The notes under the pieces were generated by a model. It did not search any database. It saw only the letters and a list, made by a program, of their open reading frames with translations, and was not told where the DNA came from. A program made the position numbers and the translations under genes. A DNA stretch of 64,000 nt from Myxococcota bacterium. GTDB lineage: Bacteria > Myxococcota_A > UBA9042 > PHBI01 > JAWLBL01. This document shows positions 1-64,000 of this stretch, in pieces (position 1 is the stretch's first letter; the number at the start of each line of letters is the position of its first letter). The DNA lies in NCBI GenBank assembly GCA_041687695.1, contig JAWLBL010000004.1, positions 128,001-192,000 on the forward strand, written 5' to 3'.

Positions 1-2
1 AC

Positions 3-944
3 TGCCCGCCGGGGATGTGGTGCGACCCGTGCCTGGGCCGCTGCGCCAGCCGGGTCGAGCTGTGCGACCCGTGCGCGCTGTCGGGGGCCTGCCAGGACGG
101 CGCGTGCTTCCCGCTGGCCTCGGGGCAGACGGTCTGCGGGCTGGACTGCATCTCGGACGTGGGGTGCCCGACCGGGTTCGGCTGCGTCGCGGCCGAGGGG
201 CTCGCGGCCAAGCAGTGTGTGCCCGTCAGCGGCAGCTGCGTGGATCTCGGGCTGTGCGGCGACGACGGGGACTGCCCCGACGGGCAGGTCTGCAACGACA
301 GCCTCAAGCAGTGCGCGCCGGGGTGCCAGGACGACGACTCCTGCGCGGGCGACCTGGTCTGCGTGGCGGCGCGCTGCGTCGCGCCGTGCGCGACCAACGC
401 GGACTGCGTCGCGCCGGCCGAGTGCACCGACAGCGGCCGCTGCAAGGTGCCGGGCTCGTGCGAGGGCTCGGACGAGTGCCTCGAGGCCGAGACCTACTGC
501 AACAAGAAGTCGGGCATGTGCGAGCCGGGGTGCCTGGTGGACGCGGACTGCAAGGACGCGGCGAAGATCTGCGAGGGCAAGGCCTGCGTGCCCAAGGGCT
601 GCGAGCACAACTTCCAGTGCGCCTTCGAGCAGGAGTGCGACAAGGCGACCGGTCAGTGCATCCCGATGACCAAGGACCACTGCGCGACCTGCGTCGCCGA
701 CCAGGAGAACCAGTGCGGCGGCGACCCCAACCTGTGCGTGACCTTCAGCGAGAAGGATCAGGAGACGGGGCAGGACGTCGAGAAGGGCGACTTCTGCATC
801 CTGCCCTGCGAGCCGGACCCCATCGACCAGTGCCCGCAGGGCTACGGCTGCCAGAAGGTCGAGATGCAGGACCAGAGCGGGGCGACGACCGAGGCCTTCT
901 ACTGCATCCGCAGCTGCTGGCAGAAGCCGGTCGGGGCGCCCTGA
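3..944 (+). CDS. Cys-rich repeat protein (5'-truncated by window), likely secreted/surface
   Basis: Frame is open from position 3 (CPPGMWC...). Dense CxxDxDCxxGxxC repeats; stop at 944. Confidence 0.8.
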   Translation, partial: CPPGMWCDPCLGRCASRVELCDPCALSGACQDGACFPLASGQTVCGLDCISDVGCPTGFGCVAAEGLAAKQCVPVSGSCVDLGLCGDDGDCPDGQVCNDSLKQCAPGCQDDDSCAGDLVCVAARCVAPCATNADCVAPAECTDSGRCKVPGSCEGSDECLEAETYCNKKSGMCEPGCLVDADCKDAAKICEGKACVPKGCEHNFQCAFEQECDKATGQCIPMTKDHCATCVADQENQCGGDPNLCVTFSEKDQETGQDVEKGDFCILPCEPDPIDQCPQGYGCQKVEMQDQSGATTEAFYCIRSCWQKPVGAP

Positions 945-964
945 GCGGCGTCGCCTGAGACGAG

Positions 965-1003
965 CGAGGGCCGGGCGCGGCGTCATGCCGCATCCGGCCC
1001 TCG
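965..1003. terminator. GC-rich hairpin between convergent genes
   Basis: cgagggccgggcgcggc / gccgcatccggccctcg: 17-bp stem with one mismatch and one G-T pair, loop gtcat; no clear U-tract. Confidence 0.45.
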
Positions 1004-1058
1004 TGCATGGCTCCGCGGCGCGCGGCGCCCCTGTCGGACACCGCGCGCGCAGACTGGA

Positions 1059-2369
1059 TCAGTGGCGCGGCGCCTCGCCGTACAGATCGAGGCCGGGCGC
1101 GACCTCGGCGCCTTCGACCTTCTTGGCGCGCTTGCGCTTCTTGTCGCCGTTGGCCTCGGCCTCCTCGGGCTCGGCGGCCGCCGGGGCGGGGTCGCTGGCC
1201 GGGGACGCGGCCTCGGCCGTGGCGGGCTCGGCGGTCTGCTCGGTGACGATCGGCGCGGCCGGCGTCACCACCTCGGGGACCCAGGCGTCGCGGTGCGTCT
1301 CGGCGGCGACGTGCTCGAGGGCGGCCGCCTCGTGGGCGATCATGTCGTCGAGCTCGCCCGAGATCTTGCGCAGGATGGCCTGCCGCTCGTGGAAGGGCAG
1401 GAAGGCCGACTTGAAGCCGTTGATGACCAGCTGCTTGAGGTCGGTCGCGTCGAAGCCGAAGGTCTCGACCGCGCGGGTGTACTCGGTGGTGACGGTGGTG
1501 TCCGTGACCAGGCGGTTGTCGGTGTTGATGGTCACCCGCACGCCGAAGTCGTAGTAGAACTTCAGCGGGTGGTTCTTGAAGTCGGTGACGGCGCGCGTCT
1601 GCACGTTCGAGGTCAGGCAGATCTCGAGCGGGATGCGGTGGTCGTTGACGTAGTTCAGCAGGTCGCCGCTCTCGCGCAGCCGCGTGCCGTGGCCGATGCG
1701 GTGGGCGCCGCACAGGTGGATGGCCTGGTGGATGCTCTCGGGGCCGTAGGCCTCGCCCGCGTGGATGGTCGAGTTGACGTTGTTGTTGCGGATGAGGCTG
1801 AAGGCCTCGCGGTGCTGCTTGGCCGGGTAGTCGTACTCGGCGCCCGCCAGATCGAAGCCGACCACGCCCTTGTTCTTGTAGGCGACGGCCAGCTCGGCGA
1901 GGCGCATGCTCTGCTCGGGCGCGATGTGACGGATGCCGCAGATGATGAGGTTGCAGCGGATGTCGTAGTCGCGCCGGGCGTCGTGCAGGCCCTCGAGCAC
2001 CGACTCGACGACCCGCGTCATCGCCAGGTTCTTGCGCGTGTGGAAGATGGGGGCGTAGCGGACCTCCATCAGCCGGACGTTCTCCTTGGCGGCGTCCTCG
2101 GCCAGCTCGTAGGCGGCGCGGTACAGGGCGTACTCGTCCTGCAGGACCGACAGGGTGACGTCGAAGGCCTTGAGGTAGTCCGTGAGATCTTTACAGATCT
2201 CGCCCATGTGGATCGCCTTGGCGAGGTCCGCCTCGTTGTCGGCGGGCAGGTCGACCTCGAAGCGCTCGGCGAGCTCCAGGATGGTCTTGAGCCGCATGGA
2301 CCCGTCGAGGTGGACGTGCAGATCCGTCTTGGGCAGCTTGTGGATGAACGCTTGGGAGGGGGTGAACAT
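1059..2369 (-). CDS. add: Adenosine deaminase with low-complexity C-terminal tail
   Basis: PKTDLHVHLDGS, HAGE, RIGHG and NTDN motifs of the adenosine deaminase family. Confidence 0.93.
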   Translation of the reverse strand: MFTPSQAFIHKLPKTDLHVHLDGSMRLKTILELAERFEVDLPADNEADLAKAIHMGEICKDLTDYLKAFDVTLSVLQDEYALYRAAYELAEDAAKENVRLMEVRYAPIFHTRKNLAMTRVVESVLEGLHDARRDYDIRCNLIICGIRHIAPEQSMRLAELAVAYKNKGVVGFDLAGAEYDYPAKQHREAFSLIRNNNVNSTIHAGEAYGPESIHQAIHLCGAHRIGHGTRLRESGDLLNYVNDHRIPLEICLTSNVQTRAVTDFKNHPLKFYYDFGVRVTINTDNRLVTDTTVTTEYTRAVETFGFDATDLKQLVINGFKSAFLPFHERQAILRKISGELDDMIAHEAAALEHVAAETHRDAWVPEVVTPAAPIVTEQTAEPATAEAASPASDPAPAAAEPEEAEANGDKKRKRAKKVEGAEVAPGLDLYGEAPRH

Positions 2370-2496
2370 GCTCTCTTTCCTGTTCCTTCATCGGATTTCG
2401 ATTCGGGACAGGGTAGGGGGAGCGGTCACCCCGGGCAAGGCCCAGGCGAAGGTCGCGCCGGCCGAAAGCGAGCGCCCTCGGCCGGCGCGGTCGGGT

Positions 2497-3234
2497 CTAC
2501 TGCCCTTCGCAGTCCACCTGATCACAGGTGTCGAGCGCGACGATCTTGGTCACCTTGTCGCCAGCGCCCAGGTTGATGCCGCTCACCTGGCCGCGGGCGA
2601 CCTTGGTGCCGGACGTGCTCAGGCCGTAGCCGAGCACGACCATGCCCTCGATGGGCTCGAGGTCCTCGAAGAGCGCGCCCGCGGTGGTCTCGCCGTCCTC
2701 GGGGTCCGGGAAGGTCGCGTCGCAGTCGACCGTCTGCGTGCGGCCAGCCAGCTCCTTGCCCTGGGAATCGAACAGCGTCACCTCGACGCGATCGATGTTG
2801 CTGGTCGCGCACTTCCCGCCCGGCAGCGTCCAGTCGACGATCAGCGCGGCCGGCTTCTCCTCGAGACGCAGCTGCGGGCTCTCCGCGGTCTTGCCGCTCG
2901 ACACCGTCAGGCTCGTGGATTCGATGAGCCAGGTGCCCTTGTCCGTCGCGTCGAAGCCCTCGACGACCACCTTGTACTTGGCGGGCGTCAGCTCGTCGAT
3001 CGTCAGCGTGCCGGACGAGCCGTTGGCCGGGCAGTCGGCCGAGACCGTGTTCTCGAGGGTCGTGCCGCGGTAGGCCCGCGCCTCGATCCGGGTCAAGTGC
3101 AGGCTGCCGCAGGTCGCGACGGGGCCCAGGGTCCACTTGACGTCGATGGCGCCCGGCGCGGCCGGGGCGTCGTCCCCGCAGCCAAGGGCCGGCAGCAGGG
3201 TGAGGGCGAACAACACGTAGGCGACGTGCTTCAT
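2497..3234 (-). CDS. Hypothetical lipoprotein with two beta-rich (Ig-like) repeats
   Basis: MKHVAY...LGC lipobox; two similar modules (IDVKWTL..C / LIVDWTL..C). Confidence 0.75.
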   Translation of the reverse strand: MKHVAYVLFALTLLPALGCGDDAPAAPGAIDVKWTLGPVATCGSLHLTRIEARAYRGTTLENTVSADCPANGSSGTLTIDELTPAKYKVVVEGFDATDKGTWLIESTSLTVSSGKTAESPQLRLEEKPAALIVDWTLPGGKCATSNIDRVEVTLFDSQGKELAGRTQTVDCDATFPDPEDGETTAGALFEDLEPIEGMVVLGYGLSTSGTKVARGQVSGINLGAGDKVTKIVALDTCDQVDCEGQ

Positions 3235-3357
3235 CGTCGATGGCTCCAGTCGGTCGGGAGGTGCGGTGGGACGTTGTGCTCGATGGCGCGGTAGGAGCAA
3301 GGAATTTCAAGGGTTTTTTTGCGCCGCAGCGCCGCTGGGGACAGACTATCCCGAACC

Positions 3358-4338
3358 ATGCGGTGCCGAGTCAACCAGAGCCGGCCGCGCGCGCTGGGCG
3401 TCAGTACGCGCGGGCTGGCGATCGTATTCACGCTGCTCGGCCTCGGTTGCGCCGGACGGCCGGTGGCGCCGCAGCCGTGGTACGACTTCGACACCGTCTA
3501 CATGAACGACGGCGTGGGTGGCCACGCGGTGTGGAAGCGGCGGGACAAGGCGGCCGTCGCGCGGGCCACGAAGGCCCGCGAGCGCGCCTGGACCCGGGCC
3601 GAAGCCGCCGAGGCCCGCGCGGTGGCCAAGGCGCGGCCGGCGGCCAGGCGCCCGACCGCCCGGCCCAAGCAGGTCGCCCAGGCCAAGCCGGCCCCGCGGC
3701 CCAAGGCGAGACCCACGGCGAAGGCCAAGCCCGCCGCCAAGCCGCTCCCGGCGCGGATCGCCAAGGCCCCCTCCAAGCCCAAGCCCGCTAAGCCGGATCC
3801 GCGGCCGGCCCCGGTGCTCGGCGACGGCTCGGTCGCCGGCGAGCTGCTCGCGGCCGCCAAGCGCCTGCGGGGCATCACCGACGACTTCACGCGCCGGCCC
3901 TTCCTCCTGCACCTGCTGACCGTCGCCGCCGTCGATCTCGACGTCTCGGCGACACCCGACCGCTTCGTCGCCGAGGCCTGGCGCGTCCTCGACGCTCGGG
4001 GGCGCACGTTCTCGAGCCGCACCGGCCGCCGGCCAGAGCCCGGGGACCTGGCCTTCTTCCACCACCTGGTCGACGCGGACGGCGACGGATTGGCCAACGA
4101 TCCGTTCACCGGCGTCGCCGTGATCGAGCGCATCAAGCCCGACGGCGTGATCCTGTGCATCGGCGAGGTGCACGGCAAGGTGCGCCGCTTCGCCATGGAT
4201 CCCGATCGGCCCGGCGTCCGCCGCGACGAGGGCAGCCGGGCGGCCGTGAACACGCCGCTGCGCCCGCGCCGCCTCGCGGAAGGGCCCGACGTCCCCTATC
4301 TGGCCGGTGGCCTGCTCGCCGGTTACGCGCGCCCCTGA
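3358..4338 (+). CDS. Lipoprotein with Ala/Pro/Lys linker and a degenerate NlpC/P60 (CHAP-like) domain
   Basis: LGLGC lipobox; PEPGDLAFF...D.DGDG..ND.FTGVAVIE resembles myxobacterial NlpC/P60 proteins. Confidence 0.65.
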   Translation: MRCRVNQSRPRALGVSTRGLAIVFTLLGLGCAGRPVAPQPWYDFDTVYMNDGVGGHAVWKRRDKAAVARATKARERAWTRAEAAEARAVAKARPAARRPTARPKQVAQAKPAPRPKARPTAKAKPAAKPLPARIAKAPSKPKPAKPDPRPAPVLGDGSVAGELLAAAKRLRGITDDFTRRPFLLHLLTVAAVDLDVSATPDRFVAEAWRVLDARGRTFSSRTGRRPEPGDLAFFHHLVDADGDGLANDPFTGVAVIERIKPDGVILCIGEVHGKVRRFAMDPDRPGVRRDEGSRAAVNTPLRPRRLAEGPDVPYLAGGLLAGYARP

Positions 4339-4444
4339 GCATGGCCCGTCCTGCGCGCCGGAACCCGCCGAGCATGTTGCCGTTCCGGACTTTCGGCCTG
4401 ACGCCCGCTTGCGTTATGGTCGCCGCCACGGGGGCCCGGGGTTC

Positions 4445-6871
4445 ATGAGCACGGACGGCAACATCGTAGGCTTCGCCCACGCCTTCCTGAGATCGCTCGT
4501 CGGGGCGACCCAGGACGGCTTCACGCCGGCCGTGACCCAGTCGCTGCAGGAGGCGTGGACCCACTTCGGCATCGTGTCCGAGGGCCGCTTCGCCGTCGAC
4601 GTCCGGCACGTCCCGGCCCGCGGCGCGACCTTCTTCGTGCAGCGCCTGGGCGAGCGGCCGATCGAGCTCGGGCCGACCCTGCCGCCGGCCAACCGCGAGT
4701 GGCTCAGCGGGCTCATCCAGCAGATCTTCACGCGCGTCGGCGCCCAGCAGATCTCCCTGCTGCCCGGCCTGACCTTCGAGGATCTGTCGACGGCCAGCGT
4801 CGCGCTCCTCGCCGGCGGCGAGCACCCGCAGCACCGCGTCGCGCAGCGCCACGTGAACCACATCGTCTGCCTGGGCGCCGCGCCGTCTCTGGCGATCCCC
4901 CCGCAGCTGCCCCGCGTCGTGGCCGAGAGCATCGACATGCTCCACATGGTCCTGACGGGCATCGAGCGCTTCGGGCCCGGGCCGAAGCTGAAGGTCACCC
5001 AGTTCCTGCAGCCGATCGCGCAGTACCTCGTGCATCGCTGCGAGAACCCGGCCGGCGTCGGCGCCTTCCTCGCCTCGCTGGAGCTGCCCGCCCACAGCAT
5101 GGCGCCGCGGTTCCGCGCGGCCCTGCTCAAGATGCTCATCGAGGCCGTCCCCGACGCGATGGTGCAGCGCCTGTCCGAGGGGTGCGACCGCATCGTCGCC
5201 ATGGTGGGCGGCCCGCAGGCCATCGGCCAGCAGGTCGACCCGCAGGGCGTCTCCATCGCCGGCTACCACACCCTGGGCCAGGCGCTGCGGCCTCGCCTCA
5301 GCAGCGTCAAGGCGGCCGCCCCGACCGGTCCGGCGGGCGCCAGCGTCGGTCCGCCGCCCCGCCCGCCGACCATCCCGACGCCCTCGGCGCCACCGCCCGT
5401 CCCGCCGCCGGTCGTCCCCGCGGCGCCCGTCGCCGACGTGTGGGGCTACGATCAAGAGCTCGGCGGACCCAGCGCCGCCGCCCCGGTCTCCGGCTACGGC
5501 ATGGAGGCCCCCGTCGCGGCCCGTCCGGCCCCGCAGGGCGACTCGGGCCTCATCCGCACGGCGGCGCGTCCGGCCGCCGCCAACCCGGGGTCGGGCGTGC
5601 ACCGCATGCCGGCCGCCGACCAGTCGGGCCTGCTCCGTCCAGGCGGTCGTCCCGGCTCCGAGTCCCACGTGGGCCCCCTGCCGTCGGACCAGTCGGGCGT
5701 GCTCGATCCCAGCGGCGCGGCCCCGATCGCGCGGCCCCGCCGGCTCGACCCGCGCGTCGACGGCTGGGTCGGCTCGTACCAGACGCTCGGGCCGCGCCTG
5801 ATGGAGCGCGCGCAGGACGTCCAGGACGCCGGCAAGTACGAGGGCGCCATCAAGATCCTGGCCAACGTCGCCGGCTACTTCCTCGACCAGGGGCAGTGGA
5901 CGGACGCGCTGCCGATCGTGCGCCTGCTCAAGGTGCAGGAGCAGCAGGCCCTGCGCTGGCCCGAGGAGCAGAAGCGGGCGCTGGCGGCCGCGCTCTCGTT
6001 GGTGCTGCCGGCGGACGGGGCCGACGTGATGGTCCACGCGCTCCTCGTGGCCGACGTGCGCGAGCGGGCGGCGGTCTACGATCTGGTCGCCTTCTACGGG
6101 CACCTGGCCGTCCCGGCGCTGCTCGAGGCGATGCTGAGCCGCCGCCTCAACCCGTCGACGCGCAAGGAGGTCGTCGCGCTGATCGAGGCCGCCGGGCCAG
6201 CGGCCGGCCCGGCCATCATCGACGCCATCCAGCGCTGCGGCCGGCAGTGGAACCGGGCGACGCCCCTGGTCAGCCTGCTCGGCGCCGTCGGCTACCGGGC
6301 CGGGCAGCGCGCGGTGGGCGATCTGCTGCGCCACGCGCAGCCCAAGGTGCGCGAGGAGGCCCTGCTCAGCGCCTACAAGATGATGGAGGGCGGGGCACAC
6401 CGCTACCTCATCGACGCGCTCGAGGACCCCGACATCGGGGTGGTGCAACGATCCGTGGCGCTCCTGGCGGCGGCCAACAGCCGCGACGCCAGCTACACCA
6501 GCCTGCTGCACGAGCTGGTCTCGAACCCCTCGCCGGCGGACGCGCGCGAGGAGGGGCTCATCATCACGGCCATCTACGCGCTCAAGGATCTCGGCAACAT
6601 CGAGCTGTACGAGGGCATGGACGCCGAGACGGCGCTCACCGAGGCGCTGCGCGACGGGGGCAAGAGCGGCTTCCTCAGCCTGGTCAAGGGCGGCCGCGGG
6701 CAGCGCTCGCTCGCGATCCAGACCGCGCTGTGCGACACGCTGGCGGCCGTTGGCTCCGACCGCGCGCGATCGACCCTGCAGGCGGTCGGCAAGGACGCGC
6801 CGCTCGCCCTGCGCGAGGCGGCCGAGGGCGCGCTCCGGTCCCTGGCGGCGCGGTTCCCGAGCCCAGCGTAA
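4445..6871 (+). CDS. HEAT-repeat protein with unknown N-terminal domain and Pro-rich linker
   Basis: C-terminal HEAT/PBS-like repeats (LLRHAQPKVREEA, ALEDPDIGVVQRS); typical codon usage. Confidence 0.8.
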   Translation: MSTDGNIVGFAHAFLRSLVGATQDGFTPAVTQSLQEAWTHFGIVSEGRFAVDVRHVPARGATFFVQRLGERPIELGPTLPPANREWLSGLIQQIFTRVGAQQISLLPGLTFEDLSTASVALLAGGEHPQHRVAQRHVNHIVCLGAAPSLAIPPQLPRVVAESIDMLHMVLTGIERFGPGPKLKVTQFLQPIAQYLVHRCENPAGVGAFLASLELPAHSMAPRFRAALLKMLIEAVPDAMVQRLSEGCDRIVAMVGGPQAIGQQVDPQGVSIAGYHTLGQALRPRLSSVKAAAPTGPAGASVGPPPRPPTIPTPSAPPPVPPPVVPAAPVADVWGYDQELGGPSAAAPVSGYGMEAPVAARPAPQGDSGLIRTAARPAAANPGSGVHRMPAADQSGLLRPGGRPGSESHVGPLPSDQSGVLDPSGAAPIARPRRLDPRVDGWVGSYQTLGPRLMERAQDVQDAGKYEGAIKILANVAGYFLDQGQWTDALPIVRLLKVQEQQALRWPEEQKRALAAALSLVLPADGADVMVHALLVADVRERAAVYDLVAFYGHLAVPALLEAMLSRRLNPSTRKEVVALIEAAGPAAGPAIIDAIQRCGRQWNRATPLVSLLGAVGYRAGQRAVGDLLRHAQPKVREEALLSAYKMMEGGAHRYLIDALEDPDIGVVQRSVALLAAANSRDASYTSLLHELVSNPSPADAREEGLIITAIYALKDLGNIELYEGMDAETALTEALRDGGKSGFLSLVKGGRGQRSLAIQTALCDTLAAVGSDRARSTLQAVGKDAPLALREAAEGALRSLAARFPSPA

Positions 6872-6958
6872 CCTGGCCGCCGGGGCCGGGATTGGCACGA
6901 CCGGCGACAAACGATAGAGTCTGGCCTCCGCGGTCTCCCCGAACGGTTTGGAGGGCGA

Positions 6959-9316
<2,358 letters not shown>

Positions 9317-9365
9317 GGGCGCCGCGCGCCTCCCGACGCGCGACGGCCGACCCTCGCAAGGCGCC

Positions 9366-10430
9366 ATGATCCAGCGTTCTCCCATCGTCGCCCTCGTCCT
9401 CGCCGCCGGCCTCGGGGCCCTACCCGCGAGCCCGGCCTGGCTGGTCGCGCCCGCCTTCGCACAGCAGGATCCGCAGCGCGCCAAGGCCCTGTTCGCCGAG
9501 GCCAAGGATCTCCACGAGGCCGGCAAGACGCGCGAGGCGCTCGGCAAGCTCAAAGAGGCCTACGAGGCCTTCCCCGCCGACGGCATCCTGGTCTCCATCG
9601 CCAACCGCCACCTCGATCTCGGCGAGCCCGAGGAGGCCGCCGAGATCCTGAGCCGCATCGAGACGCGCGACCCCAACCTGCGCAAGCAGGTCAAGCGCCT
9701 GCAGGAGGACGTCGAGGCCAAGCTGGCCGAGCCGGTCACCGTGCGCATCTCGGCCGACGCCGCGCTCGCCAAGGTCTCGGTCGACGGGCAGCCCGCCCGC
9801 GAGCTGCCGACGACGCTGCAGCTGCCGCGCGGCAACCACCGCTTCCTGTTCACCGCGCCCGGGCGGGACGACGTGGTCGTCACCCGCGAGCTGCGCGGCA
9901 CGTCCGAGGTCACCATCGAAGGGTCGATGCCGGCGCCCAACGGCCGCTTCCAGGTCAACGTCACGCCCGCCGGGCCGCTGGGCGACCTGCGCGTCTTCGT
10001 CGGCAAGCGCCAGGTGTCCCTGAAGGAGACCGAGCGCTCGGCGCCCCTGTCCGAGCCGCGCGAGCTGCCGGCCGGCCGCTACGAGATCCGCTGCCTGCGC
10101 GGTGTGGACGACTTCGCGTCGACCGTCATCGAGGTGCAGCCCGGCGAGGTCGCCGTCGCCACCTGCGCCTTCACCCCGCCGGTCGTCGAGAGCGACAACC
10201 AGACCTGGGGCTGGGTCTCCGCCGGCGCCGGCGCTCTGGCCCTGGCCGGCGGCATCGCCTTCCTCGCGGCGTATGTCGACGAGACCGAGCGCTTCCCCGA
10301 GCCGCGCTACCGCATCGAGTCGACCAAGCCGCTCGCCTCGGGCCTGCTCTTCGCCGGCGCGGTCGGCTTCGGCGCGGCCTCCTACCTGTTCTTCACCGAC
10401 TTCGAGCTGCTCGAGCCGTCCGAAGAGTGA
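9366..10430 (+). CDS. Secreted TPR + PEGA-domain protein with C-terminal hydrophobic segments
   Basis: Signal peptide (AFA-QQ); AKALFAEAK TPR-like helix; VSVDGQ...LPRGNH PEGA-like motif. Typical partner gene of myxobacterial kinases. Confidence 0.8.
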   Translation: MIQRSPIVALVLAAGLGALPASPAWLVAPAFAQQDPQRAKALFAEAKDLHEAGKTREALGKLKEAYEAFPADGILVSIANRHLDLGEPEEAAEILSRIETRDPNLRKQVKRLQEDVEAKLAEPVTVRISADAALAKVSVDGQPARELPTTLQLPRGNHRFLFTAPGRDDVVVTRELRGTSEVTIEGSMPAPNGRFQVNVTPAGPLGDLRVFVGKRQVSLKETERSAPLSEPRELPAGRYEIRCLRGVDDFASTVIEVQPGEVAVATCAFTPPVVESDNQTWGWVSAGAGALALAGGIAFLAAYVDETERFPEPRYRIESTKPLASGLLFAGAVGFGAASYLFFTDFELLEPSEE

Positions 10431-10471
10431 CGCGCCCCCGGGCGCGCCCTCCGACCCGCGAGCCCACCCAC

Positions 10472-11353
10472 ATGCTCCTGCGCTACTACCGCCGCATCCT
10501 GGACGACTGCGAGCCGTACCTCGTGGCCCGCCCGCCGGTGCTCGAGGCGATGGGCCGCGCCCCGCTGGGCATCGAGATCCCCGCCGCCAACTGCTTCGAC
10601 CCGCAGAAGGTGGGCAGCGGGCCCTTCCTGAACCTGGTCAAGACGCTCGACGAGCAGACGTACGGCCCGCTGGGCCTGTCCATGCCTTCCTGGGTCTTCT
10701 ACGACTGCGCCATCATGCCGGGCGCCGTCTTCGGCTTCGCGCGCCGCGCGAGCGCCCTCGAGCCGTGGGTTCACCGCTCGCTCGCCGTCCCGCCGGGCTA
10801 CGACGGCCTGGTCCCCATGTCGCTCTTCATCGCCATCCCGCTGCCCGACCGCACCACCTGGCTCGTCTACTCGCTGTGCAGCATCAACCAGGTCGCCGCC
10901 GGCGCCGCCCCCGAGGGCCTGTGGCGCCTGACGCTCGCCCTCGGCACCGACGCCCTGGGCATGCGCGAGCTGGTCGGCACCTCGCGCTGGCGCTCGCCCC
11001 GCCTGGGCCTGTACGCCGGCCTCGGCCCGCTGGATCTGATGACCGCCTGGACGCCCGCCCACGACATCCCGGCCACCACCACCTTCCGCGTGGTCACCGA
11101 CGCCAGCGCCCGCGACCGCCTCCTGCGCGGCGACGCCGTCGGCCCCGAGGGCATCCACCGCTACCTGGACGCCGACGACTTCGGCGCCATGCGCGCCCTG
11201 CAGGACGAGCTCGAGCAGGGCCTGCGCTGGGCGGTCGTCGGCCCGGCCGAGATCCGCGGCGCCGAGACCCGCGTCCCGCTCCAGCTCCGCGACGCCCCCG
11301 CCGATCACCCGGTCGACGACGGCGTCGGCTTCACCCGGCGGTTCCAGGGATGA
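10472..11353 (+). CDS. Hypothetical protein, possible GNAT-like fold (paralog A)
   Basis: Good codon bias; aligns by eye with the next gene (WVFYDCA, VPxGYDG, IAIP, GPLDL, TPAH). Confidence 0.75.
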   Translation: MLLRYYRRILDDCEPYLVARPPVLEAMGRAPLGIEIPAANCFDPQKVGSGPFLNLVKTLDEQTYGPLGLSMPSWVFYDCAIMPGAVFGFARRASALEPWVHRSLAVPPGYDGLVPMSLFIAIPLPDRTTWLVYSLCSINQVAAGAAPEGLWRLTLALGTDALGMRELVGTSRWRSPRLGLYAGLGPLDLMTAWTPAHDIPATTTFRVVTDASARDRLLRGDAVGPEGIHRYLDADDFGAMRALQDELEQGLRWAVVGPAEIRGAETRVPLQLRDAPADHPVDDGVGFTRRFQG

Positions 11354-12177
11354 CGCTGCGCACCTCCAACGACGCCATCCTCACCGACTACCAGCCCTTC
11401 GTGGTCGGCCTCGAGCGCAACCTCCCCTACCTCGACCCGGCCCCCTTCGGGCTCGAGACCCGCTGGTTCATCGACCCGACCCGCCGCGCCTCGGGCACCT
11501 TCCTCGATCTCCTGCAGCGCCTGGACGCCCTGACCTTCGGCCCCGAGGGGATGCCGATGGACAAGTGGGTGTTCTACGACTGCGCCGAGCTGCCGGGCTT
11601 CATCTACGGCTTCGCCACGCCCGCCGCCGACCTCACGGCCGACGAGCGCGCCGTCTTCGGCGTGCCGGCCGGCTACGACGGCCCGGTCCCCTTCTCGATG
11701 TACATCGCCATCCCGATGCACGAGGACGGCGCCTGGTTCGGCCACAACCTGGCCAGCCTCAACCGCACCTTCCCCGAGCGGCGCCTGGACTACCTGGGCA
11801 CCATCACCAAGGCCATCGCCTTCAAGGCCTACAAGATCCGCCGCTTCTACGGCGCGACCCAGTGGCAGTCCAAGGCCTTGTACATCCACACCAAGTTCGG
11901 GCCGCTGGATCTCTCGACGACCTACACGCCGGCCCACAGCCTGCCCGAGACGCTGACCTACGGCCTGCAGGTCACCGACGAGCTGCTCCGCGGCGCGGCG
12001 GGCGACCCGGCCCACAAGCTGCCCCGGGTCGAGCCCAACCTGCACCTCGACGCGACCGACGTCGAGGGCATGAAGCGACTGCAGGCCGACATCGAGGCGG
12101 GCGCCCGCCTGCAGCTGGTCGGCCCGCCCTCGCTGCGCGGCAAGAGCGTCCTGCACCCGCTCCGGCGCCTGTCGTAG
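11350..12177 (+). CDS. Hypothetical protein, possible GNAT-like fold (paralog B)
   Basis: ATGA overlap at 11350-11353; same motifs as the upstream gene. Confidence 0.78.
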   Translation: MTLRTSNDAILTDYQPFVVGLERNLPYLDPAPFGLETRWFIDPTRRASGTFLDLLQRLDALTFGPEGMPMDKWVFYDCAELPGFIYGFATPAADLTADERAVFGVPAGYDGPVPFSMYIAIPMHEDGAWFGHNLASLNRTFPERRLDYLGTITKAIAFKAYKIRRFYGATQWQSKALYIHTKFGPLDLSTTYTPAHSLPETLTYGLQVTDELLRGAAGDPAHKLPRVEPNLHLDATDVEGMKRLQADIEAGARLQLVGPPSLRGKSVLHPLRRLS

Positions 12178-12207
12178 CCGCGACCCGACAGGCGCCCGGG
12201 CGTCGCC

Positions 12208-13131
12208 TCAGGCCGCCTCGTGCCCCATCAGGCGGATCATGACGGCCTTCTGGATGTGCAGGCGGTTCTCGGCCTGGTCGTAGATGATCGACCGGGGCCC
12301 GTCGCACACGTCCGCCGAGACCTCCTCGCCGCGGTGGGCGGGCAGGCAGTGCATGAACACGGCGGCGCGGTCGGCGCGGTCCATCAGGGCCTCGGTCACC
12401 TCGAAGCCCTGGAAGTCGGCGACGCGCTTGACCTGCTCGTCCTCCTGGCCCATCGACGCCCACACGTCCGTGTACACGACGTGCGCGCCCGCGACGGCCT
12501 CCTCGGGGCTGGTCGTCTCGATGATGCGCGTGCCGGCGGCCTGCGCGTCGGCCTCGCCCAGCGCGACTACGTCGCGGTCCATCCAGTAGCCCTCGGGCGA
12601 GGCGCAGGCGAAGTCCATGCCGGCCTTGGCGCAGGCGAACATCAGCGAGTGCGCCATGTTGTTGCCGTCGCCGACGTAGGCCAGCTTGAGCCCCTCGGTC
12701 TTGCCGAAGACCTCGTGCACCGTCATGACGTCGCACAGCGCCTGGCACGGGTGCAGCAGATCCGTCAGGCCGTTGATGACAGGCACCGTGCCGTAGTTGG
12801 CCAGATCGATGACGTCCTGGTGCGCGTAGGTGCGCGCCATGATGCCGTCGACGTAGCGGCTGAGGACCTTGGCCGTGTCGCTGATGGGCTCGCCGCGGCC
12901 CAGCTGGATGTCGCGCGCGCTGAGGAACATGCCCATGCCGCCCAGCTGGTGGATGCCGACCTCGAAGCTGACGCGGGTGCGCGTCGAGGACTTCTGGAAG
13001 ATCATCGCCAGCGACTTGCCTCGACAGGCGTCGCGGTACTGGGCCGGCGACGCCTTGACGGCGCGGCCGAGGTCGATGAGGTCCGCGACCTGGGCCGCGG
13101 AGAGATCGTGGATCGAGATGAGGTGCTTCAT
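12208..13131 (-). CDS. argF: Ornithine carbamoyltransferase
   Basis: SSTRT, HPCQ, DVWASMG and HCLP motifs; ATGA overlap with carbamate kinase. Confidence 0.95.
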   Translation of the reverse strand: MKHLISIHDLSAAQVADLIDLGRAVKASPAQYRDACRGKSLAMIFQKSSTRTRVSFEVGIHQLGGMGMFLSARDIQLGRGEPISDTAKVLSRYVDGIMARTYAHQDVIDLANYGTVPVINGLTDLLHPCQALCDVMTVHEVFGKTEGLKLAYVGDGNNMAHSLMFACAKAGMDFACASPEGYWMDRDVVALGEADAQAAGTRIIETTSPEEAVAGAHVVYTDVWASMGQEDEQVKRVADFQGFEVTEALMDRADRAAVFMHCLPAHRGEEVSADVCDGPRSIIYDQAENRLHIQKAVMIRLMGHEAA

Positions 13132-14180
13132 TCCCAAGCCTCTTCGGGGTCGTCCGGGCGGTCGGGGTCGGGGAACAGGTTGAGCTGGCGCCGCACGGCG
13201 CGCCCCTCCGGGTCGCGGGTCACGCGGGTGCCGGCGCGGTCGGCGAGCGCCGCCACCAGGCGCTCGGGGCTGGTGATGATGACGGCCGCGCCGCCGTCGT
13301 CGATGAAGTCGAGGGCGGCCTCGATCTTGGGGCCCATGCTGCCGGGCGGGAAGTGCCCCGCGGCGTGCAGCTCGCGCAGCTCGCTGGCCGAGACCTGCTC
13401 GAGCACGCGCTGACCCGGCTGGCCGAAGGACACGTAGACGTTGTCGACGGCCGTGATCAGGACCAACAGATCGGCGCCCAGGTGCGCGCCGAGCAAGGCC
13501 GACGTGCGGTCCTTGTCGACCACGGCCTCGAGGCCGACGTAGCCGCCGCGCCCGTCCACCGCCGTCGCCACGCCGCCGCCGCCGCCCGCGACGACGACCT
13601 GCTTGGCGTCGAGGAGCACCTGGACGCTCTCGAGGTCGAAGACGTCGAGCGGCTTGGGGCTGGGCACGACGCGCCGCCAGCCGCGGCCGGCGTCCTCGAC
13701 CATGTGGACGCCGGTCGTCTTCATCAGCTCGCGCGCGCGCCAGGCCGAGTAGAAGTGCCCGACCGGCTTGGTCGCCTGCTGCCAGGCGGGATCCTCGCGG
13801 CTGACCAGGACCTGCGTCAGCAGGCACGCGACGGGCCGCACCAGCCCCGCCGCCTTCATGACGTTGCGCAGCTCGTTGGTGAGCAGGTAGCCCATCGAGC
13901 CCTGCGTCGCGGCCACGCACACGTCGAGCGGCTGCGGCGGCACCTTGGTCGAGGCCTCCTCGTTGCGCAGCAGCTCGCGGCCGACCTGCGGGCCGTTGCC
14001 GTGCACGACCAGCACGCGGTAACCCTCGCGCAGCAGCTCGACGATGGCGCGCGCCACCTTGCGCGCGGCCCGCACCTGCTCGCGGTGGGTGCCCACCTCG
14101 TCTTTTTTGAGCAGGGCGTTGCCGCCGATCGCGAGGACGGCGAGGCGCGCGGGCGGGTTGGTCTCGGTGAGGTCGTCCAT
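13128..14180 (-). CDS. arcC: Carbamate kinase
   Basis: AIGGNAL, HGNGPQVG, EDAGRGWRRVVPSP, AVVDKD and GSMGPKIEA motifs. Confidence 0.95.
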   Translation of the reverse strand: MDDLTETNPPARLAVLAIGGNALLKKDEVGTHREQVRAARKVARAIVELLREGYRVLVVHGNGPQVGRELLRNEEASTKVPPQPLDVCVAATQGSMGYLLTNELRNVMKAAGLVRPVACLLTQVLVSREDPAWQQATKPVGHFYSAWRARELMKTTGVHMVEDAGRGWRRVVPSPKPLDVFDLESVQVLLDAKQVVVAGGGGGVATAVDGRGGYVGLEAVVDKDRTSALLGAHLGADLLVLITAVDNVYVSFGQPGQRVLEQVSASELRELHAAGHFPPGSMGPKIEAALDFIDDGGAAVIITSPERLVAALADRAGTRVTRDPEGRAVRRQLNLFPDPDRPDDPEEAWE

Positions 14181-14360
14181 GTCGCCGCGAGCGATAGCAC
14201 AGGGCCCGATCGGCTGCCAGTGCTCGACCTTCGCCGCCTCTCGCGACCCTCGCCGCGCCGCGAGGGACGCGGACGATCTTGACGCAGGCCGGCCATTGCG
14301 TTGCTCTTAGCGCGCCGCGCGCCACGTCGGCCCGCGCCGCGTCCCCGGAGCCTCCCCGCG

Positions 14361-15044
14361 ATGCCGTTGAGAGCCACCCTGGCCACCCTGGCCCTCGCCG
14401 CCCTGCTGGGCGCCTGCTACTCGCCCGTCGCGCAGGTCCCCTCGCTGGCGCCCGTCGACACCACGCAGCCGATGGTCCGCTACAAGGCCATCCAGGGCGA
14501 GGCCTGCCGCACGCTGCTCCTGCACATGATCCCCATCGGGACCAACAGCGCGCTCGAGGCCATCTGGGACATGAAGCGGCTCGAGGGCGTCGACGGCTAC
14601 GTCGAGGTCACGGTCGAGGAGCACACCCTCTTCTGGCTGCTCGGCACGACCCTGTGCACCCAGGTGACCGCCTACCCCTTCACCTACGGCGTCGAGCCCA
14701 AGCCCCTGTCGCTGCGCGGCGAGGTGCCGGCCCCCGACTACGGCGTCGGCGCGCGCCCCGCCGCCGCGCCGGCCCCTCCAAACCCCGCGCCCGCGCCCGC
14801 GCCCGCGCCCCGGCCGGTCGTCACGGCCGCACCGGACCGCGACGGCGCCCCCGCGCGCGACCGCTGCGAGTTCGAGTGCAAGCGCTTCGGCCAGCTCGCC
14901 GGCTCGACCCAGCTCATCCAGCAGGTCGTCGCCGACCGCTGCCTCGAGCGCTGCACCGCGGGCGACGCGACCTACTTCCGCTGCGTGACCCAGGCCCGCT
15001 CGGCGGCGGACGTCAAGGAGTGCAATGCGGCGCCCGCGCCTTGA
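14361..15044 (+). CDS. Lipoprotein (TRL-like N-domain, Pro linker, Cys-rich C-domain)
   Basis: LLGAC lipobox; GEAC...LL..IPIG...C pattern. Confidence 0.7.
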   Translation: MPLRATLATLALAALLGACYSPVAQVPSLAPVDTTQPMVRYKAIQGEACRTLLLHMIPIGTNSALEAIWDMKRLEGVDGYVEVTVEEHTLFWLLGTTLCTQVTAYPFTYGVEPKPLSLRGEVPAPDYGVGARPAAAPAPPNPAPAPAPAPRPVVTAAPDRDGAPARDRCEFECKRFGQLAGSTQLIQQVVADRCLERCTAGDATYFRCVTQARSAADVKECNAAPAP

Positions 15045-15924
15045 TCGACGCGCCCTGGCCGCCCTCGTGCTGTTGACCGCGGCGCCGGCCTGTCGCGAGA
15101 CCTCCGACACGGTGACCGCGGCCGACGAGCAGATGGCCGAGCTGGTCCCCGAGCACATGCGCCACCTGCCGACGACCGCCTCGGACGACGAGCGCTGGGC
15201 GCGCGCGCAGGCGGTCAGCGAGGCCCACGCCAAGGGCCTCGCGCCGCGGCCCGGCCGCGCCTTTCCCGAGGACAGCCCCGAGGCGCGGCTCCTGACGGCC
15301 ATCGAGCACCGCCTCGCCTGCCGCGACGACGCCTGCGCCAGCGAGGCGCTCGGGCGCATCCGCGCGGCCGCCGACCGCCTGCTCCCGGCGCTGTCGGCGC
15401 TGCTCGAGGAGCAGCCCGACGCCGTGCTCATCGAGGCCATCCGCCTGGCGGGCCTGTTCGCGCGCAAGGACACGGTCGCGGCCCTCGGGCAGCTCGCGAT
15501 CGGTGGCTCGCGCCCGGTTCGGGCCGAGGCGGTCTGGGCGCTCGGCGAGGTCCGTGACCCGGCCGGCGCGCGGCCGCTGGTCCGCGTGGCGCTCTCGCGG
15601 CCCGAGCCCGGCCTGCGGCCCCCCCTCTGCCGCGCCCTGGGGCGGATTGGCGCCGCCGAGGGCGTCCAGGGCCTCGCCGCGCTCATCGGCGACGCCGATC
15701 CCCTGCTGCGGCGGGACTGCGTCGACGCCCTGGGCGACATCGCCGCCCGCGAAGCGGTGGACCAGCTGAGCGTGCTGGCGATGGAGCACGGCGACGCGGC
15801 CACCCGCGAGGCGGCGGTCACCGCGCTGCGGCGCAACCGGGCGCCCGAGGCCGCGGCCGCGCTGAAGCGGCTGGCGCGGAGCGGGCCGGCCGACGTGCGG
15901 AAGCTGGCGGGTCGCCCGCGCTGA
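15025..15924 (+). CDS. HEAT-repeat putative lipoprotein
   Basis: APAC lipobox-like motif; VRAEAVWALG and LRRDCVDALG repeats. Confidence 0.8.
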   Translation: MRRPRLDRRALAALVLLTAAPACRETSDTVTAADEQMAELVPEHMRHLPTTASDDERWARAQAVSEAHAKGLAPRPGRAFPEDSPEARLLTAIEHRLACRDDACASEALGRIRAAADRLLPALSALLEEQPDAVLIEAIRLAGLFARKDTVAALGQLAIGGSRPVRAEAVWALGEVRDPAGARPLVRVALSRPEPGLRPPLCRALGRIGAAEGVQGLAALIGDADPLLRRDCVDALGDIAAREAVDQLSVLAMEHGDAATREAAVTALRRNRAPEAAAALKRLARSGPADVRKLAGRPR

Positions 15925-16031
15925 ACGAGGTCGCAGGGCGCCGACGGCCGACGCCGGGTTGACACCACCCGGGCGGGCTGTCAGCGTCTTCGGCTCCCCT
16001 GTTCGATCGCCGTCTGCCCTCGAGGTGGCCC

Positions 16032-17645
16032 ATGCGAAGCGCGCGCGCCCTCGCTCTCGGTCTGGTCCTGGCGACCGGCCCCTTCGGCCTCTCGGCCTCG
16101 CCGCCGGTCCACGCGACCGAGGGGCCGGCCAGGCCCGCGCATCTGCCGCGGCCCGAGCCGCGCGGCCACCGCGACCTGCTGACGCAGCGGCCCGCCCAGC
16201 TGCCGCCGCACGTGCTGCAGCGCGCGCCGGCGCCCCAGGCCGCGCAGGGGGCCGGCCCCATCGTGCAGCGAGAGGTCTGGGGGTACCTGCCGTACTGGGA
16301 GATGGACTACACCTTCCCGCGCTGGGATCTCCTGACGGTCCTGGCCTGGTTCGCGGCGGACATCGACAGCGCCGGCAACATCGTCGACTACAACGGCTGG
16401 GGGGGCACGGCGACCCAGGACCTCGTCGACGAGGGCCACGCCAACGGCGTCAAGGTCATCGTCACGGTGACCAACTTCAGCAGCAGCTCCATCGGCACGC
16501 TCGTCAACAGCGCCAGCAACCGGGCCAAGGCCATCGAGTCGTGCCTGGCGCTGATGGCCACCCACGGCGCCGACGGCATCAACATCGACTTCGAGTTCGT
16601 CCCGTCGAGCGGCAAGGCCGGCTTCGTGACCTTCATGAAGGATCTGAAGCTGGCCGTGGCCGAGGCGCAGCCCAACGGGTGGGACGGCCACGTCAGCCTG
16701 GCCGGGCCCTCCATCGACTGGAACGGCGCGTACGACTACGACGAGCTGCTCATCCACACCGACGGCATCATGGTGATGGCGTACGGGTACCACTGGAAGG
16801 GCGGCACGCCGGGCCCGCTGTCGCCGCTGTTCACGGGCGACCTGTGGAAGAGCAAGTCCATCGCCTGGACCATCGACGACTACCTGACCTGGGGCGGCGT
16901 CGACAACCGCCACAAGGTCATCATCGGCCTGCCGTTCTACGGCAACGAGTGGCCCGTCGTCAGCGCGACCGTCCCGGCGACCAAGACCGCCGACGGGATC
17001 TCGATCTTCTTCAACAAGGCCATGCCCGAGGCGCTCGAGCAGGGGCGGCAGTGGGACGACGTCTCGAAGACGCCGTACTACCACGTCACGCGCAACGGCA
17101 AGTTGAAGCAGGTCTGGTACGACGACGAGGAGAGCCTGACCCACAAGGTGGCCTACGTCGACCAGATGGACATGGGCGGCATCGGGATCTGGGCGCTGGG
17201 CTACGACGCGCCCTTTCCGGACCTGTGGACGGCCATCGAGTCGGTGCTGGGCCCGGACGAGCCGCCGGTCGTCGCGGACGAGGGGCCGGGCGAGGACGAT
17301 CTGGGCCCGGTCGTGCCCGACGAGGGCGGCGGCGAGGCGGAGGTGGTCGAGCCCGGCCCGGTGGTCGAGCCCGGCCCGGTGGTCGAGGACGAGCCCGACG
17401 CGGGCGGCGGCGAGCCGGACGTGACGGCGCCCCCCGCCGACGCGACCTGGGCCGACGTCGCCGCGCCCGACGCCCCGGGCGACAGCAAGGCGCCGCAGGT
17501 GGGGCCCGTCGAGCGCTGGTCGCACGCGAACTTCGCTCAGAACGACGGCGGATGCGCGGGCGGCTCGGCCCGCGGCGGCCTGCTGTTCGGCGCGCTGGCG
17601 CTCGTGGCCTGGGGTTGGCGGCGGCGGGCCGCGCGCGGCGCCTGA
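16032..17645 (+). CDS. GH18 glycoside hydrolase with MYXO-CTERM-like sorting tail
   Basis: DGINIDFE catalytic motif, MAYGY, GIGIWALG; acidic linker; GGC...hydrophobic...RRR C-terminus. Confidence 0.9.
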   Translation: MRSARALALGLVLATGPFGLSASPPVHATEGPARPAHLPRPEPRGHRDLLTQRPAQLPPHVLQRAPAPQAAQGAGPIVQREVWGYLPYWEMDYTFPRWDLLTVLAWFAADIDSAGNIVDYNGWGGTATQDLVDEGHANGVKVIVTVTNFSSSSIGTLVNSASNRAKAIESCLALMATHGADGINIDFEFVPSSGKAGFVTFMKDLKLAVAEAQPNGWDGHVSLAGPSIDWNGAYDYDELLIHTDGIMVMAYGYHWKGGTPGPLSPLFTGDLWKSKSIAWTIDDYLTWGGVDNRHKVIIGLPFYGNEWPVVSATVPATKTADGISIFFNKAMPEALEQGRQWDDVSKTPYYHVTRNGKLKQVWYDDEESLTHKVAYVDQMDMGGIGIWALGYDAPFPDLWTAIESVLGPDEPPVVADEGPGEDDLGPVVPDEGGGEAEVVEPGPVVEPGPVVEDEPDAGGGEPDVTAPPADATWADVAAPDAPGDSKAPQVGPVERWSHANFAQNDGGCAGGSARGGLLFGALALVAWGWRRRAARGA

Positions 17646-17720
17646 CGCGACGTGCGAAAAGACCACGCCGGCCACCCCGCGGGGGGATGACCGGCGTGGG
17701 AGCGGCCGCCGCGGCGCCGG

Positions 17721-18860
17721 TCAGAACGTCGCGGAGACCACGACCTGCGGCTTGCCCTTGCCCTTGCCCTTGCCCTTGCCCTTGCCGCGCGGCTTGGCTT
17801 CCACGGGCGGCACGGGCATCGGCGCGACGACCACCGGGCGCGGCGCCGGCGGGCTGAAGACCGCGGCCGTGGTGCGGTCCGGGGCGATGCGGACGCGCTG
17901 GTGCAGGTCGCGGCGCGCCCGGCCGTCGGCGGTCAGCAGGAAGTCGCCGGCCGGCAGGTCGCGGAAGAGCGCGGTCTGACCGGGGCGCAGGCTGCCGAGC
18001 TTGCGGCCGTCCAGCTCGATCCGCATCCGCTGCGCCGTGGCGTTGGTCACGCGGAGGTCGCCGGTCGGCAGGTAGGCCGGGGCGAAGCGGCCCTTGCCGC
18101 CGGGCGCGAGGCGGACGGCGTCGGCGGCGAGCACGCGGCCCTTGGCGCGCAGCGAGACCTCGTGGCGGCCCGGGGTCTGCTGGGCGATGAGGAGGCTCTG
18201 ACCCGGGGCCACCGACGCGACGCGGCGGCCGTCGATCCAGACGTTGGCGCGGCGCGGGAAGGGGTTGGTCACGAGCAGCTCGGCGAGCCAGGGCGCCAGG
18301 CGGACCTGGGTCGCGCCGCCGGGGCGGACCGTGAAGGTCTCGCGCACGGGGGCCGCTTCGCGGGCGTGCGGGCCGGCGGGGAAGGCCACCAGGGTGTGCT
18401 CGCCCGCGAGCAGCTGATCGGTCTCGAGGCGCGCGCCGGGGCGGACCAGGCCGAGGTCGTGGCCGTCGAGGCGCACGCGCATGGGGACGCCGCTCTGGTT
18501 GTCGATGCGGGCGCGGCCGGTCATCGGCGCGACGCGGAGGGAGGCGCGGCCGCGCGGCGGGACCGCGACCGACTCGCTGACCGCCGGCAGGCCGGGGCTG
18601 GTGACCGTGACCAGCCGGACGCCGTTCGGGACGCCGCCCAGGGTGCGGGTGCCGCGCGGGCCGATGGCGCCGGCCGGCTCGCCGTCGATGCTCAGGTGGA
18701 TGGCCTGCGCCCGGTCGTTGACGACCTGCAGCTCGCCGTCGAGCGAGGCGCTGTGGCCATGACCGGCGAAGGCCAGGCCGGGGACCAGCAGGAGGGTCGC
18801 CGCCAGGGCGACCGAGAGCGCGCGCGTCGTCCGACGCATCTTCGAGGGGCGGGGCTGCAT
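17721..18860 (-). CDS. Secreted protein with four PEGA-like beta repeats and a GK-repeat tail
   Basis: Signal peptide; 4x (L/A).(V/I).N......I/LDG.....PG; AAGGAGG SD upstream. Confidence 0.75.
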   Translation of the reverse strand: MQPRPSKMRRTTRALSVALAATLLLVPGLAFAGHGHSASLDGELQVVNDRAQAIHLSIDGEPAGAIGPRGTRTLGGVPNGVRLVTVTSPGLPAVSESVAVPPRGRASLRVAPMTGRARIDNQSGVPMRVRLDGHDLGLVRPGARLETDQLLAGEHTLVAFPAGPHAREAAPVRETFTVRPGGATQVRLAPWLAELLVTNPFPRRANVWIDGRRVASVAPGQSLLIAQQTPGRHEVSLRAKGRVLAADAVRLAPGGKGRFAPAYLPTGDLRVTNATAQRMRIELDGRKLGSLRPGQTALFRDLPAGDFLLTADGRARRDLHQRVRIAPDRTTAAVFSPPAPRPVVVAPMPVPPVEAKPRGKGKGKGKGKGKPQVVVSATF

Positions 18861-18968
18861 GGGGGACCTCCTTGGGGTCTCGAGGATACGTGTGTTGTGA
18901 CGCGGTATCGGTTCGGCTATTCAGTCGTCTTCATTGCGGATTTGTGTATGTGCGATGCGGCAGAAACG

Positions 18969-18997
18969 CCGAAGCCCCGCACGAGGCGGGGCTTCGG
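18969..18997 (-). terminator. Intrinsic terminator
   Basis: Perfect 12-bp stem ccgaagccccgc/gcggggcttcgg with 5-nt loop, followed by CGTTTCTG on the minus strand, downstream of the 19022 gene. Confidence 0.7.
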
Positions 18998-19021
18998 GAG
19001 AGGGAGAGGGGAGGGTGAGGG

Positions 19022-19519
19022 TCAGCGGGTGGCGCTGCCCCGGGAGAGGCGGCCGCGCTTGCTGGGGATGGGCTCGAGGGGGTTGCGGATGCCGCCGGAG
19101 CGGTTCAGGGCCTGGCCCCGCACCTCGATGCGGGTGCCGTTCCCGTCGGCCTGGACGTTGGCCACGATGACCTCGCCGTCCTTCTCGAAGGAGAAGTTGT
19201 ACGAGCCGTCCGCGGCCATGCGGGCCCAGCCGACCACCTCGTAGCCGTTGTCGAGGCGGCGGGCCTCGACGAAGGCCTTGCGGAGCTCGGCGACGACCTT
19301 GGTGTCGGCCGTGCGGGCGAAGAGCACGAGGTCGCGGCGGCCGCGGTCGGTCAGGACGACGCGCTCGTTGGCGACGTCGATCTTCAGCCCGTCGATGGCG
19401 CCACGGATCTCGGTCTGGCGCGCGGGGATGTTCGGCGGCGCGGCGAGGGCGGAGCCGCCGACGGCCAGAGTCAGCGCGAAGACCAGCGAACGCAGGATGC
19501 GGCGAGTGCTCATGCTCAT
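19022..19519 (-). CDS. Secreted hypothetical protein
   Basis: Signal peptide (SALA-A); GGAGG SD upstream. Confidence 0.75.
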   Translation of the reverse strand: MSMSTRRILRSLVFALTLAVGGSALAAPPNIPARQTEIRGAIDGLKIDVANERVVLTDRGRRDLVLFARTADTKVVAELRKAFVEARRLDNGYEVVGWARMAADGSYNFSFEKDGEVIVANVQADGNGTRIEVRGQALNRSGGIRNPLEPIPSKRGRLSRGSATR

Positions 19520-19817
19520 GGGGGTATCCTCCGAAGGGGACGTCGTCACAGGGGCGGACCGTAGGCCCAGGGGGCCGGGGCGGTCCGGGCGGTTTGCCAG
19601 GGTCGCGCCAGGTGAGTGTCCCAACGCGGCGGGTCAGACGGGGCGGCGCGAGCGACATTCAATCGGCGACGCGACGTTGCGCCGCGGCTGGCCAACGTGC
19701 CAGAGATTCCAACCGGTTATCGCCTCCGGCTGCCTCCCGACCAGTTGACGAGAGCGCACGATAGGGGTAGGGCAGGAGGCGGACGGCTCGTCGCCCACAC
19801 CCTCCGGGAGGACCCTC

Positions 19818-21362
19818 ATGAGAGCGCTTTGGCACCTTCTCCCCGCGTCGGCCCTGGCTCTGGGCCTGGTCGGCTGCTTCGAGCAGGAGCAGGACACCTG
19901 CGAGTACTGGAGCGGCAAGCTCACGAGCGCCAGCCAGATCGACAAGGCGCTGTCCAAGGTGGACGAGCTGCAGTGCAAGGAGGCGGTGCCCACCCTCGAG
20001 AAGCTGTTCAACGAGGGGCAGTACCAGGAGCGCATCCTCCGCATCGTCAAGTCCATCGGTGACCAGAAGGCCGCGGCCCCGATCCTGAAGAAGGCGCTGA
20101 CGATCCGCGACACCAGCAAGCTCGCTGCGTCGATCGTCTCCGACTGGAAGCTGGCCGAGGCCAAGCCCGAGCTCGAGCAGATCCTGACGGGCACGGCGAT
20201 GCCGAAGTTCCGCGAAGAGGCGCTCAAGGCGCTCCTCACCTTCGAGAAGCCCGAGAACATCGAGGACCTGCTGATCCAGCTGGCGGGCGACGACCCGAAC
20301 ATGCAGGGCATCCTGGTCAACAAGCTCGCGGTCGAGAAGCTCAGCGAGATGAAGAGCGCCAAGGCCGTGCCCGTGCTGGTCAAGGCCGCCTTCATGCGCA
20401 CCGCGCGCGGCGAGAAGGTCTACCGCTTCGCCCGCGAGGGCCTGGCCGCCTCGGGCGGCGCGGCGACCGAGATGCTCATCAAGACGGTCCTGGGTGAGAA
20501 CGAGGAGCTCAAGGCGTACGCGCGCGAGAACGGCATCTACGACTGGGAGTGGAACGCCAGCCCCGAGATCGTGCAGCTGCTGACCGACACCATGGACCCG
20601 AAGGCGGCCCCGGCGCTGGTCAAGAACATGGCCGCCGACATCGTCGAGCCGACCGGCATCAGCCCGACGGCGCAGGACGCCTGGCGCCAGGCGCAGATCA
20701 ACCGCCTCAAGACCATCATGCTCGGCATGGGGCACATGCCGCCGGCCCCCGAGGTCATCGAGCCGCTGGTGGCGCTCATCAAGGACCCCAACGCCGACGC
20801 GCGCGCCCAGCGCCTGCAGGCCGCCTCGGTGCTGGCCTACATGGGCACGGCCGAGGCGCAGGACCGGCTGCTGACCGTCTACAAGGAAGAGACCGACAAC
20901 CGGTTCCGCGCGCCGCTGCTCTTCCCGCTCGTCGAGGCCATCGACGCCTCGCGCCTCGCCGCCTTCGACGAGCTGGTCAAGGAGCCGCACGCCCTGGTCA
21001 AGGAGACCCTGGACGACGAGCGCGTCAAGGGCTACCTGGCCGCGCTGCGCGAGTGCAAGGACGACACCAGCTGCTGGGTGAAGAAGCTCGACAGCGAGGA
21101 CAAGTGGCAGGTCATCAAGGCCGCCCTGATGCTCGCCCGCGGCCAGGGCGACGTCGCCGCCGTGCGCCAGGCCCTGCTCGACAAGTTCGGCAAGACCCCG
21201 CCGGGCGAGATCGACGTGCGGCGCTTCACGCTGATGGCGCTGACCCGCATCGGCGACGCGGCGACCGGCCAGCAGCTGCTCGAGCTGGGCAAGAACGCCA
21301 CCGACAAGTACTGGCCGGGCGAGCTGCAGGCCTACGGGGCGTACCTGGCCGCGCGCAAGTAG
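19818..21362 (+). CDS. HEAT/ARM-repeat lipoprotein
   Basis: LVGC lipobox; helical repeats; GGAGG SD; strong codon bias. Confidence 0.85.
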   Translation: MRALWHLLPASALALGLVGCFEQEQDTCEYWSGKLTSASQIDKALSKVDELQCKEAVPTLEKLFNEGQYQERILRIVKSIGDQKAAAPILKKALTIRDTSKLAASIVSDWKLAEAKPELEQILTGTAMPKFREEALKALLTFEKPENIEDLLIQLAGDDPNMQGILVNKLAVEKLSEMKSAKAVPVLVKAAFMRTARGEKVYRFAREGLAASGGAATEMLIKTVLGENEELKAYARENGIYDWEWNASPEIVQLLTDTMDPKAAPALVKNMAADIVEPTGISPTAQDAWRQAQINRLKTIMLGMGHMPPAPEVIEPLVALIKDPNADARAQRLQAASVLAYMGTAEAQDRLLTVYKEETDNRFRAPLLFPLVEAIDASRLAAFDELVKEPHALVKETLDDERVKGYLAALRECKDDTSCWVKKLDSEDKWQVIKAALMLARGQGDVAAVRQALLDKFGKTPPGEIDVRRFTLMALTRIGDAATGQQLLELGKNATDKYWPGELQAYGAYLAARK

Positions 21363-21382
21363 GCGCCGGGTCGCGACGACAC

Positions 21383-21420
21383 GAGGCGGCGTGCCATGCG
21401 GTGCGCCGCCTCTTTCGTTT
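21383..21420 (+). terminator. Intrinsic terminator
   Basis: gaggcggcgtgc/gtgcgccgcctc stem followed by TTTCGTTT. Confidence 0.7.
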
Positions 21421-21459
21421 CGAACCGGCGGGTCGGGGCCCCACGCGGGGGCCCGGGCC

Positions 21460-22026
21460 TCACTTACAGACGGTGACCTGGGTGCTGCGCGAGCAGGAGA
21501 AGTCGTCGCAGTCGGTGAAGCCGTTGCCGTCGTTGTCGATGCCGTCCGAGCAACGGACGTCGTTGCCTTCGCAGACGGTGACGCCCGGGGCCTTCGAGCA
21601 CGAGAAGTCGCCGCAGTCGATGTGGCCGTTCCAGTCGTTGTCGAGGCCGTCGGAGCAGGTCTCGTCGGTGTTCTCGGGGCCCTGGACCTCGGTGCGGCAG
21701 GCGGCCGTGGGGCGGCACGAGAAGTCGGCGCAGTCGGTGTAGCCGTTGCCGTCGTTGTCGAAGCCGTCGGCGCAGCGCTCGGCGGTGTCCTCGGGGCCCC
21801 GCTCGCGGCACAGGTAGGCGCCGGCGCAGTCGGGGTCCTCGCAGTCGGTGAGGCCGTCGCGGTCGTTGTCCTCGCCGTCGGTGCAGGCGGCCTCGTCGCC
21901 GGCGGCGCAGCCGGGGCACTCGGCCTCGAGGTGCAGCGGGACGGTGTAGATGCGCTCCTCGCAGGCCGCCTGGGGGGCGGAGAGCGCGAGGGCGAGGAGG
22001 GCGGCGTGGCGGAGGCGGCGGATCAT
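21460..22026 (-). CDS. Cys/Asp-rich lipoprotein with 4 CxDGxDNDxxGxxDCxD repeats (putative Ca/metal-binding)
   Basis: QAAC lipobox-like motif; four repeats; ATGA overlap with pgsA. Confidence 0.8.
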   Translation of the reverse strand: MIRRLRHAALLALALSAPQAACEERIYTVPLHLEAECPGCAAGDEAACTDGEDNDRDGLTDCEDPDCAGAYLCRERGPEDTAERCADGFDNDGNGYTDCADFSCRPTAACRTEVQGPENTDETCSDGLDNDWNGHIDCGDFSCSKAPGVTVCEGNDVRCSDGIDNDGNGFTDCDDFSCSRSTQVTVCK

Positions 22027-22694
22027 GAGCGGCTCACGGGCGGAGGGACCTGGCCACCGAGCTTCTTGAGCGCCATGGCGTGCAGGAACCCGCGGAAGTA
22101 GCTGAAGGCGCTGGTGAGGCTGAAGACGAGAGAGACCAGGAGCAGGGCGTAGCCCATGGCCCCGAAGTCGACGACCTGGGCCGTGAAGCCGAAGTCGATG
22201 CGGTAGGGGTAGTGGAGGATGAGGCCGACGAGGCCGCACAGCTGCAGGGCGGTCTTCCACTTGCCGCCGCTGCTGACGGCGATGGTCAGGCCCTCCTGGC
22301 TGGCGATGGAGCGCAGGCCGGTGATGCTGATCTCGCGGGCGAGGACCAGCACGACGAACCAGCCGGGGATGTGGCCGAGCTCGGCCGCGACGACCAGGGT
22401 CGCCATGACGATCAGCTTGTCGGCCAGCGGATCGAGCAGCTGCCCGAGCACGCTGACGAGCCCGCGCTTTCTGGCGAGGTAGCCGTCGAGGAAGTCGGTG
22501 GCCGCCGCGACGCCGAAGAGCCAGGCCGCGAGGTACGCCGCGAGCGGCGTGTCGAGCAGCATCAGCACCATCACCGGGGGGATGAGCACGATCCGGCCGA
22601 GCGTCAGCAGGTTCGGGAGGTTGGTGACCTCCTCGCGGATCGAGCGTCGCAGCTCGGTGACGGGGGGCGGCAGCGGCGGGGTGGCGGACGACAT
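22023..22694 (-). CDS. pgsA: CDP-diacylglycerol--glycerol-3-phosphate 3-phosphatidyltransferase
   Basis: NLPNLLT..R; DFLDGYLAR...G..LDPLADK CDP-alcohol phosphotransferase signature; GKWKT. Confidence 0.92.
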   Translation of the reverse strand: MSSATPPLPPPVTELRRSIREEVTNLPNLLTLGRIVLIPPVMVLMLLDTPLAAYLAAWLFGVAAATDFLDGYLARKRGLVSVLGQLLDPLADKLIVMATLVVAAELGHIPGWFVVLVLAREISITGLRSIASQEGLTIAVSSGGKWKTALQLCGLVGLILHYPYRIDFGFTAQVVDFGAMGYALLLVSLVFSLTSAFSYFRGFLHAMALKKLGGQVPPPVSRS

Positions 22695-22820
22695 CGCGCG
22701 GGACCTTAGCCGAATCGACGGGGGCAAGTCACCTGCCGTGGCGGCCGCTGGGCTTCCCCGTCGGCCCGAGATGTGGCACGACTGCCCGGCACCCACCCCG
22801 GACCCCACGCGGAGGACACC

Positions 22821-23696
22821 ATGGCAGCGGACTGGCAGGCGAGCATGAAGGGCAAGGTCGCGCTCATCACGGGCGCGAGCCGCGGCATCGGCAAGGCGAT
22901 CGCGCTGAAGCTGGCGAGCGAGGGCGTCAAGGTGGTCGTGGCCGCCAAGACGGTCGACCCGCACCCGAAGCTGCCGGGCACGATCCACGACACGGTGCGC
23001 GAGTGCGAGGCGCTGGGCGTCGAGGCGCTGGCCGTGCAGATGGACGTGCGCGACGAGGCGCAGGTGGGCGCCGGCGTACAGGCCGCGGTCGACCGCTTCG
23101 GGCGGCTGGACATCGCCATCCACAACGCGGGCGCGCTGTGGTGGAAGCCCATCGTCGACACCCCGGTCAAGAAGTTCGATCTGGTCAACGAGGTGAACGC
23201 GCGCGCCGCCTACGCGCTGGCGCACTACGCCATCCCGCACATGAAGGCGGCGGGCGGCGGACACTTCGTGGTGATGAGCCCGCCGGTGTCGCTGGACGCG
23301 CTGGGCGGCAAGGTCGCCTACCTGATGAGCAAGTTCGGCATGACCATGGTGGCGCAGGGCGTCGCGGCCGAGCACGCGCGCGACAACATCGCGGGCAACG
23401 CGCTGTGGCCCGAGACGGCCATCGAGTCGGCGGCCACGGTCAACTTCGGCCTGGGCGGGCCGAGCATGTGGTACAAGGCCGAGCTCGTCGCCGACGCCAC
23501 CTGGGAGATCGTGCGGCGTCCGCCGACCGAGCGCACGGGCGAGGCGCTGCTGGTGCTCGAGGTGATGCGCGAGGCGGGCGTGACCGACTTCACGCCGTAC
23601 CGCTGCGACCCGAACAGCGAGCCGCCCATCCTGAACGTCACGCGCCTGCCGCGCGCGGGCGGCAAGGAGACGGCCGGCGGCAAGGTGACCCTCTGA
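22821..23696 (+). CDS. SDR oxidoreductase (HSDL2-like)
   Basis: TGASRGIG, AAKT..PHPKLPGTI, HNAG and YxxSK motifs. Confidence 0.9.
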   Translation: MAADWQASMKGKVALITGASRGIGKAIALKLASEGVKVVVAAKTVDPHPKLPGTIHDTVRECEALGVEALAVQMDVRDEAQVGAGVQAAVDRFGRLDIAIHNAGALWWKPIVDTPVKKFDLVNEVNARAAYALAHYAIPHMKAAGGGHFVVMSPPVSLDALGGKVAYLMSKFGMTMVAQGVAAEHARDNIAGNALWPETAIESAATVNFGLGGPSMWYKAELVADATWEIVRRPPTERTGEALLVLEVMREAGVTDFTPYRCDPNSEPPILNVTRLPRAGGKETAGGKVTL

Positions 23697-23834
23697 CCGG
23701 CGGCGGGCGCGCCCTCGCGGGCCGAGGGCGCCCGCGGTTTTCGCTTCGAGCGGCCGGCGATGCTAGCTTGGCGCGTGGCGGACGGCCGGCCGGGTGGCGG
23801 GTCGTCGGCCGGGGATCGGCTGGGAGGGAACAGC

Positions 23835-26369
23835 ATGAGGGCTCTCGCCTTCGCGGTGACAGGGGCGACGCTGGCGCTGGCCGGGTGCGCCGATTGGTTC
23901 GAGGAGCAGTTCACCAAGCAGCTGCCCGACATCGACGCGAACCTGGGTGACATCACCTTCGATCCGACGGACGGCAAGGGCGTCGGCGAGGCCTGTCAGA
24001 AGGACCCGGGCGGCTTCACGGACTGCCGCCTGGGGCTGCGCTGCCTGGACGGCGAGTGCATGGCCGTCGGCGACACGCCCGAGAACCAGCCGTGCATGCT
24101 GACCGCCGAGTGCGGCGACGGGCTGCACTGCTCGCTGGTCGGCCTGTGCAAGCCAGGCGGCGAGGGCCCCGTGGGCGCGCCGTGCGCCAGCAGCGCCGAG
24201 TGCGAGGCGGGGCTGTTCTGCGCGGCCGTCGGGTTCGCGGGCGTCTGCGCCCAGCCGGGCGCGGGCGACGTCCACGACAGCTGCCAGACGACCGGCGACT
24301 GCATGGCCGGGCTGGTGTGCGCGTCGGGCCAGAGCTGCCAGCCGGGCAGCCTCAGCTACCACAACTACAAGCCCTGGCCGGGCGTGGCCTGCCCCGAGCC
24401 CACCGGCGCGCCGCGGCCCTACTTCCGCATCCCGCGCGACGACGTCAACGACTTCTTCGCGCTGCCCTTCCCCAACGACGTCCGCGTCAAGGGCGGGCGC
24501 CTGCGCCTCGACGGCTTCCCGACGCCCGGCCCCGGCGTCGTCGGCTTCGACGCCGTCGCCCGCATCGTGGACGCCCTCGAGGCCGACCAGAGCGGCTTCT
24601 CGACCGTCCCCTCGGTCTTCTTCCGGTTCTCGGCCGCGCTCGACTACAGCAGCATCAAGACCGGCGAGGCCGCGACGCTGCACTTCGTCAACATCGACCC
24701 CGACAGCCCGAGCTACGGCGCCAGCGTCCCCGCCTATCGCTGGTGGGCCACCGACGGCCGGGGCAAGTACATCTGCGAGCGCTACCTGGTCGTCCAGGCC
24801 GCCTGGGACTACCCGCTGCAGCCCGAGACCACCTACGCGGTCGTCCTGACCCAGGGGCTGCGCACGCCCGACGCCGTCGAGCTCGTCGCGGACAAGGACC
24901 TCGAGCTGATGCTCAGCAAGCAGAAGCCGGGCGGCGCCATCGAGGGCTCGGCCTGGGAGGCCTACGCGCCGCTGCGCGCCTGGCTCGACGACGCCGAGGC
25001 CCAGGCCAAGGGCAAGAACCTGTCGGCCGACGCGGTCGTCGGCGCCGCCGTCTTCACCACCCAACCCACGCGCCACGTGCTGCCCGCGCTGCGCGACGCC
25101 GTCGTGGCCGAGCCCGCGCCGGCCCCGGTCGACCTGACGCTGTGCGACGGCGCCACCGCCAGCCCCTGCGACGACGGCCTGACCGGCGACGCCCACGTCC
25201 GCGGCTGCTTCGACGTCTCGCCCGACGTCTACGAGCTGCACATGAAGCTGGACTTCCCGGTCGTGCAGCAGGGCACGCGCCCCTACGCCACGCCGGCCGA
25301 CGGCGGCGGGCTGGCCCTCGACGGCCAGGGCCAGCCGCAGGTGACGGGCACCGAGCCCGTCTGCGTCAGCCTGACCATCCCCAAGAACACGCCGATGCCG
25401 GCCGCCGGCTGGCCCGTCGTCCTGTACGGCCACGGCACCGGCGGCACCTTCCGCTCGGCCGTGCGCGACGCGGGCGTGCCGCTGGCCGCCATCGCCACCG
25501 GCGAGGGGACGGTCGGAGCGGCGGTGGTCGGCTTCGAGGGGCCCATGCACGGCAGCCGCCGCGGCGCCGATCTCGAGCCCGAGGCCCTGTTCTACAACTT
25601 CGGCAACCCGGCCGCCGCCAAGGGCAACCTGTACCAGGGCGCCGCCGACTTCTTCCACCTGACCCGCGCCTTGCGCCAGCTGACCATCCCGGCCGCCGAG
25701 AGCCCGACCGGGGCCGAGCTGCGCTTCGATCCCGGCAAGGTCCTCATCGTCGGCCACAGCCAGGGCGCCTCGACCGGCGCGCTGGCCGCGCCCTACGAGC
25801 CCGACGTGCAGGCGACCGTCTGGAGCGGCGCCGGCGCCGGCCTGGTCCTGAGCCTGCTGGCCAAGACGCAGCCGGTCGACACCAAGGGCGGCGTCGCCGT
25901 GGCGCTGCAAGAGGTCGGCGAGCAGGGCCCCTACGAGCTGAACGACCGCCACCCGGTCCTGTCGCTCATCCAGACCTACTTCGACCCGGTCGACCCGGTG
26001 AACCACGCGGATCTGCAGATCCGGCGCCCGCGCGACGGCCACGCGCCGCAGCACGTGCTGCACGTCTACGGGCTCGACGACCACTTCACGCCGCCGGCCA
26101 CCATCGAGACCTTCGCGCGCCTTTTGGGCGTGCAGCAGGTCACGCCCATCCTGAAGGGCGTCGTCTCCGAGGACCACCAGGTCGAGCCCCCGGTCAGCGG
26201 CAACTTGAAGGGCGGCCAGGCGACCGGCGCCCTCATCCAGGCCAAGGCGGCGGCCGACAGCGACGGCCACTTCGTGATGTTCCGCGACGCCCAGGCCAAG
26301 GAGCGCTATCGCCAGTTCGTCGGGACCTGGATCCGCGACGGCGTCCCGACGGTGGTGCCCGGCCCATGA
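23835..26369 (+). CDS. Lipoprotein with Cys-rich repeats and an alpha/beta hydrolase (lipase-like) domain
   Basis: LAGC lipobox; four CxxxxxCxxGLxC repeats; FFALPFPND; YGHG; GHSQG nucleophile elbow; C-terminal GHF. Confidence 0.85.
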   Translation: MRALAFAVTGATLALAGCADWFEEQFTKQLPDIDANLGDITFDPTDGKGVGEACQKDPGGFTDCRLGLRCLDGECMAVGDTPENQPCMLTAECGDGLHCSLVGLCKPGGEGPVGAPCASSAECEAGLFCAAVGFAGVCAQPGAGDVHDSCQTTGDCMAGLVCASGQSCQPGSLSYHNYKPWPGVACPEPTGAPRPYFRIPRDDVNDFFALPFPNDVRVKGGRLRLDGFPTPGPGVVGFDAVARIVDALEADQSGFSTVPSVFFRFSAALDYSSIKTGEAATLHFVNIDPDSPSYGASVPAYRWWATDGRGKYICERYLVVQAAWDYPLQPETTYAVVLTQGLRTPDAVELVADKDLELMLSKQKPGGAIEGSAWEAYAPLRAWLDDAEAQAKGKNLSADAVVGAAVFTTQPTRHVLPALRDAVVAEPAPAPVDLTLCDGATASPCDDGLTGDAHVRGCFDVSPDVYELHMKLDFPVVQQGTRPYATPADGGGLALDGQGQPQVTGTEPVCVSLTIPKNTPMPAAGWPVVLYGHGTGGTFRSAVRDAGVPLAAIATGEGTVGAAVVGFEGPMHGSRRGADLEPEALFYNFGNPAAAKGNLYQGAADFFHLTRALRQLTIPAAESPTGAELRFDPGKVLIVGHSQGASTGALAAPYEPDVQATVWSGAGAGLVLSLLAKTQPVDTKGGVAVALQEVGEQGPYELNDRHPVLSLIQTYFDPVDPVNHADLQIRRPRDGHAPQHVLHVYGLDDHFTPPATIETFARLLGVQQVTPILKGVVSEDHQVEPPVSGNLKGGQATGALIQAKAAADSDGHFVMFRDAQAKERYRQFVGTWIRDGVPTVVPGP

Positions 26370-27142
26370 CCGGACGCCGGCTTCGCACGGCCGCCCTGGT
26401 CGCCGCCACCTGGGCGGCCGCGGCCTGTGGACGGGCCGACGCGCCCCCGGCCGAGCGCCCCGGCAACCCGCTCGGCGACCGGCCGGCGACCACGATCGGG
26501 GCCTTCGACCCGGCCGAGGTGCGGGCCACGCTGCGCGGCCACTGGGAGGTCTACGAGGGCAAGCGCCTGCTCTGGGAGTTCGTCATCGACGATCAGCGCA
26601 TCCAGGTCGTCGACCGGCGCTTCGCCCAGCCCACGGTGCGTGAGGGCGCGCTGGTCATCCGCTCGCACACGGGCTTCGGCCTGCGCGACGCCGACGACGT
26701 GACCTACTACTACGCCTTCGTGCCGGCCGAGGACGGCATGCGCATGGGCCTGGGCGACGCCATCTGGATGGGGCCGGACGACGGCTTCACGGCGCACCTC
26801 GGCGCCTGGGAGCGCCTGCAACGCACGCCCGACGGGTGCACGCTGACGACGACCTGGGCCGGCCAGACGACCGAGCGCGAGGTCAAGTGCGGCTTCACGA
26901 CCAAGGACGACCGGGCGATGTTCTTCTACGAGGCCGAGGACAAGTTCCGCCGCGGCCGCCTGAAGACCTACGAGCTGTTCGTCTCGGGTGAGTACCTGGT
27001 GAGCCCGGATCTGTACCGCACCCAGGCGCGCCGCAAGGACGCGCCGCAGCCGCCCGCGCCCGATGCCTCGGAGGCGGAGGCGGACGCCGAGGCGCCGCCA
27101 GAGGTCGAAGCGCCGGACGCCGAGGCGTCAGGGGACCAGTAG
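26366..27142 (+). CDS. Hypothetical lipoprotein
   Basis: ATGA overlap with the upstream gene; AAAC lipobox-like motif; normal codon bias. Confidence 0.75.
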   Translation: MTGRRLRTAALVAATWAAAACGRADAPPAERPGNPLGDRPATTIGAFDPAEVRATLRGHWEVYEGKRLLWEFVIDDQRIQVVDRRFAQPTVREGALVIRSHTGFGLRDADDVTYYYAFVPAEDGMRMGLGDAIWMGPDDGFTAHLGAWERLQRTPDGCTLTTTWAGQTTEREVKCGFTTKDDRAMFFYEAEDKFRRGRLKTYELFVSGEYLVSPDLYRTQARRKDAPQPPAPDASEAEADAEAPPEVEAPDAEASGDQ

Positions 27143-29497
27143 CCGCGAGCGCTTGGGCGGGACGGTGACCTTCAGGGTCGCGCCGGTGGCGTTGAGCGAC
27201 TCGCCGTCGACCGCGTCGGTCCAGGGGCCGGCGCCCGGGGGGACCGGCACGTCGACCGTCACGGGCTGCGCCCCGCGGTTGAAGGCGCCGATGGCGACCT
27301 CGCCCGCGAGGCTGCGCGTCAGGACCAGGTGATCGGGGCCGCTGGCGACCATCGCCAGGTCGCCGCGGCGCAGGGCCGGCGAGGCCAGGCGGGCCTTCAT
27401 CACCTTGGCCACGTGCGCGCGCACCTCGAGCTGCTGCGCGCTCAGCCCCGCCCAGGGCAGCTCGCGTCGGTTGTCGGGGTCGCCGGCGCCCGCGAGGCCG
27501 ACCTCGTCGCCGTAGTAGACCAGCGGCACCCACGGGGTCGCGGCCAGGAAGGTGAAGGCGTGGCGCAGGCGCTCGTAGGCCTCGTCCGAGGCGGGCTGGG
27601 CGGGCGGGTCGTTCCAGCCCTGCTCGGTGGCGCCGTTGCCCCACACGTCGCCGATCTGCCCCGCCGCGTGCGACACGAAGCGCGCGACGTCGTGGTTGCC
27701 CAGGAACGACGCCATGATCGCGCCGGGGTCGTAGTAGGCCGTCGTGGCCGTCAGGACGTCGCCCAGCGTGTCGAGGCCGATCTCGTGGCGGCCGAAGGCC
27801 TGCAGGACGGCCCAGTACAGCGGGAAGTCGAACTGCCCGTACAGCTGGGTGTCGCCGATGTACTGCTTGATGAGCTGCTCGGCCTCGCCGTCGCCGCCGC
27901 CCCACATGCCGGTGAAGGTCTCGCCGACGGTCCAGAAGGGCTGGTCGGCGTGGGCCTCGAGGTGCGCGTCGAGCTTGGCGCGCAGGGTGTAGAGGAAGTG
28001 CGGATGCACGTGCTTGACGGCGTCGACCCGGAAGCCGTCGAGATCGGCCTCGCGGGCCCACCACAGGGCGACCTCGGTCATGTGCTCGACGACGGCGTCG
28101 TTGCGGTAGTCGAGATCGGGCAGGTAACTCTGGAACCAGCAGGTCTCGGGCTGATCCCAGCCGCAGACGTAGGGCGGCGTGTTGAACCAGCCGTCGTGCT
28201 GGTGGTCGAGCCAGATGGGGGCCGTGTCGTGGACGTGGTTGGCGGCGAGATCGACCAGCACGCGCAGGCCCCGGGCGTGGGCGGCGCGGACCAGGGCGCG
28301 CAGATCCTCGAGGGTGCCGTAGCGCTCCTCGGTGGCGGTGAGCTGGACCGGGAAGTAGCCGTGGTAGGCGGTGTAGGTGAAGCCGCCGATGCCCGCCATG
28401 CAGCCTTCGGGGTTGTCGTTGGGCGCGCTGAGCCACAGGGCGTTGACGCCCAGATCGGTGAAGTAGCCCTCCTCGATGGCGGCGGTGACGCCCTTCCAGT
28501 CGCCGCCGCGCCAGCTGCCCAGGGGGTCCGCGGCGGGGCAGGGCGAGGCGCCGGCCGGCTCGTTGGGCACGCCGCCGTCGCGGAAACGATCGGTGAAGGC
28601 GAAGTACAGGACCGCGTCGCGCCAGCTGAAGGGCTGGGCGAGCTGCGGCTCGACCCAGAAGCTGACGAGCAGGGGCTCGGCGGGGCCGTGGACGCTGTCC
28701 GCGTCGAAGCGGAAGGTGTGCTTGCCGGCCGGCAGGCCCTGGAGGTCGACCAGGAAGGTGCCGCGCGCCGGGTCCCAGGCGGCGGGCAGCGGGTCGAAGT
28801 TGTGGGTGGCGCGCAGCGAGCCCACGTCGAGGTCGCCGTCGACGCCGCGCTGGGGGGCGACCTCGACGCGGGCCGCGCCGGTCGCCGGGTCGAGGGTGCG
28901 CTCGAGCAGGGCGAGGGCCGGCCGGCGGCAGTCGGGGACGAGCAGCTTGGAGTTGGCGACGCCGTCGTCGAAGCGCTGCATCTTGTTGGCGGGGTCGAGG
29001 CGCCAGTCGGGCGCGCCGCCGGGGCCGACGACGACCAGCTTGTAACCGTGGCTGCCGGGGGGCAGGGCCGTGAGATCGAGCGTGACGCGGAAGACGTCGT
29101 CCGGGCCCTTGTCGAGGGGGAGCGCCTGGGGATCCCAGCCGTTGAACGAGCCGGCGAGGTGGACGGTGTACACGGCCTCGCCAGGGGGCGGCGCATAGGT
29201 GACGACGTGCTCGCAGGCGCGGGTCGACAGCTCGGCGGGGGGGACGTCGGCGAGCGTCGTCTCGGAGGCGCTGGCGTCCGCGTCGGGCGGGGCGGTGACG
29301 TCCGGGCCGACGTCGGGCGCCGGCGGGGCGTCGAGCAGGAGGCCGTCGCCCGGGGTGACCTCGAGGCCCGGGCCCGGGTCGGAGGCGGGCGCGTCGAGGG
29401 CGGCGTCGGGGTTGAGGGCCTGCGGGTCGGCGGAGCAGGCGGCGAGGACGGCGGCCAGGGCAGCGGTGATCGTGGCGCGGAGGCGGTGGATTCGCAT
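27128..29497 (-). CDS. GH13 alpha-amylase-family lipoprotein with CBM48-like module
   Basis: LAAC lipobox; VHLAGSFNGW; YHGY; DLAANH; DGFRVDAVKH; GE; FLGNHD. Confidence 0.92.
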   Translation of the reverse strand: MRIHRLRATITAALAAVLAACSADPQALNPDAALDAPASDPGPGLEVTPGDGLLLDAPPAPDVGPDVTAPPDADASASETTLADVPPAELSTRACEHVVTYAPPPGEAVYTVHLAGSFNGWDPQALPLDKGPDDVFRVTLDLTALPPGSHGYKLVVVGPGGAPDWRLDPANKMQRFDDGVANSKLLVPDCRRPALALLERTLDPATGAARVEVAPQRGVDGDLDVGSLRATHNFDPLPAAWDPARGTFLVDLQGLPAGKHTFRFDADSVHGPAEPLLVSFWVEPQLAQPFSWRDAVLYFAFTDRFRDGGVPNEPAGASPCPAADPLGSWRGGDWKGVTAAIEEGYFTDLGVNALWLSAPNDNPEGCMAGIGGFTYTAYHGYFPVQLTATEERYGTLEDLRALVRAAHARGLRVLVDLAANHVHDTAPIWLDHQHDGWFNTPPYVCGWDQPETCWFQSYLPDLDYRNDAVVEHMTEVALWWAREADLDGFRVDAVKHVHPHFLYTLRAKLDAHLEAHADQPFWTVGETFTGMWGGGDGEAEQLIKQYIGDTQLYGQFDFPLYWAVLQAFGRHEIGLDTLGDVLTATTAYYDPGAIMASFLGNHDVARFVSHAAGQIGDVWGNGATEQGWNDPPAQPASDEAYERLRHAFTFLAATPWVPLVYYGDEVGLAGAGDPDNRRELPWAGLSAQQLEVRAHVAKVMKARLASPALRRGDLAMVASGPDHLVLTRSLAGEVAIGAFNRGAQPVTVDVPVPPGAGPWTDAVDGESLNATGATLKVTVPPKRSRLLVP

Positions 29498-29546
29498 ACG
29501 ATGACGACCATACGCGAACGCGGCGTTCGGGGGCAGCCCCGTAGGG

Positions 29547-29561
29547 TGGCACGGGGGCTGC
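29547..29561 (+). promoter_or_regulatory. Putative sigma54 (-24/-12) promoter
   Basis: TGGCAC-GGGGG-CTGC versus consensus TGGCAC-N5-TTGC; about 70 bp upstream of the 29633 gene. Confidence 0.5.
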
Positions 29562-29632
29562 CGGCGACGCGCGCCAGCCGACGAGGAGCCGGAGCGATGG
29601 TGAGGACGGGCCAGCAGAGCGAGGGGCGGACG

Positions 29633-30628
29633 ATGGGGACGCGCGGGCGAGGTGCCTTCATCGGGTTGGTGGCGTTGGGGCTCGGCAGCGTCGGGCTGGC
29701 GTCCGGCTGCCGGCAGGGCGCCGAGCCGCCGGCCGCCGAGGAGCCGGGCGCCGAAAAGCCCGGGAAGGAGGAGGGCGCGCGCGCCGTCACGCTGACCATC
29801 AAGGCCGAGTTCCCGGAGCTGCCGGCCGGCGCCCGGGTCGTCGCGCCCTCGGCGCGCGATCGGCAGCAGCTGCGCGTCGCGCGCACGGATCACACGGGCC
29901 TCGTGGGCCAGGTGGCGTCGATCGACGAGACCGAGAGCCTGGTCTTCGTCAGCGACCCGGTCGCGGGCGGGCCGGCGACCTACGAGGCGCGGCTGGACGT
30001 GACGCTGCGCCCGGTCACGGCGGTGGATCTGGCCAACGTCCCGCAGGACGCCTGGCCCGAGGGGCAGGCGCCCCAGGTCGCGCCCGGTCCGGCCGAGCTG
30101 GCCCCGGTGGCCGCGCCGCTCAACGCCGAGGCGGGCGCGCCGGCGGCGCGGACGATCAAGGCGCTGGAGCTGGCCAAGGGCTGGAAGGTCGAGGCCAACG
30201 GGGCGACCGACCCGCTCGAGGTCGCGCGCGAGGGCGCGGGCTCGCCGTACGGCATCACCTCGGCCTTCGTGGCCGTGCTGTCGCACGCGGGCGTCCCGGC
30301 GCGGGTGGTGCACGGCCTGGTGCTGCCCGAGGCCGAGACCGGCGCGGCGCGGCCCGCGGCCTGGGCCGAGGTGCAGCTGCCGACGGTGGGCTGGGTCCCG
30401 GTCGATCCGGTCGCGGCGCGCGAGCAGGGCGCCCCGCCGCAGGGCACCCGGGCGCTCGATCGCGTGCCGCTGGTCTACGGGGCGGAGATCACCGTGCCGG
30501 GCACGACGGCTACCGTGCAGCACGCGCTGGGGGGCCCGGTGGCGGTCGTCGGCGAGGGCGAGGCGACGAAGATCATCGAGCCGACCACCTACTCGGCGCA
30601 GGTCGCGCCGCAGGCCGACGTCAAGTAG
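29633..30628 (+). CDS. Transglutaminase-like domain lipoprotein (catalytic Cys/His apparently lost)
   Basis: ASGC lipobox; AGVPARVVHG...AWAEV..PTVGWVPVDP core. Confidence 0.8.
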   Translation: MGTRGRGAFIGLVALGLGSVGLASGCRQGAEPPAAEEPGAEKPGKEEGARAVTLTIKAEFPELPAGARVVAPSARDRQQLRVARTDHTGLVGQVASIDETESLVFVSDPVAGGPATYEARLDVTLRPVTAVDLANVPQDAWPEGQAPQVAPGPAELAPVAAPLNAEAGAPAARTIKALELAKGWKVEANGATDPLEVAREGAGSPYGITSAFVAVLSHAGVPARVVHGLVLPEAETGAARPAAWAEVQLPTVGWVPVDPVAAREQGAPPQGTRALDRVPLVYGAEITVPGTTATVQHALGGPVAVVGEGEATKIIEPTTYSAQVAPQADVK

Positions 30629-30655
30629 TCGCGCCGCAGGCCGAGGCCAAGTAGC

Positions 30656-32140
30656 TCACGGCGCGGCCTCGGGCCGCGCGGCCTCGGGCCGCGGCTCGGG
30701 TGGCGTCGCCAAAGGCGTCGCCGGCGGCGTAGCTTGGGGCGTCGCCGGCGGCGTCGCTGAAGGCGTCGTCATCGGCGGGAAGACGCGCCGCGCCTCGTCG
30801 GCCTCGTGCCACCACAGGCCGTCGGGGGTGGCGCGGTACTGATCGGCGCCCACCGTGACCAGGGTCCCGTCGCCCCCGAGGGCGGGGCCCTGGCCCAGCG
30901 CCGTCCAGTGGGCGCCCAGATCGCGCGTCTCGAAGCGCTCGCCCGCCTCGGTGCGCGCCAGGACGTGGTCGAGGCGCCCGTCGACCAGCGTCACGTCCGA
31001 CAAGCGCGTCGCGGGGTTCGAGCCCTCGGTCCCGGCCGGCGAGGGCACGCGGGTCCAGCGGTCGCCCCCGTCGCGGGTCGCGAACAGCTCGCCGCCGAAG
31101 ACGCCGCGCCCGCCGTCGCGGCACACCGCGCCCAGGGCCAGCGCGTGTCCCGGCCGGTGGGCGTCGGCGGCCACCTCGCGCGCGGCGGTCTGCAGCCGCC
31201 CGTCGTCACCCTGCACCGGGACGCGCCGCCATGATCGGCCGCCGTCGTCCGAGCGCCAGACGGCCCCGCGCGTCTGCGGGTCGACGACGCCCGGCTCGTC
31301 GCACCGGCCCGCGTCCGCGACCCACAGCGCGCCCTCGGGCCCGGCCGCCACGGCGCTGACCGGGTGCGGCTCGCGCTCGGCGCGCCGGGTCGGATCGGCG
31401 GGGAAGGCGATCCGCACCTCGCGCGCGCGCCAGTCGCCCTCGAAGCCGCACGGGCCGCCGCGGTGCAGGACCAGCTCGGTGTCGGCGCCGTTCGACACCA
31501 GCGCCACCACCAGCTCGCGCAGGCGCGTCTCGCCGTCGCCACCCGCGGCCGCCCAGCAGTCGTCGCCGGCCATCGGCGCCGTCGTGATGCGGGACACCTG
31601 CCGCGTCGACAGGTCCAGCAACCCCACGCCGTCCGCGTCGCTGAAGTACAGCGCCGAGGCGTCGGCCCGGGGCGCCGCGTACCCGAAGTCGGCGCCCTCG
31701 CGCTCTACGAAGACCTCGCGTTGCTCGGGGGCCGCGCAGGCGACGCGCCACAGGACGCCGGCGGGGCGGGGCCGATCGGGCGCCGCGTAGTCGTGGCGGA
31801 GCGCGAGCAGGACGTGCTGGGCGTCGAGCGGCCAGGCGACCAGCTCGGTCCCGGGCGGCAGGGGCTCGAGCCAGGTGAGGGGGCGGCCGGCCAGCGTCGG
31901 CGGCCCCGCGTCGGCGGGCTCGGGCGCGCAGGCCAGCTCGGGCGGGTGGTCGGGCGCCGGAGGGATGTTCCGCGGATCGTACCCGCCGGTCGGGCGGCGG
32001 ACCTGGGCGTTCTGCTTGGGATCGGGGCCCTTGTCGCGCGGCAGCGCGCCGCACTGGCAGGCGGACAGGCCCAGGGTGGCGGCGCCAAGGGCCAGGGCGG
32101 AGGCGAGGAGACGGGCGGACGGGCGGCGTCGCGTCGACAT
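30656..32140 (-). CDS. Lipoprotein with BNR/Asp-box repeats (beta-propeller)
   Basis: LSAC lipobox; SDDGGRSW, TRDGGDRW and TRDLGAHW repeats. Confidence 0.8.
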   Translation of the reverse strand: MSTRRRPSARLLASALALGAATLGLSACQCGALPRDKGPDPKQNAQVRRPTGGYDPRNIPPAPDHPPELACAPEPADAGPPTLAGRPLTWLEPLPPGTELVAWPLDAQHVLLALRHDYAAPDRPRPAGVLWRVACAAPEQREVFVEREGADFGYAAPRADASALYFSDADGVGLLDLSTRQVSRITTAPMAGDDCWAAAGGDGETRLRELVVALVSNGADTELVLHRGGPCGFEGDWRAREVRIAFPADPTRRAEREPHPVSAVAAGPEGALWVADAGRCDEPGVVDPQTRGAVWRSDDGGRSWRRVPVQGDDGRLQTAAREVAADAHRPGHALALGAVCRDGGRGVFGGELFATRDGGDRWTRVPSPAGTEGSNPATRLSDVTLVDGRLDHVLARTEAGERFETRDLGAHWTALGQGPALGGDGTLVTVGADQYRATPDGLWWHEADEARRVFPPMTTPSATPPATPQATPPATPLATPPEPRPEAARPEAAP

Positions 32141-32145
32141 GGCGG

Positions 32146-33198
32146 TCAGAGGTGGCGCGCCAGGAAGTCGAAGGTGTCCCGCCACGAGCGGCGGGCCTGC
32201 TCCTGCCACAGCAGCGCGTGGAAGGCGTGGAGCCCGCCCGGGTACAGGCGCACCTCGTGCGGCGTGTCCAGGCGCTCGAGGGCGGCGCCGAGGCGGCGCG
32301 TGTCGTCGAGCAGCGGGTCGCGCGTGCCGGCCACGGCGAAGAAGGCGGGCAGGGGGCGATCGGGGGGCTCGCCGCGCTCGAGGATGAGCAGCGGGTCGGC
32401 CAGCCCGTAGTCGCTGGCGCAGGGGCCGGGGGGCAGGTAGTGGGTGGCGCACTCGATGACGCGATCGCCGACCCAGCGGTTGAGCTGCGGGTAGCGGCGC
32501 AGGATGCGGTGGGGGTCGCTGACCTGCAGCACGCCGCAGGCGGGCAGGGCGACCCGCGGCCGCAGGCCCGTGTCGAAGAGCTCGCTCGCCCAGGGCTCGG
32601 GGCGTCGGTAGCTGGTGGCGATGGCGACGGCCGTGGCGAGGTTGGCCCCCGCCGACTCCCCCGCGACGATCAGCCGGTCGAGGTCGGCGCCCCAGGCGCC
32701 GCCGTTGCGGGCGATCCAGGCGGCCGCGGCGCAGCTGTCGTGGGCGGCGGCCGGGAAGCGGTGCTGCGGGGCGAGGCGGTAGTTGATGTTGAAGACGACG
32801 TAGCCCTGCCGCGCGAAGGCCAGGGCCATCATCCAGTGGGTCTCCTTCGACAGGATCGTGAAGGCGCCGCCGTGGATGTACAGCACCGCCGGCAGCGGGC
32901 CGCGGCGGAAGGTCGGCCGGTAGATGTCGAGGCGGTGGTGGCGCGCGCCCGAGTCGGTGTAGGCGACCTCGCGGATGACCTCGACGCCGTGGCGCGCCGG
33001 GTTGGCCATCGGGTGCAGGCGGCCGGCGCGGGCCAGCTGCTCGAAGGCCTGCCGGAAGACGACGGCACCCACACGCGCGCGCAGGGGGCGGGCGCCGAGC
33101 GGGATCGCGGCGCTGGCCTCGAGGGCGCCGAGGGCGTCGCCGAGCGAGCCGTCGTGCTCTGGGGATGGGGCGTCGGGCGGGGCCATGGCTACCTCCAT
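32146..33198 (-). CDS. Alpha/beta hydrolase, HSL/esterase family
   Basis: HGGA, YRLAP, GESAG, DPL and HAF motifs; start could be 33186. Confidence 0.9.
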   Translation of the reverse strand: MEVAMAPPDAPSPEHDGSLGDALGALEASAAIPLGARPLRARVGAVVFRQAFEQLARAGRLHPMANPARHGVEVIREVAYTDSGARHHRLDIYRPTFRRGPLPAVLYIHGGAFTILSKETHWMMALAFARQGYVVFNINYRLAPQHRFPAAAHDSCAAAAWIARNGGAWGADLDRLIVAGESAGANLATAVAIATSYRRPEPWASELFDTGLRPRVALPACGVLQVSDPHRILRRYPQLNRWVGDRVIECATHYLPPGPCASDYGLADPLLILERGEPPDRPLPAFFAVAGTRDPLLDDTRRLGAALERLDTPHEVRLYPGGLHAFHALLWQEQARRSWRDTFDFLARHL

Positions 33199-33266
33199 GG
33201 AGGATGGCTTATCGCCTCGTGAGGGCCCTGTCCAATGGGGTGCAGTGGCGGCAGGGCGTCGATTCG

Positions 33267-33380
33267 AAAAAAGGCGACCCGCGTCCAGAGCCGCCTGGAT
33301 GGGGACACTCGGCGGTCGGGACGCGGGTCGTGGGGGGGCGGCGCTCGGCGATGTGGGGGGGGGAAATCGCTGCCGAGAAC
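33267..33380 (-). ncRNA. Candidate structured RNA / long terminator
   Basis: Two stem-loops and a U6 tract on the minus strand (see findings). Confidence 0.35.
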
Positions 33381-33499
33381 CACCAACGTCCCTCGTAACG
33401 CGGCGTGGCCAGAGCCTATTTCGCGGTATCGACGGGGAGGTGCGATCAGCGCGCGGAGGGGAGGGGAGGGCGCCGACCGCGCCGCGGGGACGTGCAGGG

Positions 33500-34444
33500 T
33501 CAGTGGGTGTGGGCGGCCGCGGCCGGGGCGAGCTGGCCGCGGGCCGTGTGGGCGCGGTCGCGGGTCAGCTGCTGGAGCTGGCGGATCAGCTCGGGGGGCG
33601 CCGCGACGACGCGCAGGTTGCCTGCGCGCAGGCGCTGCTGGACCTGGGCGAGGGTCATCGAGGTGCCGATGCACTCGTTGCTCGCGGCGGCGGGCTGGAT
33701 GTTGCCGTAGCGCTGCTGGATCTCGGCGTCGAGCGCGGCGATGCGCTCCTCGCTGGCCGGGTGGCTGGACAGGAAGGTGGGGACGCGGCCGCCGCCGCCC
33801 TGCATGGCGATGAGCTTGCGGAAGAAGCTGGAGAGCCCGTAGGGGTTGTAGCCGGCGTCGTGGGCGATGCGCAGCGCGATGGAGTCGGCCTCGCGCTCGG
33901 CGTCGCGGCTGAAGCGGTTGGAGACGATGAGGTTCCAGAAGACCTGGCCGGCGTTGCGGGCGAGGCCCTCGGGCAGCAGCAGCTGGGCGATCTGCTCGGC
34001 GGCGAGCGAGCGCTCGATGGACTGGGCGCTGTGGCGCTCGGTGATGTGGGCCAGCTCGTGGCCGACGACGCCGGCGATCTCGCTGCAGGAGTCGGCCGCC
34101 ATGATGAGGCCGCTCGTGATGTACAGGTAGCCGCCCGGGGCGGCCATGGCGTTGACGTTCTGGTTGTCGATCAGCACCCGGACCTTGTAGCCGCCGAACT
34201 CGGCGGGGTTGCGGAACTGGGTGGACGACTGGGCCAGGTGGCTCACCAGCTGGTTGGCCCAGATGGCGACCGGGTCGTCGGGGACGAGGACGTTGTATTC
34301 CTGGATCACCTGCTGATCGACGCTCTGGCCGATCTGCATCTCCTGGTCGGTCGAGACGAGCGAGCCGCCGCAGGCGGTCGCCAGCGTGCAGGTGAGGGCC
34401 AGCCCCAGCGTGGGGGCGAGGCGTCGTGAGCGTTGCGCGAACAT
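33500..34444 (-). CDS. M48 family zinc metallopeptidase lipoprotein
   Basis: ATAC lipobox; NAMAAPGG, HELAH, SRDAEREAD and SSHP motifs. Confidence 0.92.
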   Translation of the reverse strand: MFAQRSRRLAPTLGLALTCTLATACGGSLVSTDQEMQIGQSVDQQVIQEYNVLVPDDPVAIWANQLVSHLAQSSTQFRNPAEFGGYKVRVLIDNQNVNAMAAPGGYLYITSGLIMAADSCSEIAGVVGHELAHITERHSAQSIERSLAAEQIAQLLLPEGLARNAGQVFWNLIVSNRFSRDAEREADSIALRIAHDAGYNPYGLSSFFRKLIAMQGGGGRVPTFLSSHPASEERIAALDAEIQQRYGNIQPAAASNECIGTSMTLAQVQQRLRAGNLRVVAAPPELIRQLQQLTRDRAHTARGQLAPAAAAHTH

Positions 34445-34861
34445 GGCTTCTCCGGCAGGGACAGGCCGGGCCTCGACGGCGGGGAGGCCGTCGGAGGGGA
34501 GGGGGGCCCGGCGTGATTCGGCGAGGCGCGCGCGAGAGAGGGGGATGGAGACCCGGGCGGGGGGAGGGCGGCGCGCCTGACGGCTGGACCCGCCACGGCA
34601 TGGGGCCGAGCGCGGGGGGCTGGTCTGGTCCTGCGGCGGTGGGGGCCCGGGGTCGAAGCCTGTGGCGCGGGGCCTGCTTCGTCCGGGGCGTCCTCGAGCC
34701 GCGCCTCGGCGACAGGGGATGCCGTCGAGACGATCTGGATGCTCGCACGGGTCGTCGGCCCAGGGTATCCCCTGGTCGTTAACGCACGGGTCAGGGGGGA
34801 GACGCCGCCGCGCGGCGCCCTGGATTGACGCCCGCGGCCGACGTGCGCAGCATGGCCCCCC

Positions 34862-35740
34862 ATGCGACCCCCTCTCGACGGAACCGTCCTCCTCACCGGC
34901 GCCTCGGCGGGCATCGGCCGCGAGCTCGCGCGCCAGCTCGCCCCGAGCGCCTCGACCCTCATCCTCGTCGCCCGCCGCGCCGACCGCCTGCGCGACCTCG
35001 CGGCCGAGCTCGAGGCCGCCCGCCCCGATCTCCGCGTCGTGGTCAAGCCCTGCGATCTCGCCGACGTCGACGACGCGCAGCGCCTTCTCGACGCCCTCGC
35101 CGCCGAGCTGCCGCCCATCGACGTCCTCATCAACAACGCCGGCCTCGGCGACGTCACCCTGTTCGACTACGCCGACTGGGCCAAGCTCGACCAGATGCTC
35201 CTGGTCAACTGCCGCGTCCTGACCCTGCTCACCCACCGCCTGCTGCCCGGCATGATCGCCCGCGGCCGCGGCGGCGTCCTCAACGTCAGCAGCGGCTTCG
35301 GCCTGACCTTCGCCCCGGGCCTGGCCGCCTACGCCGCCACCAAGCACTACGTCACGGCCCTCACCGAAGGCCTGCGCATCGAGGCCGCCGGCACCGGCGT
35401 CGTCGTCTCCCAGCTGTGCCCCGGCCCCGTCCGCACCGAGTTCATCGACGTCGCCGGCAACCCCACCGGCCAGGACATCCCCGGCTTCGTCGAGCTGACC
35501 CCCGATCGCTGCGCCCGCCTCGCCCTGCGCGGCTTCTCCCGCGGCCGCGCCCTCATCGTCCCGGGGTTCTGGATTGGCGTCCTGCTGACCGTCGGCCGCC
35601 TGACCCCGCGCCCCATCCTGCGCCTGTTCTACGCCCCCTTCGCCCGCGCCCTGCGCCGCCGCCAGGCCGCCGCCGCCCTCACCGCCCCGCCCGCCACGGC
35701 CGACGCCGACGCCGACGCCGGAAAGGCCTCGAACGGCTAA
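34862..35740 (+). CDS. SDR oxidoreductase
   Basis: TGASAGIG, NNAG, YAATK and CPGPVRT motifs. Confidence 0.92.
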   Translation: MRPPLDGTVLLTGASAGIGRELARQLAPSASTLILVARRADRLRDLAAELEAARPDLRVVVKPCDLADVDDAQRLLDALAAELPPIDVLINNAGLGDVTLFDYADWAKLDQMLLVNCRVLTLLTHRLLPGMIARGRGGVLNVSSGFGLTFAPGLAAYAATKHYVTALTEGLRIEAAGTGVVVSQLCPGPVRTEFIDVAGNPTGQDIPGFVELTPDRCARLALRGFSRGRALIVPGFWIGVLLTVGRLTPRPILRLFYAPFARALRRRQAAAALTAPPATADADADAGKASNG

Positions 35741-36747
35741 CGCAGCCGCGCCGGCAACCTCGGGTGCGGCCGCCGCACGTCCAGCCGCCGGATCCCCAGC
35801 CGCCCCGCGATCCGCCGCACCTCCTCGACCTCCTCCCGCGTCACCGCCCGCCCCAGCGCGCCCTCCGCCCCCCCGGCGGCCCCGTACACGTGCTCGAACC
35901 GCGGGTCCGCCGCCTTGAACGCCGGCGCGTACTGGTCCATCACGTTCACGTACACGTCCGGCGACACCTCCTGCGCCAGCCACCGCAGGATCGCCCGCGC
36001 CTCCTCGACGTACCCGGGCATCACCAGATGCCGCACCAGCAGCCCCCGCCGCGCGATCCCGTCTCCGTCCACCACCAGATCCCCCACCTGCCGCTGCATC
36101 TCCGCCACCGCGTGCCGCGCCGCCTCCGGGTACCCCTCGGCCTTGAGCAGCCGCCGCGCCGTCTCGCGCCGCCACACCTTGAAGTCCGCCAGGTACACGT
36201 CCACCAGCCCGTCCAGCAGGGCCAGGCTCTCGGCCGCGTCGTACCCGCTGGTGTTGTAGACGATGGGCACCCGCAGCCCGCCCGCGACCGCCAGCGGCAG
36301 CGCCTCGACGATCTGCGCCACCACGTGCTCGGGCGTCACCAGGTTGATGTTGTGGCACCCGCGCGCCTGCAGCTCCAGCATCCGCGCGGCCAGCGCCTCG
36401 GGCGGCGCCCCCTCGCCCCGGGGCGCCCGCTGGCTGATCGAGAAGTTCTGGCAGAACACGCACTTGAGGTTGCAGTGCCCGAAGAAGATCGTCCCCGACC
36501 CGCGCCAGCCGCGCAGCACGTCCTCCTCGCCGAAGTGCGGGTAGGACGTCGCCACCTGCGCGTACCGCCCGGTCAGGCAGGTCGCCACCGCCCCCGCCAG
36601 CCGGTCCACCCCGCAGTCGCGCGGGCACAGCCGACAGGCCCGCAGCGCCTCCCGCGCCCGGGCCACACGCTCGTCCAGCACCCCGGCCCGCGCCGCGCGC
36701 ACCACCTTCGGCTCGAACTGCTGCGTCCCGCTCACGCCCGACCCCAT
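35737..36747 (-). CDS. Radical SAM protein, PflX-like
   Basis: CRLCPRDC, HFGEE..L.G.RGSGTIFF, CNLKCVFCQN and RHLVMPG motifs. Confidence 0.9.
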   Translation of the reverse strand: MGSGVSGTQQFEPKVVRAARAGVLDERVARAREALRACRLCPRDCGVDRLAGAVATCLTGRYAQVATSYPHFGEEDVLRGWRGSGTIFFGHCNLKCVFCQNFSISQRAPRGEGAPPEALAARMLELQARGCHNINLVTPEHVVAQIVEALPLAVAGGLRVPIVYNTSGYDAAESLALLDGLVDVYLADFKVWRRETARRLLKAEGYPEAARHAVAEMQRQVGDLVVDGDGIARRGLLVRHLVMPGYVEEARAILRWLAQEVSPDVYVNVMDQYAPAFKAADPRFEHVYGAAGGAEGALGRAVTREEVEEVRRIAGRLGIRRLDVRRPHPRLPARLR

Positions 36748-36851
36748 GCCCCGTATTGTACCGCGCCACGCCCCCTCTTGTATGGTCGCCCGGTGATCAA
36801 GCCCGCACTCGGTTCCGCCGCGCCCCCGCCCCGCGCCCCGGCCGCCCGCCC

Positions 36852-38435
36852 ATGAGCCTCGACCAGCTGCTCGTCTGGTTCATCGGCCTCAGCATGGGCG
36901 TCATGGCCGCGCGCCTGGTCGCCTCGGGCCAGCGCCGCTCCGGCTGGCTCGTGGTCAGCCTGCTGGTCCTCGCCGTCCTCGCCGCCGGCCTCGCCCTCGC
37001 CCCCGCCTGGGCCGGCCGCCTCGCCGCCCTCCTCTGGGTGCCCCTCTTCGTCCTGCCGGCCCTCCTCTTCCGCGCCATCCAGGCCGCCGCCGCCCGCCAG
37101 CGCTACCCCCTCGCCCAGCGCCTCGCCCGCCTCGCCGCCCTCCTCCACCCGGCCGACGGCTGGCGCGAGCAGCCCCGCATCCTGGCCGCTCACGCCCTCT
37201 ACCAGCGCGGCGACGCCCCCGCCGCCCACGCCCTGCTCGCCGACCTCGCCCGCGCCCCCGGCGGCCCCGGCGAGCAGGCCCTCGTCAACCTCCTGCGCCT
37301 CGAGCGCCGCTGGGCCGAGCTGCGCGCGCTCCTCGAGCGCCACGGCGCCCCCCCGGCCGACCCCCGCGCCCTCGGCGCCTACGCCCGCGCCCTGGCCGAG
37401 CTGGGCGATCTGCCCGCCCTCCTGCGCCTGCTCGACGCCGCCACCGACCGCCTGGAGCGCGACGACCCCGAGGTCCTCCACCTCACCCGCCTCTTCCTCG
37501 CCGCCCTGACCGGCCGCCCCGACCTCGCCCTGACCCTCCTCGCCGGCCCGCTCTCCCGCTTCGGCCCGCCCGTCCGCCAGTACTGGCTCGCCCGCGCCTG
37601 GCAGGCCGCCGGCGAGGACGCCCGCGCCGGCACGCTCCTCCTCGGCCTCCTCGCCAGCCCCGACGCCATGGTCGCCGCCAGCGCCCGCGACGCCCTGGCC
37701 CAGCCCGCCCCGCGCTTGTCCCCCGCCGCCACCCCGCCGCCGCTGCTCGCCGCCATCGACCGCGCCTGGGCCGCCATCACCGCCGACCACGCCTCGCCCA
37801 CCCTGGCGCGCCCCCCGGCCGGCCGCCCGCTCGCCACGGTCGCCCTGTGCGCCCTGCTCTTCGCCGTCTTCCTGGCCGAGCTCCCCGGCGGCGCCACCGA
37901 TCCCGACAACCTCCGCGCCATGGGCGCCATGCTCGCCCCGCTCCCCCACCTCGACGGCCAGTGGTGGCGCCTGGTCACCGCCAACTTCCTTCACTTCGGC
38001 GGCCTGCACCTCGCCCTCAACGTGCTCGGCCTGTGGTACTTCGGCCGCTACCTCGAGCGCGTGGTCGGCCCCACGCGCTTCCTGACCGTCTTCTTCGCCT
38101 CGGGCATCGGCGCCATGGCCAGCTTCCTCGCCCTGTCCAGCCTCACCCACTTCGGCCACCAGATGGTGGTCGGCGCCTCGGCCTGCCTCATGGGCATCGT
38201 CGGCTTCACCGCCGTGGCCCTGTTCGCCCAGTGGCGCCGCGGCCGCTCCCGCGCCGTCCGCCGCGAGCTGGGCTCGCTGGGCGCCCTGCTCGCCCTGCAG
38301 ACCGTCTTCGACCTCACCACCCCGCAGGTCAGCTTCATCGGCCACTCCAGCGGCCTGGTGCTGGGCCTCCTGCTGGGCCTCGCCCTCTATCCCTGGCGCG
38401 CCGCCGCCCCCGCCCCCGCGGTCGCCCGCCGATGA
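36852..38435 (+). CDS. Rhomboid intramembrane serine protease with N-terminal TM and TPR-like region
   Basis: WWRLVTANFLHFGGLHLALN, VGASA and GHSSG motifs. Confidence 0.9.
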   Translation: MSLDQLLVWFIGLSMGVMAARLVASGQRRSGWLVVSLLVLAVLAAGLALAPAWAGRLAALLWVPLFVLPALLFRAIQAAAARQRYPLAQRLARLAALLHPADGWREQPRILAAHALYQRGDAPAAHALLADLARAPGGPGEQALVNLLRLERRWAELRALLERHGAPPADPRALGAYARALAELGDLPALLRLLDAATDRLERDDPEVLHLTRLFLAALTGRPDLALTLLAGPLSRFGPPVRQYWLARAWQAAGEDARAGTLLLGLLASPDAMVAASARDALAQPAPRLSPAATPPPLLAAIDRAWAAITADHASPTLARPPAGRPLATVALCALLFAVFLAELPGGATDPDNLRAMGAMLAPLPHLDGQWWRLVTANFLHFGGLHLALNVLGLWYFGRYLERVVGPTRFLTVFFASGIGAMASFLALSSLTHFGHQMVVGASACLMGIVGFTAVALFAQWRRGRSRAVRRELGSLGALLALQTVFDLTTPQVSFIGHSSGLVLGLLLGLALYPWRAAAPAPAVARR

Positions 38436-39448
38436 GCGCGTCTCCCTCTCTCGCCGCCTGGGCCCGGCTACGCGCCCTGCTCGGCGGCCCGTCGTCACCC
38501 GCGCTGGCTGCGACCCCGGCCCCGCTCGACCAGGTCGCCCAGGCCGCCCGCCTCGGCGGCGTCGTCCGCCTGGCCCTCGCCGCCGATCCCGCCCTGGCCC
38601 CGCACCTGTCCGAGGACGCCCAGCAGCGCGCCTTCGTCGCCCTCAGCCTCGAGGCCGCCTTGGAGCGCCTCGCCGCCACCCTGCGCGCCCCAGGCCTCGC
38701 CCTCGCCCGCCCCGGCGGCTGCGCCCTGCTCAAGGGCAGCGCCACCGCCGCCCTGGTCTACCCCGACCCGCTGGCCCGCGAGCGCCGCGACCTCGATCTG
38801 CTGGTCGCCCCCGCCGACTTCCCCCGCGTCGCCGCCGCCCTCGCCGCCGCCGGCTGGACCCCCGCCGAGAGCCGAGCCTGGTGGGCCACCGCCCGCCGCC
38901 GGCACGAGCAGGCCTTTCGGCTCACCGTGGGCCGCGCCACCGTCGAGTGCGATCTGCACCGCCGCCTCAGCGCGTTCACCGCCTGGCCCATCGATCACGC
39001 GGCCCTGCTGCGCCGGGCCATCACGCCCCCGGGCGCCCTGCTGCCCGTCACCAGCCCCGAGGACACCCTGCTGCACACCGCGCTGCACGCGGTCACGGCC
39101 GGCTTCTCGGTCCCCCTGCGCGCCTGGGTCGACGTCGCCCGCCTCGCCGCCCGCCGCGATCTGGACTGGCCCGTGATCGTCACCCGCGCCCGCGCCTGGC
39201 GGCTGGCGGTCCCGCTCTGGGCCGCCCTGCAGGTCGCGACCCGCTGGCTCTCGGCCCCCGTGCCGCCCGACGTGACCCGCGATCTGGCCCCCTCGCCCGC
39301 CACGGCGCTGGCCCTGCGGCGTCTGCTCTCGGGCGACGGCGCCACGCCCCTCGGCCACCCCCGCGCCGCCCCCGCCGCCCGCCTGCTGGCCGCCGGCGGC
39401 CCCGCGACCCGCGCCCGCCTGGTCCTCGAGCGCCTGACCCACCGATAG
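38432..39448 (+). CDS. Nucleotidyltransferase family protein (NTP_transf_5-like)
   Basis: LLKG...YPDP..R..RDLDLLV and ECDLH motifs; ATGA overlap with the rhomboid gene. Confidence 0.82.
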   Translation: MSASPSLAAWARLRALLGGPSSPALAATPAPLDQVAQAARLGGVVRLALAADPALAPHLSEDAQQRAFVALSLEAALERLAATLRAPGLALARPGGCALLKGSATAALVYPDPLARERRDLDLLVAPADFPRVAAALAAAGWTPAESRAWWATARRRHEQAFRLTVGRATVECDLHRRLSAFTAWPIDHAALLRRAITPPGALLPVTSPEDTLLHTALHAVTAGFSVPLRAWVDVARLAARRDLDWPVIVTRARAWRLAVPLWAALQVATRWLSAPVPPDVTRDLAPSPATALALRRLLSGDGATPLGHPRAAPAARLLAAGGPATRARLVLERLTHR

Positions 39449-39506
39449 CGCCCAACACCGCCGGCCACCCCCTTGGCCGCCCCGCCCGGCGTGTTACCTT
39501 GCCCGC

Positions 39507-40235
39507 ATGTCGTCCAACTCGCCCGTCCGCGCCGCCGCCTTCTTCGATCTCGACCGCACGCTGGTGCGCTTCAACAGCGCCTACCTGTACGCGCGCTACG
39601 AGCGCCGCATGGGCCGCCTGTCGCGCCTGCAGCTGCTGCGCGCCGGGCTGTGGATGGGCCTGTACCACCTGTCGCTGGTCGACATGGCGCGCGCGTACGA
39701 GCAGGCGCTGCAGCACTACCGGGGCGAGCGCTCCGAGCACCTGGCCGCCCGCACCCGCGAGTGGTTCGAGGCCGAGGTCGGCCACCACCTGCTGCCGGGC
39801 GCCCGCGCCGCCCTCGACCACCACCGCGGCTCCGGGCACCCGCTGGTGCTGCTGACCGCCTCGTCCTGCTGGCTGGCCGAGGTGTCGAGCCGCGCCTGGG
39901 GCCTCGAGCACTGGATCGCCAACGTCTTCCCCATGGACGACGACGGCTGCCTGACCGGCGCGGTCTCCGAGCCCCTGTGTTACGGCCCGGGCAAGACGGT
40001 GCTGGCCGAGCGCTGGGCCGAGCAGCACGGCGTCGACGTGGGCCGCTCGTGGTTCTACTCGGACTCGTACTCGGACGTGCCGATGCTCGAGCGGGTCGCC
40101 CACCCGCGCGTCGTCAACCCCGACCCGCGCCTGCGCCGCCACGCCCGCCGCCGCGGCTGGCCCATCCTGGACTGGTCGGCGGCGACCGCCGCGGTCGTCG
40201 AGGCGATCGACGAGGCGGCGGTCGCAGCGCGCTGA
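39507..40235 (+). CDS. HAD-IB family hydrolase
   Basis: FFDLDRTL, LTAS, GKT and YSDSYSDVPML motifs. Confidence 0.9.
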   Translation: MSSNSPVRAAAFFDLDRTLVRFNSAYLYARYERRMGRLSRLQLLRAGLWMGLYHLSLVDMARAYEQALQHYRGERSEHLAARTREWFEAEVGHHLLPGARAALDHHRGSGHPLVLLTASSCWLAEVSSRAWGLEHWIANVFPMDDDGCLTGAVSEPLCYGPGKTVLAERWAEQHGVDVGRSWFYSDSYSDVPMLERVAHPRVVNPDPRLRRHARRRGWPILDWSAATAAVVEAIDEAAVAAR

Positions 40236-40250
40236 GCGCTCCCGCGGCCG

Positions 40251-40727
40251 TTACGGCGCGCCGGCCTCGGCCCAGGCCTTGAGCGTGGCCATCTCGTCGG
40301 CGGTCGGGCAGCCCGGGGCGCCCGGGGTGCAGGCCGGCGAAGGCATGCTGCCCTCTTCCAGGCGCTTGACGGCGCACTCGGCGAAGGTGTGGTCCGGGCA
40401 GTGGACCTTGCCGGCGGCGTCCTGGCTGGGGTCGAAGTCCTCGCTGAGGAAGCAGACCCCCGACGGGCAGCCGGTCGCCTGGTGGCAGGCCGAGCAGTAC
40501 TGGGTCAGCATCGGCAGGATGTCGTCCTTCCAGGTCGCCTCGGTCGGGCCGGCGGTGTCTTCGCCGGGGGACGTGTCGTCGGTGGTCTCGGAGGCGTCGA
40601 CCTCTTCGAAGCTCTTGGAGTCCTGTTCGGTGTCGTTGTCCTTGGCGCCGCCTTCGGCTTCGCACGCCGCGAAGGCGAGCAGCGGGACCGTCAGGGCGAG
40701 CACGAGGAGGCGTCGGGTGAGCAGCAT
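40251..40727 (-). CDS. Monoheme cytochrome c lipoprotein
   Basis: FAAC lipobox; CSACH heme motif; downstream SMP and AW..AGAP. Confidence 0.75.
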   Translation of the reverse strand: MLLTRRLLVLALTVPLLAFAACEAEGGAKDNDTEQDSKSFEEVDASETTDDTSPGEDTAGPTEATWKDDILPMLTQYCSACHQATGCPSGVCFLSEDFDPSQDAAGKVHCPDHTFAECAVKRLEEGSMPSPACTPGAPGCPTADEMATLKAWAEAGAP

Positions 40728-40846
40728 GCGGCGTGACCTCTTGGAGGTGGACGTGGGTAGGTGGCGCGACCCCGCGCCGCGCGAGAGGCCATTGAAGGGC
40801 GCGAAAACCCCCAGCGTCAAGCGCGCCTTGGGCGATGAGCCACCGA

Positions 40847-43282
40847 TCAGCGGGCCTTTCGGCGCACTTCGACCTTGTCCAGGGCCAGCTCGCCCACATC
40901 GCCGTACCACAGCCGGAACTCGAAGCCGCGCTCGCCGCCGGTGACCGTGAAGGGCAGGGTGAGCTCGCGCCAGCCGTCGCCCGCGGCGGTCAGCTCGGCG
41001 ACGGTGGCCTCGACCTCGGCCTGTAGCCCGCCGCGCTGGGCCATCACGTCGAAGGTCAGGGCGTGGGTCTCGGGCGAGGGGGCCAAGAGGCCGGCCTGCC
41101 GATACCGCAGGCGGGCGACGGCCTCGTACTCGCCGGGCGACAGGCGCGCGTAGGGGCCGAACAGGAGGTGCCCGGGGCCGCGGCGGTCGCTGGGGCCGAC
41201 CTCGACGTAGGCGCCGTTGGAGGCCTCGGGGTCCCCCCCAGTGTCATGAACGGCGCGAGAGCGGAAGGCGGTCTGCTCGCTCAGCTCGGCCTCGACGACC
41301 GGCTGGTCCAGCATCGCGTCCAGGGTGGCGCGCTGCTGGCGGACCTCGGCGGGCGCGAGCGGCTCGGGGCCGCGGGACAGCAGGACCAGGCCGTCCTCCG
41401 CGGCCTCGAGGCGCCAGCCGGGGCGGGACAGGGTCTGGCGCAGGCGGCTCTGGACCTGCTCGTAGCTGGTGGGCCAGGTGGGGCGCTGCAGATCGACCAG
41501 CACCCAGTCGGCGCGGTCGAGGGCGTAGGGGAACATGGCCACGTCGCGGCCGGGCTGCAGGTGTACGGCCAGGTAGCCGGTGGCCGACACGCGGGCGCCC
41601 GCGGGGATGCGCTCCATCAGCGCCTCGGCCTTCAGCTGGTGGGGCGTGCGCACCCAGGCCTGGTGGCTCTGGTGCGAGGCGGCGACGCTGGAGGGGTGCC
41701 ACAGGCCGGTCACCACGACGGTGGCGGCGACGGCGAAGGCCAGGCGCGAGGGGGCGAAGCGGGCGTCCGGGGCCGCGGCGGCGGGCCGGGCGAGCAGGCG
41801 CCGGGCGCCCTCGACGGCGGCGATGGCGCCGAAGGGGATGACCACGGCGCCGTAGTAGAAGCCGAAGTGGGACATGCGGCCCGGGTCGGCCAGCAGCATC
41901 TCGAGGGCGGGGACCAGCAGCAGCAGGCGCCAGCCGCCGAAGAGGGCCAGGGCCCCGAAGGGCAGCACCAGGGCCATCACGCTGACCAGGCGCCCGCCGG
42001 TGAAGAGGTGCTGGACCACGTAGGCGGGGTTGAGCAGCAGGGTCGACAGCAGGCCGCCGAAGCTGCCGCCCAGGTGCGAGTAGCGGCCCAGGAAGTGGTA
42101 GCCCTCGGTCGCGCCGGTGGTCGAGAAGAACGCCGGGTCGTGGGGCTGGCGCAGGGCGGGCAGCACCAGCCCCAGGACCAGCGCGGCCTGGGCGAGGCCG
42201 ACCACGACCAGCGCGGCGCCCAGGGCGCGGCGGCGCTCGAAGAGGAAGGCCCAGGCGCCGATGGCCGAGGTGTAGATGAAGGTGTCTTCCTTGGTGCACC
42301 ACAGGCCGACGGCGCAGACCCAGACCCAGGCGGTGCGGCGGCGCTCGAGCGCCAGCATCAGCCCGAAGAGCAGCGGCGGCTCGAGCATGTCCATGTGGAA
42401 GTCGTAGACCGCCGCCTGCTGGACGTAGGGGTTCCAGACGTAGGCCAGCATCAGCGCGGCCGACAGCAGGCCGTGGCCGGTGCGGGCGCGGGCCCACAGG
42501 AACAGGAGGTAGCCGCCGCCGGCGATGGCCGCCGCCTGCACCGCCAGCAGCGTCACCGGGCTGGGGGCCAGCTTCATCAGCGGCCACAGCAGGGCCAGGA
42601 TGGGCGAGAAGTGCTCGCCCAGAAAGCTCTGCCCCAGGGTGGGGGCGTACAGCAGCTGGCCTTCAGCGTTGTCGTAAAGCTCGTAGAACAGCCCCAGGTC
42701 GATGAGGCTCGACCAGTGCGCGCGGTGGCGCTGCAGGGCCATCACGAACAGGATGGCGCCCGACACCGCGGCCGCCAGCAGGGCCAGCCGGCGCTCGGCC
42801 CGCTCGGTGCGCTCGCTCGGCTCGGGCGCCGAATCGCGGGCCAGCAGCGGCCAGGCCCGCCAGGCGACCACCCCGACCAGCGCCGCGCCCAGCAGCGCCC
42901 GCCCAGCCGGCTCGTCGAACCACAGGACCGGCATCAGGAGGCCCAGCGGCCACACGGCCTGGGCGGCCCGCCACAGCGCCGGCCGCGGCCCCGGCGTCCG
43001 CCAGCCGGCGCGGGTGGCGACCAGCAGCGCGGCGCCCACCACCCCCAGCAGCGCGACCGGCAGGCTCTGCAACAGCAAGCCGATGGCGTAGCGGTCCCGC
43101 GCCAGCTGCCGGATCTGCGCGTCGGCCGCCCCCTCGTCCCACAGCCGGAAGGTCAGAAAGACCGCCACCCCGTAGGCCGCCGCCAGCAGCAGCCCCACGG
43201 CGGCCAGATTCCAGACCCAGGCCCGCCCCGCCCCGGCCTCGGGCGGCGCCTCGTGCTCTCGGATGGGCTCCAGCGCGTGCAT
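40847..43282 (-). CDS. DUF2079-like polytopic membrane protein (GT-C-like) with C-terminal soluble domain
   Basis: DLGLF, FLGEHFSPIL, YDFH and KED motifs; many TM helices. Confidence 0.8.
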   Translation of the reverse strand: MHALEPIREHEAPPEAGAGRAWVWNLAAVGLLLAAAYGVAVFLTFRLWDEGAADAQIRQLARDRYAIGLLLQSLPVALLGVVGAALLVATRAGWRTPGPRPALWRAAQAVWPLGLLMPVLWFDEPAGRALLGAALVGVVAWRAWPLLARDSAPEPSERTERAERRLALLAAAVSGAILFVMALQRHRAHWSSLIDLGLFYELYDNAEGQLLYAPTLGQSFLGEHFSPILALLWPLMKLAPSPVTLLAVQAAAIAGGGYLLFLWARARTGHGLLSAALMLAYVWNPYVQQAAVYDFHMDMLEPPLLFGLMLALERRRTAWVWVCAVGLWCTKEDTFIYTSAIGAWAFLFERRRALGAALVVVGLAQAALVLGLVLPALRQPHDPAFFSTTGATEGYHFLGRYSHLGGSFGGLLSTLLLNPAYVVQHLFTGGRLVSVMALVLPFGALALFGGWRLLLLVPALEMLLADPGRMSHFGFYYGAVVIPFGAIAAVEGARRLLARPAAAAPDARFAPSRLAFAVAATVVVTGLWHPSSVAASHQSHQAWVRTPHQLKAEALMERIPAGARVSATGYLAVHLQPGRDVAMFPYALDRADWVLVDLQRPTWPTSYEQVQSRLRQTLSRPGWRLEAAEDGLVLLSRGPEPLAPAEVRQQRATLDAMLDQPVVEAELSEQTAFRSRAVHDTGGDPEASNGAYVEVGPSDRRGPGHLLFGPYARLSPGEYEAVARLRYRQAGLLAPSPETHALTFDVMAQRGGLQAEVEATVAELTAAGDGWRELTLPFTVTGGERGFEFRLWYGDVGELALDKVEVRRKAR

Positions 43283-43414
43283 CGCGCGCTAACTAGCAGA
43301 GCCTTCGGCAAAAGTCGCCACCCCGTCCGCCCGATCGGACGTCGCGGCGCCGAGTGTCCGACGCGACCCGACCCAGGTCGCCCCGGGTCGGTCAGCGGCC
43401 AGCGTCGCCCGCGG

Positions 43415-46400
43415 CTACGGCTGGATGCCGCCAGGCTGGGCGCAGGGAAGCTGGACGACGACGAGCTGGCTGGAGTCCCGGGTGACGGCGTGAAGGTCCG
43501 GGCCGAGCGCAACGGCGAAGTTGGTGGCCAGGAGCGAGTCGCTCGAGGACAGGAGGCTCTTGGGCGTCTGGGGGGCACCGAGGTCGAGGACCTCGTAGCC
43601 GCTGGGGCCGGTCAGTAGCGCCAGGGGCGGCGTGAGGAACAGCTGCGTCAGGTCGTCCCCGAAGGCCGCCTGAGTGCCGACCACCTTCAGGCTCGCGGGG
43701 TTGGACAGGTCGACCACATCGAGGCGCGTGACGAGGCTGGGATCGGCGCCGTGGGGACCGGCGAGCACGTAGGCCTTGCCGCCCCAGACGCCCATGCGGT
43801 CGGCGCCCAGGATCTGCAGGTTGCCCACCGTGGGCGGAATGCCGCTGAAGGCCGTGTCGTCGAGGACGAAGAGGTTGCCGTAGGACAGCAGGTAGATGAG
43901 GTCCCCCACGATCGCCATGCTCTGCGCGCCCGAGGCATTGATCTTCACGGGCGAGGAGAACGAGCCCGACTTCAGCCGGAACAGCGACACCTGCCCGCCG
44001 TGCGAGACCACGACGCGATCCCCGGCGGCGGTGAAGTCGAAGGCGACACCATGCCCCGAGGACCACGACAGGCCGGCCTCCAGCTGGACCGGGGCGCTGG
44101 GGTCGGAGACGTCGTAGCGGCGGACCTGGGGCTTGTCGAGGGGGTATTGGCTGCCGTTCCAGGGGCCTTTGGACTGGTACAGGGTCCACAGCTCGTCGCC
44201 TTCCCAGTGGAGCGCGGCGCGTTCGTTGATGTGGTTCTGCGCCAGAGACCCCATCGCCAGGCTGCCGACCAGCACCGGCGCAGCGGGGTCCGCCAAGGAC
44301 CAGATCTGCGCCACGGGCGCCGACGAGTCGCCGCAAGGCACGGCGACGAGGTCGCCCTTCCTCACCGGGCCGGAGTACGTCGACTTGGCGTAGCACAGGG
44401 ACGCGACCACCGCCTCGGCGCGCACGTCGGTCTGGCCGTCGCAGTCGTTGTCCTTGCCGTCGCAGCGCTCGGCGGCGCCGACGCCGATGGCGGGGTCGCC
44501 CAGCGAGCCGCAGGCGATGCAGGCGTCGTCGACGCTGCAGGCCTGGCCGGGCTGGCAGCCGCAGGTCTTGCCGACGCAGCCGTCGGGGCAGGGCTCGGTC
44601 GCGCACAGGTGCTCGGCGCAGTAGGGCGCGACCGAGGGGCAGGCGCCGCACGAGCCGCCGCAGCCGTCGTCGCCGCACTCCTTACCCGCGCAGTCGGGGA
44701 CGCAGCAGGTCTGGTCCTCCATGCAGGGCAGGCCCCCCGCGCAGGTGCCGCAGGAGCCGCCGCAGCCGTCGTCGCCGCACGCCTTGCCGGAGCACTTGGG
44801 GGAGCAGCAGGCGCGCTCGCTGCAGACCTGGCCGGCATCGCAGCCGCACTTCTGGCCCTCGCAGATCGCGGGGCAGGGGTCGCAGGCGCCGTCGACGCAG
44901 ACGAGACCAGCGGCGCAGGCGCACTGCTGGCCCTCGCAGCCGGCGGGGCACTCGGTCAGGGCGCACTGGCCGGCCACGCAGAACGGCGCCGCGCCCGGGC
45001 AGGCGCCGCAGGAGCCCCCGCAGCCGTCGTCGCCGCAGTCCTTGCCGTCGCACTTGGGGTCGCAGGTCGCCTCGCACACCCCGTCGAGGCAGTACGGCGC
45101 CGCCCCGCCGCAGGTCCCGCAGGTGCCGCCGCAGCCATCGGGGCCGCAGGTCTTGCCGTCGCACTGGGGCATGCACTGGCACTGCCCCGCGACGCACCCG
45201 AGGTCGCCCGGGCACTCGCCGCAGGAGCCGCCGCAGCCGTCGTCGCCGCAGGCCTTGCCGGCGCAGCTGGGCGTGCACTGGTCGCAGGCCTCGCCCGACC
45301 AGGGCGGCGCGCACTGCTCGCAGGTCGGGCCGGTGAACTTGGGGTCGGCGCATTGCGTGCAGCCGGGGCCGGTGAACTTCGCGCTGCAGGTCGTCTTGCA
45401 GTCGGGCAGGGCGAACCTGGGGTCGGTGCACTCGGCGCAGTCGTCGCCCTCGAACCCTGCGGCGCACTGGTCGCACTCGGGGCCGGTGAAGCGCTCGCTG
45501 GCGCACGCCTGGCAGTCGGGGCCGGTGAACCTGGCGGCGCAGCCCAGGCAGTCGGGCAGCGCGTAGTGGTCGTTGGGGCACACGCAGGCGAGCGCCTCGG
45601 TGCACAGGCCGGCGCCGGCGCAGCCGCCGCACAGCAGGCCGCCGCAGTCCAGCCCGTCGCAGGCGGTGGCGAAGGCCTGGGCGCTGCAGCTCGCGCCCGG
45701 CTGGTCGAAGGTGCTGGCGTCGAAGGAGATGGGCGCCGACGAGCCGGTCGCCCCCTTGACCTGGACCGTCAGCTCGTGGGTCCCGGCGAGCTTGGGCGAG
45801 CAGTAGCCCAGGACGTACACGCGCTGTTGCAGCAGCTTGATGCGCTGGGCGAGCGTGGCGAAGACGTTCGAGAGTTGGTCGGCCGTCTCGGCCAGGCCCC
45901 AGCCGCTCTTGCCGAGGCTCGAGAGCACGTCGGTGTTCAGCTCGCCGCCGAGGGCCACGAGCATCACGTCGTCGGCGGTGGCCTGGACGGCGCTCTGGGC
46001 CTGAGCGAGCGTCGCCACGGCGGCCTGATCGGAGCCGTCGGTGAACAGGATGACCTGCCCCAGGGTCAGGACGCCGTCGCGCATGGCCGAGCGGCGCTGG
46101 GTCTGCGCCTGTTCGCTTGCGTCGATGGCGCTGACGAGCGCGCCGTACAGGTTGGTGGTGTTGGAGCCCGTCTCGTCGGTGAGCAGGGCGTCCAGCGCGG
46201 CCTTCACCTCGCTGGGGTCGCTCGTGAAGTCCTGCTGCACGGCGTAGGCTTTGCTGAAGAAGGCCACGCGCATGCGGACGCCACCGGAGTCGCCGGCGAA
46301 GACGGAGTCGACCAGGGCCTTGGCGGCCTCGACCGACTCGGCCAGCGCGCCGGAGGCGGCCACCGAGGGGGAGTTGTCCATCACCAGCGAGACGAAGACC

Positions 46401-46945
46401 TCGGTGCGGCGATCGTTGAAGATGCGGGCGGCGCTCTCGAAGACCGAGATCGGCTGGCCGTCCTCGAAGATCTCGAAGTCCGCGCGCTCGTCGTCGAGGC
46501 GCAGGCCTACGACGGGCTGGGGCAGCTCGCCCGGCGAGGCGCAGCGGTCGACCGCGAAGGCCGTCAGGATCGACGCCGGCAGCGGCGTGTTGGTCTGAAC
46601 GGGACGGAGCTGGCGGAACTGCACGCAGTCGAGGTCGTCGAGCGAGGTGCGGCAAGCTCCGGCGTCGCAGACGAGGCCCAGCGCCGTGCAGTCGATGGAC
46701 TCCTCGATGCCACCGGCCATGCAGGTGACGGCGACCTGCCCCTCGCAGCGCGAGTCGGTCCCGCTGCAGGCGCCGGCCCCGTCATCGGGCGGCTTGCCTT
46801 CGTCCTCGGCCGCGTCGCCCGCGTCGGCGTCGATCACCGGCGTCGCCCCGGTCGGATCGTCGCCGCAGCCTGCGATGGCGAGCGCGACCGCGAAGGTGGA
46901 CGACAGGGCCGCGGCTTTGGCCGCTTGGAGCAGATCTCGGCGCAT
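43415..46945 (-). CDS. Large lipoprotein: VWA + laminin-EGF-like + CGDDGCGGSC repeats + LVIVD-like propeller
   Basis: IAGC lipobox; DNSPS/T/TDG MIDAS residues; FTGPxC repeats; CGxDGCGGxCGxC repeats; DVSDPSAP and DLSNPAS. Confidence 0.85.
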   Translation of the reverse strand: MRRDLLQAAKAAALSSTFAVALAIAGCGDDPTGATPVIDADAGDAAEDEGKPPDDGAGACSGTDSRCEGQVAVTCMAGGIEESIDCTALGLVCDAGACRTSLDDLDCVQFRQLRPVQTNTPLPASILTAFAVDRCASPGELPQPVVGLRLDDERADFEIFEDGQPISVFESAARIFNDRRTEVFVSLVMDNSPSVAASGALAESVEAAKALVDSVFAGDSGGVRMRVAFFSKAYAVQQDFTSDPSEVKAALDALLTDETGSNTTNLYGALVSAIDASEQAQTQRRSAMRDGVLTLGQVILFTDGSDQAAVATLAQAQSAVQATADDVMLVALGGELNTDVLSSLGKSGWGLAETADQLSNVFATLAQRIKLLQQRVYVLGYCSPKLAGTHELTVQVKGATGSSAPISFDASTFDQPGASCSAQAFATACDGLDCGGLLCGGCAGAGLCTEALACVCPNDHYALPDCLGCAARFTGPDCQACASERFTGPECDQCAAGFEGDDCAECTDPRFALPDCKTTCSAKFTGPGCTQCADPKFTGPTCEQCAPPWSGEACDQCTPSCAGKACGDDGCGGSCGECPGDLGCVAGQCQCMPQCDGKTCGPDGCGGTCGTCGGAAPYCLDGVCEATCDPKCDGKDCGDDGCGGSCGACPGAAPFCVAGQCALTECPAGCEGQQCACAAGLVCVDGACDPCPAICEGQKCGCDAGQVCSERACCSPKCSGKACGDDGCGGSCGTCAGGLPCMEDQTCCVPDCAGKECGDDGCGGSCGACPSVAPYCAEHLCATEPCPDGCVGKTCGCQPGQACSVDDACIACGSLGDPAIGVGAAERCDGKDNDCDGQTDVRAEAVVASLCYAKSTYSGPVRKGDLVAVPCGDSSAPVAQIWSLADPAAPVLVGSLAMGSLAQNHINERAALHWEGDELWTLYQSKGPWNGSQYPLDKPQVRRYDVSDPSAPVQLEAGLSWSSGHGVAFDFTAAGDRVVVSHGGQVSLFRLKSGSFSSPVKINASGAQSMAIVGDLIYLLSYGNLFVLDDTAFSGIPPTVGNLQILGADRMGVWGGKAYVLAGPHGADPSLVTRLDVVDLSNPASLKVVGTQAAFGDDLTQLFLTPPLALLTGPSGYEVLDLGAPQTPKSLLSSSDSLLATNFAVALGPDLHAVTRDSSQLVVVQLPCAQPGGIQP

Positions 46946-47116
46946 GGTGCAGATCCCCGTGGGCGCGGATGCGGAGCCGAGGAAGGTTAGGGCAGCCGCC
47001 TCCCGCGCCGCAAGGGGGCCGAGGCGCCCGGAGCCGGCGGCGTCGTCGCGGGTGGCCATGGGCTGGTCGGCGGCGGTCCGGCCGGCTATCGTCGGCGCCC
47101 GACTCGGAGGTCAGTC

Positions 47117-47938
47117 ATGCCCGCCCTGCCCGCGGTGAACGCGCCGGCCCTCATCCGTGACCGCAACCCCGTCCTGCTGGGGGTGGTGCATCTTCCGGCG
47201 CTGCCGGGCAGCCCCCGATACGCCGGGGGCGGCGTGGGGGCGGTGGTCGAGCACGCGCTGCGGGACGCCGAGGCGCTGCTCGAGGCCGGCTTCGACGGCT
47301 ACGTGGTCGAGAACTTCGGCGACGCGCCCTTCTTCGCGGGATCGGTGCCGCCGCACACGCTGACCATGATGACGCGGGTGCTGGGGGCGCTGCCGCGCGG
47401 CAACGCGCTGGTCGGCGTGAACGTGCTGCGCAACGACGCGATGGGGGCGCTGGCCATCGCGGCGGCCATGGAGCTGGACTTCATCCGGGTGAACGTGCTG
47501 GTCGGCGCGGCGGTGACCGACCAGGGCGTCATCGAGGGGCAGGCGGCGACGGTGATGCGGCAGCGGCAGCGCCTGGCGCCCAATGTGGCGGTGCTGGCGG
47601 ACGTGGACGTCAAGCACGCGAGCCCGCTGGGGCGCGACTACGATCTCACCGAGGCGGCCGAGGAGACGGCCTACCGGGGCCTCGCCGACGGGCTCATCGT
47701 CACCGGCAAGGCGACGGGGAAGGCGGCCAGCCTGGGGGATCTCGAGGCGGTGCGGCGCGTGGTGCCCGACCGGCCGCTGCTCGTCGGCAGCGGCGCGACG
47801 GCCGACACGCTGCCGTCGCTGCTGCGCCTGGCGACCGGCGCCATCGTGGGCACGGCGACCAAGAGGGACGGCCGCGTCTCCGAGCCGGTCGATCCGGCGC
47901 GCGCGCGCGCCATCGTCGAGGCGGTGCGCGGGGCGTGA
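47117..47938 (+). CDS. BtpA/SgcQ family protein
   Basis: GVVHLPALPGSP, VENFGDAPF, GVNVLRND, DVDVKHA, VTG.ATG and VGSG motifs; GGAGG SD. Confidence 0.92.
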   Translation: MPALPAVNAPALIRDRNPVLLGVVHLPALPGSPRYAGGGVGAVVEHALRDAEALLEAGFDGYVVENFGDAPFFAGSVPPHTLTMMTRVLGALPRGNALVGVNVLRNDAMGALAIAAAMELDFIRVNVLVGAAVTDQGVIEGQAATVMRQRQRLAPNVAVLADVDVKHASPLGRDYDLTEAAEETAYRGLADGLIVTGKATGKAASLGDLEAVRRVVPDRPLLVGSGATADTLPSLLRLATGAIVGTATKRDGRVSEPVDPARARAIVEAVRGA

Positions 47939-48015
47939 GGCGCCCCGCTCAGGGCTTCGGCGCCTGCCGGGACGCGCACGGATGATCTCGACCGAGGGGG
48001 CGCGGCGCTTGAACC

Positions 48016-48222
48016 TCAGCGCCGCGCCGCCGCGGTCGGGTTTTCACGCTCGGCCCGCGCGAGGTAGGCGTCGATCGCGGCATCGACCTGACGTCCGACA
48101 TCGGGAGTGGGCTGCCTGACCGGCTCGGTGATGACCCGCTGCAGCCCCGAGGGCTGGGCGCGCATCATGATGTAGTCCTCGATGCGCTGGGCGTCGCTCT
48201 TGGGGTTCGTCTCGTCGTTCAT
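48016..48222 (-). CDS. Small hypothetical protein coupled to the SIR2 gene
   Basis: ATGA overlap (48219-48222) and GAGGTG SD-like motif; 68 aa. Confidence 0.6.
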   Translation of the reverse strand: MNDETNPKSDAQRIEDYIMMRAQPSGLQRVITEPVRQPTPDVGRQVDAAIDAYLARAERENPTAAARR

Positions 48223-49856
48223 GAGTCACCTCTCGTCTCGGCGCCGACTCGCAGGAGCGCGGGGCGCTCAGGGAACAGGATGCGCCGAGCCGCGCGTCGC
48301 AAGGTGCGCTTGAGCTCGAGCATCATGATCGCCACCTCCTGTGAGGTCAATCCAGCGTCGCGGCGCCAGAACGGCAGCCGCGCGCTCGACGTGACGTTCA
48401 CGACGGCCACCGGCAGCCAGTCGGGTCCATCCAGAATGGCCGTCGAGAACACGGACTTCCAGTCGCGGTATCCCGAGGGGCCCTGAACCCAGAGCCGCTT
48501 CATCTCGGGCGTGAAGTTCGCGTCGATCCCTGCCTGGTTGTTCACGACGCCCCATGTCCCGCCTTCGGTGAAGACCTTGCCCGCGACGCCCTGCGTCACA
48601 CCTCGGCCCACTCCAAAGGTCCGCTCACGGGCGTGGCGCTCCGCGTCGAAGCCGTCTTCTTGGCTCCGAGTGCTGGAGACCTTGCAGAGCACCGTTCGAC
48701 TGGGTGTCTCGTCGGTGGCCGGCAGCATGACAGGGAGACAAAGGGACAGCTCGATCTGTTCCTCGCTGGGCATCTCGAAGTGAACCCGCAGGTACGTCTG
48801 CATGGCCCGGAGGATGTTGTGAGTGCGCGCCTGCCACACCTGCGTGAAGACCTCATCGCGAGTCGCCTCGGCCACCCAGCGCGACGCGGCCTGCATCCAG
48901 CGCGGGTCCTCTCCCGGACCGGCGTCACCAAACCGGATTTGACGCAGGACGTTCGGTATCTCCTCGAACTCCCGCACCGGGACGACGTACACGCCCAGCT
49001 GGGACCAGTAGGCGTCGAGCTCCTTGAAGGCGGCCTCGTCGGCACACCTCAGCACCACGAAGACCCTCCCTTGCCGCAGCTCAGGCCGCCGCTTGTAGAG
49101 CAAACGCTTGAGGTTCGGATCGCTGAGGCTCAAGCCGACGACCAGGAGCTCACCCTCGAGCAGCTGGTCCAGCGTCCGGTTGATGGGGGCGTTCGGTTCG
49201 GCGGCGAGGGCCTGGTAGTGCGACTCGGTCAGGATGAGTGGACCTCGGTGGCTCGGCATCCCGGGAGGCAGCTGGTGGTCATCGAGCCACTCGACCCAGC
49301 CATGGACGTGGTCGACTCGGAGCTCCGACGACGGGCTCTGAGGGCGCGCCGGGTCCGTCGGTCTCCGGTAGGCTTCGTAGTGCGCCCGGAAGTCCCCACG
49401 CGTAGCCGGATCGAGATAGGCCAGCGCCATCTCCAGCAGCGGGTCGTAGTTCAGCGTATGGAGCACGCGGCCCTTGGCCTTGGCGGCCATCGCCGCCAGC
49501 TCCATGTGCGTGGCGTTCGGCTTGACGTGTTCACGCGTGAAGGCTCCGTACAGAGCCTTGGACAGCAGCCGTGGGAACGCGTCGTCCCGAGTTCCGCGGT
49601 AGACCAGGTCGGCGGCGACGTCGCGAGTGAGCGTGCCATAGAGCGTCGCCGCCTTCCTGGCGCTGCGTTGGCGTGAGTCGATGTCACCTGGAGCGACGCC
49701 GAGCAAGCAGTACTCGGAGACGAGGCGACGACACAATTCGTCCCAGTCCGGCAGACCGACCGCGATGGAGGGGCCCGCGCCGACGAGGACGTCGAGGCTC
49801 TCGGCCTCATAGAGCTCGTGAAGCCGCGAGATGCGTTCGTCGCGCGTCGACAGCAT
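48219..49856 (-). CDS. SIR2-like (SIR2_2) domain protein with C-terminal GAF-like domain
   Basis: VGAGPS..VGLPDW, TLNYD, HVHG and VVGLSLSDPNL motifs; C-terminal QGVAGKVF...SVFSTAI...VAVVNVTS. Confidence 0.85.
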   Translation of the reverse strand: MLSTRDERISRLHELYEAESLDVLVGAGPSIAVGLPDWDELCRRLVSEYCLLGVAPGDIDSRQRSARKAATLYGTLTRDVAADLVYRGTRDDAFPRLLSKALYGAFTREHVKPNATHMELAAMAAKAKGRVLHTLNYDPLLEMALAYLDPATRGDFRAHYEAYRRPTDPARPQSPSSELRVDHVHGWVEWLDDHQLPPGMPSHRGPLILTESHYQALAAEPNAPINRTLDQLLEGELLVVGLSLSDPNLKRLLYKRRPELRQGRVFVVLRCADEAAFKELDAYWSQLGVYVVPVREFEEIPNVLRQIRFGDAGPGEDPRWMQAASRWVAEATRDEVFTQVWQARTHNILRAMQTYLRVHFEMPSEEQIELSLCLPVMLPATDETPSRTVLCKVSSTRSQEDGFDAERHARERTFGVGRGVTQGVAGKVFTEGGTWGVVNNQAGIDANFTPEMKRLWVQGPSGYRDWKSVFSTAILDGPDWLPVAVVNVTSSARLPFWRRDAGLTSQEVAIMMLELKRTLRRAARRILFPERPALLRVGAETRGDS

Positions 49857-49969
49857 GTGTCCGCCTCATGTCACGGTTCAGCCGGATTGTGCAGCGTGGA
49901 ACGAGTCCAGCACATCTCGACAGACCGGACAAGTGGGCCCGAGCGCCTCGCGACGTGGGCTGAGGGCCC

Positions 49970-50278
49970 TCAGTCCCAGCCGTGCAGCCAGCGGGTCGGG
50001 GCCTCGGAGACGCTGCGCAGCTGGACCGGGGTGCCGCCGGGCAGGGCCAGCTCGTCGCCGGGGCCCAGGACGCAGCGGTCGTCGCCGCAGGTCACCTCGA
50101 GCAGGCCCTCGAGCACCGTCAGCACCTCGGCGCCATGGCCGTGGCGGTCGAGATCGGGGCGCAGGCGGCCGGGCGGGTCGACGTTCACCGAGACGCAGTA
50201 GCCGCGCGCCGCGAAGTCGCGGGCGATGGAGGGCGTGTCGGCGGGGCGGGAGAACTTCTTGCGGTGCACGCGGCGCAT
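49970..50278 (-). CDS. Cupin domain protein
   Basis: H.HGAEVLTVLEG...LGPGDELALPGG motif; AAGGAGG SD. Confidence 0.8.
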   Translation of the reverse strand: MRRVHRKKFSRPADTPSIARDFAARGYCVSVNVDPPGRLRPDLDRHGHGAEVLTVLEGLLEVTCGDDRCVLGPGDELALPGGTPVQLRSVSEAPTRWLHGWD

Positions 50279-50310
50279 CGGGACCTCCTTCGCGGGGCGG
50301 GACGGAGCCG

Positions 50311-51297
50311 TCAGGGAGCGAGCTGGCGGGTGAGCTGGGCGCGGTCGATGTAGGCCTCGACGTGGGTGATGCCGCCCGGGCCGAAGCGGACGACGTCGGC
50401 GCCGTGGAAGGCCACCGGGCGGCCCGAGGGGGCCAGCTCGCCCAGGGCCGCGCCGTGGCGGCCGGTGACCACGAAGGGCGCGACCACGTAAGGCCCGATG
50501 GCGACCAGCTCACCCGTGTCGAGGTCGAGCGGGCCGAAGGTCTGGTGGAGCGCGGTGAGCCAGCGCTTGGTCTGCGCGGCGCCCTCGATGCGGGTGCCGT
50601 CGGCACGGTCGAGGCCGACCACCGAGGGCGCGCACAGCGCGTCGATGACGTCGGGGTCGCCGTCCTCCATGCCCTGGTAGAGCGCCACGACCGAGGCCAG
50701 GTGGTCGGCCCGGCCGCGGCCGGCGACGACCTCGGGCGCGTCGGGCCACTCCGGGAGGGCGGAGGCCGGCCCCGAGGCGTCGATCTGGGCCTCGACCGCG
50801 CGTGGGTGCCCATAGGTCGCGACGCGCTGGACGTGCCCGCGGGCGAACGTCAGGACGTGGAGCAGCTCGTAGCCGACCGGCCGGTGGGTGGCGGGGCGGC
50901 CGAGGTAGGGGCCCTGGTGGGTGCCGCGCGCGACCGTCTGCAGGACGACGACCCCGTCGCCGTCGAGGACGCGCCGGACGGCGAGGCGGAGGTCGGGGAA
51001 GGCGGCGCGCTCGGTGCGCCAGCGGGCCATCAGGGCGTCGCGGCCGCGGACGGTCAGGCCCGGGTCGGCGGGGACGGTCCACTCGGCGTCGGGGGCGAAG
51101 GCGGCGGCGGCGTCGGCGAGGTGGCCGTCGTTGAGGGCGTCGACCAGGGCCAGCGCGAGGCCGGCGTCGCCGAGGTCTGCGGGCGCCTCGGCCGGGGCGC
51201 GGTTGGGGGCGGCCTCGCTGGCGGGCGGCGCCGGGCGCGCGCAGGCGAAGGCGGCGAGCAGGGCCGCGAAGGCGAGGGCAAGCGACCGCTCGAACAT
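50311..51297 (-). CDS. Double SnoaL/NTF2-like (ester cyclase) lipoprotein
   Basis: AFAC lipobox; AFPDL, GTHQGPYLG.PAT.R, GRH.A.LG.LAPSGR. Confidence 0.8.
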   Translation of the reverse strand: MFERSLALAFAALLAAFACARPAPPASEAAPNRAPAEAPADLGDAGLALALVDALNDGHLADAAAAFAPDAEWTVPADPGLTVRGRDALMARWRTERAAFPDLRLAVRRVLDGDGVVVLQTVARGTHQGPYLGRPATHRPVGYELLHVLTFARGHVQRVATYGHPRAVEAQIDASGPASALPEWPDAPEVVAGRGRADHLASVVALYQGMEDGDPDVIDALCAPSVVGLDRADGTRIEGAAQTKRWLTALHQTFGPLDLDTGELVAIGPYVVAPFVVTGRHGAALGELAPSGRPVAFHGADVVRFGPGGITHVEAYIDRAQLTRQLAP

Positions 51298-51450
51298 TCG
51301 AGGGGCTCCGGGCCTGACGGGGAGGGGGCGGCCGCGGGCCGGCGACGCGGGTGAAGCGCATCGGCGGGAGGCGCGGCGAGGCTGACCGTGAGTGTGCGGC
51401 GGGCGGCGGCGCGTGTCGACGGTGAAGGCGCGAGCGGCGCCTGTCCCGGC

Positions 51451-52332
51451 TCAGATCATGGAGCGCAGGACGTCGGTGGCCAGATCGCGGCCGGTGGCGC
51501 GCTCGATGCCCTCGAGGCCGGGGCTGCCGTTGACCTCGAGCACGACCCAGCCGTCGTCGGTCGGCAGCAGATCGACGCCGCAGACCGGCAGGCCGATGGC
51601 GGCGGCGGCGCGGGCGGCGAGATCGGCGAGCTCGGGGGTGAGGGTGGCCGGGGCGGCGGCGGCGCCGCGGTGGACGTTGGCGCGGAACTCGCCGTCGGCG
51701 GCGAGGCGCCAGCAGGCGGCCAGGGGCTCGCCGCCGGCCATCAGGACGCGCAGATCGCGCGGGCGGTCCATCATGACGCGGCGCTGGACCAGCACGGTGT
51801 GGCCGAGGCCGACCAGGGCGCCCAGGGTGGACAGGGCGCCGGCGGTGTCGGTGGCGGTCATCACCAGGGTGCCCTGGGTGCCGCGGATGAGCTTGAGCAC
51901 GACCGGCGGGCCGCCGACGGCCTCGAGGGCGTAGGGGATGTGGGCTTGCTCGCGGACGGCGACGGTGGCCAGGGTCGGCAGGCCGGCGGCGGCCAGGCGC
52001 TGGGTGGCGGCGAGCTTGTCACCGGCGAGGCGGATGGCGGCGGCCGGCACGACGCAGCGGGCGCCGGCGTCGACCAGCGCGGTCAGCATGGCGAGCGACC
52101 ACTCGGTCAGGCGCGAGCCGACGCGCGGGACGACCACCTCGGGGACGGGGACCCGCTGGCCGTCGTCGGTCAGGGCGGGGCCGCCGGGGCCGGCGTGGAC
52201 CAGGACCCGGATGGGGTCGATGCGGCGCATGTCCAGGCCCAGCCCGCGGCCGGCCTCGAGCAGGCGCCGGGTGGAGTAGAAGCTCTCTGAGACCGACAGG
52301 ATGGCGGCGCACACGGGGCTGGACGTCGACAT
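51451..52332 (-). CDS. rimK: RimK-family ATP-grasp ligase
   Basis: YSTRRL, DK, GTQG, DLRV, FRANVHRG, GVDL and EVNGSPGLEGIE motifs. Confidence 0.88.
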   Translation of the reverse strand: MSTSSPVCAAILSVSESFYSTRRLLEAGRGLGLDMRRIDPIRVLVHAGPGGPALTDDGQRVPVPEVVVPRVGSRLTEWSLAMLTALVDAGARCVVPAAAIRLAGDKLAATQRLAAAGLPTLATVAVREQAHIPYALEAVGGPPVVLKLIRGTQGTLVMTATDTAGALSTLGALVGLGHTVLVQRRVMMDRPRDLRVLMAGGEPLAACWRLAADGEFRANVHRGAAAAPATLTPELADLAARAAAAIGLPVCGVDLLPTDDGWVVLEVNGSPGLEGIERATGRDLATDVLRSMI

Positions 52333-52409
52333 GGCGCCGCCTTTTAGCCGAGCCCGCGCGCCGCCGCCAGGGGTTGACCGTGGGGAAGCGCGCGCGGGAA
52401 GCTGGGGGC

Positions 52410-52871
52410 ATGCAAGACGAGCCTGGACCCGGGGACGGCATCACCTTCTTCGTGCGGAGCCGTCCCGCGTCAGCCAACAACAGCCGCAAACCGCGCTACC
52501 GCAGCAAGGTGGTAGAGGCGGCGCGTTCCCTCATGACTGACCGAACGCTGTTGCCTGGGCCGCTGTATGCTCGCATCACCTGGATTCACTTCAGGCCCCG
52601 TGAGCAGGACGTCGACAACATCGCCAAGCCCCTGCTCGATGCCCTGAGAGAGGTCGTGTACGAGGACGATCGCTTGATTGAGCAGTGCCTGGTCACCAGT
52701 ATCGATGGCACCGACCTGTCGACCTCGGGCCTCGAGCCGACCGTCGCCGACGCGTTGACACGCTACCTGGAAGAACCCTCCGAACATCTGTTGATGGTCG
52801 AGGTCGGCCGACTCAGGTCGACTCCGCAGCCACGAACAGGTCCTCCCGACGCCCCTTGGAACCAGCCATGA
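52410..52871 (+). CDS. RusA-family endonuclease
   Basis: QDVDNIAKPLLDAL..VVYEDDRLI matches the RusA DxDNxxK...D...DD motif. Confidence 0.82.
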   Translation: MQDEPGPGDGITFFVRSRPASANNSRKPRYRSKVVEAARSLMTDRTLLPGPLYARITWIHFRPREQDVDNIAKPLLDALREVVYEDDRLIEQCLVTSIDGTDLSTSGLEPTVADALTRYLEEPSEHLLMVEVGRLRSTPQPRTGPPDAPWNQP

Positions 52872-53464
52872 ACGCCATCGAGTACCTCGAGAGAGCGCGT
52901 GTCGACGAGCTGGCCGCTGAGCTGGCCGCGCAGGGGTTCTCGGTGCGCCGAGAAGCCGACCTCGACGGGATGCGGTACGACCTCCTGGCGGAGCGACCCG
53001 ATGGCAAGCGGGTCGTCATCGAGGTCATGACTCACGGGCGCAAGCACTCGCCGCCGCTGGCGCAACTCCGCGAGTGGGCGGCGCGTCATGGGATCGACGA
53101 CTTCCGCGTGAGCGTCGTCCAACCGCCGCGCCCGATCGAGGCTGATGTAGAAGGCTTGGAGCTCAAGCTCTGGAGCGTCCTCAACGACGATCCGCCGCCC
53201 GAATTCGATGACCTCCCGGGCGCTGCTCGGGTGACCGAAGTGCACAGCGTCGACGTGAATCGCCTCACCGTCCTGGCGGGGCGGGTCGAAGTCGAAGGTT
53301 CGGCGGTCGTCGAGGTCGAGATCGAACACGACGGGGGTGGAGCACGCGACGGGGTCACGTTCGGCGCGGACTTTCCGTTCGAGTTCGAGCTGACCCTGGG
53401 GCCCGACCTCGCCGTCGTGCGCGCAGTGGTTCGCGTCGACATCAGCTCCTGGTTCGTCGACTGA
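52868..53464 (+). CDS. PD-(D/E)XK-like N-domain + predicted pPIWI-associating nuclease group 2-like C-domain
   Basis: ATGA overlap; YDLLAE...VVIEV; VEGSAVVEVEIE...DFPFEFEL...VDISSWF. Confidence 0.7.
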   Translation: MNAIEYLERARVDELAAELAAQGFSVRREADLDGMRYDLLAERPDGKRVVIEVMTHGRKHSPPLAQLREWAARHGIDDFRVSVVQPPRPIEADVEGLELKLWSVLNDDPPPEFDDLPGAARVTEVHSVDVNRLTVLAGRVEVEGSAVVEVEIEHDGGGARDGVTFGADFPFEFELTLGPDLAVVRAVVRVDISSWFVD

Positions 53465-53465
53465 C

Positions 53466-55220
<1,755 letters not shown>

Positions 55221-55309
55221 GCGGTTAGCTATACCTCGAAACATCGGCCGTGCCGGAGAGAAGGGAACGCCCGGCGGCGTCGACGGGGAGCGGGGAGTCT
55301 GCGTTGCGT

Positions 55310-55350
55310 CGCATGACGCGATGCCCTATCTTGACCCGCCGCGTCATGCG
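55310..55350. promoter_or_regulatory. Perfect 11-bp inverted repeat between the divergent ABC exporter and gltB
   Basis: cgcatgacgcg-N19-cgcgtcatgcg. Confidence 0.5.
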
Positions 55351-55360
55351 TCACGGTTGA

Positions 55361-59971
<4,611 letters not shown>

Positions 59972-59979
59972 GAGGCATC

Positions 59980-61434
<1,455 letters not shown>

Positions 61435-61446
61435 GTCGCGGGAAGC

Positions 61447-61477
61447 GGGCCGCGCCCCCATGCCGGGGACGTGGCCC
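61447..61477. terminator. Hairpin between convergent genes
   Basis: gggccgcgccccc/ggggacgtggccc stem with one mismatch; weak U-tract. Confidence 0.4.
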
Positions 61478-61500
61478 TGTCTCGCGTGGCCGGCCGACGG

Positions 61501-61917
61501 CTACAGCGAGGTCTGCAGGTGGCGCTGCAGGCGCTCGTGGAAGTCGATCGCCTTGGCGCGCTCGAAGTCACCCTCGAAGTCGACCGTGATCACGGTGCGG
61601 CTGGCGCCGAGCGAGCGGATCTCGACCTCGAAGTCCTCGTCGGCGGCCGTGTCCGCCTCGATCTCCAGGTGGTCCGACTCCTGGTCCCAAGCGATGTTGG
61701 TCATCTGGAGCTCTTGCATGGTGAGCTCGATGGCGCGCCGCGCCTGGTCCACCGTGACCGGGTACTCGCGGCTGACGTCGTCGTCGTCCTGCACGACGTA
61801 GCCCGGCGGGGCCTGCGTCGTGGCGGCGACGGAGCGGTCGGAGGCGCAGCCCTGGGCCACGAAGGCCAGACCCACGAGGGCGAGGAGGCCGAGGCCGGCG
61901 GTGAGCAGCTTGTTCAT
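61501..61917 (-). CDS. DUF3568-like lipoprotein (paralog 2)
   Basis: VAQGC lipobox; shares AIELTMQEL and DFHERLQRHLQ with its neighbour. Confidence 0.8.
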   Translation of the reverse strand: MNKLLTAGLGLLALVGLAFVAQGCASDRSVAATTQAPPGYVVQDDDDVSREYPVTVDQARRAIELTMQELQMTNIAWDQESDHLEIEADTAADEDFEVEIRSLGASRTVITVDFEGDFERAKAIDFHERLQRHLQTSL

Positions 61918-61993
61918 GGGCGTTCTCCTGGGCGTGGGGCCCGAGGCGGCCCGGGCGGTGAGGGCGCGGGCCGGTGATGGGGAGGCCTGGCTC

Positions 61994-62410
61994 CTACAGC
62001 TCGCGCTGCAGGTGGCGCTGGAGGCGCTCATGGAAGTCCACGGCGCGCTCCTCGTCGGCGAAGCGCTCGATCTTGACGGTGATCTCGGTCTGGCCGGCCG
62101 AGACCTGCCGGATCTCCACCTCGACCGGCTCGTTCTCGGCGGTCCGCGCCTCGATCTCGAGGTGTCCGGGATCCTGGTCGTAGACCACGTTGAACATGCC
62201 GAGCTCCTGCATGGTGAGCTCGATGGCCCGCTGCGCCTGGGCGGGCGTCGCGGTGTAGGTGCGGCTGACGTTGCCGTCCTGGTAGCTGTAGGCGGCGGCG
62301 CCGGCGGCAGCGCCCGCGCCGAGGGCGGCGGCGGCGCAGCCCTGCGCGACGAGGCCCAGCCCGGCGAGGAGCGACAGGCCGAGCATGGCTCGATGGATGG
62401 ATGCCTTCAT
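61994..62410 (-). CDS. DUF3568-like lipoprotein (paralog 1)
   Basis: VAQGCAAAALGAGAAAGAAAYSY..G pattern typical of DUF3568. Confidence 0.82.
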   Translation of the reverse strand: MKASIHRAMLGLSLLAGLGLVAQGCAAAALGAGAAAGAAAYSYQDGNVSRTYTATPAQAQRAIELTMQELGMFNVVYDQDPGHLEIEARTAENEPVEVEIRQVSAGQTEITVKIERFADEERAVDFHERLQRHLQREL

Positions 62411-62628
62411 CAAGGGCTCCTGAGGGGACTCCGCTCGACACGTCCGCCGGGTCGCGGAGGGGCCGCGGCGGGTTGGATCGCCGCAGGCCCGGGGCGGCGC
62501 GGCGACGACGGCGATCGGAGGCGTGGGTGTCGTGAGGTGGCGCCCGGAGGGTCGAGGCGACGGCCGGGCGGACCGGACGCCCGACGGCGCCCGGTCGTAA
62601 ATAGACGTAGGTCCGCGGACTTAGGACG

Positions 62629-64000
62629 TCAACCGGCCGCCTGGTGCGCCGCCGTCCCGTCCGCGAGCAGCAAGGCCCGGCCCGAAGTGACCTGATCCTT
62701 GCTGCCGAGCAGGAGCAGCTCGTCACCCGCGTAGAGCGCCTCGTCCGGGCTCGGGTTGATGACGTCGTCGCCCGAGGCGCGGCGGATGGCGACGATGGTG
62801 GCGCCGGTCGCGCTGCGCACGGCCAGCTCGCGGATGAGGCGGCCGGCCGCGGGGCCCTCGGGCGCGAGGGTCAGGCGCTCGAGCACGGCGCCGCGCAGCA
62901 TGGTCTCGAGGTGAGGCGCCACCTCGTCGGGCGGCTCTTCGGGCGAGGCGGCGAGGGTCTCGTCGAGCAGCTCGCCCGCGCGGTCGTAGGCCTCGAGCAG
63001 GCGGGCGCGGTTGCGCCAGGCGATGGCGGCGATGACGACGACGAAGAGGAGGAGGATCCAGCCGCCGGGCAGCAGGGGCACGCTGAGGGCCAGCGTCATG
63101 AGGGCGAGCAGCACGAGGCCGGTCGCGAAGACGGTGACGCGCACGACGACGGCGCCGTCGCCCGAGGGATCCTGGGGCGAGGCGAGCTGGGCGAGGAGGG
63201 TGGCCAGCTCGCGCAGGCGGCGGAGGATGGCGAGGTAGAGCGGCAGCGAGGCGGAGACGGCGCCGAGCCAGACGAGGCCGGAGGGGCCGCCCAGCCAGCT
63301 GGGCACGGGCAGGTAGGGGGCGACGAGGGGGGCGGCGAAGGCGGCGGCCAGGAAGATGGCGACGATGAAGGCGGCGTTGACGCCCGAGGCGAACAGGAGG
63401 TGCTGGATGCGGGCGCGGGCGGCGCCGGCCTCCATCTCGGCGCGCAGGCGGCGGACGCGGCGGCGGTAGACCTCGAGCCAGTCGAGGGCGACGCGGGGGG
63501 CGCGGCGTTCGATGAGGCTGGCGAGGGCGTCGGACGAGCGGACGAGGTAGGGGTTGGCGAGGGCGGAGAGGGCCGAGACGCCGACGGCGAGCGGGTAGAG
63601 GAAGTCGCTGGTGACGCCGAGGCTGACGCCGAGGCCGGCGATGATGAAGGAGAACTCGCCGATCTGGGCGAGGCTGATGCCGACCTTGAGCGAGGTGCGG
63701 AGATCCTGGCCGGACAGGAGGGTGCCGACCGTGCAGGTCAGGATCTTGCCCAGGATGACGGTCGCGGTGATGGCGAGGACGGGGACGGCGTGCTCCCACA
63801 GGAGGGCGGGGTCGATGAGCATGCCGATGGCGACGAAGAAGACGGCGCTGAAAAGATCGCGGACGGGGGCGGTGATCTCCTCGACGCGGTGGCGGTGGCG
63901 CGACTCGCGCATGACGGCGCCGATGATGAAGGCGCCGAGGGCGACGGAGTAGTCGAGGCGGGCGGCGAGCAGGGCGACGCCGAAGCACAGGCCCAGGATG
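62629..64000 (-). CDS. CPA2 cation:proton antiporter with C-terminal TrkA-C (RCK-C) domain; 5' end outside window
   Basis: ALGAFIIG, RDLFSAVFFVAIG, AQIGEFSFII and GATIVAIRR...NPSP motifs. Confidence 0.9.
   Translation of the reverse strand, partial: ILGLCFGVALLAARLDYSVALGAFIIGAVMRESRHRHRVEEITAPVRDLFSAVFFVAIGMLIDPALLWEHAVPVLAITATVILGKILTCTVGTLLSGQDLRTSLKVGISLAQIGEFSFIIAGLGVSLGVTSDFLYPLAVGVSALSALANPYLVRSSDALASLIERRAPRVALDWLEVYRRRVRRLRAEMEAGAARARIQHLLFASGVNAAFIVAIFLAAAFAAPLVAPYLPVPSWLGGPSGLVWLGAVSASLPLYLAILRRLRELATLLAQLASPQDPSGDGAVVVRVTVFATGLVLLALMTLALSVPLLPGGWILLLFVVVIAAIAWRNRARLLEAYDRAGELLDETLAASPEEPPDEVAPHLETMLRGAVLERLTLAPEGPAAGRLIRELAVRSATGATIVAIRRASGDDVINPSPDEALYAGDELLLLGSKDQVTSGRALLLADGTAAHQAAG

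Follow-up and report, generated by a model that had tools for sequence, protein, structure and literature searches.

A SIR2-GAF enzyme gene coupled to a small conserved partner gene in a Myxococcota bacterium: a putative toxin-antitoxin-like NADase module

A two-gene cassette was analyzed in a 64,000-nucleotide stretch (the window) of contig JAWLBL010000004.1 from a Myxococcota bacterium. The cassette consists of an enzyme gene followed by a short partner gene, and its features in window coordinates are as follows.

48219 to 49856, reverse strand: gene for the SIR2-GAF enzyme P0001 (545 aa), called from the ORF and an AlphaFold2 model (pLDDT 89.8, pTM 0.90)
48016 to 48222, reverse strand: gene for the partner P0002 (68 aa), a putative inhibitor or antitoxin, called from its family profile rank and a predicted complex
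48219 to 48234, reverse strand: ATGA stop/start overlap (48219–48222) and Shine-Dalgarno-like GAGAGG (48229–48234), read from the sequence
47989 to 48038, no strand: 21-bp inverted repeat from a repeat search, spanning the P0002 stop codon where the cassette meets the convergent btpA gene; a possible terminator that has no U-tract

The ORF pair, its overlap and a ribosome-binding sequence for the small ORF, here GAGAGG placed 6 nt 5′ of the P0002 start, had been pointed out in an earlier note made from the DNA letters, and all three are present. The note's remarks on codon usage and gene order also hold. GC3 is 0.84 in the enzyme gene and 0.90 in the P0002 gene compared to 0.95–0.99 in eight flanking genes, and a Pfam scan of the flanks identified btpA on the forward strand and cupin, SnoaL and RimK genes on the reverse strand. 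The btpA and cupin genes point toward each other with the cassette in between, which places the cupin gene upstream of the cassette and in the same direction. The nine window proteins scanned with Pfam (the pair and seven neighbors) include no TIR, HerA, Argonaute or cyclase, as stated in the note, and ThsB_TIR (PF08937) has no match in the genome of the window. The repeat families listed (20 of 22) include no flanking direct repeat resembling a target-site duplication.

The amino-terminal half of P0001 is a SIR2 domain with two catalytic motifs that align with characterized enzymes.

48927 to 49856, reverse strand: immune/NADase-type SIR2 domain, residues 1–310 (Pfam SIR2_2, family profile and Foldseek)
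49443 to 49451, reverse strand: N136-Y137-D138, equivalent to ThsA N112-Y113-D114 and DSR2 N133-Y134-D135 (profile alignment)
49299 to 49310, reverse strand: H183-V-H185-G186, with H185 equivalent to ThsA H152 and DSR2 H171 (profile alignment)

Pfam SIR2_2 matches residues 132–286 with E = 5.3e-14 (53 bits against a cut-off of 24.5), and the SIR2_2-type motifs listed in the earlier note are all intact in the translation (GAGPS, GLPDW, TLNYD, HVHG and GLSLSDPN). The catalytic pockets named in the available text of PMC11263360 are formed by N112, Y113, D114 and H152 in ThsA and by N133, Y134, D135 and H171 in DSR2. Across 48 homologue rows, N136 is retained in 46, D138 in 45, H185 in 46 and G186 in all. 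The family profile matches 22 PDB sequences, every one of which belongs to the SIR2 family (ThsA, KomC, DSR2, FAM118B and other SIR2-like proteins), with E values of 1.1e-21 for ThsA, 8e-19 for KomC and 3.5e-14 for DSR2. Foldseek with the AlphaFold2 model built from 48 homologues returned ThsA at the top (7uxt, E = 1.6e-10) together with DSR2 and KomC. The PADLOC comparison proposed in the note gave only partial domain matches, of which the best was to ThsA at 8e-9. The SIR2 domain is of the ThsA/KomC/DSR2 type with intact catalytic residues. The two CxxC motifs of the sirtuin zinc ribbon occur in 0 of 48 homologue rows, and CobB-type NCBIfam models score 12–16 bits, far short of their cut-offs of 221–305. 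Based on the SIR2 matches, the conserved catalytic residues, the missing zinc ribbon and the CobB scores, P0001 is probably an NAD+ hydrolase.

These comparisons bear on the proposal that P0001 is a non-toxic signaling sirtuin, either a deacylase or an ADP-ribosyl transferase, with the small protein as its substrate or adaptor. The housekeeping context of the homologues described below, the strong conservation within clades (the Nannocystaceae enzymes are 87–96% identical to one another) and the basic character of many partners, which are often Lys/Arg-rich, are all compatible with such a role. The structural and profile neighbors, however, are immune-type NADases or FAM118B in every case and CobB in none, and with the sub-threshold CobB-type scores and the lack of a zinc ribbon they make a signaling sirtuin very unlikely.

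The carboxy-terminal domain has a GAF fold that is visible in structure comparisons, as follows.

48264 to 48911, reverse strand: GAF-fold C-terminal domain, residues 316–531 (model of the domain alone, pLDDT 92.5)

The GAF-like character that the earlier note had read from the letters was borne out by the fold; Pfam is blind to it in P0001, detecting 0 families in residues 316–531. VIA-align comparison with 48,161 chains gave Z scores of 11.5 for 4mmn (rmsd 3.1 over 133 residues), 11.3 for 1ykd (rmsd 3.0 over 140 residues) and 10.9 for 6x88, and most of the best 50 rows belong to GAF or GAF-like domains. Foldseek matched the modeled domain to the PDE6 GAF domain 6x88 (E = 3.7e-5), NreA and T4 holin T, and the ESM Atlas leads for the domain were GAF clusters at 0.87–0.88. 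Weak Pfam matches appear in the homologous domains (GAF_2 in 9 of 31 with a best E of 0.003, and GAF in 2 of 31). The NKFDE pattern is the mark of the cyclic nucleotide-binding GAF subfamily, and no match to N[KR]x(3-24)FxxxDE was found in the 31 domain rows, so the GAF ligand cannot be named. The conserved polar positions of the domain are Q422, N447, R464, S468, T489 and S490.

Retention of these polar positions is compatible with a ligand-gated NADase analogous to ThsA or KomBC, in which the GAF pocket senses a nucleotide or metabolite and the small protein serves as a constitutive subunit or chaperone. The closest GAF structures include binders of nucleotides or small ligands (1ykd, 6x88, 5w10, 4mcw and NreA), and the SIR2-SLOG protein ThsA is gated through its C-terminal ligand pocket (PMC11204291, available text). 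Ligand gating nevertheless leaves the separate promoter of the partner, discussed below, unexplained. Against it also stand the NKFDE result, the missing ThsB_TIR and the 26-locus neighbor survey, in which no signal-making gene was conserved beside the homologues. This explanation is considered unlikely. Ligand gating can coexist with the toxin-antitoxin-like reading developed below.

Relatives of P0001 are numerous in sequence space and scarce among genomes. A phmmer search yielded 43 related clusters at E ≤ 1e-30 and 109 at E ≤ 1e-10; a C-terminal GAF domain is present in 100 of the best 150 representatives, and it starts after residue 250 in 73 of those 100. A genome scan located 60 loci, 26 of them close relatives found mostly in Myxococcota or Acidobacteriota, and a metagenome scan added 80 loci with the C-terminal domain in 24 of the 33 examined. 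The following distribution counts refer to sampled genomes that are partly incomplete. The enzyme gene was found in 0 of 60 relatives of the window genome at the order and class level, a sample in which the genus and family of the window genome are not represented. Carriers amount to 3 of 401 genomes in the phylum of the window, the window genome included, and to 8 of 73 (the Nannocystaceae family) and 3 of 301 genomes in two carrier families. The enzyme gene is accessory and patchy.

A trailing small ORF arises readily by chance in GC-rich DNA, and the partner was for this reason tested for homology and selection. Of 26 genome loci surveyed, 3 end at a contig edge, and 22 of the remaining 23 have a same-strand ORF of 52–109 aa that starts at most about 65 nt from the enzyme stop; the exception is L007, which has no recognizable partner. 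A partner profile was made from 37 hand-picked downstream ORFs of other loci, leaving P0002 out. P0002 ranked first of 12,654 ORFs of its own genome under the partner profile (12.9 bits, E = 0.083; runner-up 12.0 bits) and first of 82,129 ORF ends under a profile built without it. In a leave-one-clade-out analysis 6 of 10 clades had a best member that outscored the entire background of 12,653 ORFs; in three others the best member was outscored by 22, 68 and 143 background ORFs, and L080 failed. Among loci outside the profile, L076, which represents a new type, scored above all background, as did L062, L075, L083 and L147, which are of known types; L088, like L007, has no small ORF of this kind. 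The cross-clade profile gave no score to the small ORFs of L080, L143, L144, L154, L155 and most members of the 'Bry' clade. As a separate observation, a partner fused to the C-terminus of longer homologues was sought and rejected: 0 of 10 tails score, and the best tail falls below 1519 background ORFs.

Selection on the partner genes is purifying, although the family as a whole is divergent and evolves fast. The dN/dS ratio is 0.00–0.38 in 48 within-clade pairs and 0.68 in one; these 49 of 118 pairs passed a filter that favors low values (pS 0.03–0.7, pN < 0.25), and the Nannocystaceae set is nearly complete (33 of 36 pairs). Multi-member partner groups coincide with supported enzyme clades in a quick tree, in which the window row forms a long, unplaced branch. 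The shared core seen in the partner alignment consists of an extended segment, an S-T-R-D-like turn and an amphipathic helix. P0002 matches 0 families and has no recognizable DNA-binding domain, and ESM Atlas contained no usable match for it.

If the small ORF were incidental to a stand-alone SIR2-GAF gene, a low profile score would be expected, and the 12.9 bits of P0002 are close to the 12.0 of the runner-up. Searches with tblastn and BLASTP also found nothing significant between P0002 and the homologous loci (best E = 0.076), and nothing against L076. This explanation is contradicted by the first rank of P0002 in two backgrounds, by the selection acting on its relatives and by the predicted complex described below, and is regarded as highly improbable. 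The suggestion in the earlier note that the coupled small ORF is a partner stands on these results together with the small gene at 22 of 23 loci. P0002 is real and part of the module, and the genes for the SIR2-GAF enzyme and the small protein make up a two-gene module that is rare and occurs in myxobacteria and acidobacteria.

Promoter-like sequences were compared 5′ of the partner genes, and one candidate lies inside the enzyme gene of the window.

48322 to 48350, reverse strand: sigma70-like TTGACC-17-CATGAT (9 of 12 matches), 100 nt 5′ of the P0002 start; a weak candidate internal promoter

A -10-like hexamer with a score of at least 5 is located within 60 nt 5′ of 20 of 38 partner genes. 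For tandem control genes at these loci the figure is 9 of 101, and for all control genes together it is 33 of 286 (p = 0.014 in a per-clade test), with control gene starts that were crudely called. For P0002 itself the 60 nt 5′ of the start lack a -10 box (score 2.0). The sigma70-like site was found once compared to 0.1 expected in shuffled sequences. In the toxin-first mqsRA operon, internal promoters supply the antitoxin (PMC6918082, available text).

Nannocystaceae genomes carry a further copy of the partner gene. Partner matches in this family fall in exactly those 8 of 73 genomes that carry the enzyme. All 8 contain a second partner copy of ~50% identity at another conserved locus, where the surrounding 6–11 kb include neither a SIR2 nor a GAF gene. 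The 8 carriers are kin, and the co-occurrence of enzyme and paralogue is therefore not independent. The solo paralogue fits a spare antitoxin and also an activator. No second copy stands out among the 82,129 ORF ends of the window genome.

The promoter-like box and the solo paralogue at a second conserved locus of the same 8 genomes would suit an activator: a separately made signal peptide-like protein would bind the GAF domain and thereby switch on NAD+ turnover, for instance in dormancy or development. DSR2 offers a precedent for an enzyme that is turned on by a bound protein (PMC11263360, available text). The window genes, however, are translationally coupled, and a co-made activator would thus fire constitutively; the contacts predicted for P0002 moreover include residues 31–34, just past the GAGxS NAD-binding motif. 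Activation by the small protein is judged distinctly unlikely.

The earlier note had proposed modeling the two proteins together, and the prediction supports a complex. Enzyme residues 1–532 with P0002 gave a complex score of 0.82 (runs of 0.69, 0.82 and 0.84), and the best of three controls scored 0.00. Of 157 solved pairs, 116 attain the mark for a complex, as do 2 of 215 mismatched ones, counts that are only rough for the alignments of our own used here, and 7 of 44 blind neighbor pairs also pass. The runs share at least 35% of contacts, and the partner pLDDT is at least 61. The predicted binding region coincides with the conserved core of the partner family.

48052 to 48150, reverse strand: predicted binding region, P0002 residues 25–57 (extended segment, then helix), from the interface list and the alignment

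Predicted contacts of residues 25–57 on the GAF domain are helices 343–359 and 505–525 and strand 433–438; on the SIR2 domain they are residues 31–34, 105–110, 296 and 298, of which 31–34 directly follow the GAGxS motif. Searches of the PDB found no similar complex. P0002 is predicted by modeling to bind the GAF domain and reach the SIR2 domain, and P0001 and P0002 very probably constitute a physical module. The outer GAF helices contacted are a common GAF dimer surface. ThsA is switched via a change in quaternary structure (PMC11204291, available text), and contacts predicted on the outer helices suggest by comparison that the partner may block assembly or access to the active site.

The favored reading, to which we assign a probability of roughly 55%, is a toxin-first, type II toxin-antitoxin-like NADase that is held off by its partner. 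P0001 would hydrolyze NAD+ through its immune-type SIR2 domain and be regulated through its GAF-fold domain, and P0002, spanning the helices and the edge strand of GAF and reaching the SIR2 domain, would keep the enzyme off. The partner would be supplied in excess, through translational coupling in the window and presumably through its own promoter in most relatives. Loss or displacement of the partner by phage host shut-off, stress or a GAF-binding cue would be the trigger; the freed enzyme would reassemble and drain NAD+, leading to growth arrest or abortive infection. Both the inhibitory sign of the partner and the trigger are thus proposals drawn from the model and the gene arrangement. 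Several points run counter to this reading: a separately transcribed binder could be an activator, the partner has no recognizable DNA-binding domain for autoregulation, P0002 lacks a nearby -10 box, some loci have no partner or one that the cross-clade profile misses, and the neighboring genes, described next, are of the housekeeping kind.

Genomic context does not support the defence module suggested by the earlier note: the homologues sit among housekeeping genes, and relatives were found in none of 50 candidates from viral contigs. The neighbor survey covered 148 of 160 cluster-representative neighbors located at most 7 kb from 26 loci, 12 very short calls having been dropped, and the genes encountered include tol-pal, ccm, thiC and transhydrogenase. 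PADLOC matches occur in 13 of the 148 neighbors as a raw count, nearly all of them to generic domains, and the only defence-like neighbors are RmuC, a Uma2 nuclease and a methylase fragment. These housekeeping neighborhoods weigh against a classical defence-island system. None of the findings that the earlier note had held to speak against its proposal, such as a C-terminal domain unlike GAF or a small ORF lacking conservation, was made, yet the module is syntenic within genus-level clades; the enzyme gene keeps its synteny in the Nannocystaceae and 'Bry' clades. Enzyme GC3 is under the neighbor median in 15 of 22 loci, but the difference is clear in just three of them: the window, L003 and L007. 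Domestication fits an enzyme gene that is ameliorated in composition and syntenic within clades better than fast defence turnover. An anti-phage role of the module is given slightly worse than even odds.

The module lies outside Thoeris, Kongming, DSR, SIR2-HerA and SPARSA. ThsA of Thoeris type I is the best SIR2 match and shares the catalytic residues and the arrangement of an N-terminal NADase with a C-terminal small-ligand-type domain. ThsA has SLOG and works with ThsB/TIR, whereas the module has GAF and a dedicated partner gene for a protein of 52–109 aa, and no TIR ThsB was found beside the enzyme gene in the 148 scanned neighbors. KomC of Kongming (KomBC) has a close SIR2 domain (8zsf, 9v0g) and is likewise regulated by a second module, but KomB is a separate HAM1-like protein and the regulator here is a fused GAF domain; neither KomA deaminase nor KomB HAM1-like domains are among the window or homologue neighbors. 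DSR2 is also a SIR2 NADase controlled by protein binding to its C-terminal region, where the phage TTP activates and DSAD1 inhibits (PMC11263360, available text). It differs in its 1005-aa length, helical C-terminal region and phage-encoded binders, compared to an operon-encoded binder and a GAF receptor in the module. The distinguishing features of SIR2-HerA, SPARSA, Avs and DSR2 are lacking: P0001 is a 545-aa two-domain protein with no long helical sensor, and no HerA, short pAgo or STAND gene was found among the scanned neighbors.

A conserved two-gene operon with a small partner, a feature of type II toxin-antitoxin systems, is found here. NAD depletion is reportedly the toxin output of a toxin-antitoxin system in the NatRT study, and the NatT toxin is a RES domain. 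The mqsRA operon has the same order, with the enzyme gene first and a small partner second that has its own promoter (PMC6918082, available text). The module differs from mqsRA and NatRT in its SIR2-GAF toxin, theirs being an RNase or a RES domain, and in a partner that has no recognizable DNA-binding domain. A more far-reaching version of the preferred toxin-antitoxin-like reading would make this the first SIR2-based type II toxin-antitoxin family. The GAF domain would be a peptide receptor and not a pocket for small molecules, and a largely disordered, clade-specific antitoxin would wrap the GAF and SIR2 domains; when host shut-off removes this antitoxin or a phage protein displaces it, the NADase would be freed for signal-free abortive infection, and the Nannocystaceae solo paralogue would be a second brake acting in trans. 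This version is put forward tentatively, with the odds somewhat against it.

GAF domains bound by a small regulatory protein are known from T4 holin T-antiholin RI and PDE6-P gamma, both of which turned up in the fold comparisons (6pxe, Z = 8.6; Foldseek 9cxi and 9cxh). Identity to these is 7–14% and their outputs are unrelated; the comparison covered the fold. The CapP paper is said to place a GAF domain among conflict proteins. GAF domains are also described in the toxFtsL toxin of a toxin-antitoxin system (PMC10440598), in Septu-ii (PMC11381338) and in ternary conflict systems (PMC7159879), each according to the available text.

The literature searched contained no SIR2-GAF protein, no SIR2 toxin with its own small antitoxin and, in agreement with the earlier note, no named system with a SIR2-GAF plus small-protein architecture; large candidate-system tables may list the family. 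The available parts of 10.1101/2022.05.11.491447 (GAF only in an author name), PMC13069673 (no GAF, one supplement included) and 10.1101/2024.09.18.613514 (0 GAF occurrences) hold no prior description. The module is real, conserved and apparently undescribed. The SIR2 defence effectors compared here are switched by nucleotide signals, by partner ATPases or Argonautes, or by phage proteins. If the preferred reading is true, NAD+ depletion would be gated in a new way, by the clamp of a host-encoded mini-protein acting through a GAF domain, and the logic of toxin-antitoxin systems would extend to SIR2 immune effectors. The analysis also exposes an unannotated family of 52–109-aa proteins under selection in myxobacteria and acidobacteria, two groups in which few defence systems have been put to the test.

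At locus L147, the partner gene starts approximately 200 nt farther downstream of the enzyme stop than in the relatives of this locus. The additional DNA in this intergenic gap begins at the −10 box and looks like a small inserted element. The enzyme gene is apparently split or frameshifted in L015 (9974–11654), L064, and L091/L093. Ns are present at the break in L015. Both L015 and L064 retain an intact partner gene alongside the apparently broken enzyme gene. The apparent breaks reflect either assembly error or toxin decay.

A sub-family of the enzymes (P0044, P0066, P0088, and P0092) carries ~160 additional residues C-terminal to the GAF domain that were judged by eye to be β-rich and had no match in Pfam. 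The SIR2 motifs are degenerate in the two long members of this sub-family, and these two proteins may therefore be non-catalytic. P0112, found among the weaker matches, is a 1140-residue fusion of SIR2_2 and asparaginase-like domains. The genome that contains the window also encodes four SIR2-like ORFs without a GAF domain, two of which share one contig (C5):

C5:25–1278, GAF-less SIR2-like ORF
C5:30562–33477, GAF-less SIR2-like ORF
C17:88–564, GAF-less SIR2-like ORF
C20:137792–138895, GAF-less SIR2-like ORF

The Nannocystaceae partner has a paralogue that occurs alone:

L156:6426–6698, solo partner paralogue (also in L157–L164)

Its neighbors are mostly a DUF2378-like gene on one side and a 2OG-Fe dioxygenase gene on the other. 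A conserved TTGCGC...CAAGGT promoter-like element lies immediately 5′ of the GTG start in eight of the nine regions.

A second low-GC3 gene pair (GC3 of 0.78 and 0.83) is located in the window, 2.5 kb from the SIR2-GAF cassette:

52374–53464, + strand, RusA-like nuclease gene and the gene it overlaps

One gene matches RusA-like nucleases (E = 3.5e-9), and the gene it overlaps has weak restriction-endonuclease-like and pP_pnuc_2 matches (E = 1.9e-4). This is possibly another acquired conflict pair. Upstream of the SIR2-GAF enzyme gene, a perfect 14-bp palindrome (49959–49972) is located at the stop codon of the cupin gene. Directly past btpA, a 1214-residue protein (43415–47059, − strand) carries a vWA domain and long Cys-rich repeats, with an LVIVD region at its C-terminus.
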